Positions 1 to 64,000 of a stretch of DNA of 64,000 bases are shown piece after piece; positions within the stretch are counted from its first letter, which is position 1; every line of letters starts with the position of its first letter. The position numbers were made by a program, and so were the translations under genes. The notes under the pieces are model-generated. The model was not told the origin of the DNA. It did not search any database and worked only from the letters and a program-made list of their open reading frames with translations. Source of the stretch: an uncultured Planctomycetia bacterium (GTDB lineage Bacteria > Omnitrophota > Gorgyraeia > Taenaricolales > CAZCCH01); the NCBI GenBank assembly GCA_964497315.1, contig CAZCCH010000003.1:23346-87345 (forward strand), in the 5' to 3' direction.

Positions 1-2
1 AA

Positions 3-3000
3 ATAACTAAGAGCATCCCTCCTGCAGAAATAACGCCTGATAGAATTGCAGTGATAACTGAAAGCTTAAATCCTATGAGCAGAAGCACAAAACGTTTACG
101 CAAAGAAGCCGCAAGAACTCTTAGACAACTTCAGCCCACCCGCTTTACTGAAGAAAGATTACTTATAGGCAGAGAAGATGAACTTGACTGGCATACGGAA
201 AGTCTCGTTTCCCCTTACCATCAAGGCAGAATTTATGAAATATTAAAATATTATGATTTTGAAGATGGCAGGCATGAATCTATTCCTTTGGCATCTTTGA
301 TATTAAGAGAGGGCAGTGCATATTTTTTATCATATGAAGCAGGTCCAGGAACTAGTAATACTTTTGAGGTTACGAGAAGAGAAGGAGAAGCAGGTCCGAG
401 AGTTACTGTAGTTGAAGGATATATTACTAACTTAACAGATTTACCTTGGTTTAAAGAGATAGTTAACAGAAGAGAATGGGCGCTTCCCAATGAGGAAGTA
501 GCATATAGATTAGCATTGTTACTTACAAGCAAGACTTCTACTACACAGTTATCTATGGCTAGGCTTTATTCTTCTACGAACACTCATAGCGGTCATTATG
601 AAAATATTAACAGGCCTGAGGGTGCATCTCTTAAGATATTAACTGAAAGAATATCTAAATACCTATCTGGGCACAAGGTAGAAGATAGAAGCGTACTTGT
701 ACATAGGTTAAGATTCGAGTCACTTGGTTTATTAGATGCGAATTTAGAAGCTTTTGTTGTTGATGTTAGTCCTGTACCAGAATCTGCTGCAAGGTTTACT
801 GAATTTAGGGAATTAGTCGAAAAATGGGAAGAGAAATTAAAGACAAGAGATCATACAGGATTAGAAGCAGACCTTGCACTATTATCATCTTATGCCGATG
901 ATGATATGGCAGATAAGGCATTGCTAAAACGCGCCCACCCATTGCTTAATAGAATGGGCAAATTAAGAGAACGCGCTAAAACAAGAGCTGCCAAACTGGC
1001 TAAAGCACAAGCTATATCTGCATCTCCAGAGGGACAGATAATTACTCACCTCAAAGGAATGGCTAAGCATCATGGTAAAAAGCTGGATGCAGTTTGGTTA
1101 AATGCCAATGGAGCTTATGAGCGTTCTTTTGACCGTGGATTTAGCAGAGTAAAGGTTCCTGGTGATGTTGCACGACGTATAAAAAGAAATGGATTAAAGG
1201 CAGTTGCTATTTCAAAGCTAAGAACCTTAACAAAAGCTAAATATGCAAAAGATGTAATGTGGATTCTAAAAAACCTTAGCAGCGTTATGTCGCAGTTGCG
1301 CAAGCAACGCGAAGAAGGAGAAGGAATTAATGCTATGCGCCTCAATAATCTAGTTGTTTATGTTTCCGGATTTGATGGTGATGATGAGATTTATGGCATA
1401 GCCATTAAAACAGCACGATCTTATGCTGCAGGTGCTCGTATTCGTCTTGGGAGAATCCCTCTTTTAGATATTAAAAAGTGGAGGCCTGTTTCTGCTGCTG
1501 CAAGGTTTACTGAAGTATCGCAAACAGGAGCAATACTACCTTTACAAACAGCAGCTAATATAGTAGCAGGCGTACTAGAACAAGATAGACCAGCTAATAT
1601 ATACCTTTATACCAAACCCGGAAGAGAAATTTTGACTTTCCAAAGAAATGAAGATGGAGACATAATAGAGGTTTCTAGGGGTAGGCATGAAACAATCGAA
1701 GATCCTTCTACTGCAGTAAGTAGGCGTCTTTCAGAATTTAGAGGTGATGATTTTCTTGTTACTACAAAACCGGCATCCAAAGAGGCTGATGTTTCCAAAG
1801 TCGAAGAGACTGCAGTTTTGACTGTTTTTCCAGAATCTGTAGCTGCGCCAAAAACTTTAGACGACGCAAGGGAGTTAGTTAGTGAAACACTACAAGTTAT
1901 AGGAACAGGATATAGCGTTGGAGGTATTCTTAGTAGTTTAGAGGCATTTACAACTGACTTTGAGGTAGAAATAACAGAAAATGAAGTTAATGACTACATA
2001 GCTTCTCTTGCATCTTTTGAGGGAGATGGTTCTAGAGAAGGTTTTAATGAAATTATTGCTGACTTAAGAGCTTGCCTATTTCAACTTAGGGGATTTACTA
2101 AAAGGACTGCAATGCCTGCAAGATATTCAGAATTAACTTTTCCTGTTGAAATTAAAGGTATTTCTGCTGTGGGAGATGTTGCATTTACTTCTGATTTTGG
2201 ACATATACAAATTGTAAATGTTAAAGGACGCTTATCACTTCAGACGAACCCTGCTGTAAACGGAAGTATTTATAAATGGAGAGAAGATGATGAAGATGGC
2301 GGGTGGTATCTCACAAGCGGAACTGGAATAAAATATATAGGTGAAAGGGAAGCACTTGGTAAAAACATACGAAAAGCAATTGATAATAGAACTAAAGCCA
2401 GATATTCAGAACAGCAAAACCTACCACAAAGACTACACCAGCAAATAATGGATGTTTTGGGGCCTCAGGGTATTACACCTGCTGCTGGCTTGAGCCTAAT
2501 GAACCTGCCAATTCCGCGCTTAGAGCGTTTAGCTGACATTGTTAGCCCGAATTGGCGTGATAACCGTGATCTAGAGGTCCTCATAGCTAGACACAGATTG
2601 GATAATGGGCTTCAGGCCTATTTAGGCGATAGATTTTTTGCCCTTATACGAGACAATGAACTTATCGTCCGAGAGCAAAAATTTGATATGACAATTTCAG
2701 GTTCTGCGATGTATGACTATATAGTTGACGCTGACGAGATTGGTGTTGAAATTCCTGAATGGCTACATTATGAAGATCTTGCGATTGCAGAACCAGGACA
2801 GGTAGATAAAGAATTAGATGCATTAGATGATTTAGGGGAAGAAGGCGATAAATTGGGGCAAGCAGTACGTGACGCCAGGACACCCGGAGGCCCTGGTCAA
2901 GCAGAAGCAATTGTTGCAGCACACCTTGGAGCTAGAGTAAGAGGAGTATTTACGCTTGGACATGATGGAGAAGAATTACTGTTACGTATGAGAAGGGCAG

Positions 3001-6000
3001 GTGTTGACGTAACTAGAGTTGAACAAGATCCAAATAAGCGCACAGCCATGACCTTTGTTGTCTCAGGGGGTGGTAAGACTGCATTTGGTCATGAAATGGG
3101 CGCAGATGATAATTTGAATCTTAATAATTTAAGGCCTGAAGATTACCAGGTGCAGGTTTTCCATGTTGGAGGCCCTGCTTTAACACCAACATATATGAGG
3201 CAGCTGCCAAAGGTTTTTGCCAATGCTAAAAGAGAAGGTGCTATAACATCTATGGATATGGTAGCTGACCCATTATGGCTTTGGAAAGAACTTAAAGACA
3301 AAGGAGACGCTGCTAAAATTTGCAGAGATTTAGATGTGCTTATGCTGAGCACAAAGGAAGTAAAATATCATGCAGATTTACTAGAAGGCCAAAGTAAAGA
3401 AGAAGCAGAGCAACTTATGATAGAAGAAGCTGAAAAGATTGTAGAAGAGCTTCTTGCAATGGGCGTTAAGACAGTTGTCTATAAGCTGGGTGAGCATGGA
3501 GCTGTAGTTGGTTCAAGAGATAGCTTGATTTTTGAAGGTGCCGATCCCACAAGGACACCTATACATCAATATGCTGACCATTTTAAGATAGAGGCAACTG
3601 GTATGGGTGATGCTATGAGTGGTACTTTTGCTACTATGTTGGCAAGAACAGATAAACACGGAGAAGATGATACGCTAAATGGTGAGATGGCCTTTGGTAC
3701 TTTAGGACAACTGATGACAGTTTCCACAGCAGCTGCTTCTATTGCCGGTGAACAGGAGGGCGGCGGAGGTGACCTTGGCCACAGCCCTAAAGAAAAACTG
3801 CTTGAACGTCATATAGAATTGCAAGGCAAACCCGAATTCCGCCGTGCCATTGCCAGAATAGATGGCAAGACCACTAGAGACCAGGCAGGATCCAGGTATT
3901 CAGAGTCTCCCAGGCTCCCACTAGGAAGAGAGGATCGCGTTGTTGTACTTGGAAAAGAAATTTTTGTAGGAAGAATACCAGGAAGAGATATTGGACAGTG
4001 GTTACCTAGGGCATTAAGTGGGCCTGCTGGAAATGTTATGAGAATAATTATGAGGGAAACTCCACCAACCGCAACCGATGCAGATGGAGTTGAAATAGCC
4101 AGGAAGTTTAGTATTCACGATACAAATTGGTATTCTCCTGAGGTTACTGCAACTACAAAAGCAGATTCTACTCCAATAAACCCAATAGAGGCAGCAAAGC
4201 AAGTATTAAAGGAAGACAAGGGTTATGAGCTAAGAAAGGACAGGTTAACTCTTTATATAATAGGTCCTGCTCGCTTTGCAGAAGGCAAGCTCTTGCTTGT
4301 GGAAAATAATGATGATGTAGTAAATACAGTAAAGAGAAGTTTGGCGCGAAGAGGTGTTGAAGAAGAAGATATTATAGTAGTTAAAACCGGAGAAGATGCA
4401 CAACAACACCTACGAGGTGCAGATATTGCAGTAGCAATAGTTGATCTTACGCTTGATGGTGACATGACAGGTGAAGAAGTACTTGCTGAAGCGCTTGGCC
4501 GTAGCATTCCAAGAGTAGTATTTAGTGGGGATGTCGACATGGATCCTTCCAGGCGAAGAAGGGTAGAGGCCCTGGCGAAAGATGCTGTTTTTGCAAAACC
4601 TCGAGATTTTACAGCGGCTATAGATAAAGCCGTTGCTTTAGGTGCTGACTCACTCAAAAGAGCAAAATTCGTAACATCCCTTAGGGAGCTTGGCTATATT
4701 GATAGCGCTATGGATGTTTCTGAAAGGCCTGAGGATGAACCCTTTAGAAAAGCACTAGTGAGATTTCTGGCATCAGAAATTGGCCCAAGGATGGCCTCAA
4801 TGCCAGTATACCCTAAAAAGGTAAAGGGTGGTAGCGGTTGGTTTAGCCTTCCAGATGAGACAAAGCGATATTACGTATCATGGTCTAGGTCAGGTCAAAC
4901 CCCACAAAAAGAAGATGTTTTTAAGTTTTCAGTAGGCGCTGATCATAAATTATTCTCCAATGTACCTAAGACTGTATTTTTAGGTGGCATGACAACTATT
5001 AAGTCTACTGAGATAGAGATAGTTGAGGATGAGTCAGCCAGATTTTCAGAGGCTGATAAACTGAGACTTCACGCTGAGGATACTGCGTTTGGGTTGAATG
5101 GTCTCGATGTGCCAGAAATTCCCCTTCCAAAACTTCCAAGGCCACAAGAGGGAGGTGAAACTTGGGCTTCTATTAGTAATCCTCCTAAACACAGGATTTG
5201 GTCAACTTCTGGTAGTTTAGCGGGACGTAGCACAAGAACTGACGAAAAAGATCCCGCCAGATTTTCAGAAAAAAGCCTGAATGAAGCGCGGACGGCTGTC
5301 CGGGAAGCTTCGGAAGTCATTTCCACCGGTATGGATACTGTCTTAAAAAGAACAGGAGAAGTTGATCCTATAATATCAGTTCAGCCTGATGGTCGTATGA
5401 TATGGACTAAAAGTGGCCGGCAATTTGTAAAATCTGATGATGGGATATGGACAACCGTTATTGACAGAGATGGCACTAAGCAGCAGTTTAGGCCTAAGTC
5501 TAATGTAGGCAGGGCATTAAATCGAGTTGTTGCTAATTGGAGAGATGAGCTTAGAGGCACATCCCCGGCACCTGAGTACGGAGGTGCCCATGAACGTGAT
5601 CGCCGGGTAGCCGCTGCCAGATATACAGAAGCTAAAGCTAATGACATAGTTGAAATTACTAGTATTGAGGGCGAGCTGGATTTAATGACAGAAACTATGC
5701 AACAGATTAGAGGGCCACTTGCAAGATTATTAAAAGAAGAAGATATAGAAATTATAGTACGAAGCGACACAATTGCTTTTGTAGGCAACGCATTTTTAAA
5801 TTCTCTTTCTATAAATACCTGTCTATTTGCCTTGCGAGAATTTCATAAAGCTGTTGCAGAACGGGATTTTGCTACTGCAAGAAGAAAGCTTACTGATGCA
5901 CAAAGGAAGCTAGCAGAAGTTAAAAGAAGCCTACCCAAGAGCCCTAAAGCCCAAGAAGAAATAGTCACCCCTCTTGAAAGGGCAACTAGGAGTTTCGATG

Positions 6001-9000
6001 CTTATCTTAAAACTGCAACTTCACGTAGGCGCTTTAGAAATGCCAAACGAGCAAGATATTCAGAAGGTCCCATAGACCAAGCAGTAGAGGTATTGAGATT
6101 TAGAACCCTTCTATTTATAGGAACGGGCAAAAAAACCAAACCAGCCGGATTAGATTCCTTGATTAGTAAAACAGATGCTAAGCCACTTGTATGTTCAGCT
6201 GTCCCAGCTGAAATTATCCATGACATAGACCGAGAAACAATTCCAGGTCCGTCACCTAAACTACCTGTCTTAGTTTTTAAAGACCAGAGTACATTTGAAA
6301 GATACTATGATGCAGCAACTGAAACACATCCAGATATCATGATGATAATACTAATGCCTACGCAAGCTAGGGGAATAGATTTTGATATTGCTTATCCGCC
6401 TTCAGGAAAAAAGGCCCCTTATATTACTATTGCAAGCAAGGCTTCAGAAGCTGCCTGGGCGAATGCGATAGTGCGTCTTGCATCAACAATTGATGTGATG
6501 CGCCAAGATGGTATATTCGGTTCTCCTGATGCAACACAAGCCGAACAAGCTAGATATTCAGAAGCTACTCTATCTGATTTAGCTGATGGATACGACATGA
6601 CTGATGCTGATAGACGCTTGGTTAGTATGCTATCTTCAGAAAGCAATGAAGCAAGAGAAACAGCAATCAGTAGGTTTACTAGGGCTTTTGGCAATGTTAA
6701 GACAATAGAGGCTAATCGCAAGAATTTAGAAGGGATGCGTGTGGTACCAACTAAGGTAATAGGCTGGTTTCATTCATCAATTGATGATTTAGTTAGTTAT
6801 AGAGGATATCGCTGCCTTATGCCTTACCATCCATTACTTTTAGAAGTAGCAAAAGCAGCCCATAAATATAATGCAGAAGAAGGAACAGATTACCAGCCAT
6901 ATGCTACTGGTCCTTGGGTTTCAGCAAGTTATGCTGGCTTAAATCCAATAGCTGATGGAAGATATAAGCCATATATATATTGGTGCGATGGCTTTGGAAG
7001 ATCATTCTCTAATTTACCAGTTGAGTTAATAACTGAGATTAAAGATATAGCTAAGCGCGATGCCCTTATCGGTCCGCTAAAAACTAACATGACTGAAGCA
7101 CAAATAGAAGATGCCTTGCTTGGTAGATTATCAGCGGATCCTACATTTTTGATGGACCGTGTTAGGCTTGCATTAATTATAGGAGATGACTTAGAAGTAG
7201 CAGGTGCTAAATTATGGGCAAGTGAGCAGGTTTCTGTAAATAGGCTATTGGAAGGAACCCTTACTTTAGCTGGCGCTGCCCCTTTAAACGCCAGGGAAGA
7301 AGGACCGAAGCTATTAGTAAAAGTTATTCATAGACTAGTTGAAGGCAGAAAGAGTTTCTGTGGAGAGTTTGAAAAACCCGGACGTTCTGTTGGTGCAAAT
7401 CTAGTGGAATTTTTAAAAGGAGCAGAACCACGAGCTGATTTAGGTGGCAGGATAACAACTGTTTTAGAAAACTTTAGAATTGATAAGGACGGTTTTGAAG
7501 GCTTAAGAGAAGCTGTCCTTAAAGACCTTGCTCAATCAAATCCAACTGAGCAATATCCATTGAATGAAAGATTGAAAGAAGCTGCAGAATCAGTTCTTCT
7601 TGCAAGGCCCGAACTTGAGACTAGGGATGCACCGCCTTTCTTTGAAGGAGGGGAAGGAATAACTAATAATCCTGATGGTAGTGTTACCTTTAATAGTTCT
7701 ATACAAAATCAAAGAGGCAGAGTAGCATTTATGGTAGATTTCCCAGAGGCTAAACACTTCCAAAGAGGAAGAAGGCCTGTTGTATTTTTATTCCATGGTC
7801 TATCAGGACATAAGACAGAGCCTCATCTTCAAGAATTTGCTGAATGGTTTAGGCAAAGAGGTTTTGCAGTTGTAAGAATAGATTTTACTAATAACAAAAT
7901 AGGTGACAAACCTAATGAAAGCGGTGGAAACTTACAAGACTTTTCCATTGCAGGTGAGATGGGTGATTTTCTATCAGTAGCCGAACACCTAATAGAAACC
8001 ATGAGTGGTTGGCTTAATTTTTCTAGAACATATGTAGGTGGTCACAGCTATGGTGGTTTAGTAGCTAGAGGAGTAAGAGAATTAGCGCGTCTAAACTCTG
8101 AATCTGCGGTTGCTCGTTTAGGTATACAAGGTGTTATAGACATGTCTGGTATTGTATCTCCTGCGGGTTCTGCTAGGAAGGCTATACAAAGAGCCCTTAT
8201 ACAAAAGGTTCTTAGTGAGGGAAGAGCCCAAGACGAAGGAGAGGCAGGAAGCATTGTTTCATATGAAGATGTGCAAGAGACATACGAAACCTGGAGACGA
8301 GACCGCAACTTAGAATTATTTGCAGGTGGACAGCGCTTCTTTCTTAGAGATGATGATGGTGCAATAGATTGGGAACAATATGATGCTGTGGATGCTTTAT
8401 CAAAATTTCCTAAAGATGTTCCTTATGTATACATAATTGGAACAGAAGATGTTGGTGTTAGGTGTACAGGTCTTGAACAAGAGAACCAAGCAAGTAGGTT
8501 TATAGCTGCAGTTGAGAGCCGTCCTCTTGGAAAAGTATTGGAATTTGATATGGAACATGCGTATCCAGGAGAGTTATTGCCAGAGATAATTAGTGCAGCA
8601 GGTGAGGCATTGCGAATTCCTGAAGAGGCAAGGTATTCAGAAAGAATTGAGCCTCTTGAGGTCCTTACTGGAAAGCAGGCAATGGAGGTTATTCTTGGTC
8701 AGCTTGAGAAAACAGAAGAACTTTATATAACCTTAGGTTATGATAATCCAAACTTTAGGGTTAGAGAAGGTAGCATTGTATGCAATGGAAAAGGAGTTGA
8801 GGGATTCCCAGGGTCTGAGATCTTTAAACACTTAAGGGGAGTGCATAACTATTTTTATCAGTCTCAAATTAGACCAGGTGATAGCCCTACAAACTATCGT
8901 ACTGCATGGAGTCTTAACTCAATTGCATTGACTGCCTTAGAAAGAATAGATGCCTCTGAATTAGGAGCAGAACAAATAGAAATACTTAATATCCTAAAGG

Positions 9001-12000
9001 TAGCAGCTGTTAGCGTAGATAAGTTTTTTGGAGAGAGCTTTTCTGATCCTGCACGCTTTAGTGAACCAAAAGATGCAGAGGCTCTGGAGAAGAAAAGAGA
9101 AGGACTTAAAGCAGATGTAAAGGCAATAGCAGATGCAAGGGAAAGAGTACTAGAGGTATTAATGAAAAGCAAAACAGCGGATGGCAAACCTATGACAGAA
9201 GATATCACAGGGTTGATACCTCAATGCAAGTTAACTAAAGATTTACCCGGAGGCATAATGGCATTTCTTCTTTCTTTAGTTGGAAAAGAAAATAATGTAT
9301 TATTAGCTTACTCAGGAGGAAGTATACTATCATTAGTATATAACGAAGGAGCTTCTGATGGTGAATGGGATACTTCAACAGAATTACTTGATGAATACAA
9401 AGCTTCTACAGAAAAACCTATTCTTACAAGCACAAGAAGAGCTATATTAGCTAATCCAGATACAGAAATGTCAACAGATGATTTACTCAAAGGTGGTGCA
9501 ACTGAAGATGAGATTATAGCATGGGCAAGATATAACAGATTTAAGATGCGTCCTATAGGAGGTAATAATTACGCTGTAACAGGAAGATCACAGGAATCAG
9601 CACGCTTTACAGAAGGAACTGTTATAAAGAATGTAAGATTTTTTCCAAGCCAAGACTTGCCTACCATGCTTTTTGAGATATCAAGAGAAAATAGTTTTGA
9701 ATCTTTAGAAGTTCACTATAGCACAAAGAAGGCAGGAGGGAAATGGGGAGGTTATACTATCTTTAAGCCAACTATAGAAACAGGGGCATTCTGGAGGGTA
9801 GCCCATGTTACATTAAGCTCGCTATCAGCCAATTCTAAATGGGCATTCTTTTCCAGAGGAAAGACATTAATTTTATTAGCAGATGTCCCAGGTGATGAAG
9901 CGCAGGTAAAAGAACAGCTTGACAGTATGCTTAAGGGCGTACGACTAGGAGACCCTTATGAAATACTAGAACCATCATTAGTAGAAGAAATACCTCCTGA
10001 TAGTAAACAAGCTAGGTTTACAGAAACCACCATACCATTAAAGGAATTAATGCAAAAAGAAGATCTTGAAAGAGGCGCTTATTTTGTAACACAAGACCTG
10101 TCTCCAGAGCTAATAGGTATTGCTATAGAACTACTTCAAGAACCTAAGTTAGCAATTCTAGCAGAAGAAGGTGCTACTTTTACAGCAAAACATGAACCAG
10201 GAGTTGCGAATGATACCATAACATCTATTTCAATTGATGTACCCCTTACCAATAGACTTGTTAAGGCAGCTGCTTCTGGAATCACTCTTCATAGATTAAA
10301 GATTTCTCAACATATAGACCCTGATACAGGTATGAACCACTTAGAATTTGCAATAGCAAATCCAGCAGCAGAGACCTTTCCTGAATTTGCAGGTTTTACA
10401 GCTGTTGATGATGATGCAGCTCTTTTAGGGTTAGCAAAGGGTTTTTCTAATGTCATGAGAGCAGATAGAGATATTAGGTCTTTGCTTGCTGAAACTGTAA
10501 CAGAAGAAGAAACCGAAGATGTAATACCATTCGAGGAAAGAGCCCGTGAGGCAGGAGTTGAACTTGTTGAGCCAGAAAAATGGACTGATATTACAGAAGA
10601 GTTAAAGACTATTGCAAGGACAATTATAGAAAACGTTGGTCTAAGACTTTCCCGACCAAAACTTCTTTTAAGTTCTACAAGGTCAATGGTGGAACAACCG
10701 AGTTTGAGCGATGGTGAGGCAATTTCTAATGTAGTTATCCTTGCCTATTTTGCTAATGGAATACCGTGCGATTTTAGTGCAGAGCAACAAAAGGATACTA
10801 ACTGGATAGCATTTTCCGCAGTTGATCAGCGTTCTCCTTATGAGGTTGGTAGGGTTTTAATGCCTCAAGGTCTTTCCGGTCTTACTGCATTTACACAAGC
10901 CGCATTTGCAATAGCAGAGCATAATGCGTTTTCACCTGAGGAAGAACAGGCAAGGTTTACAGAGAGTCGACAATATGTTATGCCTGAAGGTGAAGCTAGG
11001 GCACTTACTGAAGATGTGGACACAGGAGGAGTAATAAGGAAATATGGAGATGGAATATTGACTCCTAGTGAAATAGACGAACTTGAAAAAGTAGAAAAAG
11101 CAGCAGTGTTTGATATTAAATTCCTAAGAGAGGGCAGTGCAGAAGAAATGTTAGTTTTTCATTGCTATGGCTACCTTCATAATTCCAGATTAGGGACACC
11201 AAAAGGTGGTGTGGCTATAGGAGATGAGAAGGCCGTAACTTCAGAGAAGATTAAGAAAAAGGCCTTTTTGATGACCATCAAAGATGCCCTTGCTGGTTTC
11301 TTCCATGCGGGATATCCATTTGGCCTAGGCGGGGCTAAATTTGGTATAGTGATGCCTGAAGGCATTAAGATATCAGATTTAACGGATATAGAATTGGAAA
11401 GACTAGCAAGAACATGGACAAAGGCACTTTATGAAAGAAACTTAATAGGACCAGATATATATGTTCCTGCGACTGACATAGGTTTAGATGAAAAAAGAGG
11501 GCCAAAATTTATGGCCTGGGTTGCAAGTGAATACAGAAATATAGTAGACGAAGATCACCCTGAAGTAGTTACTAGCAAAACCGTAGTAGGAGATGATTTT
11601 GGGAATATTGACCCTACCGGTGGAATAGAAGGAAAGGTAGGGGCAACGAAGCATGGCGGATTGTATGTTATCGAAGAAGTATTAAAAGCAGAGAATCTTC
11701 AAAGATTATCAAAACGATTTCGTGCGCTCGAAGGTCTTACTCCAGGGTTAGTAGGTAAGGAGGTTGCTGTTCAAGGTGCTGGCAAGGTAGCCTTAATTGC
11801 TGAATTGCTTCAGCAGACGAGCGAGGCGACTGTAAAAGCATGGAGCGATGAAGATGGCGGGTATTATGAAGAAAAAGGTTTAAATGTGGCTGAATTGTGT
11901 AGACCAGAAGGATTTGTTGCTGCTGGAGAATTTTTAAGGACAAAACCAGGCTTTCCTTTAACTAATTCTATTACCAATGTGGCATTATTGAAACTACCTG

Positions 12001-13733
12001 TAGATATATTGGTCTTAGGGGCAACAGAAGGCCAGATTACAAAAGAAAACGCAGGCGAGGTTCAAGCAAAAATAGTCCTCTGTCTTGCCAATGATCCAAT
12101 TACTGCAGAGGCAGAAGAGATTCTAACTGAAAGAGGCATATTGGTCATACCTGATTTTGTGGCAAACATAGGAGCAGTAAGCGTTTCTTGTTTTGAGATG
12201 TTACAAAATAAAGAAGGAAGAGCATGGACTTTAAATGAGACAAGAGGAAGACTAAAACATCTTATGCTAAGGAATCTCGGTGAGGTAATGGCTATTTCTG
12301 AAGAGGAAAATATAGGCTTAACTGCTGCTGGCTACAGGTTGGTTTTAAAGAGATGGAAGGAAGGCAATAGGGCTAAAGCTCCGGTAAGCCAGATAGAGAT
12401 TGGTAAATTGCCAGACTATTCCATGGCCGCCAGATTTACAGAGGGGACCATTACAGAGCACATTGCTTTTCTACAGAGACAAGCACGCAGTAGAGACGAA
12501 AGCAAAAAAAGTGCTATTGGATTTGGAATATCATATTATAAACCTTCACCTGCAACGCAACGGGTGCTTTTAGCAGATAGTGTTAGACATAGCAGACCTG
12601 GTATGCATGATGGTAGGCTTCAGGAAGAACCCAGATATGCAGTTTGGAAAGAAGGACATGAAATTTACCTAGTAGGCGATATTACGCATGCTGAGCATCA
12701 GCCAAACGAAAGATTGGTGCAACGTTTAAAGGACGCTAATCTTAGAGGTATTTGTATTACTCGCCAAGCACTTCTTGATAAAAGCGTACAACCAGCTCTA
12801 AAATGGATGCTTGGAAATATCGCAAGGGCTTCAAAGGATTTAGACGGTCATGGTCAGCAAGTAACTATGCCAAAGAAGGAGCCAAAAGTAACAATTGAAC
12901 TTGCCCTTGTAGACAAAGAAGATTTTTATTTGTTTGTAAGTAAAGTTAAGGATTCTCATTCCACCAGATTTACAGAAACGACTAAGCTATCGACAGACAC
13001 ACCATCTATAAGTCCAACAGATGCATTCCTTGAATTAAGGAGAGATTTCCCTGATGCAACATTAGCAAAAGGACCATTTAAGATAGTACTTCCAGCAGCA
13101 ATGTTTGCTGAAAATGCAGACTCTGAAACAATAGGTAGCTCTTTAGCTGAAATAGCAGAAGTTGCTGCCGCAAGATATGCAACAGCAATTACTGTAGAGG
13201 TAGTCACTGAGGAGAATTTATTTAATCCAAGAGCCCATAGACTAGCAGAGAAAATAAACGCTAGCTTACATCAAGGAAGAGACATCTCAGGGCTTCTTAC
13301 TCAAGTAAGAAATGAAACAACCTTTACCCTTGGAAGTCAAGCACACCTTGAGAGCCTACTAAACCAACTAAGCCTAGGTCTTAATGTCCAATGGAAGGGT
13401 ATTGCATGGGATGATTTAAGAATAAATGAAACAAACACAGATAGACTAATAACAGCAGTTGATTTGATTTTTAGCTTAATAGAGCTTTATGCAGGAAAGA
13501 ATACCCGTAGCTTAGTACCAGAATTAATGGAAGGTGTTAGGCAAAGGTTAGCTGCCTTAGATATAACAGGCTATGATGATGATTCAATATTAAGCCTTGT
13601 ATCAGATGACTTGGAAGCAGCTATAAATGCAGCAAGAAAACTACGTAAACTCCTACCTTCTGCTGAAAAAGCTAGCTTTGGCAGATACTTCATGAGGCTA
13701 CAACAGTCTCTAGAATTCAGAAGGCAGATTTAA
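3..13733 (+). CDS. Giant multidomain protein, 5'-partial. The ORF is open to window position 3 with no in-frame stop upstream. It is at least 4577 aa with the first in-window start candidate a GTG at 51. It is punctuated by about 20 copies of [AST]-R-[FY]-[ST]-E.
   Basis: The reading frame is uninterrupted from the window edge to the TAA at 13731-13733, which is impossible by chance at this AT content. Codon usage is protein-like. Embedded kinase, receiver, hydrolase and dehydrogenase signatures are listed as separate features. A C/G-rich hairpin terminator follows. Confidence 0.8.
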   Translation: MTKSIPPAEITPDRIAVITESLNPMSRSTKRLRKEAARTLRQLQPTRFTEERLLIGREDELDWHTESLVSPYHQGRIYEILKYYDFEDGRHESIPLASLILREGSAYFLSYEAGPGTSNTFEVTRREGEAGPRVTVVEGYITNLTDLPWFKEIVNRREWALPNEEVAYRLALLLTSKTSTTQLSMARLYSSTNTHSGHYENINRPEGASLKILTERISKYLSGHKVEDRSVLVHRLRFESLGLLDANLEAFVVDVSPVPESAARFTEFRELVEKWEEKLKTRDHTGLEADLALLSSYADDDMADKALLKRAHPLLNRMGKLRERAKTRAAKLAKAQAISASPEGQIITHLKGMAKHHGKKLDAVWLNANGAYERSFDRGFSRVKVPGDVARRIKRNGLKAVAISKLRTLTKAKYAKDVMWILKNLSSVMSQLRKQREEGEGINAMRLNNLVVYVSGFDGDDEIYGIAIKTARSYAAGARIRLGRIPLLDIKKWRPVSAAARFTEVSQTGAILPLQTAANIVAGVLEQDRPANIYLYTKPGREILTFQRNEDGDIIEVSRGRHETIEDPSTAVSRRLSEFRGDDFLVTTKPASKEADVSKVEETAVLTVFPESVAAPKTLDDARELVSETLQVIGTGYSVGGILSSLEAFTTDFEVEITENEVNDYIASLASFEGDGSREGFNEIIADLRACLFQLRGFTKRTAMPARYSELTFPVEIKGISAVGDVAFTSDFGHIQIVNVKGRLSLQTNPAVNGSIYKWREDDEDGGWYLTSGTGIKYIGEREALGKNIRKAIDNRTKARYSEQQNLPQRLHQQIMDVLGPQGITPAAGLSLMNLPIPRLERLADIVSPNWRDNRDLEVLIARHRLDNGLQAYLGDRFFALIRDNELIVREQKFDMTISGSAMYDYIVDADEIGVEIPEWLHYEDLAIAEPGQVDKELDALDDLGEEGDKLGQAVRDARTPGGPGQAEAIVAAHLGARVRGVFTLGHDGEELLLRMRRAGVDVTRVEQDPNKRTAMTFVVSGGGKTAFGHEMGADDNLNLNNLRPEDYQVQVFHVGGPALTPTYMRQLPKVFANAKREGAITSMDMVADPLWLWKELKDKGDAAKICRDLDVLMLSTKEVKYHADLLEGQSKEEAEQLMIEEAEKIVEELLAMGVKTVVYKLGEHGAVVGSRDSLIFEGADPTRTPIHQYADHFKIEATGMGDAMSGTFATMLARTDKHGEDDTLNGEMAFGTLGQLMTVSTAAASIAGEQEGGGGDLGHSPKEKLLERHIELQGKPEFRRAIARIDGKTTRDQAGSRYSESPRLPLGREDRVVVLGKEIFVGRIPGRDIGQWLPRALSGPAGNVMRIIMRETPPTATDADGVEIARKFSIHDTNWYSPEVTATTKADSTPINPIEAAKQVLKEDKGYELRKDRLTLYIIGPARFAEGKLLLVENNDDVVNTVKRSLARRGVEEEDIIVVKTGEDAQQHLRGADIAVAIVDLTLDGDMTGEEVLAEALGRSIPRVVFSGDVDMDPSRRRRVEALAKDAVFAKPRDFTAAIDKAVALGADSLKRAKFVTSLRELGYIDSAMDVSERPEDEPFRKALVRFLASEIGPRMASMPVYPKKVKGGSGWFSLPDETKRYYVSWSRSGQTPQKEDVFKFSVGADHKLFSNVPKTVFLGGMTTIKSTEIEIVEDESARFSEADKLRLHAEDTAFGLNGLDVPEIPLPKLPRPQEGGETWASISNPPKHRIWSTSGSLAGRSTRTDEKDPARFSEKSLNEARTAVREASEVISTGMDTVLKRTGEVDPIISVQPDGRMIWTKSGRQFVKSDDGIWTTVIDRDGTKQQFRPKSNVGRALNRVVANWRDELRGTSPAPEYGGAHERDRRVAAARYTEAKANDIVEITSIEGELDLMTETMQQIRGPLARLLKEEDIEIIVRSDTIAFVGNAFLNSLSINTCLFALREFHKAVAERDFATARRKLTDAQRKLAEVKRSLPKSPKAQEEIVTPLERATRSFDAYLKTATSRRRFRNAKRARYSEGPIDQAVEVLRFRTLLFIGTGKKTKPAGLDSLISKTDAKPLVCSAVPAEIIHDIDRETIPGPSPKLPVLVFKDQSTFERYYDAATETHPDIMMIILMPTQARGIDFDIAYPPSGKKAPYITIASKASEAAWANAIVRLASTIDVMRQDGIFGSPDATQAEQARYSEATLSDLADGYDMTDADRRLVSMLSSESNEARETAISRFTRAFGNVKTIEANRKNLEGMRVVPTKVIGWFHSSIDDLVSYRGYRCLMPYHPLLLEVAKAAHKYNAEEGTDYQPYATGPWVSASYAGLNPIADGRYKPYIYWCDGFGRSFSNLPVELITEIKDIAKRDALIGPLKTNMTEAQIEDALLGRLSADPTFLMDRVRLALIIGDDLEVAGAKLWASEQVSVNRLLEGTLTLAGAAPLNAREEGPKLLVKVIHRLVEGRKSFCGEFEKPGRSVGANLVEFLKGAEPRADLGGRITTVLENFRIDKDGFEGLREAVLKDLAQSNPTEQYPLNERLKEAAESVLLARPELETRDAPPFFEGGEGITNNPDGSVTFNSSIQNQRGRVAFMVDFPEAKHFQRGRRPVVFLFHGLSGHKTEPHLQEFAEWFRQRGFAVVRIDFTNNKIGDKPNESGGNLQDFSIAGEMGDFLSVAEHLIETMSGWLNFSRTYVGGHSYGGLVARGVRELARLNSESAVARLGIQGVIDMSGIVSPAGSARKAIQRALIQKVLSEGRAQDEGEAGSIVSYEDVQETYETWRRDRNLELFAGGQRFFLRDDDGAIDWEQYDAVDALSKFPKDVPYVYIIGTEDVGVRCTGLEQENQASRFIAAVESRPLGKVLEFDMEHAYPGELLPEIISAAGEALRIPEEARYSERIEPLEVLTGKQAMEVILGQLEKTEELYITLGYDNPNFRVREGSIVCNGKGVEGFPGSEIFKHLRGVHNYFYQSQIRPGDSPTNYRTAWSLNSIALTALERIDASELGAEQIEILNILKVAAVSVDKFFGESFSDPARFSEPKDAEALEKKREGLKADVKAIADARERVLEVLMKSKTADGKPMTEDITGLIPQCKLTKDLPGGIMAFLLSLVGKENNVLLAYSGGSILSLVYNEGASDGEWDTSTELLDEYKASTEKPILTSTRRAILANPDTEMSTDDLLKGGATEDEIIAWARYNRFKMRPIGGNNYAVTGRSQESARFTEGTVIKNVRFFPSQDLPTMLFEISRENSFESLEVHYSTKKAGGKWGGYTIFKPTIETGAFWRVAHVTLSSLSANSKWAFFSRGKTLILLADVPGDEAQVKEQLDSMLKGVRLGDPYEILEPSLVEEIPPDSKQARFTETTIPLKELMQKEDLERGAYFVTQDLSPELIGIAIELLQEPKLAILAEEGATFTAKHEPGVANDTITSISIDVPLTNRLVKAAASGITLHRLKISQHIDPDTGMNHLEFAIANPAAETFPEFAGFTAVDDDAALLGLAKGFSNVMRADRDIRSLLAETVTEEETEDVIPFEERAREAGVELVEPEKWTDITEELKTIARTIIENVGLRLSRPKLLLSSTRSMVEQPSLSDGEAISNVVILAYFANGIPCDFSAEQQKDTNWIAFSAVDQRSPYEVGRVLMPQGLSGLTAFTQAAFAIAEHNAFSPEEEQARFTESRQYVMPEGEARALTEDVDTGGVIRKYGDGILTPSEIDELEKVEKAAVFDIKFLREGSAEEMLVFHCYGYLHNSRLGTPKGGVAIGDEKAVTSEKIKKKAFLMTIKDALAGFFHAGYPFGLGGAKFGIVMPEGIKISDLTDIELERLARTWTKALYERNLIGPDIYVPATDIGLDEKRGPKFMAWVASEYRNIVDEDHPEVVTSKTVVGDDFGNIDPTGGIEGKVGATKHGGLYVIEEVLKAENLQRLSKRFRALEGLTPGLVGKEVAVQGAGKVALIAELLQQTSEATVKAWSDEDGGYYEEKGLNVAELCRPEGFVAAGEFLRTKPGFPLTNSITNVALLKLPVDILVLGATEGQITKENAGEVQAKIVLCLANDPITAEAEEILTERGILVIPDFVANIGAVSVSCFEMLQNKEGRAWTLNETRGRLKHLMLRNLGEVMAISEEENIGLTAAGYRLVLKRWKEGNRAKAPVSQIEIGKLPDYSMAARFTEGTITEHIAFLQRQARSRDESKKSAIGFGISYYKPSPATQRVLLADSVRHSRPGMHDGRLQEEPRYAVWKEGHEIYLVGDITHAEHQPNERLVQRLKDANLRGICITRQALLDKSVQPALKWMLGNIARASKDLDGHGQQVTMPKKEPKVTIELALVDKEDFYLFVSKVKDSHSTRFTETTKLSTDTPSISPTDAFLELRRDFPDATLAKGPFKIVLPAAMFAENADSETIGSSLAEIAEVAAARYATAITVEVVTEENLFNPRAHRLAEKINASLHQGRDISGLLTQVRNETTFTLGSQAHLESLLNQLSLGLNVQWKGIAWDDLRINETNTDRLITAVDLIFSLIELYAGKNTRSLVPELMEGVRQRLAALDITGYDDDSILSLVSDDLEAAINAARKLRKLLPSAEKASFGRYFMRLQQSLEFRRQI
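2900..3700 (+). other. PfkB/ribokinase-family carbohydrate-kinase-like module inside the giant ORF
   Basis: Translation reads ...GVDVTRVEQDPNKRTAMTFVV...VVYKLGEHGAVVG...IEATGMGDAMSGTFA... The DTxGAGD-type anion-hole motif (ATGMGDAM, nt ~3598-3621) and the overall ribokinase-fold order of motifs are present. Confidence 0.55.
4246..4660 (+). other. CheY-like receiver (REC) module inside the giant ORF
   Basis: Translation reads KLLLVENNDDVV...ADIAVAIVDLTLDGDMTGEEVLAEAL...IPRVVFSGDVD...VFAKP. An acidic pair, a candidate phospho-acceptor Asp and a conserved Lys lie at REC-typical spacing. Confidence 0.5.
7770..8575 (+). other. alpha/beta-hydrolase (esterase/lipase-like) module inside the giant ORF
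   Basis: Translation reads RPVVFLFHGLSGH...YVGGHSYGGLVA (GxSxG nucleophile elbow at nt ~8040-8060)...IIGTEDVGV...FDMEHAYPGE. A Ser/Asp/His triad is present in canonical order. Confidence 0.6.
11200..12270 (+). other. Glu/Leu/Phe/Val amino-acid dehydrogenase-like module inside the giant ORF
   Basis: Translation reads GYPFGLGGAKFGI (GGxK catalytic-Lys loop, nt ~11326-11349)...YVPATDIG...PTGGIEGKVGAT...GKEVAVQGAGKVA (Rossmann GxGxxA/G)...DILVLGAT...LCLANDPIT...ILVIPDFVANIGAV. The motif order matches the GDH/LeuDH superfamily. Confidence 0.6.
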
Positions 13734-13749
13734 GGTTTAAAGTACCTTA

Positions 13750-13778
13750 CCCCCTCTCAAAAAGAGGGGGTATTTTTT
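13750..13778 (+). terminator. Rho-independent terminator after the giant ORF
   Basis: The 8-bp stem ccccctct / agaggggg has a 5-nt loop and is followed by tatttttt. Confidence 0.65.
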
Positions 13779-13935
13779 ACATAATTGCCTACAAACAAAT
13801 AAGTTATAGCAAAATACCTATTTTCTGTGTAATAATATATATATTTAAGTGTTATATATAGTAAGACTAAAAACTTATGAAAAACCTTTAGTAAAACTAG
13901 CAAAAAACAGCAAGAATCAGGGGGGGCTCAAAAAA

Positions 13936-16900
13936 ATGTTTAGGCAAAAACTTATGAATTCACATTTATTTAGAATAATATCACTAGTAATATTAATGGC
14001 CTTTACAGGTTCAATAGCATATCCAGGGCTTAGCTTTGCTGAGCCTTTTTCTTTTGAAGACACTTTAAGGCCAAAAAGTACAGCAGAAAATGAAGTAGCA
14101 AGGCAGGAGCTATTAAATGCTTTTGGTGTAGAAGAAGACGTAGAAGAAATAGCAGAAGAACCAAAGATTACACAGTTTCCGCTTTCTCCACAAGATAAAA
14201 CCCTTGGTATGGTTGCTAGATTTTCAGAGATGCAAAGGCTATGGGCTTCCCCTGATAGCGGCGAAGACGTATTCTATGATGAAAAGACAAGGGGTTTACG
14301 TGTTCACAAAAAAAGTTTAAGAGCAGGCGTTGCACGCCTAACCAGGCTTGGTGGAGTAAAACAGATACCTTTATTTTCACTTCTTGCTGATTTTATAAGA
14401 GAGCATGCAAGTGAATTTACACTAACTCCCGATGGAACAAGTTTAGAAAGGGTTACCGCAGACACTCCAGACTTTGGGTATAAACTTTATCTGCAGGCTA
14501 CCAAAGACGATGCTGCAGCAGTTTTAAGAGATTTGTTACCCTATTTATTTGAACCTAAGGGTTTTGATGAGGATATATTTTTCAGGTGTGTAGTTAATGA
14601 GGATCAACTAGCTCAAGTACCTGACGGTACGCTTATTACAATATACCCACCAGGCAATAGCATGATAGAACAAAGGTTAAATGCATTCACAATAGCCAAG
14701 GCCTTAGATGACCTTTTCCTAAACGCAAATTTAGAGATGGATCCTTCCGCAGGGCTACCCGCGCAACCATACAGAAAGGTAGTTGGAGAGAGTGGAAGAG
14801 TCCGTGCAAAATGGGATTCGATGACTGAGGAAGCTGCAGATGCCTTAGTCCAAATACGTACTGAAGCCGCTTTTTTAGACGCCAGGAACAAGTCGCCGCT
14901 TAACAATGTAGAAGTGGCTACTCCCCTGGAAGATTATTTGGCCGAATTTGGAGCTGAGCAACTGGCAACTTTCTTGCCTATATTACCATCTGAAGATGGT
15001 GAGGAGGTCGCCAGGTTTACAGAGAGTAATAAAACAGCAGAAGCAGTAGTAGAGGATGACGAGGACATTTCTGGTTTACCTTCATACACTGAAAGCGAAT
15101 GGCAGATAGCAACCGAAGCTTTGGGCAGAGAGCCAGTACTAAGCCGAGCAGAAGATGAAATAGGAATGATGATGACCATGGTGGCGCAGCATGGCTGGAC
15201 CTTGGAAGAGGCGGCACGCTATTACGCAAAGGCAGAACAAGAAGCAGCCACTCGCGAAAGCTTATCAGATACCAACGCCTTGCCAGAATGGCAGGATGAG
15301 GAAACCACGTCGACATACACTGAAGACGAATGGCGTACAGTAACCACCGAATTCATGGAAGTTCTAGGCCGAGCACCAATAGTGAGTTGGAGAGAAGATG
15401 AGATGTGGCAAGTTAAGCAATATGCGCAGGAAGGGAAAACTGGGCTAAGGGCTGCAGCGCGCAAATACGCAGAGGAAGAACTAGCATATAGGAGACGCGG
15501 CATGCAGACAGAGCGAGATGAGATGGGAGAAGTCGCCAGGTTTACAGAGGCGGTGGCGATAGATGCAAATGGTGCCCACCCTCTCATCGCTATAGCTAAA
15601 CACGCCAAAAGCAATGGAGACTTTTTTGCTGCACGGGATGGAGACTTTTTTACTGGACAGGGAAGAATAATGAAAGTTACAAATAGTACTAGCACAGCCA
15701 CGCGATTTTGGCTTGCAAGGGCAAAAGGTGTTAAATATGGCGTTAAGATAAATGCAACCATGGAAGGATATCAGGCGCATACGAGATGGTATTTCGATCA
15801 TGATGATACTCTTTATGTGCGAATGGGGCCCCGCGATTACGGAGAGTCTGTAGGAGATCGGAGGCGCATAGCAGCAGCCAGGAAAATTTGCGAAGCAGCA
15901 GCAGCTGCAGAGGTCAGTCAGGCACGCTACGCGGAAGCATCTGAAGTTCCGCCAGCTGAGCCTGTTATGACAGTTATGAAAGAAGCTGGCCTTGGTACAA
16001 GAGTAGTTAGGATACCTGATGAGTTTGTACCTTTAGCCACAGACAAAACTCCTGTGAGAGTACTAAAAGAAGCTGGTTTTGCTACGAGATTGGTAAGTAA
16101 AACACCTGCAAAGCCTACTGATGTAGAAGATGCCGATGCAACCCGCTTCTCTGAAGCTACAACCTTACCACAAGTTAATAGGATTACAGCCAGTAGAATT
16201 ACCCAAGCCACAACTGGTCTAACAGTAGATGAGCTAGTAGGAATAATCAACTCTGGAGTTGGTTTACAAGCAGCAATTGAAGACATAGCAAACATGAGTG
16301 AGTTTGACATAGACTTAGCCTTGCCAGAAGTAAGAAAACAAGTAAATGATGCTGCATGGGGTAACTTAATAGATACTATTGAGAACCAAGCACAAACCGA
16401 CCTCACACAATTAAAACCTCGAATAGCACGCAGCCCATGGGGTAGTAATTATACACGGCTTTCAGAAGCTGCAAGCAAAGTGCAAGGAGGTAATTTCTTT
16501 AGCGTTGTACTTAAATCAAGCCTTGGCAGCATACTTGATGACAGGGCCATATTAAGAGAAAGGGCCGCTGAATATGACATTACGCTACAAGATATTACTG
16601 TTGCAACAATAGATAACCTTGAAGCTGCTGTCCAGCAAATGGCTTCTGAATTAAACCAAAAAGGTACCCAAAGAGCATGCTTTTTCTTAGGTGCAATACC
16701 TAAAGAATTACAAGATAGAGTTACAAAGTTAGCAGAACAACTAAGAGAGCAAAACCCAAATATAATAAACTTAAACATTATATTTGCACCAACACCTTTA
16801 GAAAATCCAATAACCGCCCAACCTGATGTAGTATCTTACATGCAGGCATTTACAGAAGGTTTCTCAAGCAATCAGCTAGTTACACTCTTAACTAGAGGAT

Positions 16901-16983
16901 TGCGCTTGCCTAGTGGCTTATTGGGTGAATTAGGTCAGGTCATGAGACAATTAGACCTTGCTGAAATACTAAGAAACATCTAA
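13936..16983 (+). CDS. Secreted repeat protein (about 1015 aa from the ATG at 13936). It has a signal peptide, 6 copies of the same [AST]-R-[FY]-[STA]-E motif and internal tandem repeats.
   Basis: The track ORF runs 13849..16983. I moved the start to MFRQKLMNSHLFRIISLVILMAFTGSIAYPGLSFA, which gives a typical N-region, H-region and AxA signal peptide. A purine-rich stretch, aggggggg, lies upstream. The motif copies and composition match the giant ORF, and the gene has its own hairpin terminator. Confidence 0.7.
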   Translation: MFRQKLMNSHLFRIISLVILMAFTGSIAYPGLSFAEPFSFEDTLRPKSTAENEVARQELLNAFGVEEDVEEIAEEPKITQFPLSPQDKTLGMVARFSEMQRLWASPDSGEDVFYDEKTRGLRVHKKSLRAGVARLTRLGGVKQIPLFSLLADFIREHASEFTLTPDGTSLERVTADTPDFGYKLYLQATKDDAAAVLRDLLPYLFEPKGFDEDIFFRCVVNEDQLAQVPDGTLITIYPPGNSMIEQRLNAFTIAKALDDLFLNANLEMDPSAGLPAQPYRKVVGESGRVRAKWDSMTEEAADALVQIRTEAAFLDARNKSPLNNVEVATPLEDYLAEFGAEQLATFLPILPSEDGEEVARFTESNKTAEAVVEDDEDISGLPSYTESEWQIATEALGREPVLSRAEDEIGMMMTMVAQHGWTLEEAARYYAKAEQEAATRESLSDTNALPEWQDEETTSTYTEDEWRTVTTEFMEVLGRAPIVSWREDEMWQVKQYAQEGKTGLRAAARKYAEEELAYRRRGMQTERDEMGEVARFTEAVAIDANGAHPLIAIAKHAKSNGDFFAARDGDFFTGQGRIMKVTNSTSTATRFWLARAKGVKYGVKINATMEGYQAHTRWYFDHDDTLYVRMGPRDYGESVGDRRRIAAARKICEAAAAAEVSQARYAEASEVPPAEPVMTVMKEAGLGTRVVRIPDEFVPLATDKTPVRVLKEAGFATRLVSKTPAKPTDVEDADATRFSEATTLPQVNRITASRITQATTGLTVDELVGIINSGVGLQAAIEDIANMSEFDIDLALPEVRKQVNDAAWGNLIDTIENQAQTDLTQLKPRIARSPWGSNYTRLSEAASKVQGGNFFSVVLKSSLGSILDDRAILRERAAEYDITLQDITVATIDNLEAAVQQMASELNQKGTQRACFFLGAIPKELQDRVTKLAEQLREQNPNIINLNIIFAPTPLENPITAQPDVVSYMQAFTEGFSSNQLVTLLTRGLRLPSGLLGELGQVMRQLDLAEILRNI
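15085..15546 (+). repeat. Tandem in-frame duplication, 2 x 231 nt (77 aa), inside the secreted partner gene
   Basis: Unit 1 is YTESEWQIATEALGREPVLS..AEDE...AARYYAKAEQEAA. Unit 2 is YTEDEWRTVTTEFMEVLGRAPIVSWREDE...AARKYAEEELA. The units start at 15085 and 15316. A second shorter 87-nt x 2 repeat (KEAG[LF][GA]TR[VL]V...) starts at 15979 and 16066. Confidence 0.6.
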
Positions 16984-17013
16984 TAAATAGGTACAACCAT
17001 TTATTGATTACTT

Positions 17014-17046
17014 ACCCTCTCCCCAAAAGGGAGGGGGTTTTTTTAC
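17014..17046 (+). terminator. Rho-independent terminator after the secreted partner gene
   Basis: The 10-bp stem accctctccc / gggagggggt has a caaaa loop and a T8 run. The hairpin sequence closely resembles the one at 13750. Confidence 0.65.
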
Positions 17047-17075
17047 TTGCATTCCACCCCTCTTTTAACTATAAT
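17047..17075 (+). promoter_or_regulatory. sigma70-like promoter (TTGCAT-17-TATAAT)
   Basis: ttgcat lies at 17047-17052, the spacer is 17 nt, and tataat lies at 17070-17075. This is about 45 nt upstream of a strong RBS (aggagg) and the ATG at 17121. Confidence 0.5.
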
Positions 17076-17120
17076 AATAACTTATATAGAAGAATTTGTA
17101 TGAAATCAGGAGGTGAGTAA

Positions 17121-17339
17121 ATGGGTAAGCTTTTAAGTATTATAGGTGGCACAGTTGCAGTAGTATTAGGTATTGTAGCCTTGATGTCCTGGTGGTGGTC
17201 ATTTGTTGAGCTTTTAAAAGGCGTGATTCCGTGTCTTCTCATAATGGGTGGTCTTATTGCGCTATTTGCGGGTGTAAGCGAGATAAAAGATGCACTGACA
17301 TGCAAAAAGGAAGAGAAAAAAGAAGAACCAGCAGCATAA
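17121..17339 (+). CDS. Small two-helix membrane protein (72 aa)
   Basis: A strong SD sequence (aggaggtgag) precedes it. Two hydrophobic helices and a Lys/Glu-rich tail are predicted. A hairpin plus T7 run follows. Confidence 0.5.
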   Translation: MGKLLSIIGGTVAVVLGIVALMSWWWSFVELLKGVIPCLLIMGGLIALFAGVSEIKDALTCKKEEKKEEPAA

Positions 17340-17359
17340 AAATACATAAGAAAACACCT

Positions 17360-17397
17360 AGACCTTTATCACGCAGCAGTGGTAAAGGTCTTTTTTT
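17360..17397 (+). terminator. Hairpin plus T-tract downstream of the small membrane protein gene
   Basis: The 9-bp stem agaccttta / taaaggtct has a 14-nt loop and is followed by ttttttt. Confidence 0.45.
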
Positions 17398-17407
17398 AAA
17401 AACTGTT

Positions 17408-18814
17408 ATGTTAAGAAAAATTTCAAACTTTTTTAAAACAAATAATATAAAAGTCTGGTTAGTTGGTGGATTTTTAAGGGATAGGCTTTTAGGTATTAAA
17501 CAAACTAAAATAATAGATATGGATTTTGCTGTTGAAGGAAATGCCTTAAAGCTTGCTAGGGAATTTTCTAATAAAATAGGTGGAAGTTTTTTAGCACTAG
17601 ATAAAAAAAGAGGCTGTGCTAGAGTAATTTATAAAAATTATATCCTAGATTTTGCTAATTTAAGGGCAGGGAGTATTCAGGAAGATTTAAAAAACAGAGA
17701 CTTTACAATAAATGCCTTAGCTGTTGAATTAGGTAGTAAGACCAAGGAAATAATAGACCCAACTGGAGGATTAGCTGATTTAAAGTTAAAACGCATAAAA
17801 GTAGTAAAACAAGCTGCCTTAAAAAGCGACCCACTACGCATTATAAGGGCATTTGGTCTTAGTAGTCGCCTTGGGTTTAAAATAGAGAAAAAGACTATAA
17901 GCCTTATAAAACAGAATAAAACAAAAGTAAAAAGTGTTTCAGGTGAAAGACTCTGGGAAGAGTTTTATGGATTACTAGTAGAGCCACATTGCTTTAAAAA
18001 CCTACAGCTTATGGATAAACTTGGGATCTTAGATGAGATTTTACCTGAGATAAAGTTATCTAAAAAGACTTATCAAGGGGCATATCATCATTTAAATGTA
18101 TGGAGACATTCTCTCTTGGCTTTTGAGGAATTTGAAAAATTAACTATGCAGTTACACAAGACTCTTCCAAAGTTACATTCAAAACTTAAAAACTACCTAA
18201 ATTCAGAACTATCTACTGGCAGGAAAAGAACCCCCCTTCTAAAATTAGCTGTTTTTTTACATGATTTAGGAAAACCTCTCACTAAGAAAAAAGAAGATGG
18301 TAAGATAAAATTTATAGGTCATGAAAAGAAAGTCCTTAAGATTATAGATAGAGTTTCAAAAAGGCTCAAACTATCAAATGCTGAAAGGGATTTTTTAAAG
18401 GTGGTTAGTTTAAATCATTTGCGGCCTGGGTATTTAAGTGACTTAGAAAAGATTAGTAAAAAAGCGATATTCCACTTTTTCAGAGATACAAAAAATGAAG
18501 GAGTTGGAGTATTGCTTTTATCAATAGCAGATAGATGTGCTACATTAGGACCTTTAAGTACCAAAAAGGCACTAAGGCATCATAATAACTTATGCATTAG
18601 ATTGATAAAGGAGTTTTATAAAAGTCCAAAGAAAACAATAAACCCACCTAGGCTAGTTAATGGAAAAGATATAATGAAACACTTAAATATAAAACCAGGG
18701 CCCTTGGTTGGTAAAATACTTAGACAAATACAAGAGGCCCAGGCTGAGGAGAAGATAAAAACAAAAACACAAGCTTTAAGATATATAAAAAAATGGAGGG
18801 TTAAAAATGGCTAG
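17408..18814 (+). CDS. cca: tRNA nucleotidyltransferase (CCA-adding enzyme) / poly(A) polymerase family with an HD domain
   Basis: Translation MLRKISNFFKTNNIKVWLVGGFLRD...DMDFAV... matches the polymerase-beta nucleotidyltransferase head, and a C-terminal HD-like region follows. The track ORF starts at 17231, but that N-terminal extension is junk overlapping the previous gene and terminator. Confidence 0.65.
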   Translation: MLRKISNFFKTNNIKVWLVGGFLRDRLLGIKQTKIIDMDFAVEGNALKLAREFSNKIGGSFLALDKKRGCARVIYKNYILDFANLRAGSIQEDLKNRDFTINALAVELGSKTKEIIDPTGGLADLKLKRIKVVKQAALKSDPLRIIRAFGLSSRLGFKIEKKTISLIKQNKTKVKSVSGERLWEEFYGLLVEPHCFKNLQLMDKLGILDEILPEIKLSKKTYQGAYHHLNVWRHSLLAFEEFEKLTMQLHKTLPKLHSKLKNYLNSELSTGRKRTPLLKLAVFLHDLGKPLTKKKEDGKIKFIGHEKKVLKIIDRVSKRLKLSNAERDFLKVVSLNHLRPGYLSDLEKISKKAIFHFFRDTKNEGVGVLLLSIADRCATLGPLSTKKALRHHNNLCIRLIKEFYKSPKKTINPPRLVNGKDIMKHLNIKPGPLVGKILRQIQEAQAEEKIKTKTQALRYIKKWRVKNG

Positions 18815-20132
18815 AAGCATTAAAAAACGCCTTAGTAAATTCTTCCAGCTAGAAAAACTTGGTACAGATATTCGTACTGAAGTAATTGCAGGTATAACTA
18901 CCTTTATGACTATGGCCTATATTATTGTAGTAAACCCTAAAATTTTAGAGTTTGCTGGAATTCCTTTTGGACCTTCTGTGGTAGCGACAGTGCTCTCAGC
19001 ATTTTTTGGGACACTTATTATGGGTGTATATGCTAAAAGGCCCCTAGCCATTGCACCTTATATGGGTGAAAATGCCTTTATTGCATTTACTGTAGTTAAG
19101 GTTTTAGGTTATAGCTGGCAGACAGCCATTGGTGCAATATTTATAGGAGGTGTATTATTTAGCCTGTTAACTATTTTTAAGATGCGTTCATGGCTTGCCA
19201 ATGCAATACCGCAAAGCCTAAAATATAGCTTTGCTGTAGGGATAGGTCTGTTTTTAACATTTATAGGTTTAAATGAAACAGGCATTGTAACAGTAGGCAT
19301 TAAAGATGCACCTGTTAAAGTAGGGGCATTGACAACTCTACCAGTTTTACTTGCAATATTCGGGTTTTTATTAATTTGTATTCTAATGATACGAAAGGTC
19401 AAAGGTGCAATTTTATTGGGTATTATTACAACAACGCTTTTATCATTCCCTTTAGGTGTTTCAAAGGTACCAGATAAGTTATTCAGTATGCCACCAAGTC
19501 TAGCGCCTATATTTTTACAGTTAGATATTGTAGGTGCCCTAAGCTGGGGTTTCTTTGCTGTTATATTGACTGTGTTTGTAATGGATTTTGTAGATACTAT
19601 GGGTACACTTTTGGGGGTTTCATACAGGGCGGGGTTATTGGATAAAAACGGCAACCTACCTGAGATTGAAAAACCCATGCTTGCAGATGCCTTAGCGACA
19701 ATAGTAGGTGCACTTTTGGGGACTACCACCTGCGGGACATACATTGAATCTGCTGCAGGTATTGAAGAAGGTGGCAAAAGTGGCTTGACAGCGTGCGTTA
19801 CAGCACTTTTGTTTTTAGTGGCATTGTTTTTTGTGCCATTTTTTACAGCCGTACCTTCTGCAGCATACGGACCTGCTTTAATAATAGTGGGTGTTTTTAT
19901 GCTTGAGCCTATAGCAAGAATAAACTTCAAAGACTTAACAGAATTTATTCCTGCATTTTGTGTAATTGTATTGATGAGCTTTACATATAATCTAGGTATA
20001 GGTATGACAGCGGGATTTGTAATGTATGTGTTTCTTAAAGTAGTAACAGCAAGGAGTAAGGAAGTGCATCCTGGTATGTGGATATTGGGTGGTCTTTCGT
20101 TATTGTTTTTCATATTCTATCCTTATCATTAA
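18807..20132 (+). CDS. NCS2/AzgA-family purine (guanine/hypoxanthine) permease
   Basis: Translation reads ...GTDIRTEVIAGITTFMTMAYIIVVNPKIL..., the typical AzgA/PbuG N-terminus, and the protein is a multi-TM 441-aa transporter. Confidence 0.7.
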   Translation: MARSIKKRLSKFFQLEKLGTDIRTEVIAGITTFMTMAYIIVVNPKILEFAGIPFGPSVVATVLSAFFGTLIMGVYAKRPLAIAPYMGENAFIAFTVVKVLGYSWQTAIGAIFIGGVLFSLLTIFKMRSWLANAIPQSLKYSFAVGIGLFLTFIGLNETGIVTVGIKDAPVKVGALTTLPVLLAIFGFLLICILMIRKVKGAILLGIITTTLLSFPLGVSKVPDKLFSMPPSLAPIFLQLDIVGALSWGFFAVILTVFVMDFVDTMGTLLGVSYRAGLLDKNGNLPEIEKPMLADALATIVGALLGTTTCGTYIESAAGIEEGGKSGLTACVTALLFLVALFFVPFFTAVPSAAYGPALIIVGVFMLEPIARINFKDLTEFIPAFCVIVLMSFTYNLGIGMTAGFVMYVFLKVVTARSKEVHPGMWILGGLSLLFFIFYPYH

Positions 20133-20135
20133 AAA

Positions 20136-21851
20136 ATGGAAAATCAAGAAATTGCAGACATATTTCATGAAATAGCCGATATCTTAGAGATACAAGGAGA
20201 AAATCCTTTTAGGATACGCTCATACCGGAATGCTGCCCAGGCTATAGAGGAGCTTTCAGAAGAAGTTACATCTATTTATAAAAGGGGTGAACTTTGCGAT
20301 ATTCCAGGGGTAGGTTCTTCTATAGCAGAGAAAATAGAAGAGATTTTAAAAACAGGTAAGTGTAAATTCCACCAACAACTTTTTAAAAAGACACCACATG
20401 GTGTAATAGATATAATGAATATTCCTGGCATGGGACCAAAATCAGCAGCACTTGTTTATAAAAAACTAAAGGTTGATAGTATAAATAAACTTAAAAAGGC
20501 TGCTAAGGAAGGTAAGTTAGCTAGATTACCTAGGATGGGTGAAAAACTTCAACAAAAGGTACTTAAGGCAATAAAACAGATTAAAAAGGTTGAAGGAAAA
20601 TTTAAACTTGCAGATGCCCTTGAAGTGGCAGAAAAACTAGCAACCTCACTTAAGAAATTAAAAGAGGTTGAAAAATTAGAATTTGCAGGAAGCCTAAGAC
20701 GCAAAAAAGAATTAATAGGTGATATAGATATTTTAGTAATTTCTAAAAAGCCAGATAAGGTAATGGATAGCTTTACTTCTTTAAAAGAAGTAAAACAAAT
20801 TTTAGCCAAAGGACACACTAAATCCAGCGTTGTTTTAAAAAGTGGCATCCAGACTGATTTAAGGGTATTGCCTTCTAAAGACTTTGGTGCAGCTTTACAT
20901 TATTTTACAGGGTCAAAAGAACACAATGTTACAATAAGGGATTTAGCAAAGAGAAAAGGCCTTAAAATAAATGAATACGGTGTTTTTCGTGGCAAGCAGC
21001 GTATAGGAGGCAAGGAAGAAATAGATATCTTTAAGGCAGTGGGGATTAGGCAATACATTGAACCAGAGCTACGTGAAAACAAAGGTGAAATTGAAGCTGC
21101 CAAGAAAAACAAACTTCCTAAGCTTTTAGAACTAAAAGATATTAAGGGTGATTTACATATTCATACAGAGGATACTGATGGCAGAAGCAGCATTGATGAA
21201 ATGATTGAAGCAGCAAGGAAAAAAGGCTATAGTTATATTGCAATAACAAACCACTCTAAGGCAGTTACAATAGCGCATGGCATGGATGAAAAGAGACTAT
21301 TAAAGCAAATAGAAAAAATAGACAAAATTAATAAAAGACTTAAAGGTTTTAGGGTATTAAAAGGCATAGAGGTAGATATAAAAAAAGATGGATCTTTAGA
21401 TTTAAAAGATGAAGCACTAGTAAGGTGCGATGTAGTAATAGGTGCAATTCACTCAAACTTTGGTATGCCAAAAAGAAATATGACTGAAAGAATTTTAAAG
21501 GCAATGAAAAATAAACATTTGCATATTTTAGCTCATCCTACAGGCAGGCTATTAAAGGAACGTGAGCCTTACCAGGTAGATATGGAAAAAGTCTTAAAGA
21601 CAGCACTTGACTTAAATGTTTGTATGGAATTAAGTGCCTTTCCCGATAGGTTAGATTTAAATGATTTACACTGTCAGCTTGCGAAGAAGCTCGGTGTAAA
21701 GATAGCCTTAAATACAGACTCACACAGTATAGCACATCTTGATAATATGAAATACGGTATTTACACAGCCCGTAGAGGATGGCTTGAGAAAAAAGATATT
21801 GTAAATACCCTTCCCCTTGATAAATTACTAATGGCCCTAAGGAGGAATTAA
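20136..21851 (+). CDS. polX: Family X DNA polymerase (PolX) with a C-terminal PHP domain
   Basis: The N-terminus IADIFHEIADILEIQGENPFRIRSYRNAA is 8-kDa-domain-like, HhH motifs are present, and the C-terminus has a His-rich PHP (HIHTEDTDG...NHS...HP). Confidence 0.7.
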   Translation: MENQEIADIFHEIADILEIQGENPFRIRSYRNAAQAIEELSEEVTSIYKRGELCDIPGVGSSIAEKIEEILKTGKCKFHQQLFKKTPHGVIDIMNIPGMGPKSAALVYKKLKVDSINKLKKAAKEGKLARLPRMGEKLQQKVLKAIKQIKKVEGKFKLADALEVAEKLATSLKKLKEVEKLEFAGSLRRKKELIGDIDILVISKKPDKVMDSFTSLKEVKQILAKGHTKSSVVLKSGIQTDLRVLPSKDFGAALHYFTGSKEHNVTIRDLAKRKGLKINEYGVFRGKQRIGGKEEIDIFKAVGIRQYIEPELRENKGEIEAAKKNKLPKLLELKDIKGDLHIHTEDTDGRSSIDEMIEAARKKGYSYIAITNHSKAVTIAHGMDEKRLLKQIEKIDKINKRLKGFRVLKGIEVDIKKDGSLDLKDEALVRCDVVIGAIHSNFGMPKRNMTERILKAMKNKHLHILAHPTGRLLKEREPYQVDMEKVLKTALDLNVCMELSAFPDRLDLNDLHCQLAKKLGVKIALNTDSHSIAHLDNMKYGIYTARRGWLEKKDIVNTLPLDKLLMALRRN

Positions 21852-21852
21852 T

Positions 21853-22461
21853 ATGTTTAAGAAAATTACAGAAGAGTTAAGGCACCATGCACCTTTTACT
21901 GTTTTTGGAGCACTTACTGGTGCAATCTTAGTAATCGTTTTAAAAAATTTACCATTGAAGATTTCCCTTGGTGCCTTTTATGTATTTCATCCAATACATG
22001 TTCTTTTAAGTGCGCTAGTTACAGCCTCTATGTACGAGAGGCATAAATGCCCCGCCAATAGAAAGCAGTGCAACATCTGGATTTTGTTAATTATTGGGTA
22101 TGTGGGTGCTATAGGTATAGCTACATTAAGTGATTCATTAATACCTTACCTAGGTGAAACCTTACTTAATATGCCACACAGGCATATGCATATAGGTTTT
22201 ATTGAAAAATGGTGGTTGATTAACCCCCTGGCAATGATAGGTATTGCCATTGCATATTTTAGACCTTCCACAAAATTCCCCCACTACGGTCATGTATTAT
22301 TAAGTACCTGGGCATCACTTTTTCATATCCTTATGGCCATAGGCCAAGGACTAAACTGGCTTGGCTACCTTACCATATTTTTATTCCTCTTTATTGCCGT
22401 ATGGCTACCTTGCTGTATAAGTGATATCATCTTCCCGCTTTTATTTGTAAAAAATAAATAA
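21853..22461 (+). CDS. His-rich integral membrane protein of unknown function
   Basis: Its start is 1 nt after the polX stop. It has about 5 TM helices with conserved His clusters (HPIHV, PHRHMH, HYGH) and sits immediately upstream of nikR. Confidence 0.4.
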   Translation: MFKKITEELRHHAPFTVFGALTGAILVIVLKNLPLKISLGAFYVFHPIHVLLSALVTASMYERHKCPANRKQCNIWILLIIGYVGAIGIATLSDSLIPYLGETLLNMPHRHMHIGFIEKWWLINPLAMIGIAIAYFRPSTKFPHYGHVLLSTWASLFHILMAIGQGLNWLGYLTIFLFLFIAVWLPCCISDIIFPLLFVKNK

Positions 22462-22490
22462 TTGACAAATACCAAAAAACGTGTTATTAT
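22462..22490 (+). promoter_or_regulatory. nikR promoter (TTGACA-17-TATTAT)
   Basis: ttgaca lies at 22462-22467 and tattat at 22485-22490. A NikR-type palindrome overlaps the -10. Confidence 0.5.
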
Positions 22491-22507
22491 TTTTCTATTC
22501 GTAACAC
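22481..22507 (+). promoter_or_regulatory. Candidate NikR operator (GTGTTAT-N13-GTAACAC inverted repeat)
   Basis: gtgttat lies at 22481-22487 and gtaacac at 22501-22507. The half-sites are near-perfect reverse complements, with one mismatch to the GTGTTAC-N13-GTAACAC type of site. Confidence 0.55.
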
Positions 22508-22524
22508 GATTAAGGAGTCTACCT

Positions 22525-22941
22525 ATGTCTGAATTAATCCGCTTTGGCATATCTTTAGAAAAAGAACTCTCTGAAAAATTTGACCACATTATAAAACAAA
22601 GAAGCTATACTAATCGCTCTGAGGCCTTACGTGATTTAATCCGTAAGGAATTAGTAAAAAAACAATGGCATACTGGAAGAGAGGTTGCAGGGGCGATTAC
22701 GCTTGTATACGACCACCACAGAAGAGATCTTGTCAGTAAGCTTACCGATACCCAGCATGACTACCACCACATAATCATATCTACCCAGCATATTCACTTA
22801 GACCACCACAACTGTCTTGAGATAATAGTTGTTAAGGGTAAACCTCTTGATGTAGAGAAATTAACAGATGTAATAAGGGCCACTAAGGGAGTAAAACATA
22901 CCGGTTTAACCATGGCTACAACCGGAAAGGATATAACATAA
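22525..22941 (+). CDS. nikR: Nickel-responsive transcriptional regulator NikR (138 aa)
   Basis: The N-terminus MSELIRFGISLEKELSEKFD is a ribbon-helix-helix, and the C-terminal metal-binding region has His clusters (HH..D..HDYHH, HIHLDHH). An RBS (taaggag) precedes the ATG at 22525. The track ORF starts earlier at 22462. Confidence 0.75.
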   Translation: MSELIRFGISLEKELSEKFDHIIKQRSYTNRSEALRDLIRKELVKKQWHTGREVAGAITLVYDHHRRDLVSKLTDTQHDYHHIIISTQHIHLDHHNCLEIIVVKGKPLDVEKLTDVIRATKGVKHTGLTMATTGKDIT

Positions 22942-22958
22942 ACAAAGGAGGGGGGGGC

Positions 22959-24239
22959 ATGTTTAGACGTATTTTTTGTGTAATGTTGTTTTTAGGGGTA
23001 TTTGTTTCAACAAACTGTTTTGCCTCAGAGGTTGATGAGCTTAAGAAAGAGGTAAAAGAGCTTAGGGCAAGGATTATACAGCTTGAGAAAAGACTTGATG
23101 TACAGCAGAGGACAGTTGCGGCTCAAGAGGGCGAAATAGAGCAAATTAAAGAAACAGGAGTTATGCCGCAGTTAGATGGCATCAAGCTAGGAGCAGGTAG
23201 TACCTTTATAATACAGGGTACCTCAGATGCCAATGCTACCAGCAAAAAAGGTGAGGACGTAACAGATGCCTCTTATTCCATGAGCCTGGAATTTGAAAAA
23301 GAAGTAGGTAATTCAGGCTTGGCATTTTTACATATTGAAACAGGTGACGGAGAAGGCATAGAAGATGAATTAACGCTTTTCTCCAATGTAAACAGAGATC
23401 AAGATGATTCAGGCAATGCTGTAAATGTAACAGAGGCCTGGTATGAGCATTATCTTCTTGATGACCAATTTACTCTGACATTAGGAAAAATAGACGCAAC
23501 GTGCTATCTTGACCAAAATGAATTTGCAAATGATGAATGTGGGCAATTTTTAGGCAGAATTTTCAGAAATGCCTCGACACTAGATTTTCCTGACAACAAT
23601 GCCGGCATAAGGGGGTTATTGACATTAGAGAATACCCCATGGCTTGAAGTAGAAACACAGGCTTTAGATGGAGATGGTGATTGGGAAGATGTAGGAGATA
23701 ACCTATTTTTATCAGGTCAGTTGAATTTTAAACCGTCTTTAATGGAAGATAGAGAAGGTAATTATAGGCTCTATGCCTGGACAAATAGAACAAACCACCT
23801 ACTATGGGATGACCAAAACCAACAATGGGAGAATAATTGGGGTTTTGGTATAAGCGCAGACCAGGAAATTACAGATACAATTGGTCTATTTACAAGATAT
23901 GGATGGCAGGATCCCGATGTATATGTATCAGGTGCTGATTTTTCATTAGAACATTCCCTAAGCGGAGGTTGTCAGATTTTAGGTTCTTTATGGGGAAGGG
24001 ATGATGATTTAATTGGTCTCGGTCTTGGCTTAGAGATGCCATCAGATGAATATAAAGAATATTATAGCAGAAAGGCAGATGATGAAGGTCATTTTGAGGC
24101 ATATTATTCTTGCAAGATAAATGATTCCCTAACCATTTCCCCTGATTTTCATATGATTTGGGATGCCTATGGTAATGATGTAGCAGACAGGGATGATACT
24201 ATATATGTATTTGGAACAAGAGCTCAAGTAGATTTTTAA
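22959..24239 (+). CDS. Outer-membrane beta-barrel porin-like protein with an N-terminal coiled coil
   Basis: It has a signal peptide, a coiled coil (VDELKKEVKELRARIIQLEKRLD), an aromatic-rich and Gly-rich alternating body and a C-terminal Phe. It lies between nikR and the nik/cbi ECF transporter. Confidence 0.45.
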   Translation: MFRRIFCVMLFLGVFVSTNCFASEVDELKKEVKELRARIIQLEKRLDVQQRTVAAQEGEIEQIKETGVMPQLDGIKLGAGSTFIIQGTSDANATSKKGEDVTDASYSMSLEFEKEVGNSGLAFLHIETGDGEGIEDELTLFSNVNRDQDDSGNAVNVTEAWYEHYLLDDQFTLTLGKIDATCYLDQNEFANDECGQFLGRIFRNASTLDFPDNNAGIRGLLTLENTPWLEVETQALDGDGDWEDVGDNLFLSGQLNFKPSLMEDREGNYRLYAWTNRTNHLLWDDQNQQWENNWGFGISADQEITDTIGLFTRYGWQDPDVYVSGADFSLEHSLSGGCQILGSLWGRDDDLIGLGLGLEMPSDEYKEYYSRKADDEGHFEAYYSCKINDSLTISPDFHMIWDAYGNDVADRDDTIYVFGTRAQVDF

Positions 24240-24251
24240 GGGAGGTAAAAG

Positions 24252-24887
24252 ATGCATATACCAGATGGTTTTTTAACAGCAAATACCTGGATACCAACAT
24301 GGATTATATCTGTTGGCGGACTTGGATTTTGCCTTAGAAAACTAAAAGATATCCTTAAGGAAAAAATGGTTCCCCTAATGGGCGTTATGGCAGCCTTTAT
24401 ATTTGCAGCACAGATGCTGAATTTTCCTGTAGTAGGTGGAACATCAGGACATCTTTTAGGAGGGGTATTGGCAGCTGTGTTACTAGGGCCTTATGCAGGC
24501 GCAGTTGTAATAGCAGTGGTTTTAATTGTTCAATGTATAATATTCCAAGATGGCGGTTTGACTGTTTTAGGTGCAAATATTTTTAACATGTCTTTTGTAG
24601 GCGCTATGGGCGGATATATAATTTATAGGTTTGTACGCAAGATTATATCCGGCAATAGAGGTATTATTGCAGGAACTGCTGTGGCAGCGTGGTGTTCGGT
24701 TATAATAGCATCAACGGTTTGTGCAATAGAACTTGCTATTTCAGGGACATCTCCTTTAAAGATAGGCTTGCCTGCTATGGTAGGCATACATGCGTTGATA
24801 GGGATAGGTGAGGCTGTAATTAGTTGTTTAGTAGTAAGCTTTGTTTTGAAGGTAAGGCCGGATTTGATTTATAAAAGAGCAGATTAA
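24252..24887 (+). CDS. cbiM: ECF-type Ni/Co transporter substrate-capture component CbiM/NikM
   Basis: It has the N-terminal MHIPDGFL signature and about 6 TM helices. Confidence 0.75.
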   Translation: MHIPDGFLTANTWIPTWIISVGGLGFCLRKLKDILKEKMVPLMGVMAAFIFAAQMLNFPVVGGTSGHLLGGVLAAVLLGPYAGAVVIAVVLIVQCIIFQDGGLTVLGANIFNMSFVGAMGGYIIYRFVRKIISGNRGIIAGTAVAAWCSVIIASTVCAIELAISGTSPLKIGLPAMVGIHALIGIGEAVISCLVVSFVLKVRPDLIYKRAD

Positions 24888-24921
24888 AATATATAGACAC
24901 AAAAAGAGGAGTAAGACAGTC

Positions 24922-25206
24922 ATGACTAAAAAAGAAGTTATAGCAGGTCTTATTATAGCACTTGTTTTGGGGGTGTTTATTTCAGGGTTTGCATCTTCTT
25001 GGCCAGATGGTTTAGAAAAAGTTGCTGAGGATAAAGGTTTTCTAGAAAAAACTGATGCAGAACCTACCTTTCCATCACCCATACCTGATTATGCCTGGCC
25101 TGGTATTAAAAATGAAAAAGCTGCAACAGGCCTAGCAGGTGCAGCAGGCACACTTTTGACCTTTGGTGTAATGTATGGATTAGCAGTATTAGTTAAAGAA
25201 AAATGA
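24922..25206 (+). CDS. PDGLE-domain small membrane protein (NikL/CbiN-type accessory component)
   Basis: It contains the literal WPDGLEKV motif and has two TM helices. Confidence 0.6.
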   Translation: MTKKEVIAGLIIALVLGVFISGFASSWPDGLEKVAEDKGFLEKTDAEPTFPSPIPDYAWPGIKNEKAATGLAGAAGTLLTFGVMYGLAVLVKEK

Positions 25207-25925
25207 AACATTCCTTTTTAGATATTTACAGCAGCTTGGACTCACCCCTGCATAAAATTGATGCACGTATAAAGATTATAACCTTTATTAGCTGTATTTT
25301 ATTTACTATATTTACACCTGTAGAGGCCTTTGGTTGTTTTTCTTTATACATAATTATATTAATGACTCTTGTGTTTGTTTCTAAGCTGCCTGTAAGTTTT
25401 GTATTGAGAAGATCTTTGGTTATCATTCCCTTTGTTTTATTAATTTCACTTTTTAACTTAGCTGTAAATAAAGATATTTTATTTTTCTTAAATATATTAA
25501 TTAAGGCATACATTTCAATATTGTGCATGATTTTATTATCCAGCACAACCAGGTTTGATGAACTCCTAAAAGGTATGCAGTCTTTAAAATGTCCAAAACT
25601 TATAATAATGATATTATCCTTTATGTATCGCTATACCTTTATATTGCTTGATGAGATTTTAAGAATGAAGCGTGCCAAGGAAAGCCGCCAGATACAAAAA
25701 GCAACTAATTGGTTTGAGATAAAAACTATTGCACAAATGATAGGCTCGCTCTTTGTGCGCTCCTATGAAAGGGGTGAAAGGGTTTATTATGCTATGTGCT
25801 CGCGAGGATTTAAGGGGGATGTAATAACAAACACGCATTTTAAATTAAAGAGGCAGGATTTAATATTTATGTTTAGTATAATATTACCTGTAGGTTCTAT
25901 ATGGATAAAGGCATTGTTAAAATAA
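25203..25925 (+). CDS. cbiQ: ECF transporter transmembrane component CbiQ/NikQ (EcfT-like)
   Basis: Its position between cbiM and cbiO fits. Its start overlaps the previous stop. Confidence 0.6.
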   Translation: MKHSFLDIYSSLDSPLHKIDARIKIITFISCILFTIFTPVEAFGCFSLYIIILMTLVFVSKLPVSFVLRRSLVIIPFVLLISLFNLAVNKDILFFLNILIKAYISILCMILLSSTTRFDELLKGMQSLKCPKLIIMILSFMYRYTFILLDEILRMKRAKESRQIQKATNWFEIKTIAQMIGSLFVRSYERGERVYYAMCSRGFKGDVITNTHFKLKRQDLIFMFSIILPVGSIWIKALLK

Positions 25926-26665
25926 AAGATTTAAGCTATAGCTATCCCGACGGAACTAAAGCATTGAGCGATATGAACCTAGAAGTTCTAAAAGGCGAGA
26001 CTGTTGGTATAGTAGGACCCAATGCTGCTGGTAAAACAACACTTCTACTGCATCTAAACGGAATCTTACGCGGTGAAGGAAGTATTGAAGTTGCAGGACT
26101 TTGCATGGGCGATAAAAACCTCTTAGAAATACGTAAAAGAATAGGTCTTGTATTTCAAGACCCGGATGATCAATTATTTACACCAAGTGTATATGACGAT
26201 ATTGCATTTGGACTCCTGCAGAGAAACTTTGAAAAAGAAAAAATAGACAAGCTTGTAGAAGATGCCCTTTTACAAGTTGGCATGTGTGGTTTTGAGAAGA
26301 AATGCTCGCACCATTTAAGCTTTGGCCAGAAGAAAAAGGTTTCACTGGCTACTGTTTTAGCTTTACCTTGTGAGGTTTTGGTATTAGATGAACCCTCTAG
26401 TAATTTAGATCCAAAGTCGAGAAGAGAATTTATTGACATTTTAAAAAATTTGGCTTATACTAAACTTATTGCAACTCATGATTTGGAATTGGTTTTAGAG
26501 GTTTGCCAAAGAGTAGTGATTCTCGACGGAGGAAAGATAGTTGCCGACGGAAAAACGCTTCAAATTCTCTCCAATGAACCATTGCTTACAGAACACAATC
26601 TTGAAGTCCCCAGCAGTTTAAAAAAGCAAACATCATTTATTAATTCTAATAAACAAAATAAATAA
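25901..26665 (+). CDS. cbiO: ECF transporter ATPase CbiO/NikO
   Basis: It has Walker A GPNAAGKTT, the ABC signature LSFGQKKKV and Walker B VLVLDEP. Confidence 0.8.
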   Translation: MDKGIVKIKDLSYSYPDGTKALSDMNLEVLKGETVGIVGPNAAGKTTLLLHLNGILRGEGSIEVAGLCMGDKNLLEIRKRIGLVFQDPDDQLFTPSVYDDIAFGLLQRNFEKEKIDKLVEDALLQVGMCGFEKKCSHHLSFGQKKKVSLATVLALPCEVLVLDEPSSNLDPKSRREFIDILKNLAYTKLIATHDLELVLEVCQRVVILDGGKIVADGKTLQILSNEPLLTEHNLEVPSSLKKQTSFINSNKQNK

Positions 26666-26783
26666 TATTTCTTTGTATAACTTTTTATAATTAAAGAAGT
26701 TATGTAGGTAGAAGATTTTTCACTTATCCACCACATATTGTCGTAGGAAAATGGCAAAAATACCATATCTTGTATTTTTCACT

Positions 26784-26812
26784 TGACAGCAGTTTTTTCC
26801 TGTGATACATTT
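26784..26812 (+). promoter_or_regulatory. Putative nrdJ promoter, flanked by a 9-bp inverted repeat (tatccacca at 26725 / tggtggata at 26815) and a direct repeat atttttcactt (26714, 26774)
   Basis: ttgaca lies at 26784-26789, the spacer is 17 nt, and the -10 is tacatt. The repeat arms were read directly from the sequence. Confidence 0.35.
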
Positions 26813-26862
26813 TATGGTGGATAGAAAAAATTTAACTAACAATATGTTGCATGGAGGCACAA

Positions 26863-29800
26863 ATGGCAAGATTGGAGACAAAGCTTAACCTTACAGAGAA
26901 TGCCAAGACAGTCCTGGCAAAGCGTTACCTTAAAAAAGATGAAACAGGCGAACCTATTGAAAAACCAGAAGATATGTTTTGCCGTGTGGCAAATAATATA
27001 GCACAGGCAGACCGCTCTTATAATAAAGATTTAGATATTTCAAAAACTAAAGACAATTTTTATAGCATAATGACAAATGGAGAATTCTTACCAAATTCAC
27101 CAACTTTAATGAATGCAGGAAGAGAGTTGCAGATGTTGAGCGCCTGTTTTGTATTAAAGATTGATGATACAATGGAGGATATTTTCGAAACGCTCAAGCA
27201 TACTTCTATGATCCATAAAGCTGGAGGAGGTACTGGTTTTTCATTTTCTCGCCTTAGGTCAAAGGGAAGCATGGTTAAGTCTACAACAGGTATTGCAAGC
27301 GGACCCATTTCATTTTTGAAAGTTTTTGATTCAGCGACGGAAGCTGTAAAACAGGGCGGGGTTCGGAGAGGTGCTTCGATGGGGATTTTGCGGGTTGATC
27401 ACCCGGATATTTTGGAATTCATTAAATGCAAGGAAGACGACAAATCGATTACTAACTTTAACATTTCTGTTACAGTAACAGAAGATTTTATGCTGAAGGT
27501 AAAGCTTGGCCAGGATTATGATTTGATAGATCCGCATAATGGTGAAGTAGTGGGCAAATTGAACGCAAAAGAAGTCTTTGATCTTATTGTAAAACAGGCC
27601 CATAAAAACGGTGAGCCTGGAATAATATTTATTGATGAAATGAATAAATTTAATCCAACTCCGGAGATTGGAACATATGAGAGCACAAATCCTTGTATTA
27701 CTGGCGATTCATTAATACCTACTAATGAAGGGCTTTTACCAATTAAAAGATTGGCTTCAAGTGAATTTAATGGCAGCTTAAGAATTCTTGCCGATAATCG
27801 CTTTTTTGATCAAAGGGAGAATAACATAGAAAAACTTCTTTTGCCTAATAGAATATTTAGCACTGGCATTAGACCAACCTTATATCTTAAGACTAAAGCT
27901 GGCTATGAAATTAAACTTACAGCTAACCATCCCGTTTTGACTAATAGAGGTTGGATAAAAGCTGGAAATTTAGTCGTTGGAGAAGATAAAGTATTTATCC
28001 AGGATGCAAAAGGCGGATTTTCTACGAAAAGAACTCTGCCTTTTAAAGTTCAAAAACAATATAAGGGTAAAAATGGAAGAGCGTATAAGATGCCTTTACC
28101 GACAAAGTGGTCGGAAGAATTAGGTATTCTCATGGGTTGGCTTTTAGGCGATGGAAACCTGCATGGCAAGCAAGAAAGTATTTTTCTTTATTTTGGAAAA
28201 GATGATAAATTTGCACTTAGTGAAATCAGACATATATTAAAAAAGTTTACAAGCAATGAAGGAAGCCTAAGCAAAAGACCATGGGAATATCAGATATCCA
28301 TTTGCGGTAAATTACTTTTTGAATTTTTTAGAAGCTTAGGATTCCAGCGAGTCAGGGCTCATGAGAAATCAGTACCATCTAGTATTTTTATTGCGCCGAA
28401 AGATGTCATTAAAGGGTTTCTAAAGGGACTTTTTAGCTCTGACGGTACTGTAAATTATATGAAGGACAAAAACGCATATGTACGCTTAACATCCGCATCT
28501 CTCAAGCTATTGAAAGAGGTTCAATTGCTGTTGCTTAATTTTGGTGTTTTTTCTACGATATACGAGGAGCGCAGACCAGCTCAAAAAAGACTTCTACCAT
28601 TTCACGATAAGAATAATACACACAAGATGTATAACACAAGGGCTTATCATGAGCTGAATATCTCCAGAAAAGATGTAATAGTTTTTCTAAGAGAAATAGG
28701 GCTCATGAAGAATAAGCATACAAAAAAATTAGAGGAGATAATAAAAAAGAACAATCGAAAATTGGGTTATTATAAAAGAAGAAAAGAAGATTTAGTGGTT
28801 AAATTGGAACCAGCAGGCAGAGAAGAAGTTTTTGATCTTACCGAACCAGCCACCCATTCCTTTATCGCAAACGGATGTGTTATTCACAATTGTGGTGAAC
28901 AGATCCTCTTACCCTATGAATCGTGTAATTTAGGAAGTATAAATCTTTCTAAAATGCTCGTCGATAAAAACGGAAAGACGGAAATTGATTGGGATAAGCT
29001 TGTCAGGACTACGCGTAGCGCTGTGCATTTTTTAGATAACGTAATTGATATGAATAAATACCCTTTAAAAGAGATAGAAGACATGACAAAGGGTAACAGA
29101 AAAATAGGCCTTGGTATTATGGGATGGGCTGATATGTTAGTACAACTTGGGATTCCCTATAATTCTAATGAAGCAGTGACTTTAGCAGAAGAGGTCATGA
29201 GGTTTATATCTGATGAGGCAAAGAAGAAATCTTTAGAATTAGCCAAAGAAAAGAAAGAATTCCCGAATTTTAAAGAAAGTGTTTTTGCTAATGGAGAAAA
29301 GGTTAGGAATGCAACCCTTACAACAATTGCACCAACAGGAACGCTTTCTATAATTGCCGGTTGCTCAAGCGGTATAGAACCTTTGTTTGCAATTTGTTAT
29401 TACAGGAAGGTTTTAGATGGTGCAAAATTAATAGAGGTAAATCCTTACTTTGAAAAAATAGCAAAAGAAAAAGGTTTTTACAGCGAAAAGCTTATGAAGA
29501 AAATCTCACAGCAGTCTTCCATTCAAAACATGGAAGAAATCCCCGAAGATGTACGAAAGGTTTTTGTAACATCACATGACATAACACCTGTTTGGCATAT
29601 AAAGATGCAGGCAGCATTTCAAAAATATACCGACAATGCAGTTAGTAAGACCGTAAATTTTCCATATGATGCTACCCCTGATGATGTAGAAGAGGTATAT
29701 ATGCTTGCGCACAGATTAGGGTGTAAGGGTGTTACCATATATAGAGATGGAAGTAGGGATGAGCAGGTTTTAAATATTGATAGGGGTGCACGTACCACAG

Positions 29801-30459
29801 AGACACAAGTAGAAGTAAAAGATGGCAGCAAAGAGGCCATGGAAAAACAAGAAAGAGAAGAAAAGCTAGATGAGGCCATTGAACAAGTTCAACCAGCTAA
29901 TGAAAAAATTGCACCCAGACCAAGGCCTAAGGTAGTTCAAGGTACAACGACTAAAGTGCAAACAGGTTGCGGGAATTTATATGTAACTATAAATGTTGAT
30001 GGAGAAGGGCGTCCTTTCGAGGTATTTACTCAGATGGGAAAGGCGGGTGGTTGTGCTGCAAGTCAACTTGAGGCCCTTGGAAGACTTGTTTCATTGGCAT
30101 TGCGTAGCGGACAGGATATAAAGTCTGTTATTGAACAACTCGAAGGTATTAGATGTCCTTCACCTTCATGGGAGAAGACAGGCAGGATATTTTCCTGTGC
30201 GGATGCTATTGGAAAGGTCATAGAAAGAAGATTATTAGGCGAAGACAGAAAAGACAAGCCTAGTTTCGAAAGCCCTATGGCGCATACAAGCGGGACCATA
30301 GATATTAAAGAGGATGCAAAAGAGAGTTCGCAATCAAAAAAATCATCCGCCACAAAATTAAGAAACATCGTTGGGGTTTGCCCTGATTGTGGTGGGGCAT
30401 TAGTTCATGAAGAAGGCTGCATGAAGTGTTATGCATGTGGATACACTAAGTGTGGATGA
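26863..30459 (+). CDS. nrdJ: Adenosylcobalamin-dependent (class II) ribonucleotide reductase NrdJ, interrupted by an intein
   Basis: The extein reads ...RYLKKDETGEPIEKPEDMFCRVA... and ...TNP|CGEQILLPYESCNLGSINL..., and a C-terminal Zn-ribbon CPDCGG...CMKCYACG is present. GGAGG lies 5 nt before the ATG at 26863, and an alternative in-frame ATG lies at 26851. Confidence 0.8.
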   Translation: MARLETKLNLTENAKTVLAKRYLKKDETGEPIEKPEDMFCRVANNIAQADRSYNKDLDISKTKDNFYSIMTNGEFLPNSPTLMNAGRELQMLSACFVLKIDDTMEDIFETLKHTSMIHKAGGGTGFSFSRLRSKGSMVKSTTGIASGPISFLKVFDSATEAVKQGGVRRGASMGILRVDHPDILEFIKCKEDDKSITNFNISVTVTEDFMLKVKLGQDYDLIDPHNGEVVGKLNAKEVFDLIVKQAHKNGEPGIIFIDEMNKFNPTPEIGTYESTNPCITGDSLIPTNEGLLPIKRLASSEFNGSLRILADNRFFDQRENNIEKLLLPNRIFSTGIRPTLYLKTKAGYEIKLTANHPVLTNRGWIKAGNLVVGEDKVFIQDAKGGFSTKRTLPFKVQKQYKGKNGRAYKMPLPTKWSEELGILMGWLLGDGNLHGKQESIFLYFGKDDKFALSEIRHILKKFTSNEGSLSKRPWEYQISICGKLLFEFFRSLGFQRVRAHEKSVPSSIFIAPKDVIKGFLKGLFSSDGTVNYMKDKNAYVRLTSASLKLLKEVQLLLLNFGVFSTIYEERRPAQKRLLPFHDKNNTHKMYNTRAYHELNISRKDVIVFLREIGLMKNKHTKKLEEIIKKNNRKLGYYKRRKEDLVVKLEPAGREEVFDLTEPATHSFIANGCVIHNCGEQILLPYESCNLGSINLSKMLVDKNGKTEIDWDKLVRTTRSAVHFLDNVIDMNKYPLKEIEDMTKGNRKIGLGIMGWADMLVQLGIPYNSNEAVTLAEEVMRFISDEAKKKSLELAKEKKEFPNFKESVFANGEKVRNATLTTIAPTGTLSIIAGCSSGIEPLFAICYYRKVLDGAKLIEVNPYFEKIAKEKGFYSEKLMKKISQQSSIQNMEEIPEDVRKVFVTSHDITPVWHIKMQAAFQKYTDNAVSKTVNFPYDATPDDVEEVYMLAHRLGCKGVTIYRDGSRDEQVLNIDRGARTTETQVEVKDGSKEAMEKQEREEKLDEAIEQVQPANEKIAPRPRPKVVQGTTTKVQTGCGNLYVTINVDGEGRPFEVFTQMGKAGGCAASQLEALGRLVSLALRSGQDIKSVIEQLEGIRCPSPSWEKTGRIFSCADAIGKVIERRLLGEDRKDKPSFESPMAHTSGTIDIKEDAKESSQSKKSSATKLRNIVGVCPDCGGALVHEEGCMKCYACGYTKCG
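27694..28890 (+). mobile_element. Intein (399 aa) with a LAGLIDADG homing-endonuclease domain in nrdJ
   Basis: It starts with Cys (TNP|CITGDSLIPTNEG) and ends ...ANGCVIHN|CGEQ (HN plus a +1 Cys). LAGLIDADG blocks GWLLGDGNL and KGFLKGLFSSDGTV are present. The insert sits inside the conserved NPCGEQ active-site motif. Confidence 0.8.
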
Positions 30460-30533
30460 TACATAGCGGTTAGCAAGTGTGCTTCAAAGAAAATATATGC
30501 TAGCCGCTGAACTTTATCTAGGAGGAATTTATA

Positions 30534-31820
30534 ATGCGTAAGATTTTATATGTTGTTTTAGATGGACTAGGTGATTTACCAACACCAGAGCTTGATGGAA
30601 AAACACCCCTTGAGGCAGCCAATATACCTAATATGGATAAACTTGCTAAAGAAGGTATAAGCGGCGTTGTATATACAGTAGGTAAGGGTATTGCACCTGA
30701 ATCTGATATTGCGGTAATAAGTATTTTAGGTTATGAGGCAAAAAGATATTATACGGGCAGAGGTCCACTAGAGTCTTATGCTGAAGGACTTGATGTAAAA
30801 GATGGGGATTTGGCATTTAGGGTAAACTTTGCAACAGCAGGTCAAGAAAGAGAAATTTTAGACAGGCGCGTTGGGAGGAATCTCACAACAGATGAGGCAA
30901 CTGCTTTAGCAGATGAGATAAATGAAAAGGTAAAACTTACAAGCATACCCGCAAATTTTAAATTCAAGAACACAATAGGACACAGAGGAATTTTAGTTAT
31001 CTATCCAGAAAATGAAAAACTATGTGCTGAGATTACAAATACAGACCCTGCTTATGAAAAAGAAGGTCCATTTGGTGTAGCAAAAGAAGAATTTGAAAGT
31101 ATAATATTAGATGCAAAACCTGTAGAGGGATATGAAGATAATAAGGCAGCCATAGATGCAGCGGCTTTAATAAACGAATTTACTACTAAATCCCGTAAGG
31201 TTCTTGAGGAATCAGAGATTAACAAGCAAAGAGAAACACAAGGAAAGTTAAAAGCAAATCTAATAGTATCAAGAGATGCAGGAGATAAGCTACCAAAATT
31301 ACCATCTATAACAGAAAAATTCAATATGAATTTTGGTTGTTTTGTAGAGATGCCCGTTGAAAAAGGTATTGCGCTTTTAACAGGAATGAAGATAGTTGAA
31401 ATCCCCCTACCTTCTAAAGATTTAGAAAAAGATTACACTATAAGGGCAAAAGCAGTAATTGAATCTATAAACAAATTTGATGGATTATATATTCACTTAA
31501 AAGGACCTGATGAACCAGCACACGATGGAGATATAGATGCTAAAGTTAATTCAATAGAAGCAATAGATAAATACTTTTTTGCTAAATTACTCCCCCAGAT
31601 AAATCTGGAAGAAGTAATAATTGCCGTAACGGCAGACCACTCAACCCCCTGCATAAAAAAGGCACACACCGACGATCCAGTTCCTCTGATTATTTCAGGT
31701 GGAAGCCTAGCTTCTGATTTTACTGAAGACTTTTCTGAAAGAAAGTGCAAGAATGGTAGCATTGGAGTTATCCAAGGCACTGAAATAATGCCAAAGCTAG
31801 TCGAAATTTCTAAAACATAA
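30534..31820 (+). CDS. apgM: 2,3-bisphosphoglycerate-independent phosphoglycerate mutase, archaeal type
   Basis: The N-terminus MRKILYVVLDGLGDLP... matches, and ADHSTPC metal-site-type motifs are present. An RBS (taggagg) precedes the start. Confidence 0.7.
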   Translation: MRKILYVVLDGLGDLPTPELDGKTPLEAANIPNMDKLAKEGISGVVYTVGKGIAPESDIAVISILGYEAKRYYTGRGPLESYAEGLDVKDGDLAFRVNFATAGQEREILDRRVGRNLTTDEATALADEINEKVKLTSIPANFKFKNTIGHRGILVIYPENEKLCAEITNTDPAYEKEGPFGVAKEEFESIILDAKPVEGYEDNKAAIDAAALINEFTTKSRKVLEESEINKQRETQGKLKANLIVSRDAGDKLPKLPSITEKFNMNFGCFVEMPVEKGIALLTGMKIVEIPLPSKDLEKDYTIRAKAVIESINKFDGLYIHLKGPDEPAHDGDIDAKVNSIEAIDKYFFAKLLPQINLEEVIIAVTADHSTPCIKKAHTDDPVPLIISGGSLASDFTEDFSERKCKNGSIGVIQGTEIMPKLVEISKT

Positions 31821-31881
31821 AAAGTTTAATATATTATTCAACTCACCGCCGCTAAGTGAAGTTATGAGGAGAGGTTTTTTC

Positions 31882-31909
31882 TTGACAAAATTCCTCTTTA
31901 TGTTATATT
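31882..31909 (+). promoter_or_regulatory. sigma70-like promoter (TTGACA-16-TATATT)
   Basis: ttgaca lies at 31882-31887 and tatatt at 31904-31909. Confidence 0.4.
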
Positions 31910-31967
31910 TATATTAAGAGATAACAATATAACTATAATATTAACCTAGAAGGGAGGTGGAGAGCTA

Positions 31968-32645
31968 ATGGATTGGAATGCCGTAGTTATGGAGCCAGTA
32001 AGAGCAATCTTGACAAGGGCGGGGAGCTTTGTATCCATTCTCGTGGCTGTTATACTTATATTGGCGGTTGGATGGATAGTTGCCAGGGCTGTTCAGAAAT
32101 TCTTAGTTAGGTTTTTAAAGTTGGCTCGGTTGGATGTAGTAGCAGATAAAGCAGGAGTAACAACTGTTTTAGCAAGAGGAGAGATAAAATATACACTCTC
32201 TGAATTAATCGGGGTATTAGTTTATTGGCTGATAATGCTTATAGTTTTTGTAGCAGCAATAAACGCCCTTAATCTAACTATCGCTGCAGAATTGTTAGAT
32301 AAGATAGTGGCTTATATGCCGAATGTAGTTGCTGGTATATTCATTCTTGTTTTAGGTATGTTTGCAGCTACCTTGCTAAGCACGTTTGTTACAACTACAA
32401 CCACAAATGCTGGTGTTCCACAGGCACGGTTATTAGGAAGGATTACCCAGGTGGTTATAATAGTAGTTGCAATCGCTATGACTTTAGAACAGCTTAAGAT
32501 TGCCTCTACAGTAATAAACTTGGTAATCTGGATTGTCATGGGAGCAATAGGTCTTGCCTGTGCGATAGCATTCGGATTGGGGTGCAAGGATATAGCCGGT
32601 AAAGCTGTTAAAGAAGCTGTAGACAAGCTCAAGCCCCAGAAGTAA
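31968..32645 (+). CDS. Membrane protein with TM-helix repeats, like the MscS N-terminal region but with no channel domain
   Basis: A good RBS (ggaggtgg) precedes it. It has about 5 TM helices with repeated hydrophobic blocks. A clean hairpin terminator follows. Confidence 0.4.
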   Translation: MDWNAVVMEPVRAILTRAGSFVSILVAVILILAVGWIVARAVQKFLVRFLKLARLDVVADKAGVTTVLARGEIKYTLSELIGVLVYWLIMLIVFVAAINALNLTIAAELLDKIVAYMPNVVAGIFILVLGMFAATLLSTFVTTTTTNAGVPQARLLGRITQVVIIVVAIAMTLEQLKIASTVINLVIWIVMGAIGLACAIAFGLGCKDIAGKAVKEAVDKLKPQK

Positions 32646-32697
32646 TTGTTTATATGGAGGCCTGATAGTTTAAAAATTGAAAGATAGAAGACTTTTG

Positions 32698-32737
32698 AAG
32701 GGACCCACTTTTTAGCAGGAGGGGTCCCTTTTTCTTT
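32698..32737 (+). terminator. Rho-independent terminator
   Basis: The stem gggaccc (32698-32704) / gggtccc (32722-32728) has a 17-nt loop and is followed by tttttcttt. Confidence 0.6.
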
Positions 32738-32785
32738 AATTTTCTCGACGAGAAAGAGGATATTTTTTCTAAAATATAGTAAAAA

Positions 32786-33781
32786 ATGGGTAAAATTATA
32801 GGTTTGACATATGATTTAATGACTGATTATACCTTTGGACAAAATGATCCAAAGGATGCGAATGCGGAGTTCGATCATCCAAAGACGGTGGAGCGAATAG
32901 AAAAGGCATTGTCTAAAGTAGGTCATAAAGTATTAAGGATAGGAAAGGCTTTAGATTTACTGGAAAGGCTAGAAGAGGTGAAAAAATGCGACATCGTTTT
33001 TAATATAGCAGAAGGCCTGGAAGGTCGCAACAGAGAATCACAAGTGCCTGTAATATTGGAAATGTTGGGTAAGCCATTCGTTGGAGCCGATGGTCTTACT
33101 TTGAGTCTTACACTAGATAAATTGATGGCAAAAAAGATTCTAATGTCTGAGGGGATACCTACACCTAGATTTTTAGAGATAAAAGATGCAAAGAATTTAA
33201 ACGGACTAAATGGTTTAAAATTTCCTTTAATCGTTAAACCCAGACACGAAGGTTCCAGTAAAGGCATAAGTGATGATTCGTTAGTTAGGGATGCTGAGCA
33301 ACTTAAACAAAAGGCCAAATGGCTTATAGATACTTATAAGCAACCAGCACTAGCAGAAGAATTTATTTCAGGTAAAGAATTTACAGTAGGCATTATTGGA
33401 AATAATCCTCCAGAGGCTTTACCAGTAGTTCAAGTGCAAATTGATGGAAAGCTAAACCTAGGGGAGCTTTTTTATACAAATGCCGGAATTAGGGGTACAA
33501 GGGTTTTATATGTATGCCCTGCACCTATCTCTAAAAAACTGGCAAAGAAAATGACCCAATTGAGCCTTGCAGCATATGAGGCTGTTGACTGTCGTGATTT
33601 TGGACGTGTAGACTTTAGGGTTGATAAAAAAGGTAATCCCTATTGTCTTGAAATCAATCCATTGCCAGCACTCTCTAAAGCAGATGTATTTGGAGTGGTA
33701 GCCAAGCATTATAAAATACGATATTACACAATGATAAATCGCATTTTTGAAAGTGCCCTAAAAAGATGTGGACTGAACTAA
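32786..33781 (+). CDS. D-Ala-D-Ala-ligase-like ATP-grasp ligase (paralog 1). It is non-canonical and lacks the Ddl N-terminal GG.S.E.EVS loop.
   Basis: Translation ...VFNIAEGLEGRNRESQVPVILEMLGKPFVGADGLTLSLTLDKLMAKKIL...GIPTP...EINPLPALS has the Ddl-like central and C-terminal ATP-grasp motifs. Confidence 0.55.
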   Translation: MGKIIGLTYDLMTDYTFGQNDPKDANAEFDHPKTVERIEKALSKVGHKVLRIGKALDLLERLEEVKKCDIVFNIAEGLEGRNRESQVPVILEMLGKPFVGADGLTLSLTLDKLMAKKILMSEGIPTPRFLEIKDAKNLNGLNGLKFPLIVKPRHEGSSKGISDDSLVRDAEQLKQKAKWLIDTYKQPALAEEFISGKEFTVGIIGNNPPEALPVVQVQIDGKLNLGELFYTNAGIRGTRVLYVCPAPISKKLAKKMTQLSLAAYEAVDCRDFGRVDFRVDKKGNPYCLEINPLPALSKADVFGVVAKHYKIRYYTMINRIFESALKRCGLN

Positions 33782-33782
33782 T

Positions 33783-34835
33783 ATGAAAATCGCCTTAGTA
33801 TATAATATAAAACCAAAACCTCCAAAGGGGAGTTGCCCGGAAGATTTTTATTCAGAGTTTGACAGCCAGGACACAATAGACGCCATAAGCCTTGCATTGC
33901 GTACTAGGGGGCATGAGGTTTTCCAAGTAGAAGCAAATCAGGATCTTTTTGAATGGCTTAGACTCAACAAGACAGATTTTGTATTTAATATTGCAGAGGG
34001 AGTTTCCGGTGCAAACAGAGAGTCGCAGGTCCCAGCAGTTTTGGACCTTTTAGGAATTCCTTATACTGGTTCTGGCACTTTGGCATTAGCACTTACTTTA
34101 GATAAGGCAAAGAGCAAAAAGATTTTTAGATATGAAGGAATACCTACTCCAAATTTTCAGCTGTTTTCTAAACCAGGAGAAAAACTAGATAAAAAATTAA
34201 AATTTCCATTGATTGCAAAACCAAACAGAGAAGGTTCTGCAAAGGGTATTTCAAAAGCTAATGTGAGGCATGATGCAAAGTCAATGCACGAACAGATAAA
34301 AAAAATTCAAGCTTCTTATAAACAGGAAGTTTTAGTTGAGGAATTTATTGAAGGAAAAGAGCTTACCGTGGGTATATTGGGGAATTATCCCTCGAGGGTA
34401 CTTTCTATCTTAGAGATAGATTTTGAAAATTGCAAAGAAAGCGGTGAGTTTTTTTACTCTTGGAGGATGAAGGAGTTTCAGGGGAATCAAGAACTGAATT
34501 TGGTTCCCACTTTTCATTGCCCTGCAAGATTAGACGAACGCACCAAGACCGCTGTAAAGACTATTGCTTTAGAAGCACACCAGGCATTAGGTTGTGTGGA
34601 TTTTTCAAGGACAGACATAAGGTTAAGCAGTGAAGGGATACCTTATGTTCTTGAGGTAAACCCCTTACCAGGCCTTGATCCGAAAGAATCAAATCTACCA
34701 GTTGTTGCCCAGGCTAATGGCATTGGATATGAGGAGTTGATTAATACCATTTTAGATGAGGCGGTAGCAAGATGCAAGGGGGGTTCCTTAAAAAAGGAGG
34801 CAGATAGTGCCAACAGGATACTGGCGTCGCATTGA
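33783..34835 (+). CDS. D-Ala-D-Ala-ligase-like ATP-grasp ligase (paralog 2)
   Basis: Its start is 1 nt after the stop of paralog 1. Translation ...FVFNIAEGVSGANRESQVPAVLDLLGIPYTGSGTLALALTLDKAKSKKIF...EVNPLPGLD... carries the same motifs. Confidence 0.55.
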   Translation: MKIALVYNIKPKPPKGSCPEDFYSEFDSQDTIDAISLALRTRGHEVFQVEANQDLFEWLRLNKTDFVFNIAEGVSGANRESQVPAVLDLLGIPYTGSGTLALALTLDKAKSKKIFRYEGIPTPNFQLFSKPGEKLDKKLKFPLIAKPNREGSAKGISKANVRHDAKSMHEQIKKIQASYKQEVLVEEFIEGKELTVGILGNYPSRVLSILEIDFENCKESGEFFYSWRMKEFQGNQELNLVPTFHCPARLDERTKTAVKTIALEAHQALGCVDFSRTDIRLSSEGIPYVLEVNPLPGLDPKESNLPVVAQANGIGYEELINTILDEAVARCKGGSLKKEADSANRILASH

Positions 34836-35955
34836 ACTCTGGAAGAATGTTTCAGAAGAGCAATGGGAAGATTGGCATTGGCAGTTAAAAAATAGAATTA
34901 CGAAATTAGATCTGCTTAAAAAGATTATCCAGGTGACACCCCAGGAAGAAAAAGGCATAAAGGGTGCCAAGGGTAGGCTTTCTATGGCGATAACTCCGTA
35001 TTTTGCAGAATTAATGTCTCCAGAAAAACCCTATTGTGCTATTCGCAAACAAACAGTACCTGTTGATGAAGAATTATTTGTGAACCCAAATGATTTAACC
35101 GATCCCTGCGGCGAAGACAAGGATTCTCCTGTTAAGGGCTTGGTCCATCGCTACCCGGACAGGGCGCTGCTTTTAATTACAGATCAATGCGCTAGCTATT
35201 GCAGGCATTGCACAAGGCGCAGGCTTGTTGGCAACGGGGAAGCGGTTATATCGGATAGTAATCTTAAAGCAGCATGCGATTATATCCGTTCTAATAAAAA
35301 AATAAGAGATGTATTGATATCAGGTGGAGACCCGCTGTTATTGTCTGATGAGAAATTAGATTATATATTGAGCAGCATAAGAGAGATACCGAATGTTGAA
35401 TTTTTACGCATTGGCACAAGGGTTCCTGTGACTCTGCCGATGAGAATTACAGAAAACTTAATATCTATATTCAAAAAACACACACCCTTATGGATATCTA
35501 TTCATTTTAATCACTCAAAAGAGATAACCAGACGCGTTAAAAAGGCCTGCGACGGACTTACTGATAACGGTATTCCCCTTGGTAGCCAAACAGTACTTTT
35601 AAAAGGGATTAATGATAGGCTTTACATAATGAAAAAGCTAATGCATGATTTGTTAAAGATTAGGGTAAGGCCTTATTACATATATCAATGTGACTTAGCA
35701 AAAGGCACTGCACATTTGCGTACCAGTATTTCCTGTGGAATTAATATAATGGATAAGCTAAGAGGCCACACTTCAGGCTATGCGGTTCCTACCTATGTCG
35801 TAGACGGACCAGGTGGCGGCGGAAAAATACCCATAGGACCCAACTATATAGTTTCCTGCGAAAAAGGAGAGATAGTTCTAAGAAATTATGAAGGCAAGGA
35901 ATTTATTTATCGCGAAAGTCTCACAGAAAAAGAGGCTGCAGAACTGCAGGGTTGA
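34807..35955 (+). CDS. KamA-family radical-SAM amino-acid 2,3-aminomutase (lysine 2,3-aminomutase-like)
   Basis: Translation ...WEDWHWQLKNRI...RYPDRALLLITDQCASYCRHCTRRR...RVRPYYIYQCDLAKG...GYAVPTYVVDGPGGGGK is collinear with KamA. The CxxxCxxC cluster and a PLP-Lys region are present. Its start overlaps the upstream gene by 29 nt. Confidence 0.7.
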   Translation: MPTGYWRRIELWKNVSEEQWEDWHWQLKNRITKLDLLKKIIQVTPQEEKGIKGAKGRLSMAITPYFAELMSPEKPYCAIRKQTVPVDEELFVNPNDLTDPCGEDKDSPVKGLVHRYPDRALLLITDQCASYCRHCTRRRLVGNGEAVISDSNLKAACDYIRSNKKIRDVLISGGDPLLLSDEKLDYILSSIREIPNVEFLRIGTRVPVTLPMRITENLISIFKKHTPLWISIHFNHSKEITRRVKKACDGLTDNGIPLGSQTVLLKGINDRLYIMKKLMHDLLKIRVRPYYIYQCDLAKGTAHLRTSISCGINIMDKLRGHTSGYAVPTYVVDGPGGGGKIPIGPNYIVSCEKGEIVLRNYEGKEFIYRESLTEKEAAELQG

Positions 35956-36544
35956 ATACGGCTGCAGAGAAAAGTTTTTCACAGTAGCTTTTATTTTGGT
36001 TTTTATCTTATGTAGCTTTTCTCTTGCAGGCTGTAACCAGCTAATCGACAAAAAGAAGGCAGCTGAGCAGGTTTTAGCTATAGACCCCACTTTTGAAAAA
36101 ATCTTACAAAATAAGAAAGATATAGATGAGGAAATTACACAGCTAAGAGATCAGATAAGGAAACAAAGGCAGATTTATGAATCAAAGGTAGCCGTAATTA
36201 GAGAAGAGTTTAACTCTCAAAGGGCAAGCTCAACTTCTGAAATAGAACGTTTAAAGAGGCAGCTGGACCCATACAGGCAACAGACAGATTCTCAGATAAA
36301 TAGCGTAAAACTACAACTCAAGCAGAAACTAAGGGCTCATAAAAATATTAACAGTATGTCAAAACAAGCCACGAAATTATTAGAAGGCAAAAAGGCTGTT
36401 GAGCTCTCATCGACGGAAAGAAAAGAATGGGAGAGGAGGCTGTATAATCTTTCAACTCAAAAGAAGGATTTAAATCAAGAAATACTCCAATTAAAAGATA
36501 GGCTACGCACTTTACAGCTTAAAAAACGCCTCTTAGCCCAATAA
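35888..36544 (+). CDS. Coiled-coil lipoprotein. The lipobox is LAGC and the start codon is uncertain.
   Basis: A hydrophobic stretch FFTVAFILVFILCSFSLAGC is followed by a heptad-rich polar body. The track start at 35888 overlaps the kamA 3' end. Confidence 0.4.
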   Translation: MKARNLFIAKVSQKKRLQNCRVEYGCREKFFTVAFILVFILCSFSLAGCNQLIDKKKAAEQVLAIDPTFEKILQNKKDIDEEITQLRDQIRKQRQIYESKVAVIREEFNSQRASSTSEIERLKRQLDPYRQQTDSQINSVKLQLKQKLRAHKNINSMSKQATKLLEGKKAVELSSTERKEWERRLYNLSTQKKDLNQEILQLKDRLRTLQLKKRLLAQ

Positions 36545-36553
36545 ACACACCAA

Positions 36554-36582
36554 TTGACAAATCCCGCCTTTAATATTATACT
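36554..36582 (+). promoter_or_regulatory. sigma70-like promoter (TTGACA-17-TATACT)
   Basis: ttgaca lies at 36554-36559 and tatact at 36577-36582. This is upstream of the long coupled gene string that starts at 36716. Confidence 0.5.
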
Positions 36583-36715
36583 ATAATAGTCTTATTGTCT
36601 CACCCTGCTAATCTTGGAATCATACCATATTTATACTACAAATATAAATTCTGTGTAATCAGGTATTAATAAAAGCTTTGGTTTTTTTATCTAAAATCTA
36701 TAAGGAGGGAACACC

Positions 36716-38281
36716 ATGAATGACAGTAATATTTTAGAGCTAAAGGTATCCAGGATTATAGCTGCTCCCAAATGGAAAATCTTGCGTCTTATTACCAAGG
36801 TGAATGAATTCCCGAAATACATGCCCAACGTAAAGGAGGCAACAATACTACAAAAAAGCAGGAATAGATTTAAGACAAAGTGGTGTATCCAATTAGATGA
36901 GGTACCCATAAGCTGGGTAGAGGAAGATACCTTAGATGCCTCAGGTATATCTTTCAAGGCCACAGAGGGTGATTTAGCAGAGTTTGGTGGAAGGTGGAAT
37001 TTATCTGACCATCCAGATGGAACCTTAGTAGAGATTTGCATAAAGGCCTTAGTAGGAATTCCAGCAATACAACATTTTGCAGAAGGTTATATTAGAAATA
37101 TAATTGAGAGAAATTTTGAGTCTATCTTAGAGTCTGTGGAAACCCGACTTATTTCCATGCGATATGCCAGCCTTAAAAAAGGAGATAAAGACAAGGTTGC
37201 AGGTTTCGGGGTACTAGGGCATTTCTATAATTATAACCACCTAATGCGCTGCTTAAAAGCACTAAAGCCAGATTTTAAAGTACCTTCAAGAGGATTCATA
37301 AGTAAATTATTTGATTTGACACCCTCTTTTAAGATACACGATATGGAAGAGTTTAAGTCAAAAACAGGTGCGACCACTAGTGGCCGTTTTATTTTATGCA
37401 CCTTTATACCTGATATGGTAAATTTCGATGCTAAAGCTGTATATTCAAAAGTTGTTAGGGCATGCAAGGTAGCTGAAAAGTATGGCGTTGGTATTGTGAC
37501 ACTCGGTGGTTTTAGCTCAGTTGTCGGTGAGCGATATGGACAAAAAATAACAAAAGAGGTTGACATACCGATTACTACAGGCAATACATTGACCGCCTCA
37601 CTTGCCATTGACGGTGTTTTAAAAGCAAGTAGCCTTATGGGAATAGATTTAAAGAATGCAAAGGTAGCAATTATAGGAGGCACAGGAGATATTGGAAGTG
37701 CCTGTGCACGCGCTTTGGCAAAAAAGGTTAGGCACATAGTAATCACCGGAAGGACAAAGTCCAATTTAAGGAAGATGTGGTGGCAGCTTAAGTTTAAGTA
37801 TGGTGCACGCGTTGAGGCCACAAGAAATAATATAAAGGCTGTAAAGGATGCAGATATAGTCCTAGCATGTGCGAGTGTTTCAGCATCTATATTAGATATA
37901 AATGTTTTTAAGCCAGGAGCAATAATTTGTGATTTGGCATATCCTAAAAACATTTCATATATGGCAACAAGCAGAAAAGACATTTTGATATTCTCAGGTG
38001 GCTTGGCAAAATTACCTACACCCATAAATGTAGGTTTTGATACCGGTTCCCCATCACCTGATATTAGTTACGGTTGTTTTTCAGAGGTAATTGTGCTCTC
38101 ACTTGAGAAGCGGTTTGAGAGTTTTAGCTATGGAAGGGGTAACATAACACCAGAAAAAATAGAAGAAATAAGAGAAATGGCCACAAAACACGGGTTTGAA
38201 GTTGCCCCATTTTACTGGGGAGATAAATTGATAGAAGAGAGCGAAATTGCCGAAATTAGAAAGAGTGCGAAGAATACATGA
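36716..38281 (+). CDS. Fusion protein with an N-terminal SRPBCC (Bet v1/START-like) ligand-binding domain and a C-terminal NAD(P)-binding Rossmann oxidoreductase-like domain
   Basis: An RBS (aaggaggg) precedes it. The N-terminal ~150 aa are polyketide-cyclase/SRPBCC-like. The C-terminus has KVAIIGGTGDIGSACARALA (GxGxxG) and a ...TTGNTLTA... block. Confidence 0.4.
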   Translation: MNDSNILELKVSRIIAAPKWKILRLITKVNEFPKYMPNVKEATILQKSRNRFKTKWCIQLDEVPISWVEEDTLDASGISFKATEGDLAEFGGRWNLSDHPDGTLVEICIKALVGIPAIQHFAEGYIRNIIERNFESILESVETRLISMRYASLKKGDKDKVAGFGVLGHFYNYNHLMRCLKALKPDFKVPSRGFISKLFDLTPSFKIHDMEEFKSKTGATTSGRFILCTFIPDMVNFDAKAVYSKVVRACKVAEKYGVGIVTLGGFSSVVGERYGQKITKEVDIPITTGNTLTASLAIDGVLKASSLMGIDLKNAKVAIIGGTGDIGSACARALAKKVRHIVITGRTKSNLRKMWWQLKFKYGARVEATRNNIKAVKDADIVLACASVSASILDINVFKPGAIICDLAYPKNISYMATSRKDILIFSGGLAKLPTPINVGFDTGSPSPDISYGCFSEVIVLSLEKRFESFSYGRGNITPEKIEEIREMATKHGFEVAPFYWGDKLIEESEIAEIRKSAKNT

Positions 38282-39234
38282 AAGTTTTGGTTACCGGAGG
38301 AACCGGTTTTATCGGTTCAGCCGTAGTAAGACATTTATTGGCAGCTAATCACGAAGTAAGAATTTTAGCTCGTTCTAAGAAAAAGACATTTCTTTTAAAA
38401 GGCTTGGATGTTGAGATAGTTGAAGGGGATATAATTTATCCAGAGGATATAGAAAAAGCAATCAGAGATTGCACAGTCTTATTCAATCTAGCTTCCAGTT
38501 ACACATTTTATCCTTTTTGGGAGAAGAAAGCAGAGGCTTTATATAAAATAAATGTTCAAGGCACAATTAACACACTGAATGTAGCATTAAAAAATAAAAT
38601 AGAGAGATTTATTCATACCGGTACTATTGCTACTATTGACAAAGGTTTAACTAGTCACTATGCTCGTTCAAAATATTTAGCCGAACAAGAAATTTTAAAA
38701 TTTTACCAAAAGGGATTGTCGACTATTATCCTCAATCCGGCTATTGTAATAGGAGAGAGAGATTATAAGCCTACTCCCTCCGGAGAGATAATTGTTAAGT
38801 TTTTGAATAAGAAATATCCCGGCTATTTTGATACTACTTGGGCTGTGGCAGATGTTGATGATGTGGCCAGGGCGCATGTAGCTGCAATTGAGCGCGGGCG
38901 CGCTGCGGAGAAATATACTCTTTGCAATAAAAGACATTATTCCATGAAGGAGATATTCGAATTACTGGAGGAAGTTTCTGGTGTAAAAGCACCTGGGATA
39001 AAAATTCCATATCTTTTATTGTCTAGCTTTGCATATATAGAAGAACTATTATCTTATTGCATTTTGAAGAAGAAGCCACTTATGCCAACGGATGGTGTAA
39101 AATTTTGCAGAATGTCAGGCACACATGACAACTCAAAGGCTGTAAACGAATTAGGTTATACCGAAACCCCGATCAAAGAAACTCTCACCAAGGCAGTAGG
39201 GTGGTATGAAGATAACGGATATATCAAAAGATGA
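38278..39234 (+). CDS. NAD-dependent epimerase/dehydratase (extended SDR)
   Basis: The N-terminus MKVLVTGGTGFIGSAVVRHLL has the Rossmann motif and a YxxxK-type active site (YARSK) is present. Its start overlaps the previous stop. Confidence 0.7.
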   Translation: MKVLVTGGTGFIGSAVVRHLLAANHEVRILARSKKKTFLLKGLDVEIVEGDIIYPEDIEKAIRDCTVLFNLASSYTFYPFWEKKAEALYKINVQGTINTLNVALKNKIERFIHTGTIATIDKGLTSHYARSKYLAEQEILKFYQKGLSTIILNPAIVIGERDYKPTPSGEIIVKFLNKKYPGYFDTTWAVADVDDVARAHVAAIERGRAAEKYTLCNKRHYSMKEIFELLEEVSGVKAPGIKIPYLLLSSFAYIEELLSYCILKKKPLMPTDGVKFCRMSGTHDNSKAVNELGYTETPIKETLTKAVGWYEDNGYIKR

Positions 39235-40829
39235 ACTTTTTGTTAAAAAAGATGGGGATGAATAAATATACCGACAGAGTAAATTTCGGAACCGCTATCT
39301 TTTTTTTAATTGTTAAATTTTTGCAATTTTTATTAAAGCTGGGATTTAAACCTAACGGGGATGGATGGCGAAGGGTTACGGAATCTTATCTGCGGACAGA
39401 ACATTCCAAGTTTGCATTAGCAGCTTTTAAATTAAATTTTTGGTCTGATTTGGATGTCGAAGGTAGCAAGACATTGGATTCAGCAAGAAAACACCTCATT
39501 GAAAGATTAGCCCAGTTTCTTAAACTACATCCTGCAACTCATTGGAAATTGCAATGGAATAGATTTTCTACGAAGAGACAAAAGAAAGAATTTATAGATA
39601 TTGTTCATGCGTTTTTTGATGAAAATGGCAATTTAAAAGATCTAAAGACATATTTTGACCAGGGCGAAGATATAGGAAGCCTTGGCGATGCCCAACCAGA
39701 TGCAAAGGCTACTCTGATTAAGATAATTATTGAGAATTACAATAACACGAAGGATTTAGGCGACAAGAAACGGCCGAAGATTTTACAAAGGAGAATAAAT
39801 GTTTGTCTCTCAAGGAAACCTCAGCTGAAAGATAAAGGATGGGCGGAGGTTTTTATTGAAAGAGTTTTGAGTGCAACTTTTATAAGTTTTGAAACACTGC
39901 CTTCAGTAGATGTTGGCGCAAATCGGAAGCGTTTTCAAACCCCGCGTTTTATAAAACGCAAACATCCTGGATTTGGTTTTTTAAATATAATCTGTAGATT
40001 TACCGAGGATTTTAATGAAGCAGACCTTTGGTTTCAGTTTAGCCATATTCCGGCAGACGGTGTTCCCATGCAAGAAATTTTGAATGACTTAAAACAACAA
40101 TGGGGTCAGCGGGGATTTTTTAAATTCCCCGCCCCAGATTATAGAGAAAACCTTAGGCCGGAATTATGTTCTACCAAAGATAGCAATGGAACAGCTTACC
40201 ATGTAAGCGAATTTGTTGATTTTCAGCCTTTGCGAAAATTAAGGTGGAAGCTAAATGCGCAATATTCCAGCCAGCTAAAGGGAAGTATTACCATAGTTGC
40301 GCTTTTTATATGGAAATTAGCGCAGCATGAGGTATTCAAAGATATTAAATTTGCTGTACCCATTGATTTATATTCTAGCCAGGGGCAAGAGAGAACTCTT
40401 GGGTTTGTCTTTATCCGGCCCAGTGTTTATTTTAATGATACCAAGCCTGATAAAGGTTTTCTTGGTTTTCAAGAGGAGTTTGACTTACAGCTTCAAACAG
40501 TCAGGGAGCGCAGAAGTCTAAGCTATGGATTGCTAGAGAGCTATACATTAACCCATCCCATTATGTATTCAGCTACATCAAAATTCATGCTTTCAGCTGT
40601 TGGTCATTTTGTTGGCACGTTGGGTGTTACGATAATTAAAAACGCAGACTTCTTTATGGGTCCGTTAAGCGATATACATATAGGGGGTTTTATCGCTATT
40701 GGAAATTTTCTAGTTTCAACAGAAGACGATAGAAATATATGCAATGTGAGCATAAAGGGTCCTAAAGATAAAATTGCAGATTATCTAGAGATAATCAAGA
40801 AAATAGCAAGTTCGGAAGGTGAAATATGA
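39231..40829 (+). CDS. Hypothetical protein with an HxxxDG acyltransferase-like motif (condensation/WS-DGAT superfamily-like)
   Basis: It is 532 aa. Translation ...FQFSHIPADGVPMQEIL... carries an HxxxDG-like motif. There is no other recognisable signature. Confidence 0.3.
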   Translation: MNFLLKKMGMNKYTDRVNFGTAIFFLIVKFLQFLLKLGFKPNGDGWRRVTESYLRTEHSKFALAAFKLNFWSDLDVEGSKTLDSARKHLIERLAQFLKLHPATHWKLQWNRFSTKRQKKEFIDIVHAFFDENGNLKDLKTYFDQGEDIGSLGDAQPDAKATLIKIIIENYNNTKDLGDKKRPKILQRRINVCLSRKPQLKDKGWAEVFIERVLSATFISFETLPSVDVGANRKRFQTPRFIKRKHPGFGFLNIICRFTEDFNEADLWFQFSHIPADGVPMQEILNDLKQQWGQRGFFKFPAPDYRENLRPELCSTKDSNGTAYHVSEFVDFQPLRKLRWKLNAQYSSQLKGSITIVALFIWKLAQHEVFKDIKFAVPIDLYSSQGQERTLGFVFIRPSVYFNDTKPDKGFLGFQEEFDLQLQTVRERRSLSYGLLESYTLTHPIMYSATSKFMLSAVGHFVGTLGVTIIKNADFFMGPLSDIHIGGFIAIGNFLVSTEDDRNICNVSIKGPKDKIADYLEIIKKIASSEGEI

Positions 40830-42985
40830 TACCACCCATTTTTAATCCTAGTAGCTACTTTTTTAATCCTCATAGCCTCACTTATTTTATTTCTGGTATT
40901 TTGATTGCCGCAGAAGGCGTTTTCACTTTCTCGCAGAATAAAAAATCCATATTGAATTCTAGCTTTGCACTCCTTACCATTTCTTCGGGTATATGGCTTA
41001 CAGGAATCAGCTTTATATATTCTTCGCTATATGAGCCTATAGCATTTGCGTGGTCCCGGTATTATACTTGGTTAGGAATAATTTTTATTACACCTGCCGT
41101 ATATTTGTTTTCGGTAAGCTGGGAAGGTGCACCGACATTAAGAAAAAGAAAAAAATTTATATATTTTATTTTTGCAACTTGCTTTACCTTCTATCTTTTT
41201 GGCATTTTGTCAACTTATCTTGTTGAAGGATTATGGTCGTATCCATGGGGATTTTATCCAAAAGCCGGAGTGCTTGAAGCCCCCTTTATAATGTGGTTTT
41301 ACATTTTGATGGTTTTATCATTTGAAAACCTTATCCGAAGCTATAAAAAAGAAACGATACCAATAAGAAAGAAACAGACCAAATTTATTATTATAGCATT
41401 CGTGCTTGGTTTTATGGGATCTGTGGATTTTTTACCGAATTATGGTGTTCCTTTATACGCATTTGGCGCTATCTTTGCATTGATGTTCACCACCATAATA
41501 GCATACTCCATCGTCAATTATCGCCTCATGGAAATAGAGACTGTAATCCATAAAACGATTGCTTGGTTTCTTACAAATGCAGCCTTAGTGGTCCCTTTGG
41601 TGGCCTTGCTTTATTTTACAAAGGATTGGTGTGTTAGGCTTGGGACCTATGGTGCATGGAGTTATCTAGGTGCAGTACTTTTATGTTTTTTGTTTTTCGT
41701 AAAGACATTCCAGCCAAAGGTAGATAACTTTTTTCAAAAGGGCAAGGTTTACATAGAGACCACCTTAAATAAATTTACCGATGAACTAATTCATCTTAGG
41801 GGTCTAGAAGAGGTAGTCAATAAAATTACAGACACAATAGTTGAAACAATACATGTGAATAGAGTGACGTTGTTGCTTTGCAATGATAGAACAAAAAAGC
41901 TAGTTACCGTAGGCAGCGCTAGAGATCCATTAGAGACAAGAATAGAATTAGATCTGAAGAACCCCTTTTTACAATGGCTTTCAGAAAATGATCGCATTAT
42001 CAACCGTAGGTTTATTGAGATAGACCCTGAAATAGAACCTATTCGTACACAGGCTAAAGAATATTTTCAAAAGCTAGAAGCTGCAACATGCATTCCTTTG
42101 GTACTAAATGAAAAATTAATTGGCTTGGTTAATTTAGGCCAGAAGACAAACCTAAAATCTCTTAGCGCCCTGGAGTACCAATTTCTTAATCGCCTTAAAA
42201 ATCAGACTACAATCGCCATCTCTAACTCATTAGTATATGACAGGGTAGAGGAAATGGTAAAGATAAGAACTGAAGAATTAGTTCAGACCCAACAGCAACT
42301 TATCCAGGCTGAAAAACTAGCCACTGTTGGTACTCTTGCAGGTGGTGTAGCGCATGAGATAAACAATCCCTTGGCTGCCATTTTAACAAATGCGCAAATG
42401 CTTATGATGACAATAGAAGACGAAGATGACAAAGAGTCATTAAAGTTGATAGAGGAGGCCACAAAGCGCTGCCGCAGTATTATCCAAAAACTCATGGCCT
42501 ACTCCAGAAAACCCTTGGGGGTTAGAGAAATTACAGAAGTAGACTTAGAAGAGGTCTTAAACAACATGGTCGCATTTTTAAGTTATCAGCTTAAGCAGGA
42601 AAATATCAGAATTATTCTAGAAAAGGAAAGACCTCCTTTTATCCTTAAAGGTTGCCAGAATGAATTAGAGCAGGTTTTAACAAACCTGATACTAAATGCC
42701 AAAGATGCCATAAAACACACTAAAAGCTTAGGGGATATACATATTACACTTTCTAAATCTGAGAATGAAATAACCATAAAAGTAAAAGATGAAGGCTCCG
42801 GTATTTCCAAAGAGCACATACAAAAGGTTTTTGACCCATTTTTCACAACCAAAGATGTAGGAAAAGGAACAGGCCTAGGTCTTTCCATCTGCCAGAGTAT
42901 AATCGAACAGCACAAAGGTACCATAAAAGCTGAATCGCAGCCAGGGCAAGGTGCTACATTTATTATCAATCTGCCCATCCTATAA
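40826..42985 (+). CDS. Membrane sensor histidine kinase (multi-TM sensor, HisKA and HATPase_c domains)
   Basis: About 7-8 N-terminal TM helices are predicted. The H-box is GGVAHEINNPLAAI, and the N, G1 and G2 boxes are LNAKDA, DEGSGI and GTGLGLSI. Confidence 0.7.
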   Translation: MIPPIFNPSSYFFNPHSLTYFISGILIAAEGVFTFSQNKKSILNSSFALLTISSGIWLTGISFIYSSLYEPIAFAWSRYYTWLGIIFITPAVYLFSVSWEGAPTLRKRKKFIYFIFATCFTFYLFGILSTYLVEGLWSYPWGFYPKAGVLEAPFIMWFYILMVLSFENLIRSYKKETIPIRKKQTKFIIIAFVLGFMGSVDFLPNYGVPLYAFGAIFALMFTTIIAYSIVNYRLMEIETVIHKTIAWFLTNAALVVPLVALLYFTKDWCVRLGTYGAWSYLGAVLLCFLFFVKTFQPKVDNFFQKGKVYIETTLNKFTDELIHLRGLEEVVNKITDTIVETIHVNRVTLLLCNDRTKKLVTVGSARDPLETRIELDLKNPFLQWLSENDRIINRRFIEIDPEIEPIRTQAKEYFQKLEAATCIPLVLNEKLIGLVNLGQKTNLKSLSALEYQFLNRLKNQTTIAISNSLVYDRVEEMVKIRTEELVQTQQQLIQAEKLATVGTLAGGVAHEINNPLAAILTNAQMLMMTIEDEDDKESLKLIEEATKRCRSIIQKLMAYSRKPLGVREITEVDLEEVLNNMVAFLSYQLKQENIRIILEKERPPFILKGCQNELEQVLTNLILNAKDAIKHTKSLGDIHITLSKSENEITIKVKDEGSGISKEHIQKVFDPFFTTKDVGKGTGLGLSICQSIIEQHKGTIKAESQPGQGATFIINLPIL

Positions 42986-42991
42986 AGAATT

Positions 42992-44488
42992 ATGTTTTAT
43001 CCAAGTAAATCTGAAATCAAAAAAATTAACTTACCCAAAGGACATCTTTTGCCTTTGTGTAAATATATAGATATAAGTTTATCACAAGCCCAGCTATACG
43101 AAGGGGTGTGTGAAGAGTTTAGCTTTTTATTAGATAGTGCCAAGATGCATCCAGAGATAGGCAGGTTTTCGTTTTTGGGATTTGAACCATTTTTGATATT
43201 TACCTCTAAAGGTAGTTCTATCCAGATAAAAAAGGCTACACATACACAAGATTTGATCGGTAACCCGATAGAAAAACTTCATCTTTTACTCAATGAATAC
43301 CGCAGTGTAAAATTAAAAGGCCTTCCGAATTTTACAGGGGGGGCAGTAGGTTATTTTTCTTATGATTGCTGCCATCTCTTTGAGAGGCTCCCCCGTAGCG
43401 CAATAGATGATCTTCAAATCCCGGATATGCATTTTATGTTTGTAGATACAATTTTAGCATTTGACCATGTGCAAAAAAAGACAATGATAATCTCAAACAT
43501 ATATCCGGATAAACCTTTAGATATAGCATACGATGAAGCAGTAGATAGGATTGAGAAGATGCAGGAGAGGTTAGAGAATGCAATCCTGGTTCCCAGGTCT
43601 TCAACTGTAAACTTCCAACCTGCTAACAAAGACCTTAAGATCAAATCAACCTTCACAAAAGAAGGTTTTGAAGCTATAGTCCGGCAGGCTAAAAAATATA
43701 TCAAGGCAGGGGACATATTTCAGGCAAATCTTTCACAAAGGCTTTCTTGTGAGACTCCTGACATACATCCATTTTATCTATACAAAACATTAAGAGAGAT
43801 AAATCCATCACCTTTTGCATGTTTTTTGGATTTTGGGAATTTGAAAATTGCAAGTTCTTCCCCGGAAAGGCTGCTTAAGGTAGAAGATAGATTTGTTCAA
43901 ACTAGACCCATTGCCGGTACAAGGCCAAGGGGGAAGACCCCCTCAGAGGACTTATCGCTTTCATGCGAATTATTATTGAGTGATAAAGAAAGGGCAGAGC
44001 ATATAATGCTTGTAGATTTAGAACGCAATGATTTGGGCAGGGTTTGTGAATATGGAAGTGTTAGGGTAAATGAACTCATGGTGCTGGAAGAATATTCACA
44101 TGTAATTCATATAGTTTCTAATGTTGTTGGCAGGCTTCATAAAGATAAAGACAGGTTTGATTTATTGGCTGCAGCATTTCCAGGGGGGACAATAACAGGG
44201 ACTCCTAAAATAAGGTGCATGGAAATAATAGATGAATTGGAGCCTGTAACAAGAAATATATATACAGGCTCAATAGGATATTTAGGTTTTAATGGCGATA
44301 TGGATTTGAATATTGCAATACGCACCTTTGTAATAAAAGACAATATAGCCCATGTTCAAGTGGGTGCCGGCATTGTAGCTGATTCAGACCCCACCAGGGA
44401 GTATTATGAAACCCTCTACAAGGCAGAGGCGCTTTTAAAAACACTGGAGAAAGTAACAGATGAAGCGCAGACTGTACCCACCAGCTGA
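42992..44488 (+). CDS. pabB: Aminodeoxychorismate synthase component I / anthranilate-synthase-like (PabB/TrpE family)
   Basis: The chorismate-binding C-terminal motifs IAGTRPRG...GGTITGTPK...YTGSIGY...GAGIV are present. It is adjacent to a class IV aminotransferase (ADC lyase-like). Confidence 0.7.
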   Translation: MFYPSKSEIKKINLPKGHLLPLCKYIDISLSQAQLYEGVCEEFSFLLDSAKMHPEIGRFSFLGFEPFLIFTSKGSSIQIKKATHTQDLIGNPIEKLHLLLNEYRSVKLKGLPNFTGGAVGYFSYDCCHLFERLPRSAIDDLQIPDMHFMFVDTILAFDHVQKKTMIISNIYPDKPLDIAYDEAVDRIEKMQERLENAILVPRSSTVNFQPANKDLKIKSTFTKEGFEAIVRQAKKYIKAGDIFQANLSQRLSCETPDIHPFYLYKTLREINPSPFACFLDFGNLKIASSSPERLLKVEDRFVQTRPIAGTRPRGKTPSEDLSLSCELLLSDKERAEHIMLVDLERNDLGRVCEYGSVRVNELMVLEEYSHVIHIVSNVVGRLHKDKDRFDLLAAAFPGGTITGTPKIRCMEIIDELEPVTRNIYTGSIGYLGFNGDMDLNIAIRTFVIKDNIAHVQVGAGIVADSDPTREYYETLYKAEALLKTLEKVTDEAQTVPTS

Positions 44489-45236
44489 TTTTGATTGTAA
44501 CGGTGTATTTGAGTCTATAAGAACTTATAATGGAGAAGTGTTTAGATTAGATGAGCACCTAGATAGGCTTTTTTGTTCTATGAAATCTGCTGGATTTAAG
44601 CAAAAGCTAAATAGGCGAGATATTAAATCCTTGATAGATAAAAAATTGACAGTGAGCAACTTAAAAAATGCCTATATTAGAGTTGCAGTAAAAGGTCAAG
44701 ATAATAAAAAACCAGAAATAGAAATCATCTTAAAACCTGTTAAAGGCTATCCTGCACATTGCTACAGAAGGGGTGTAAGCGTTAGGACGGCAGTTAACAA
44801 GAAGAATTATATCAATAGCTTGAGTCCGAAGATTAAATCTTCGAATTTTCTTTACGGTGTTTGCGCTAAAGCTGAATCAAAAGATGCCTTTGAAGTCATT
44901 CTTTTAAATCATAAAGGATACGTTGCCGAGGGAAGTATTTCCAATATCTTCATGGTAAAATCAGGCCAACTTTTCACACCTGCATGTTTTATCGGGTGTT
45001 TGGAAGGCGTAACAAGAAAGTTTGTAATGCAACTTGGACTTAAATTAAAAATAAAGACCCATGAGACAGTTTTAACAAGGCATGATTTTTATAGTGCTGA
45101 GGAGTGTTTCCTAACTAACACTACAATGGAGGTTATGCCTGTTGTTAAAATTGATAACAGGAAGATAGGTGGTGGTACCGTGGGTAAGATTACAAAAAAA
45201 CTAATGGTAAAATTTAAACAGGAGGTAACAAGATGA
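44460..45236 (+). CDS. pabC: Class IV aminotransferase-fold protein (aminodeoxychorismate lyase PabC-like)
   Basis: It is 258 aa with a fold-type IV pattern (EGSISNIF...). It overlaps the pabB 3' end. Confidence 0.55.
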   Translation: MKRRLYPPADFDCNGVFESIRTYNGEVFRLDEHLDRLFCSMKSAGFKQKLNRRDIKSLIDKKLTVSNLKNAYIRVAVKGQDNKKPEIEIILKPVKGYPAHCYRRGVSVRTAVNKKNYINSLSPKIKSSNFLYGVCAKAESKDAFEVILLNHKGYVAEGSISNIFMVKSGQLFTPACFIGCLEGVTRKFVMQLGLKLKIKTHETVLTRHDFYSAEECFLTNTTMEVMPVVKIDNRKIGGGTVGKITKKLMVKFKQEVTR

Positions 45237-46804
45237 ACAAGGTAAAGCGTGCATTGATAAGTGTTTCGGATAAAACAGGTATTGATGAGTTTGTAAGAGG
45301 CTTAAATAAAATGGGAGTTGAGATTTTATCCACAGGTGGAACGGCTAAAAGAATTGAGGGTCTAGGAATCCCTGTGCGTAGGGTTTCCTCATATACAGGT
45401 TTCCCAGAAATGCTAGATGGCAGGGTAAAGACCTTGCATCCTAAGATTCACGGTGGACTCCTGGCTTTAAGGGGAAATGTAGAACATATGAAGCAAGTCC
45501 AAGAACATGATATTGAATTAATTGATATGGTAGTTGTTAACCTTTATCCTTTTGAGAAAACAGTAGCTAAGAAAGAGGTTAGCCTAGAAGAGGCAATAGA
45601 AAATATTGATATAGGTGGACCTTCTATGCTAAGGTCTGCTGCAAAGAATTACAAGGCCGTTGCAGTGGTATGCAACCCCGCAAGATATGCTGATATTTTA
45701 GAAGAGATGCAAAATAATGACGGTAGTGTTTCCAATGAGACAAAGACCATTTTAGCTGTTGAGGTATTTGAGAGAACAAATGAATACGATAGGGCGATAT
45801 ATAATTATTTAAGTAACCAACAGACATGTAGTTGCAAGCAAAAGGAAGACTTGCCTCAAGAGTTAAAATTACAATATCAAAAGGTGCAAGATTTAAGGTA
45901 TGGTGAGAATTCACACCAAAGGGCAGCATTCTATAAGGATGCAAAATGTAAAGAGCCTAGTGTGTCTTGTGCAGAACAGCTTTCAGGGAAGGAGTTATCT
46001 TTTAATAATATCCTAGATTTAGATGCAGCGATAGAGATAGTAAAAGATTTCAAAGAACCTGCAGCAAGCGTTATAAAACATACCAATCCCTGTGGTGCAG
46101 CAGTTGCAGAAACACTCTCAAAGGCATATCTGGATGCACTTGATTGCGATAAGCTTTCTGCATTTGGAAGCATAGTTGGTTTAAATAGAAAAGTAGATGA
46201 GGATACTGCTAAAGAAATTACATCTGCAGACTTTGTAGAATGCATTATAGCACCAGGTTATGAAGATAAGGCCTTGGATATTTTAAAAGAAAAAAAGAAT
46301 CTGCGTATTATGCGGGTACCTACTTTAGGTGGTAAACCCGACCTTCTTGATTATAATCTAAAAAAGGTCACAGGTGGAGTTTTGTTACAGGAGAGGGATA
46401 TAAATTCTGTTGCAGACTCAGGCCTAAAGGTTGTTACTAGTAAAAAGCCTACCCAGGAAGAGCTAAAATCGCTCCTGTTTGGTTATACAATAGTAAAGCA
46501 TGTAAAATCAAATGCTATAGTTTTATCTCAAGGCACAAAGACTGTAGGCATAGGTGCAGGCCAGATGTCAAGAGTAGATTCAGTGATTATCTCAATTAGA
46601 AAGTCTAGCGATCGCTCTAAAGGCACTACCTTAGCAAGTGATGCATTTTTCCCAAAGGCCGATGCCATAGAAGAAGCAGCCAAGGCAGGTATAACAGCGA
46701 TAGTCCAACCTGGTGGTTCAAAGTCCGATGAGGAAATTATAGCAGCGTGCAATAATGCAGGCATTGCCATGGTATTTGCCGGGTTGAGGCATTTCAAACA
46801 CTAA
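45233..46804 (+). CDS. purH: Bifunctional AICAR formyltransferase / IMP cyclohydrolase
   Basis: The N-terminus MNKVKRALISVSDKTGIDEF...LSTGGTAK is the MGS-like IMPCH domain, followed by the AICARFT domain. It is 523 aa. Confidence 0.8.
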   Translation: MNKVKRALISVSDKTGIDEFVRGLNKMGVEILSTGGTAKRIEGLGIPVRRVSSYTGFPEMLDGRVKTLHPKIHGGLLALRGNVEHMKQVQEHDIELIDMVVVNLYPFEKTVAKKEVSLEEAIENIDIGGPSMLRSAAKNYKAVAVVCNPARYADILEEMQNNDGSVSNETKTILAVEVFERTNEYDRAIYNYLSNQQTCSCKQKEDLPQELKLQYQKVQDLRYGENSHQRAAFYKDAKCKEPSVSCAEQLSGKELSFNNILDLDAAIEIVKDFKEPAASVIKHTNPCGAAVAETLSKAYLDALDCDKLSAFGSIVGLNRKVDEDTAKEITSADFVECIIAPGYEDKALDILKEKKNLRIMRVPTLGGKPDLLDYNLKKVTGGVLLQERDINSVADSGLKVVTSKKPTQEELKSLLFGYTIVKHVKSNAIVLSQGTKTVGIGAGQMSRVDSVIISIRKSSDRSKGTTLASDAFFPKADAIEEAAKAGITAIVQPGGSKSDEEIIAACNNAGIAMVFAGLRHFKH

Positions 46805-46805
46805 T

Positions 46806-48122
46806 ATGGATTATAGAGAAGCTTTAAAATATCTAAACTCCTTCATAGATTATGAGCGTATAGAAAAATATAGCTATGAGGGAAGTTTTAAACTGGATCG
46901 TGTAAAAAAGCTCCTGAACCTATTAGGTAACCCTCATAGAAGTTTACGCTGTATTCATGTAGCAGGCACAAAGGGCAAGGGTTCTGTTTGTGTGATGACA
47001 GCATATATACTAAAAGAGGCAGGTTTTAAAGTAGGTTTATACACATCGCCCCACCTTCATGATTTTAGAGAAAGGATAAGAATATTAAATTCAAACTCCG
47101 ATGACAATTTAGAATTTGGAGGCATGATAACAAAAGAAAACATTTGCAGGTTAACTGATACAATGAAGCCTTCAATTGAGAAGGTGCAGAAAGAGTTTGA
47201 AGCTGAACCACTAACATTTTTTGAAGTATATACAGCAGTTATGTTTTTGTATTTCAAGCAGAAAAAGATAGATTATGCAGTGATAGAAGTTGGACTTGGG
47301 GGAAGGCTCGATGCCACAAATGCAATAGAAAATCCCCTAGTCTGCTGCATAACGCCTATAAGCTTAGAGCACACAGACAAACTAGGGGTCAATATTGCAA
47401 ACATTGCCAGAGAAAAATCTATGATAATAAAAAAAGGATGCAAGGTTGTATCTGCCCCACAGCGCGAAGAAGTACTTAACCAAATACAGAAACTATGCCA
47501 AAAGAACAGCGTCGAACTTTTCCTTATAGGTAAAGACAAAGATTCTAACTTAAAGGTTAATCTCTTAGGGGAACACCAGCTGATGAACGCCGCTTGTGCA
47601 GTAAAAACAATTAAATGCTTACCTGTTGAGGTAAGAAAAGAGGCAATTCAACGAGGATTGAATCAAGTCCGCTGGCCTGGAAGGTTTGAGGTTCTAGGAG
47701 AAAAACCATACACTGTTGTTGACGGAGCGCAAAATACAGCCAGCGCAGCAGTTTTAGCAGAACAGGTTGGGAAGCTTTTCAGTTTTGATAGACTTGTTTT
47801 GGTAGTGGGTTTTTGTAAGGATAAAGATATTGAGGGCATATGCGAGATCCTTCTAGCTATAAGCAATGAAATAATAGTTACAAAATCCCAGAATCCCAGG
47901 GCAGTAGAACCGAAAGAGATATTTCAAATTATAAGGAATAAAAATTCAAATATACCCCTAACATTAACCGATAATGCTAGGCAAGCAATGAAAATCGCTT
48001 ATCAGAAGGCAAGTGGCAATGATTTAATTCTTATCACAGGCTCTTTATTTGTAGTAGCGGAAACCAGAAAAAAACTCCACCCAAAGGAATCCTTAGATGA
48101 AACAGAAGTTTTATCAAGATGA
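46806..48122 (+). CDS. folC: Folylpolyglutamate synthase / dihydrofolate synthase (Mur-ligase family)
   Basis: The P-loop HVAGTKGKGS and Mur-ligase middle and C-terminal motifs are present. Confidence 0.75.
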   Translation: MDYREALKYLNSFIDYERIEKYSYEGSFKLDRVKKLLNLLGNPHRSLRCIHVAGTKGKGSVCVMTAYILKEAGFKVGLYTSPHLHDFRERIRILNSNSDDNLEFGGMITKENICRLTDTMKPSIEKVQKEFEAEPLTFFEVYTAVMFLYFKQKKIDYAVIEVGLGGRLDATNAIENPLVCCITPISLEHTDKLGVNIANIAREKSMIIKKGCKVVSAPQREEVLNQIQKLCQKNSVELFLIGKDKDSNLKVNLLGEHQLMNAACAVKTIKCLPVEVRKEAIQRGLNQVRWPGRFEVLGEKPYTVVDGAQNTASAAVLAEQVGKLFSFDRLVLVVGFCKDKDIEGICEILLAISNEIIVTKSQNPRAVEPKEIFQIIRNKNSNIPLTLTDNARQAMKIAYQKASGNDLILITGSLFVVAETRKKLHPKESLDETEVLSR

Positions 48123-49485
48123 TACGATTGTAGCAATTTCAACACCACCAGGTGAAGGTGGCATTGGAATAGTCAGGCTAAGCGGCAATGAGGCGCTTTC
48201 AATTGCTGATAAGGTATTCGTCTGTAAAAACAATAAAAAGCCTTCAAGGTTTAACTCTTACACCACGCATTATGGGTGGATTAAGGATGGCGAAGTTATA
48301 GATGAGGTCCTTCTTACAATAATGAAAGCCCCTAAGACTTATACAAAAGAAGATATCGTTGAGATAAACTGCCATAGCGGAATTATCCCTTTAAGAAAGA
48401 CCTTAGAACTTGCATTAAAACATGGAGCAAGAGTAGCCCAACCAGGGGAATTTACAAAGAGGGCCTTTTTAAATGGAAGGATTGATTTATCTCAAGCAGA
48501 GGCGGTTTTGGATGTTGTTGCATCTAAAACTGAACATTCTTTGCGAGCCGCAGTTACGCAACTTAAAGGCGGAATATCTAAAGAAATCAAGGTTATTAGT
48601 AGCTCTTTAGTTGGTATATTAGCCCACATAGAAGCATCTTTAGATTTTCCAGAAGAAGGATTAGAACTAAGTTCAAGAGCGAATACTTTAAAAACTCTAA
48701 AAAAAATAAATTCGCAATTGGAAAATTTATATGAATCCTCATCTTATGGAATGATTATAAAAGAAGGCATTACGACGGTGATAGCAGGCAGGCCTAATGT
48801 AGGAAAATCAAGCCTTTTAAATTCCCTCCTGGGGCAAGATAGAGCCATAGTTACCTCAATAGCCGGTACTACAGTAGATACAATAGAGGAGGTGATAGAT
48901 ATAGATGGAATTCCCGTAAAGGTAGTGGATACAGCAGGCATTATAGAACCAAAAGATTTGATACAAACTCAAGCAGTCAAAAGATCTAATAAATACCTAG
49001 AGAGAGCAGATTTAGTTTTACTCATTTTAGATGCAAGTCAAACAGTTAAAACAGAAGATAAAACTTTAATTGAACGGATAAAGAAAAAGGAATTTATAGT
49101 TGTATTAAATAAAAGGGATCTTAAAAAAAGAATAAATCTAAACAGATTAAAGGCAAAGTTAAAAAATAAAATAACAGTGAATACCTCAGCTACTAAAAAA
49201 ACAGGCCTATCTAGACTTAAAAAGGAAATCTCAAAGACAATCTGGAAGGGCAAGGTAAAATCTTACCCCGATGTAATGATAACTAATGCAAGACATAAAG
49301 AAGCAGTTAGAAAGGCTTTTTTGTGTACAAAGAAAGCATATTCAAATATAGAGAATTGTTTAAGTGAGGAATTTATAGCTGAAGATTTAAAAGAGGCGCT
49401 GAATGAATTAGGTGCTATTACAGGAAATTGTGCCAGAGAAGAAGTTTTGGATAAAATATTTTCAGAGTTTTGCATAGGTAAATAA
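48097..49485 (+). CDS. mnmE: tRNA modification GTPase MnmE (TrmE)
   Basis: The N-terminal domain has GIGIVRLSG, the G-domain has [12 protein letters not shown]...DTAG, and the C-terminal tetrapeptide is CIGK. Confidence 0.8.
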
Positions 49486-49498
49486 CAAAGGAGTGAAA

Positions 49499-51043
49499 AT
49501 GGATAAGAAGAAAATAGAAGAAGCAGTAAAACAAATACTTAAGGCAATCGGAGATGACCCCAAAAGAGAAGGTCTTAAAGCCACACCAAAACGCGTTGCT
49601 GAAATGTATGAGGAGATTTTTAGTGGCATAAAACAAGACCCTAAAAAAGAATTGGAGGTTATATTTGAGCATGAGCACGATGAGGTAATCCTTTTAAAGG
49701 GCATACCTTTGTATTCTATATGTGAGCACCACCTCGTTCCCTTTATAGGTAAAGCGCATGTAGCATATATACCAGAGGGTAATAGGGTAACCGGTTTAAG
49801 TAAATTAGCAAGGGTTGTAGATATTTTATCAAAAAAGCCGCAGGTCCAGGAGAGATTGACGACGCAGATTGCAGAGATAATTATGAAAAAATTAAAACCA
49901 AAGGGCGTTTTGGTGGTATTAGAAGCAGAACACCTTTGTTACGATAAAAAAACGGAAATTTTGACAGAAGCTGGATGGAAATTTTTTAAAAAGCTAGAAA
50001 AAAATGATAAAGTAGCTCAGGTAGATATGCCTACTAGAGAGTTATCTTTTGTTAAGCCCAAAAAAATTATTTCATATAACTATAGTGGTGAAATGGTAAA
50101 TGTGAATAGCTTATCCGTAAATCTTTTAGTTACGCCAGACCACAGATTTTGCTATTGTTCAGATTGGAGTTTTTACAATCACCAAGAACCTAACTTCAAG
50201 ATAGGAGTCGCCAGAGAATTGGTAAAAAAGTACGTAGTAATTCCCAGGGCATGCAACTGGGGCGGAAAAAGTTGTGGTAGTATAAAAATCGGAAGGTATA
50301 ACATCGCTTTTAAAAAATTCGCCCAACTATTTGGCATATGGGTTGGCGAGGGCTGTGTTACACACGCTGGAAAAAGGAAATTTTTTGTTGTATCGCAGAG
50401 CCCTAATTCACCACATTTTAAAAATATTAATAGTTTATTTGATAGTCTTAGAATAAAATACATAAAAGCCAAAAGCGGAAAAACGATACAATTTCGTATA
50501 GAAAGTAACGATTTTTATAATTATTTTAAACAGTTTGGCAAGTCAGATAAAAAATTCGTCCCGAAAATAATTAAAAATTCATCACCCCATTATTTAAAAA
50601 TATTTTTAGATTGGTATGTAAAAGGCGATGGTCATATAAAGAAAAATGGAGCTTATCATTTTGTATCTAAATCAGAAAAATTAATAGATGACCTTCAGGA
50701 GATATGTATTAAATTAGGCATGGGTTGTACAAAACAAAATAATAAAAACCATTACAGAATGGAGACCCACAAGGCAAAAAGTGGAATGGATAAGTGGTAT
50801 TCTAGATTAATACCAGAAAATTTTTCTATAACGCATTATAAAGGAAAGATATATTGCGTTTCGGTTCCCAAGGGACTAATTTTAGTACGCAGGATGGGAC
50901 GGGTTGCCGTTTGCGGCAACTGCATGTCTATGAGGGGAGTAAAAAAACCAGGGATTTTAACTGTAACAAGTGCGGTGCGAGGAATTTTTAGGGAAAATGA
51001 AAAAACTAGGGCAGAGGCCCTTTCTTTAATCGGACAAAGATGA
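49499..51043 (+). CDS. folE: GTP cyclohydrolase I (FolE) interrupted by an intein
   Basis: The extein reads ...ICEHHLVPF...VVLEAEHL|(intein)|[23 protein letters not shown]... An RBS (aaggag) lies 5 nt upstream of the ATG at 49499. The track ORF starts at the GTG at 49493. Confidence 0.8.
49937..50920 (+). mobile_element. Intein (328 aa) with a LAGLIDADG homing-endonuclease domain in folE. The C-terminal residues are GN rather than the usual HN.
   Basis: It starts with Cys (EAEHL|[14 protein letters not shown]) and ends ...GRVAVCGN|CMSMRGV. LAGLIDADG-like blocks [10 protein letters not shown] and [11 protein letters not shown] are present. It sits inside the conserved EAxHxCMxMRGV active-site motif. 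Confidence 0.75.
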
Positions 51044-52728
51044 AAAGACATCGCCAGTTTGTTATTTTAATTTTTCTCCTGGCTTTAAGTTTACGTTTAA
51101 TTTATTTAATAGAAGTAGAAAAAAATCCATTTTTTTATCCACAAACAAAAGGGTTAGATGGATTTTTTTATCATGAATTAGCAAAAGATTTAAAAGCTGG
51201 ACTTTGGCCATCTGAAGGACTTTCACAAGGATTACCTTTTTATCCTTATTTAATTTCTTTTATATACAAAATTTTTGGTGTTAATTCCTACCTGGTAAGG
51301 TTTCTACAAATATTTTTAGGAAGCCTTAGTTGCATTTTTATTTATTTTATAGCGCATAAGGCCTTTAAAGATATAAGGGTAGCTAGAGTTTCTTCGTTAC
51401 TGGCAGCTTGTTATGGACCGTTTCTGTTTTTTGAAGGACTTTTAGTTCCTACTTCCTTAGCTATATTCTTAATATGTGCCTCATTAATGTTGCTTTTACA
51501 TTTTTTTGAATCGAAGAAACTACTAACACTTTTTCTGGCAGGTTTATTGCTCGGATGTTCATTACTAACGAGTTCTGTCATTTTACCATTTATCCTATGT
51601 GTTCCCATATGGCTCATATGGATTTTAAAAGGAAAACAAAGGATAATCGCTCTTTTCTTTTATTTATTGGCTGTATCTTTACCAATGTTGTTATTATCAA
51701 CTAAAAATCTTACCACACAACAAGACATGAGATTATTTGCAATGCACGGTGGGATAAACTTTTATATCGGCAATAACCCAACTGCAGATGGGACCTTTAG
51801 GAGCCCTCATGGCTTTACCCCCAACGCAAATGGATTGATAAAAGATTCTAGCTTGTATGCTAAGAAATTATCGAAAGAAAAGAATTTATCCTATAAAGAT
51901 ATTTCAAGGTTTTGGTACAAGGAGGCATTTAAATTTATACGCAAAAACCCAAAGGCATATTTAAAATTAAACTGGCGTAAATTTTTACTTTTCTTTAATG
52001 CAAAAGAATTACATGATGTGGCAGACTACAATTTTTACAAAAAACATTCTCTTATTTTAAGAAAATTCACATTACACCTTAGTGTGATTTTGGGGTTTTG
52101 TGTATTTGGTTTGATTTTAAATCTTAAAAGATTTAAACGCCTTAGCTTGTTTTATGTATTAACTTTTTCAACTCTCGCATCTTGTGTTTTGTTTTTTGTA
52201 AATTCAAGGTACCGCATGTTAACAATTTGTCCACTTTTAATATTCTGCGCCTATACGTTGATATGGTTGTTTGATAACTTAAAGCGAAAAAGCTTCAAGA
52301 GGATTTTTATTTCTGTATGTGTTATTGTGGTGTTATTTTTTTTAACAAATATCAAGATCATAACTTCCAGCAATACGACCACAACTGCCTATAATCTATC
52401 CGTAGTTTATGCAAGTTCAGGCAACATAGATAAGGCTATAACAGAATGTGAAAAATTACTTAGCGTACATCCTGATTTAGCCCCAGCCCATTTTAATCTA
52501 GGTGTTTGTTTTTATAAAAGAGGACAGCTATATAAAGCAAGGAAAGAATTTAAGATATGTATAAAACTAGACAATGACTATCGTGATGCCTATTTCAACC
52601 TGGGAGTAATCTATTATAAACAGGGCAAGTACAAGGAGGCCTTAGATTATTTCAATGAGGTACTTTCACGAGATCCCGATGACCAACCAACAAGGAATTA
52701 CCTAACAGAGATACAAAGAGTAAAATAA
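51040..52728 (+). CDS. Membrane glycosyltransferase (PMT/ArnT-like, GT-C fold) with C-terminal TPR repeats
   Basis: About 11 TM helices are followed by TPR-like repeats ([18 protein letters not shown]..., [14 protein letters not shown]..., [19 protein letters not shown]). Confidence 0.5.
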
Positions 52729-52748
52729 AGACACTCATAATATAAGGC

Positions 52749-52777
52749 TTGCACTTTTGAGCTAATTGTACTATAAT
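52749..52777 (+). promoter_or_regulatory. sigma70-like promoter (TTGCAC-17-TATAAT) for pilT
   Basis: ttgcac lies at 52749-52754 and tataat at 52772-52777. This is the first real intergenic gap after about 16 kb of coupled genes. Confidence 0.5.
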
Positions 52778-52788
52778 TATCTATTAAA

Positions 52789-53838
52789 ATGGACATCAAA
52801 CAACTACTTCAACTAGCTATGACCGCAGAGGCATCAGATCTTCATCTGACGGCAAATTCACCTCCTATCATCAGGGTAGATGGCAGCTTAAGGACATTGA
52901 AAGATATAGGCAATTTAGACGAAGATGCCATCAAGCGGATGATATATGATATTCTTACTGACCAACAGAAGGAACAATTTAAAAAAGAACTAGAATTAGA
53001 TTTTTCTACTTCTGTCCCTGGAATTGTACGATTGCGCGTAAATGTCCATAAACAAAAGGGTTTCGTTGAGGCGGCCTTTAGATTAATCCCATCTAAAATA
53101 ATGTCGCTTGGAGAACTTGGCATGCCTGATGTGGTAGGGAATTTAGCAAGAAGGTCTCACGGATTAGTTTTAGTTACGGGTCCAGCAGGTACTGGTAAGT
53201 CTACTACTTTAGCAGCTCTGATTGACATGATAAATACAGAGAAGAGTTGCGTAATAGTGACCATAGAAGACCCAATAGAGTTTGTTTTTAAAAGCAAAAA
53301 ATCCATAATAAAACAAAGAGAAGTCGGCAAAGACACTACTTCTTTTACTAGGGCGCTTAAGGCAGTCTTAAGACAAGACCCTAATGTGATAATGGTTGGG
53401 GAAATGAGAGATTTAGAAACTATTTCTACTGTTATAACAGCAGCAGAGACAGGTCATCTTGTCTTAAGTACCCTTCACACCACAAATGCTCCAAATACTA
53501 TAGACCGCTTGATAGATGTATTTCCAGATACCCAGCAACAGCAGATAAAAATGCAATTGTCCGGTTGCCTTCAAGGTATAATTAGCCAGCAGTTGTTGCC
53601 TAGGACAGATGGCAAGGGTAGGACTATGGCTTGTGAAGTTTTGGTTGCTACAACAGCCGTCCGGCAACTTATTAAGCAACACCAGACCGAACAACTCCCC
53701 AGGATTATAGAGACAGGCGCTGAATTTGGTATGGTTTCAATGGATAAGAGCTTGAAGGGGTTAGTTAAAGAAGGAGTTATTACTAATAAAACTGCTATGT
53801 CTAAGGTTCATGACATAGAAATGTTTGAGAGCTATTAA
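52789..53838 (+). CDS. pilT: Type IV pilus retraction ATPase PilT (twitching motility)
   Basis: Walker A GPAGTGKST is present together with PilT-type His and Asp boxes. It is 349 aa. Confidence 0.8.
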   Translation: MDIKQLLQLAMTAEASDLHLTANSPPIIRVDGSLRTLKDIGNLDEDAIKRMIYDILTDQQKEQFKKELELDFSTSVPGIVRLRVNVHKQKGFVEAAFRLIPSKIMSLGELGMPDVVGNLARRSHGLVLVTGPAGTGKSTTLAALIDMINTEKSCVIVTIEDPIEFVFKSKKSIIKQREVGKDTTSFTRALKAVLRQDPNVIMVGEMRDLETISTVITAAETGHLVLSTLHTTNAPNTIDRLIDVFPDTQQQQIKMQLSGCLQGIISQQLLPRTDGKGRTMACEVLVATTAVRQLIKQHQTEQLPRIIETGAEFGMVSMDKSLKGLVKEGVITNKTAMSKVHDIEMFESY

Positions 53839-53839
53839 A

Positions 53840-54289
53840 ATGGAAAATCCTGTAATTATCGTTTTTCAGAATAAGATATTTTTACTCACGCTTTTTTCTT
53901 GGCTGACCGCACAGTGTATAAAGATTGGGCTTGGCGTTATATTTGAGAAAAAGTTCAACTTTAAATGGCTCCTAGGTACAGGTGGCATGCCTAGTGCCCA
54001 TGCAGCTGCAGTTACTGCACTTGCCTTTTCTGTGGGGTTAGAAATTGGATATGACACCCCTTTGTTTATAGCAACATTTGTTTTTGCATTTATAACTATG
54101 TTTGATGCTCAGGGGGTAAGAAGGGCTGCAGGCAAACAGGCAGCCGTATTAAATAAAATGGTAGATGAACTTTACCAGAAAATGGAGATAGAACCCGAAA
54201 GGCTAAAAGAACTTTTAGGTCATACCCCTATTGAAGTATTTGCAGGAGCCTTTTTAGGGATGATGATAGCATTAATCTTTGGAGGTTAA
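53840..54289 (+). CDS. Divergent PAP2 / DUF212 (YuiD-like) membrane protein
   Basis: Translation ...GGMPSAHAAAVTALAFSVGLEIGYDTPLFIATFVFAFITMFDAQGVRRAAGKQAAVLNKM... is the characteristic DUF212 core. Confidence 0.6.
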   Translation: MENPVIIVFQNKIFLLTLFSWLTAQCIKIGLGVIFEKKFNFKWLLGTGGMPSAHAAAVTALAFSVGLEIGYDTPLFIATFVFAFITMFDAQGVRRAAGKQAAVLNKMVDELYQKMEIEPERLKELLGHTPIEVFAGAFLGMMIALIFGG

Positions 54290-54297
54290 AAAGAAAG

Positions 54298-55203
54298 ATG
54301 AACAGAAGACTTGTCATAATTATTCTATCCTGCGTTGTGATTGGTGTAATTTTAATTATGGCTACCGGAGCCAGGAGGATTTTATTCCCAGATAAAGCAG
54401 AAAGGCTTTTTAATCAGGCAAAGGAAACTTTTGAAAATAAAGCTTTTGATATGGCTATTAAAGACTATCAAAACATAATTGAAAAATATCCAAAATCAAA
54501 ATGGGTTGGCAAAAGCTTTATTGGGTTAGCTGAGAGTTTTAAAACGCAAGGCCGCTTACTAGAAGCCAAAGATGCCTACAAGAATGCCTTAACAAAAGTA
54601 TCAAGTAGTAAGTTAGTGAAGAATATCAAGAAAAATTTAGAAAAGCTAAATATGGAAATTTTATTTTCTTCCATCATAACTAAAGATAGCATTGCATATG
54701 GTGTGCAGCCAGGGGATACCCTAATTGCAATAGCCAGGCGTTTTAATACTACAGTTAATCTTATAAAAAGGTCCAATGGATTAAAAACCTCTTTGATAAA
54801 ACCGGGTACGGACTTAAAAATCTCTAAGGCAAAGTTTAGCGTAATCGTCGACAAATCTCAAAATACCTTAAGTTTGAAAGTGGGTGAGGAGGTATATAAA
54901 ATTTACCCCGTTTCTACAGGAGAAGGTAGCTCTACCCCAATAGGAATTTTTTGCGCAACAGATAAGTTAAGAAATCCTGTATGGTTTACTACGGGAGCAA
55001 TAGTTCCTCCTGATAGCCCGGAGAATATTTTGGGTACGAGATGGATTGGTATTTCAAAACAAGGCTATGGTATTCATGGCACAACAGAACCACAAACTAT
55101 AGGCACGCACGTAACAAAAGGCTGTGTTAGGATGCACAATCGTGACGTAGAAGAACTTTTTGACATATTGCCTGCTGGTGCCGAAGTGGTTATTGTAGAT
55201 TAA
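54298..55203 (+). CDS. L,D-transpeptidase (YkuD domain) with a LysM domain
   Basis: LysM reads YGVQPGDTLIAIARRFNTTVNLIKRSNGL. The catalytic motif reads GIHGTTEPQTIGTHVTKGCVRMHN (His...Cys). Confidence 0.7.
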   Translation: MNRRLVIIILSCVVIGVILIMATGARRILFPDKAERLFNQAKETFENKAFDMAIKDYQNIIEKYPKSKWVGKSFIGLAESFKTQGRLLEAKDAYKNALTKVSSSKLVKNIKKNLEKLNMEILFSSIITKDSIAYGVQPGDTLIAIARRFNTTVNLIKRSNGLKTSLIKPGTDLKISKAKFSVIVDKSQNTLSLKVGEEVYKIYPVSTGEGSSTPIGIFCATDKLRNPVWFTTGAIVPPDSPENILGTRWIGISKQGYGIHGTTEPQTIGTHVTKGCVRMHNRDVEELFDILPAGAEVVIVD

Positions 55204-55205
55204 AA

Positions 55206-56159
55206 ATGAATGGCACTTTAGATTTTGAAAGACCAATTATAGAGCTTGAGCGAAAGATAGAAGAACTGAAGAAATTTACCTCTGGTGAAAAGCTTGAGTT
55301 CAAAGATGAAATAAAAAAGCTAGAAGAAAAGCTTGCAAAGATAAAAGTTACTACCTATAAAGACCTTACCCCCTGGCAAAGAGTTCAGCTAGCCCGCCAT
55401 CCTAAAAGGCCTTACACATTAGACTACATAGATATGATAATGTCTGATTTTGTTGAGTTCCATGGTGATGGATTGTTTTCAGATGACAAGGCACTCGTTG
55501 CAGGTTTTGCTAGGCTTAATGGAATAAAACTTGCCATAATGGGTCATCAAAAAGGCAGGGACACAAAAGAGAACTTAATGAGAAACTTCGGGAGTGCCCA
55601 CCCCGAAGGCTATAGAAAAGCAATGCGGATTATGAAGCTGGCTGAAAAATTCAAACTTCCAATAGTCGTGTTCATTGATACACCTGGTGCATACCCAGGC
55701 ATAGGAGCTGAAGAAAGGGGACAGGCAGAGGCCATAGCTAAAAATTTAGAACAGATGATAATGGTTAAAGTCCCCATAGTTATCTTTGTTATTGGAGAAG
55801 GTGGTTCAGGAGGTGCCTTAGGGGTAGGTATTGGAGATCGTTTGTGTATATTAGAAAATGCTTATTATTCTGTAATCTCTCCTGAAGGGTGTGCGGCAAT
55901 TCTTTGGAAGGACAGGGCCAAGGCCCCTGAAGCTGCCAAGGCACTTAAATTGACAGCAAAGGATTTATTGGAATTAGGTGTTGCAGATGAGATTATAGAA
56001 GAGCCGCTGGGCGGAGCTCATCGTGAGGCCCAAAAGGTAGCCAGTAATATAAAAGAGGCTATAAAGCGAAACCTATCAGAACTTGCCAAGCTTTCCGAAC
56101 AACAACTGCTTAAATCAAGATACGAAAAATTTAGAAAGATAGGTGTGTTTAAGGAATAA
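55206..56159 (+). CDS. accA: Acetyl-CoA carboxylase carboxyltransferase subunit alpha
   Basis: Translation ...ARHPKRPYTLDYI...GFARLNG...FIDTPGAYPGIGAEERGQAEAIA... is collinear with AccA. It is 317 aa. Confidence 0.8.
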   Translation: MNGTLDFERPIIELERKIEELKKFTSGEKLEFKDEIKKLEEKLAKIKVTTYKDLTPWQRVQLARHPKRPYTLDYIDMIMSDFVEFHGDGLFSDDKALVAGFARLNGIKLAIMGHQKGRDTKENLMRNFGSAHPEGYRKAMRIMKLAEKFKLPIVVFIDTPGAYPGIGAEERGQAEAIAKNLEQMIMVKVPIVIFVIGEGGSGGALGVGIGDRLCILENAYYSVISPEGCAAILWKDRAKAPEAAKALKLTAKDLLELGVADEIIEEPLGGAHREAQKVASNIKEAIKRNLSELAKLSEQQLLKSRYEKFRKIGVFKE

Positions 56160-56164
56160 ACCTC

Positions 56165-56251
56165 GCCGGAGTGATGAAATTGGCAGACATGCGGGTCTCA
56201 AAAACCCGTGGGGTTAAACCCGTGTCGGTTCGACTCCGACCTCCGGCACCA
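56165..56251 (+). tRNA. tRNA-Leu(CAA), class II with a long variable arm, CCA encoded
   Basis: The acceptor is gccggag / ctccggc, the D-stem is atg / cat, the anticodon stem is cgggt / acccg with loop ctCAAaa, there is a long variable arm, and the T-arm is gtcgg-ttcgact-ccgac. Confidence 0.8.
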
Positions 56252-56289
56252 TTAAATATTTCGTACCCCTGATCTTTATAATAATATAG

Positions 56290-56318
56290 TTGACATAGCT
56301 ATTCAGATATAGTATAAT
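56290..56318 (+). promoter_or_regulatory. Perfect-consensus sigma70 promoter (TTGACA-17-TATAAT) directly upstream of the HTH/LAGLIDADG-like ORF
   Basis: ttgaca lies at 56290-56295 and tataat at 56313-56318. The ATG at 56327 is only 8 nt downstream of the -10, so the transcript would be leaderless or near-leaderless, and there is no SD. Confidence 0.55.
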
Positions 56319-56326
56319 CTATAGCT

Positions 56327-57001
56327 ATGAGGAAGAAAACCAGTAAAATCAGAAGCAAGGCGATAAGCTTAAGAAGAAAAGGCCACTCTCTTTTAGAAAT
56401 ATCCAATATTCTCAATACTCCTAGAACTACAATACAGGGATGGGTTAACAATATAAAGCTCACAAAGAAGCAAGAAACCCGCCTGTTTAAAAAAGCATTA
56501 GAATGCGGAAAAAAAGGACTAGAAAAAGCCTTAATAGTAAATAAGAAGAAAAAAGAACAGTGGAAAAATGAGATTATTTGCAAGGCAAAAAGATTTAAGA
56601 GTGTCTTTGACAAAGAAAGTGATGTAGCAAAGTTAATATGCGGGGTATTATATATTTGTGAAGGAGCAAAATACCCATCTTCCAGACAACTGATTTTTGC
56701 AAATTCCGATGAGAGAATGATAAAGGTATTTTTAGATTTATTAAGAAAAAATTTTGATATTGATGAAAAAAAATTCAGATGTAGGGTAACACATAGATAC
56801 GACCAAAAAGGGGATTTATTAAGCAAGTACTGGTCGAATTTGACTAAAATCCCATTAGCACAGTTTTATAAAACTTACAAAGATAAGCGCACCAGAGGAA
56901 AGGTTACTAAGAAAAAAGGCTACAAAGGAATTTGCGCGCTTTGTTATTTGAGCGCCGATTTGCAATATGAAATTCAATCAATAGGAGAGACTATCTATTG
57001 A
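56327..57001 (+). CDS. HTH-domain protein with a LAGLIDADG-like homing-endonuclease-type core, free-standing between two tRNA genes
   Basis: The N-terminus GHSLLEISNILNTPRTTIQGWV is a helix-turn-helix. The central ...LICGVLYICEGAKY...LIFANSDERMIKVFLDLLRKNF... resembles a single-motif LAGLIDADG block, in the same style as the two intein endonucleases. It is Lys-rich. Confidence 0.45.
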   Translation: MRKKTSKIRSKAISLRRKGHSLLEISNILNTPRTTIQGWVNNIKLTKKQETRLFKKALECGKKGLEKALIVNKKKKEQWKNEIICKAKRFKSVFDKESDVAKLICGVLYICEGAKYPSSRQLIFANSDERMIKVFLDLLRKNFDIDEKKFRCRVTHRYDQKGDLLSKYWSNLTKIPLAQFYKTYKDKRTRGKVTKKKGYKGICALCYLSADLQYEIQSIGETIY

Positions 57002-57009
57002 AAATATGT

Positions 57010-57083
57010 GGGGCTGTGGTGAAATGGGATCACATCACAATGGCATTGTGATATTACGGGTTCGACTCCCGTCAGCTCCACCA
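57010..57083 (+). tRNA. tRNA-Ala(GGC), CCA encoded
   Basis: The acceptor is ggggctg / cagctcc with the G3:U70 Ala identity pair. The D-stem is gtga / tcac, the anticodon stem is tcaca / tgtga with loop atGGCat, and the T-arm is acggg-ttcgact-cccgt. Confidence 0.8.
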
Positions 57084-57101
57084 ATTTGTTTTTTATAAAC
57101 C

Positions 57102-59582
57102 ATGGCAGAAAAATATCCTTTTAACAAAATAGAACCAAAATGGCAGAAGTTTTGGGAAAAAGAAAAGCTTTTTTATGTAGATACCAAAACCCCAAAAGAT
57201 AAATACTATGTTTTGGTTATGTTCCCGTATCCTTCCGGAGATTTACATGTCGGTCATGGCCGAAACTACATCATAGGCGATGCCGTAGCCAGATATAAAC
57301 TAATGAGGGGTTTTAACGTATTGACGCCCATGGGCTGGGATGCCTTTGGCCTTCCTGCTGAAAACGCCGCAATAAAATCAAATACCCACCCGAGGAACTG
57401 GACCTTAAAGAATATAAAAAGAATGAAGCAACAGCTTCATCAATGGGGTTGCTGCTATGACTGGAAAAGGGAGGTAACCTCTTGCCTGCCGGATTATTAT
57501 AAATGGACACAATGGATATTTTTAAAGCTTTTTGAAAGAGGTCTTGCCTATAAAAAACTTGCCTCGGTAAACTGGTGCTCACATTGCAAGACAGTTCTTG
57601 CCAATGAACAAGTAGTTGCAGGTACATGCGAGAGATGTCAGAGTGATGTTATAGAAAAAGACCTAGAGCAGTGGTTTTTTAAAATAACAGATTATGCACA
57701 AAGGCTCCTAGATGATTTGTCTCTCCTAGAAAAATGGCCGCAACGTGTAAGGATTATGCAAAAAAATTGGATAGGCAAAAGCGAAGGTGTAGAGATAGAT
57801 TTTCCTATTGAGGGAGGCAATGATAAATTAAGTTGTTTTACAACCAGGGTAGATACCATATTCGGTGCTACCTATATGGCAATTGCCTGTGAACATCCAA
57901 GGATTCATGAGTTAATTAAGAATTCAAAAAACAAAGATGAAATATTAGAATTTATTCACCGTGTAAAAAACCAACCAAAATCAGAAAGAGAATCAGAAGA
58001 AATAAAGAAAGAAGGTATCTTTACTGGTCGGTATTTAATAAATCCTGTAAATAATGAAAAGATACCACTTTGGATTACAAATTATGTATTACTAGCATAC
58101 GGCACAGGTGCTGTAATGGCTGTCCCTGCACATGATCAAAGGGACTTTGAATTTGCCAAAGAATACAATTTGCCTATAAAGATAGTAATTCAAAACCCAG
58201 ATGCCAAAAACCAAAAGGCAAAAGATTTAAAAGAGGCTTACATAAATAATGGTATAATGGTAAATTCTTCCCAGTTTGATGGAATAGATAACCAAGAGGC
58301 AATGGGGAAAATAGCCGATTGGATGGAGTCTAAAAAAATTGGCAGATGTGCTGTTAGTTACCGCCTAAGGGATTGGCTTATTTCCCGTCAGAGATATTGG
58401 GGAGCGCCAATTCCTATTGTGTATTGTGAAAAATGTGGCGTAGTGGCTGTACCAGAGGAAGATTTACCTGTATTACTACCTGAAAAAATAGCATTTAAGC
58501 CAACAGGAGAGTCCCCTCTTAAAGATGTGAAGAATTTCCTTAACACCAAATGTCCCAAATGTAAGAATAAAGCCAAAAGAGAAATAGACACCATGGATAC
58601 ATTTGTTGACTCAAGTTGGTATTATCTGCGGTATATATCACCAAAATTAAAAGAGGCGGTTTTTGATTCTCAATTCGTAAACGAATGGCTACCCATAGAT
58701 CAGTATATAGGCGGGGTAGAACATGCAATATTGCACCTTTTGTATTCAAGATTCATAACAAAGGTCTTTCATGATATGAACCTTGTAGCATTTTCAGAAC
58801 CCTTTGGAAGGCTTTTTACACAGGGTATGATTGTCAAAGACGGGGCGAAGATGTCAAAATCAAAGGGCAATGTAGTAAGTCCTGATGAGTTGATATCAAA
58901 GTTTGGAACAGATACAGTCAGGCTTTATACATTGTTTATAGGTCCCCCTGAAAAAGATGCCGAGTGGAATGACAGGGGAGTTGAGGGCGCATGGCGATTT
59001 TTAAATAGGGTTTGGAGAATAACAGAAGAGATTAAGAATTTAAAGGGAAAAATCGATAATTCTAAAGTAAGCTCCAGCGAAAGAAAATTCCAAGCCCTGA
59101 GACAAAAAACACACCTTACTATCAAAAATGTAACAGATGACATAGAACACAATTTTCATTTTAATACTGCTATAGCATTTATCATGGAATTGGTTAATGC
59201 AATGTATGCAGCATCAAATGATATTGAAACGGAAGAAGACTACCAGATAACACGTGATGCCATTGAAACAGTTGTTGTGCTACTTGCCCCATTTGCCCCC
59301 CACGTATCCGAAGAACTCTGGCAGAGGCTAGGGAATAAACCCAGCGTATTTCAACAACCTTGGCCTAAGTGTAATAAAGAATTTATCAAACAAGAGACAG
59401 TTACCATGGTGATACAAGTAAACGGAAAACTGCGCTCCAAGATAGATGTGCCCACCAACATAGAGCAAGAAAAATTAAAAGAACTTGTTCTATCCGATGA
59501 GAAAGTGAAGAAATTTCTCGGTGAGAAATCCATCAAGAAATTTATCGTAGTCCCTAAAAAAATAGTTAATATCGTTATATAA
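57102..59582 (+). CDS. leuS: Leucyl-tRNA synthetase
   Basis: The class I HIGH motif is PYPSGDLHVGHGRNY and the KMSKS motif is KMSKSKGN. Editing-domain and anticodon-binding regions are present. It is 826 aa. Confidence 0.85.
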   Translation: MAEKYPFNKIEPKWQKFWEKEKLFYVDTKTPKDKYYVLVMFPYPSGDLHVGHGRNYIIGDAVARYKLMRGFNVLTPMGWDAFGLPAENAAIKSNTHPRNWTLKNIKRMKQQLHQWGCCYDWKREVTSCLPDYYKWTQWIFLKLFERGLAYKKLASVNWCSHCKTVLANEQVVAGTCERCQSDVIEKDLEQWFFKITDYAQRLLDDLSLLEKWPQRVRIMQKNWIGKSEGVEIDFPIEGGNDKLSCFTTRVDTIFGATYMAIACEHPRIHELIKNSKNKDEILEFIHRVKNQPKSERESEEIKKEGIFTGRYLINPVNNEKIPLWITNYVLLAYGTGAVMAVPAHDQRDFEFAKEYNLPIKIVIQNPDAKNQKAKDLKEAYINNGIMVNSSQFDGIDNQEAMGKIADWMESKKIGRCAVSYRLRDWLISRQRYWGAPIPIVYCEKCGVVAVPEEDLPVLLPEKIAFKPTGESPLKDVKNFLNTKCPKCKNKAKREIDTMDTFVDSSWYYLRYISPKLKEAVFDSQFVNEWLPIDQYIGGVEHAILHLLYSRFITKVFHDMNLVAFSEPFGRLFTQGMIVKDGAKMSKSKGNVVSPDELISKFGTDTVRLYTLFIGPPEKDAEWNDRGVEGAWRFLNRVWRITEEIKNLKGKIDNSKVSSSERKFQALRQKTHLTIKNVTDDIEHNFHFNTAIAFIMELVNAMYAASNDIETEEDYQITRDAIETVVVLLAPFAPHVSEELWQRLGNKPSVFQQPWPKCNKEFIKQETVTMVIQVNGKLRSKIDVPTNIEQEKLKELVLSDEKVKKFLGEKSIKKFIVVPKKIVNIVI

Positions 59583-59594
59583 GGTAAACTTCCC

Positions 59595-59945
59595 ATGATA
59601 AACCTTACTAAAAATGAGCGTTTGGTTATTTCTTTTTTAATATGCGTTATTCTTTTGGGCATAGGCGTTAGACACTATAGACATATTAGGCAGGAGGCAG
59701 TGCTTAACGCAGAAAATTTAGAGTTAGATAAAATTATTAAAGAAAAAGAAACCCCCATAAATATAAACACCGCAGACTTTAAAGATTTTATAAAATTACC
59801 TGGTATAGGGCCAAAGACAGCAGAAAAGATTCTAGAATACAGACAACTCAATAATCAGTTTTGGCATATTGAAGACTTAAAGAAAATAAAAGGCATCGGA
59901 GATAAGAAGCTTGAGAAGTTAAGAAAATATGTGACGGTTGAATAA
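59595..59945 (+). CDS. comEA: Competence protein ComEA (helix-hairpin-helix DNA-binding)
   Basis: An N-terminal TM helix is followed by a C-terminal tandem HhH (INTADFKDFIKLPGIGPKTAEKILEYR). Confidence 0.7.
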   Translation: MINLTKNERLVISFLICVILLGIGVRHYRHIRQEAVLNAENLELDKIIKEKETPININTADFKDFIKLPGIGPKTAEKILEYRQLNNQFWHIEDLKKIKGIGDKKLEKLRKYVTVE

Positions 59946-61337
59946 ATGCGCATAAAAAGAGCCTTGGTTTTTATATTCGTCGCTTTTTGCACAGGGATAT
60001 GGATAATTACGTTTTTAGATATCAGTTTATTTCCCCTTCCCGAGGAGCATATTACAAATTTCACACCCCAAGACCCAGAGGGGTTTTATTTAAAAGGTGT
60101 CGTAATATCTGACCCAGTTATCCAAAGAAGGACAAATGCCACATTTATACTAAAAGCCCAAAAGCTTAAAGCGAAAAAGGGCAACGACTGGCATGGTGTT
60201 ACAGGCCTTATTCAGGTAAAGGCCCAGGGTTTATACAAGCCCGTACGTTATGGCGATGCATTGCTCCTAAAGGGGCTTTTGCAAAAACCAAAGACAAAAC
60301 TCAACTCCAGGGATTTTGACTATAGAGCCTACCTGGGCAGAAAAAAGATTTATTCTTGCCTTTTTGTAAAAAAGCAAGGTTTCATTGAAACCTTAGCGAC
60401 GGATAAAGCAAATTATGCCATTGGGAAGATATTTGATTTCAAACAAACGCTAAGAAACCTACTTAAAAAACACATACATGAGGAACCAGAAAAACAAATC
60501 CTGGCAGGTATTTTACTGGGGGATAGAGAAAATATTCCATACAAGGTTAAAGAAAAATTTATAAACACAGGAACTGTTCATATATTAGCGATAAGCGGAC
60601 TTCATGTAGCACTAATTGCCTTTTTGCTATTAGGTCTATTTAATATTTTTCATGTTCCTAAAAGTGCAACCTATCCACTAGTGATTATTATCTTAATCGC
60701 ATATTCTATCCTTACGGGTGCCAGACCACCTATAGTCAGAGCTACTATAATGTCAGTTGTTTTTCTATGTGGATTCATTCTAAGGAGGCCAGCAGATCTT
60801 TTAAATGCACTTGCATTAAGTGGACTTATTATATTATGTAAAAATCCCATGCAGCTTTTTGATGCGGGGTTTCAACTATCATTTATTGCAGTAAGTTCGA
60901 TAATTTTTATTACCCCTAAGATAAGCACAGTTTTAAAAACAAACAAACCGTTACCGCGATATATAAAAAATGCCCTTTGTGTTTCTTTAGCGGCATGGAT
61001 TGGAACATTGCCTGTAGTGGCTTATTACTTTGGTATTATTTCCCCAGTTGCTGTAATAGCAAATGTATTCGTAGTTTTAGTTTTAAGTGCAATTGTCTCA
61101 ACCGGGCTTGCATTTTTTACTTTAAGTTTTTTTAGTTATACCCTTGGTTCTATATTTGCTTGTGCAACATCATTTTTTATAAGCTTTTTGATAAAAATAG
61201 TTAATTTTTTTAATAAAGTTCCCCTTGGGTTTTTTAAGATTGAAGTACCACCTGCTCTATTTATAGGCCTTTACTACGTGCTTCTTATAGGGGTTTTAGC
61301 TATCTATGCGAAGCTTGACAGAAGGCACTTTGTATGA
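59946..61337 (+). CDS. comEC: ComEC/Rec2-family DNA-uptake channel protein, short form with no metallo-beta-lactamase domain
   Basis: A DUF4131-like N-terminus is followed by the polytopic Competence domain (...TGTVHILAISGLHVALIAFLL...). It is 463 aa. Confidence 0.65.
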   Translation: MRIKRALVFIFVAFCTGIWIITFLDISLFPLPEEHITNFTPQDPEGFYLKGVVISDPVIQRRTNATFILKAQKLKAKKGNDWHGVTGLIQVKAQGLYKPVRYGDALLLKGLLQKPKTKLNSRDFDYRAYLGRKKIYSCLFVKKQGFIETLATDKANYAIGKIFDFKQTLRNLLKKHIHEEPEKQILAGILLGDRENIPYKVKEKFINTGTVHILAISGLHVALIAFLLLGLFNIFHVPKSATYPLVIIILIAYSILTGARPPIVRATIMSVVFLCGFILRRPADLLNALALSGLIILCKNPMQLFDAGFQLSFIAVSSIIFITPKISTVLKTNKPLPRYIKNALCVSLAAWIGTLPVVAYYFGIISPVAVIANVFVVLVLSAIVSTGLAFFTLSFFSYTLGSIFACATSFFISFLIKIVNFFNKVPLGFFKIEVPPALFIGLYYVLLIGVLAIYAKLDRRHFV

Positions 61338-61377
61338 TATAAGATATATACATAACGGACAAAAACAGAGGATTATA

Positions 61378-62349
61378 GTGAGAGAAAGAAAATATATTTA
61401 TATAATAGCCCTTCTTTTAGTGAGTAGTATTTTCACCTCTAGTGGGTGCGCTTATGCTTTCTGGATTTGGACCCCCCAGAGCAAAAAATGGGTAAATCCT
61501 AAAAATGAGCCCCGCTCAGTACCAAAGGAACAATTCGAATGGGCTATGAGTTTTTATAACAAGGCAAAGTACAAAAAGGCCCGTAGCGAGTTCAAAAAGC
61601 TTATTAAAAAATACTCAAGTTCCAAATTCGCATCAGAGGCCCAATATCATATAGGGCTATGCTATCAGGCAGAAGAAGAGTACTATCAGGCATTTTTGGC
61701 CTACCAGAAACTAATAGAATCCTACCCTTATTCTGAAAGAATAGATGATATCGTGAAGAGGCAGTATGAAATAGGAAAGATATTTCATGGAGGTTATAAG
61801 TCTAAGCTTTTAGGGTGGGCCATTTTACCCTCTACGGATAGGGCAATTGAGGTTTTTCAAAAGGTCGCAGAAAACGCACCTTATAGCCCTTATGCGGATA
61901 AGGCATTGTATCACTTGGGACTGAATTATAAAAAGATGCTCAAGTACCAAGAAGCGAAGGAGACCTTTGAGAAAATTACCGAGCAGTATCCTGAAAGTGA
62001 GCTAGTCGATGATGCTAGATTCCAGATAGGTTTGTGTTCAGCTGAAGCTTCCAAGGAAGCGGTTTATGACCAGGTTAAGACTGAAGAGTCTATTGAGGAA
62101 TTTGAAGATTTTATAAAAGTCCATCCAGAGAGCGAGAAGACCAAAGAGGCAGAAGTCTTAGTGGATGAGTTAAGATCAAAGAAGGCAGAGTCAATTTTCG
62201 TTGCTGCCAGGTTCTATGAAAAGCGAAAAAAATACGAAAGCGCAACCATTTATTACAACCAACTCTTAAAAGACTACGCGGATACAGCCTGGGCACCCAA
62301 GGCCCTTGAACGACTTGAGGTGCTAAAGCAAAAGGGGAAGATAGAATAG
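61378..62349 (+). CDS. TPR lipoprotein, BamD (YfiO)-like outer-membrane assembly factor
   Basis: I placed the start at the GTG at 61378 (VRERKYIYIIALLLVSSIFTSSGC, a lipobox). Several TPR-like helical pairs follow (AQYHIGLCYQAEEEYYQA, ALYHLGLNYKKMLKYQEA, ARFQIGLC). The track ORF starts at 61306, overlapping comEC. Confidence 0.5.
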   Translation: MRERKYIYIIALLLVSSIFTSSGCAYAFWIWTPQSKKWVNPKNEPRSVPKEQFEWAMSFYNKAKYKKARSEFKKLIKKYSSSKFASEAQYHIGLCYQAEEEYYQAFLAYQKLIESYPYSERIDDIVKRQYEIGKIFHGGYKSKLLGWAILPSTDRAIEVFQKVAENAPYSPYADKALYHLGLNYKKMLKYQEAKETFEKITEQYPESELVDDARFQIGLCSAEASKEAVYDQVKTEESIEEFEDFIKVHPESEKTKEAEVLVDELRSKKAESIFVAARFYEKRKKYESATIYYNQLLKDYADTAWAPKALERLEVLKQKGKIE

Positions 62350-62400
62350 TAGTAGCATTTTAAGTTATAAAACCCATATCTAAACCAAAAACCAATCCAA

Positions 62401-62949
62401 ATGACCAATATACTTAAACCCAAAATTTTTATCTCTATCTTTTTCTTGATACTTATCGCTGGGTGTGGATATACTACCAAGACTTTAGTCCCCACAAAAT
62501 ACAAGACTATATATGTAGAAACATTTAAGAACAAGATTGATATAACCCAGGAAGTTAGTCAAAAAGACCCATTTAAGGTATACAGGCCATTTCTGGAAGT
62601 CGATATCACAAATGCTGTGATAGACAGGTTTATCTACGATGGGAACCTGACAGTTACAAAAGACTCACACGCAGACCTTATACTCACAGGAAACCTAATG
62701 GGGTTTGTTAAGCAACCACTTAAATATGCAGATAGTGATGAAATAGAAGAATACAGACTTAACCTGGTGGTTGATTTTGCTGTTAAAGGAGCCAGTGACG
62801 AAAAGATAATTTTAGAAGCAAAGAATCTAGTGGGTGACACTACTTATTTTACAACAGGCACACTTGCCAAGACAGAAGAAACTGCTTTAGTGAATGCGAT
62901 TGATGACTTGGCACGAAGGATCGTCGAAAGAACCGTTGAGTTTTGGTAA
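62401..62949 (+). CDS. lptE: LptE-like LPS-assembly lipoprotein
   Basis: It has the lipobox LIAGCGY and is about 180 aa. The leuS ... lptE - holA neighbourhood mirrors the conserved E. coli leuS-lptE-holA order. Confidence 0.45.
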   Translation: MTNILKPKIFISIFFLILIAGCGYTTKTLVPTKYKTIYVETFKNKIDITQEVSQKDPFKVYRPFLEVDITNAVIDRFIYDGNLTVTKDSHADLILTGNLMGFVKQPLKYADSDEIEEYRLNLVVDFAVKGASDEKIILEAKNLVGDTTYFTTGTLAKTEETALVNAIDDLARRIVERTVEFW

Positions 62950-63740
62950 AAAAAGTGGAGAGACTGTTTTTACTCATTAATCAAGATGGCTCCCAAAGGC
63001 AAGAAACCCTTAAAAAGATAAGGTCTAAGTTTTTAGATAAGACTAACTTTGAATTTAACTATCATACATTTTATCCTAAAGAGACTAACTTAAAAGAAGT
63101 TTTACAGCAGGGTGCCACAGCGGGTTTTTTATCAAAACACAGGGTAGTAGCACTTAGAGACGTTAACCGTCTCAACCTTAAACAAAAAGAGATACTTCGT
63201 GAGTTTATAAAACGCCAACCCAAAAGCTGTGTATTAATATTAGACGCTGCTATCCTCCCACCAAGTGATATTATTTACAAGACAGTAAATTCTAGTGGCA
63301 GGATAGTTAATTTGGGCACAACTCAAGCGAGGCGGAGGGGACAGGCGTTTGGAGCAGATACCTTCCGGTTGGCAGATGCCGTCGGCTTAAAAAAATGTAG
63401 CCTTGCTTTAAATTTACTTAATAGATTATCTCAAGAAGCCATAGAGCCTTCGGAAATAGTAGGTGTCTTAGGATGGCACCTGCGACGCATGTGGAAGGCC
63501 AAGCGACTCATAAATAAAGGCGTAGATAAGTCACAGGTGGCTAGAACGATAGGTATTCCTCAATTTTTTATGGATAGTTTTTTTAGGCAGGTTGGGCAAT
63601 TTTTGATGGAAGATATTGAAACAGCGATTTCACAGCTTTTGAAAATAGATGTCGCTACTAAGACAAGAAAGGTTAGCCCCTTTCAAGAACTTGAGCAGTT
63701 TATAATAAGATTGAGCAGTACCTCATTAGCCAGAGCGTGA
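62943..63740 (+). CDS. holA: DNA polymerase III delta subunit (HolA)-like, short (265 aa)
   Basis: The delta-subunit N-terminal pattern (LFLL...D, EFNY..F) and synteny downstream of lptE support the call. Its 3' end overlaps the convergent rpsT stop by 15 nt. Confidence 0.45.
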   Translation: MVKKVERLFLLINQDGSQRQETLKKIRSKFLDKTNFEFNYHTFYPKETNLKEVLQQGATAGFLSKHRVVALRDVNRLNLKQKEILREFIKRQPKSCVLILDAAILPPSDIIYKTVNSSGRIVNLGTTQARRRGQAFGADTFRLADAVGLKKCSLALNLLNRLSQEAIEPSEIVGVLGWHLRRMWKAKRLINKGVDKSQVARTIGIPQFFMDSFFRQVGQFLMEDIETAISQLLKIDVATKTRKVSPFQELEQFIIRLSSTSLARA

Positions 63741-63998
63741 TGAGGAAGTGATTTTTTTTGCAAGGCGGGATTTTTTCCTTGAGGCAGTATTTTTGTGGAT
63801 AATATTTTTAGAAGCAGCCTTATCTAGGCGACTCGCCAGTTTTTTTAGTGCTTCTTTGGCCTGATCAAGTTTTTTTTCTGATATTAATATTTGTATTTGT
63901 TTTGCCCTGGTTTTTAAATCTGATTTTACACCTATGTTTTTAAGGTGTCTTTTGTGGCTTTTTCGTAATTCTTTCTTGGCGGATTTTTTAATTGGCAC
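63726..63998 (-). CDS. rpsT: 30S ribosomal protein S20
   Basis: Translation MPIKKSAKKELRKSHKRHLKN...NIIHKNTASRKKSRLAKKI is collinear with bacterial S20 (..SAKKR..., ..GLIHKNKAARHKSRL..). It is the only convincing minus-strand gene in the window. Confidence 0.75.
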   Translation of the reverse strand: MPIKKSAKKELRKSHKRHLKNIGVKSDLKTRAKQIQILISEKKLDQAKEALKKLASRLDKAASKNIIHKNTASRKKSRLAKKITSSSRSG

Positions 63999-64000
63999 TT

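Follow-up and report, generated by a model that had tools for sequence, protein, structure and literature searches.

The folE gene of the window, by which we mean the whole stretch of 64,000 nucleotides that was analysed, encodes a precursor in which two FolE exteins are separated by a long insert (Table 1). The start ATG at 49499 is preceded by aaaggag, and the stop codon overlaps the ATG of the next gene (51040). The insert comprises 984 nt and is in frame with the rest of the gene. It starts with the codon TGT (Cys1, 49937-49939) and ends with AAC (Asn328, 50918-50920), and the C-extein then begins with TGC (Cys+1, 50921-50923), which gives the context ..VLEAEHL/...GRVAVCGN/CMSMRGV.. (the slashes mark the junctions). 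An earlier examination of this DNA, the sequence-only reading, had proposed that an intein of 328 amino acids starting with Cys splits the EAEHL/CMSMRGV motif of FolE at this place, and we found its limits to be exact to the base. A protein identical to the precursor (P0001) was found on 11 public contigs. The G+C content of the intein was about 0.26-0.40 in segments of 300 nt, the same as that of the neighbourhood, so the composition gave no signal of recent foreign DNA.

Table 1. Features of the folE precursor gene, with positions counted from the first letter of the window
Feature	Position	Strand	Evidence
folE precursor gene (514 aa + stop: N-extein, intein, C-extein)	49499..51043	+	ORF list, sequence, PF01227, TIGR00063
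N-extein, FolE residues 1-146, ends ..EAEHL, contains the CEHH motif (Cys75, His78)	49499..49936	+	PF01227 profile positions 1-145
Intein, 328 aa, Cys1 to Asn328	49937..50920	+	sequence; AF2 model; Foldseek
N-terminal splicing (HINT) region, aa 1-112, blocks A and B	49937..50272	+	conservation; kept in mini-intein alleles
Block A, starts at Cys1	within HINT region	+	
Block B, aa 60-73 (T66, H69, R70)	50114-50155	+	
Nested LAGLIDADG homing endonuclease domain, about aa 113-285 (approximate limits)	50273..50791	+	PF14528; Foldseek
LAGLIDADG motif 1, aa 131-140, putative catalytic Glu138	50327-50356	+	
LAGLIDADG motif 2, aa 223-233, putative catalytic Asp231	50603-50635	+	
C-terminal splicing region, aa 286-328, blocks F and G	50792..50920	+	
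Block F, aa 304-319, Cys307 = F:4, no His	50846-50893	+	
Block G, RVAVCGN, aa 322-328; Cys326 = G:5, Gly327 = G:6, Asn328 = G:7	50900-50920	+	
C-extein, 40 aa + stop, begins with Cys+1 of CMSMRGV	50921..51043	+	

The precursor matched PF01227 (3.7e-73, 245 bits against a cut-off of 27) and TIGR00063 (3.3e-68, 228.8 bits against a cut-off of 181.6), in both cases in two stretches flanking the insert. Removal of the insert gave a gap-free FolE of 186 amino acids. Alignment of the extein to FolE had been named as a check in the sequence-only reading, and the spliced extein aligned to the solved FolE 4uqf (1.6e-74) without a gap across the junction, where 'eaehlcmsmrgv' of the extein is paired with 'eaehmcmtirgv' of 4uqf. 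Judged from the alignment, this gap-free match to solved FolE structures is far beyond chance. The spliced sequence has both active-site motifs, Cys75-E-H-His78 and His145-Leu-Cys147, and from the correspondence of the motifs (CEHH .. H-x-C) we take Cys+1 to be equivalent to Cys181 of E. coli FolE, a zinc ligand.

The AlphaFold2 model of the intein (pLDDT 97.7, pTM 0.94) showed a HINT fold combined with a LAGLIDADG fold; the HINT fold is the feature whose absence, according to the sequence-only reading, would indicate a non-splicing domain insertion, and its presence removes that objection. The LAGLIDADG-like blocks noticed earlier were seen as two motifs with acidic residues, and Pfam PF14528 (LAGLIDADG_3) matched the insert at 4e-07, above the gathering score. 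The best PDB matches of the model in Foldseek were inteins, with TliVMA 7qsu at the head (E 6e-17, TMq 0.72), followed by PhoVMA, PI-SceI, PI-PfuI and PI-PkoII, and I-DmoI was matched over about 168 columns of the endonuclease domain. The closest solved folds, namely the archaeal VMA inteins TliVMA and PhoVMA (PDB 7qsu, 7qss, 7qst), PI-SceI and PI-PfuI (E 6e-17 to 1e-12, TMq 0.62-0.72), have the same arrangement of HINT and nested LAGLIDADG, but they are only 10-16% identical in sequence to the FolE intein and reside in other hosts. Standard intein models barely detected the splicing domain (TIGR01445, E 0.034, below the cut-off), and no Pfam Hint family was found at E<=1. When solved structures were searched by sequence, the N-terminal part weakly matched the AceL NrdHF intein 6zgq (E 0.011 for the single sequence and 7e-06 for a profile), and blocks F and G had no match by sequence or profile. 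A match to the TATA-box-binding protein at E 0.02 in this search was spurious and was disregarded.

Block B carries T66-P-D-H69, which is the Thr-x-x-His of class 1 inteins. The C-terminal blocks depart from the canonical pattern at three positions. The penultimate residue (G:6) is Gly327 and not the usual His, as had been pointed out earlier from the sequence; overlooked at that time were Cys307 in place of Asp at F:4 and the absence of the block F His (F:13), whose position is occupied by Leu. The sequence-only reading had thought an altered chemistry of C-terminal cleavage possible, which is reasonable and may be the case. About 5% of functional inteins have no penultimate His (PMC4031507). 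The same window offers an internal contrast in the intein of the class II ribonucleotide reductase (27694..28890), a large LAGLIDADG intein at a catalytic Cys (NP/C..HN/CGE), which is fully canonical with Asp at F:4 (VFDLTEP), a block F His (THSF) and a His-Asn end.

The same FolE site was found to bear an intein in about 110 protein clusters, from which 91 inteins were extracted in full, and at least 28 loci with a FolE intein are present among the GTDB species representatives. The sequence-only reading had not known folE as a common intein host. We also found no report of FolE as an intein host in the literature searched (the tables of the Novikova 2016 survey may list one), and nothing relevant on metagenomic intein surveys; in sequence data, on the other hand, a FolE intein is not rare. 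Such genes, about 2.8 times as long as normal, now carry the plain annotation 'GTP cyclohydrolase I FolE'. Cys1, His69, the Val317-Arg318-Arg319 triplet, Gly327 and Asn328 were conserved in all 91 inteins, Arg70 and Cys307 in 90 and Thr66 in 89, while the clade has Ala or Leu where the block F His would stand. Ser at F:4 occurs among FolE inteins of Hydrogenothermaceae. The acidic residues of the endonuclease were retained in the full-length inteins (E138 in 71/73, D231 in 73/73). Eighteen alleles are mini-inteins that lack the endonuclease region and retain the HINT region, as a homing cycle would predict. Intein-bearing FolE occurs in several phyla and in the cultured Rubrobacter taiwanensis, and the exteins of these alleles are intact and 65-79% identical.

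On the other side, when FolE homologues of the spliced extein were ranked by score, the best 120 (76-86% identity) were all intein-free, with a length of about 185 amino acids. In the closest of them the site is empty, the gene order is the one seen here (purH-folC-mnmE-folE), and 49 of 60 nt around the junction are identical. The distribution of the FolE intein is sporadic, and an empty syntenic site exists. The empty allele provides the candidate target of the endonuclease, GTCCTGGTAGTCCTTGAGGCAGAGCATCTT/TGCATGTCCATGAGGGGAGTAAAAAAACCC, with the slash at the insertion point.

The Gly-Asn end is not confined to folE. It was found in 144 of 146 distinct relatives in other hosts, which include NrdD, PurD, carbamoyltransferase, PolB, ThyX and phage genes. 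Among these relatives Cys1 is present throughout (146/146), Thr B:7 in 138, and F:4 is Cys in 120, Asp in 14 and Ser in 12. The same lineage was found at 209 loci in GTDB representative genomes and on 308 viral contigs in many host genes, and it amounted to 456 representative clusters at E<=1e-30. It ranges over Omnitrophota, Chloroflexota, Aquificota, CPR bacteria, DPANN and Asgard archaea, haloarchaea and many viruses. Gly327 is no idiosyncrasy of this copy and is fixed across a large intein lineage. In this very large and little-described group of inteins, Gly-Asn is the regular ending.

The Bethlehem RDF intein, which resides in a metallophosphoesterase of a mycobacteriophage, is similar to the FolE intein in Cys1, the TxxH-Arg block (TANHR), Cys at F:4 and the Gly-Asn end. 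It also has a nested LAGLIDADG-type endonuclease and a similar size (317 aa), and likewise lies next to a catalytic motif that is absolutely conserved in its host. By hhalign it is a remote homologue (probability 98.5%, E 3e-15, 292 columns, about 17-21% identity). Kelley et al. (2016, PMC5050341) reported that this intein splices completely with Gly and that the change G316H slows splicing. This shows that Gly at this position is fully compatible with efficient splicing. The two inteins differ in the host, a phage RDF, in Ser at +1, in the lack of the CYDxxTEILT start and in IED, which replaces Val-Arg-Arg, in the Bethlehem intein.

Full-length tblastn (E 1e-16 to 3e-9) placed the ThyX intein of Corynebacterium phage P1201 and its relatives in the lineage of the FolE intein. 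The relatives from isolated phages lie in the gp3 nucleotidyltransferase of Bixzunavirus, TerL of Gordonia GMA6, NrdB of Tenacibaculum PTm1 and the DNA polymerase of Escherichia phage JEP1. These phage inteins share the CY/F-x-x-D-T-E..LT start, the TPNH block B, the VYC-x-x-VP block F, (V/T/I)R(R/H) and the Gly-Asn end, but they occupy other host genes and insertion sites at 21-28% identity, and none is in FolE. The record of P1201 is annotated 'contains hypothetical intein'. Other inteins without a penultimate His are archaeal inteins (Chen, Benner and Perler 2000) and that of Chlamydomonas ClpP (Wang and Liu 1997), both cited in PMC5050341. In inteins of this kind, including Ssp DnaE, a residue other than His precedes the terminal Asn and splicing leans on the block F His or on Arg B:11. 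The block F His is thought to compensate in those inteins, whereas the FolE clade lacks it.

Taken together, we consider with high confidence that the insert is a mobile intein which is able to splice and has a LAGLIDADG homing endonuclease nested in it. Within the EAEH-L/C-MSMRG motif of folE, the insertion point follows the catalytic His-x and precedes the zinc-ligand Cys. The folE intein is real and probably active. We read it as a class 1 intein since the signature of class 3 is absent, and we infer the following course of splicing, roles of individual residues and endonuclease activity. The N-S acyl shift at Leu(-1)-Cys1 would be aided by Thr66 and His69 of block B, and the N-extein would then pass to Cys+1. 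Cyclisation of Asn328 would free the intein, and the S-N shift would leave a FolE of 186 amino acids with an intact EAEHLCMSMRGV site. The unspliced precursor is expected to be inactive because the catalytic His and the zinc-ligand Cys are parted by the insert.

As the FolE clade has neither the penultimate His nor the block F His, Asn cyclisation would have to proceed without the usual two histidines. It may be helped by conserved basic residues, namely Arg70 (B:11) and/or the nearly invariant Arg318-Arg319, and it is their conservation that points to these helper roles. Arg B:11 has been proposed as an aid to Asn cyclisation in the Ssp DnaE intein (PMC4031507). The Arg318-319 pair is no general requirement, because the Bethlehem RDF intein has IED there. 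Cys307 (F:4) may take the coordinating role that Asp has in canonical inteins. The endonuclease of the free intein would cleave folE alleles that lack the intein at this site, and homing would copy the element in.

A conditional form of the class 1 intein is compatible with this explanation. In this form, splicing would be gated by redox state or zinc through the active-site thiols Cys1, Cys307, Cys326 and Cys+1. In this copy, the four cysteines are predicted to come together at the splice site, and Cys+1 is presumably a zinc ligand of the mature FolE. Redox-gated inteins that use catalytic cysteines have been documented (PMC6195587). Against it, conservation across the lineage extends to just Cys1 and Cys307 of the four: 71 of the 91 FolE inteins have Ser at G:5, and the +1 residue, which is Cys, Ser or Thr in all 146 relatives, is Ser or Thr in 98 of them. 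There is no conserved site of four cysteines because G:5 and +1 vary, and we regard such gating as unlikely; if it is true, the maturation of FolE would respond to the environment. We give similarly little credence to the broader idea that the lineage with Gly-Asn and Cys F:4 is an unrecognised mechanistic subclass, in which Cys F:4 may be a second nucleophile or a redox/zinc switch. If so, the maturation of FolE, PurD, carbamoyltransferase and NrdD would be conditional in uncultivated bacteria, archaea and their viruses.

The Cys at F:4, present in nearly all FolE inteins and most of the lineage, also recalls class 3 inteins (prototype MP-Be DnaB; Msm DnaBi1), in which this residue is central between both splice junctions. 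The defining residues of class 3 are Trp B:12, Cys F:4 and Thr G:5, and the residue-1 nucleophile and Thr B:7 are usually lacking (PMC2807308, PMC6195587). Splicing in class 3 passes through a branched intermediate at block F. A class 3-like or hybrid mechanism would make Cys1 dispensable; Cys F:4 is an obligate nucleophile in class 3, and Ser or Cys is the first residue of three inteins that have the WCT triplet (PMC2807308). However, two of the three WCT residues are missing here, as B:12 is Phe71 and G:5 is Cys326. Trp never occurs at B:12 in the lineage (M73/L19/F15/V14/I10/Y4), and G:5 is mainly Ser or Cys (S76/C63), with Thr in 1 of 146. Cys1 is invariant, Thr B:7, generally missing in class 3 inteins (PMC6195587), is retained, and F:4 swaps with Asp and Ser inside one homologous lineage. 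Moreover, Kelley et al. treated the related Bethlehem RDF intein as class 1 (PMC5050341). Class 3 was rejected as the main reading on the single WCT residue, the retained Cys1 and Thr B:7 and the variable F:4, and a mechanism of this type is decidedly improbable.

It is more improbable still that the insert is a degenerate, non-splicing one that leaves folE a pseudogene or gives FolE a permanent inserted domain. The three common assisting residues (Asp F:4, block F His and penultimate His) are missing and the intein sequence models stay below threshold, as would fit this explanation, but the chemically required Cys1, Asn328, Cys+1, Thr66 and His69 and both endonuclease acidic residues are invariant or nearly so (counts above), and complete splicing has been shown for a relative that has this signature (PMC5050341). 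A permanent insert would most likely be inactivating, yet several phyla and the cultured R. taiwanensis have kept this arrangement, with intact exteins among the intein-bearing alleles. A domain insertion or pseudogene was discarded on the residue conservation, the fold and these exteins. Class 2 inteins of the KlbA type have Ala1 and a direct attack by the +1 residue, and here residue 1 is Cys.

The FolE intein is a tidy fresh example and no new kind of element. It adds folE, which encodes the first enzyme of folate and queuosine precursor synthesis, to the known intein hosts. The insertion lies exactly at the zinc/catalytic site, in agreement with the rule that conserved nucleotide-binding active sites are the targets of inteins. 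Public metagenomes hold many FolE inteins. The 157-aa mini-inteins of the lineage, which lack the usual histidines, may be material for the study of Asn-cyclisation catalysis or for protein-engineering tools. The lineage marked by the Gly-Asn end is widely spread, has received very little biochemical study and counts many metabolic enzymes among its hosts.

The folE gene of the window was matched by both the Pfam model PF01227 (3.7e-73) and the NCBIfam model TIGR00063 (3.3e-68, above cut-off) as two stretches with the insert between them. The codon reading gave an insert of 984 nt between ..VLEAEHL and CMSMRGV.., ending in ..GRVAVCGN, which agrees exactly with the limits, the length and the split of EAEHL from CMSMRGV given in the sequence-only reading. 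Deletion of the insert leaves a 186-aa FolE, and its alignment with solved FolE structures, which had been proposed as a check, showed no gap across the junction (4uqf, 1.6e-74). By the motif correspondence CEHH ... H-x-C, Cys+1 presumably corresponds to Cys181, a zinc ligand in E. coli FolE, and we take the His two residues before it to match His179. The genes mnmE, a folC-like gene and purH lie upstream. The folE stop TGA (51041-51043) overlaps the ATG at 51040 of the downstream gene, for a 562-aa PMT-family/TPR glycosyltransferase, and this ATGA overlap (51040..51043) suggests translational coupling of the two genes.

Coordinates of the two intein-bearing genes in the window
Feature	Position	Strand	Remarks
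folE precursor ORF	49499..51043	+	514 aa; ATG preceded by aaaggag
FolE intein	49937..50920	+	328 aa; TGT at 49937 (Cys1) to AAC 50918-50920 (Asn328), then TGC (Cys+1)
Class II (B12-dependent) ribonucleotide reductase-like ORF	26851..30459	+	1202 aa
LAGLIDADG intein in the ribonucleotide reductase-like ORF	27694..28890	+	399 aa; at catalytic Cys, NP/C..HN/CGE

The FolE intein is a standard kind of element. Sequence models detected the endonuclease clearly (PF14528 LAGLIDADG_3, 4e-07, above gathering score) and the splicing domain weakly (TIGR01445 intein_Nterm, E 0.034). The AlphaFold2 model, with 66 homologues as input, reached pLDDT 97.7 and pTM 0.94; its best PDB match was the TliVMA intein (7qsu, E 6e-17, TMq 0.72), followed by PhoVMA, PI-SceI, PI-PfuI and PI-PkoII, while I-DmoI matched the central domain. 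The absence of a Hint fold had been named as what would refute the intein, and because the best matches are all homing-endonuclease inteins, this question was decided in favour of an intein. A weak match of the archaeal TATA-box-binding protein (PDB 2z8u, both repeats) to the block F/G hairpin, with the mini-intein profile (E 0.02), was taken as chance. The Cys start, the LAGLIDADG-type blocks and the penultimate Gly noticed earlier were all recovered: Cys1 forms block A, T66-P-D-H69-R70 block B, Glu138 and Asp231 mark LAGLIDADG motifs 1 and 2, block F has Cys307 at F:4 and no His, and block G reads RVAVCGN, with Gly327 before Asn328.

A search of 5.8 billion proteins for relatives returned 127 matches, about 110 of which are FolE broken at exactly the same position, labelled in public records as plain FolE. 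FolE was not found as a named intein host in the published literature that was searched; the earlier remark that folE is not a familiar host describes these papers, but not the public proteins. The 91 complete FolE inteins extracted comprise 73 full-length ones (about 306-350 aa; E138 in 71/73, D231 in 73/73) and 18 mini-inteins of 157-180 aa without endonuclease. Carriers among GTDB species representatives are Omnitrophota, Margulisiibacteriota, Anaerolineae, Ktedonobacteria/Chloroflexia, Rubrobacter (including the cultured R. taiwanensis) and Hydrogenothermaceae/Persephonella. An intein-bearing FolE was also seen on a 1.07-Mb contig of a MAG labelled Thermoplasmatales archaeon (P0019, UCH72099.1); against the copy in the window, which in other respects groups with bacteria of the Omnitrophota, identity is 65% for the intein and 74% for the extein, and the archaeal label could mean either that the whole gene was transferred between domains or that the MAG is taxonomically mislabelled.

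The best 120 homologues of the spliced extein, mostly from Omnitrophota, are all intein-free proteins of about 185 aa (identity 76-86%, median 80%), and the exteins of the close intein-bearing clade are 65-79% identical. The closest intein-free allele among these 120 (P0122, 86%) has the window's gene order, purH-folC-mnmE-folE, and around the insertion site it agrees with the window in all 20 residues and in 49/60 nt. A homing cycle is expected to leave three states, namely empty sites, full-length copies whose endonuclease is intact and mini-inteins without endonuclease, and all three occur here. Base composition gave no sign of a recent arrival.

Residues at intein positions in FolE inteins and in distinct inteins of the Gly-Asn lineage
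Position	FolE inteins (n = 91)	Lineage (n = 146)
Cys1 (A:1)	91/91	C 146/146
Thr66 (B:7)	89/91	T 138/146
His69 (B:10)	91/91	H 144/146
Arg70 (B:11)	90/91	R 89, K 33
B:12		M/L/F/V/I/Y; no Trp
Cys307 (F:4)	90/91	C 120, D 14, S 12
Val317-Arg318-Arg319	91/91	318 R 142/146; 319 R 144/146
G:5	Ser 71, Cys 16, Ala 3	S 76, C 63, T 1
Gly327 (G:6)	91/91	G 144/146
Asn328 (G:7)	91/91	N 145/146
+1		S 62, C 48, T 36

Judged by its signature, the FolE intein is class 1: Cys1 with the block B Thr and His would perform the N-S shift, Cys+1 the transesterification and Asn328 the cyclisation. The triplet Trp B:12, Cys F:4 and Thr G:5 defines class 3 inteins, which usually lack a residue-1 nucleophile (PMC2807308). 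The FolE intein has Cys F:4, but no other residue of this triplet; Cys1 is invariant, Thr B:7, which class 3 inteins generally lack (PMC6195587), is kept, and 26/146 relatives have Asp or Ser at F:4, so a class 3-like mechanism is very improbable.

Within the class 1 assignment, the predicted non-canonical part is the C-terminal chemistry, with no penultimate His, no block F His throughout the FolE clade, and Cys for Asp at F:4. It was documented that the penultimate His is absent from about 5% of functional inteins, that Cys is the second commonest residue at F:4, and that Arg B:11 is a proposed helper of Asn cyclisation in Ssp DnaE (PMC4031507). From these reports we infer that Arg70 and/or Arg318-Arg319 may stand in for the missing histidines, and that Cys307 may coordinate as Asp would at F:4. 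The same-site FolE inteins of Hydrogenothermaceae/Persephonella/Aquificota MAGs (loci L019, L021-L024, L033) have Ser at F:4 (IYSVTVPEGY..VRRN.KIAISGN then C; block B SPDH(K/R)), natural evidence that the lineage can do without Cys at F:4. The RDF intein of mycobacteriophage Bethlehem, which aligns as a remote homologue along 292 columns (hhalign 98.5%, E 3e-15), is the strongest functional precedent. Kelley et al. reported complete splicing with its native Gly and markedly slower splicing of G316H (PMC5050341). Its phage record reads C...TANHR...EVWCLRVPNGRFFIEDGGKIHLTGN then S at +1; unlike the FolE intein it has no Arg-Arg pair, so Arg318-Arg319 is not universally required. The Gly-Asn end that the sequence-only reading found unusual is real, but it is a lineage trait with experimental precedent rather than a local oddity.

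The ribonucleotide reductase intein of the same window (NP then CITGDSL...VFDLTEPATHSFIANGCVIHN then CGEQ) contrasts with the FolE intein in being fully canonical, with Cys1, TANH, Asp F:4 (VFDLTEP), block F His and His-Asn.

The hallmarks of the Gly-Asn lineage are a CY(D/S)xxTEILT start, TPxH, VY(C/D/S)VxVP, VRRNG and an (S/C)GN end. Its other hosts (genome and viral loci L025-L080 and L085-L164 and proteins P0242-P0386 for metabolic enzymes) include NrdD (anaerobic ribonucleotide reductase; PLTG/SIGVVT), PurD (KGPN/TGGMG), carbamoyltransferase (KHRE/SWRPFAP), family B DNA polymerase, NAD-dependent epimerase, class III aminotransferase, a glutamate-synthase domain protein and phosphodiesterase. 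The lineage was seen in CPR bacteria, DPANN and Asgard archaea, haloarchaea and Desulfonema magnum. The lineage was found at 209 loci in GTDB representatives and on 308 IMG/VR viral contigs; among the 1.84 billion representatives of a further library it was matched by 456 clusters at E<=1e-30 and by 5822 at E<=1e-10, and the weaker of these tiers probably also includes other LAGLIDADG proteins. One host protein often has several such inteins, and since up to 10 stretches were matched in some, these probably carry several. Isolated phages also have members, all with the Gly-Asn end: the ThyX intein of Corynebacterium phage P1201 (annotated 'contains hypothetical intein'), Bixzunavirus gp3 nucleotidyltransferase, Gordonia GMA6 TerL, Tenacibaculum PTm1 NrdB and Escherichia phage JEP1 DNA polymerase.

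Neither FolE as a host nor this insertion site was met in the literature searched, and the importance of the case is modest. It draws attention to a large lineage of inteins that has been little studied, in which the FolE clade appears to work without the usual histidines.
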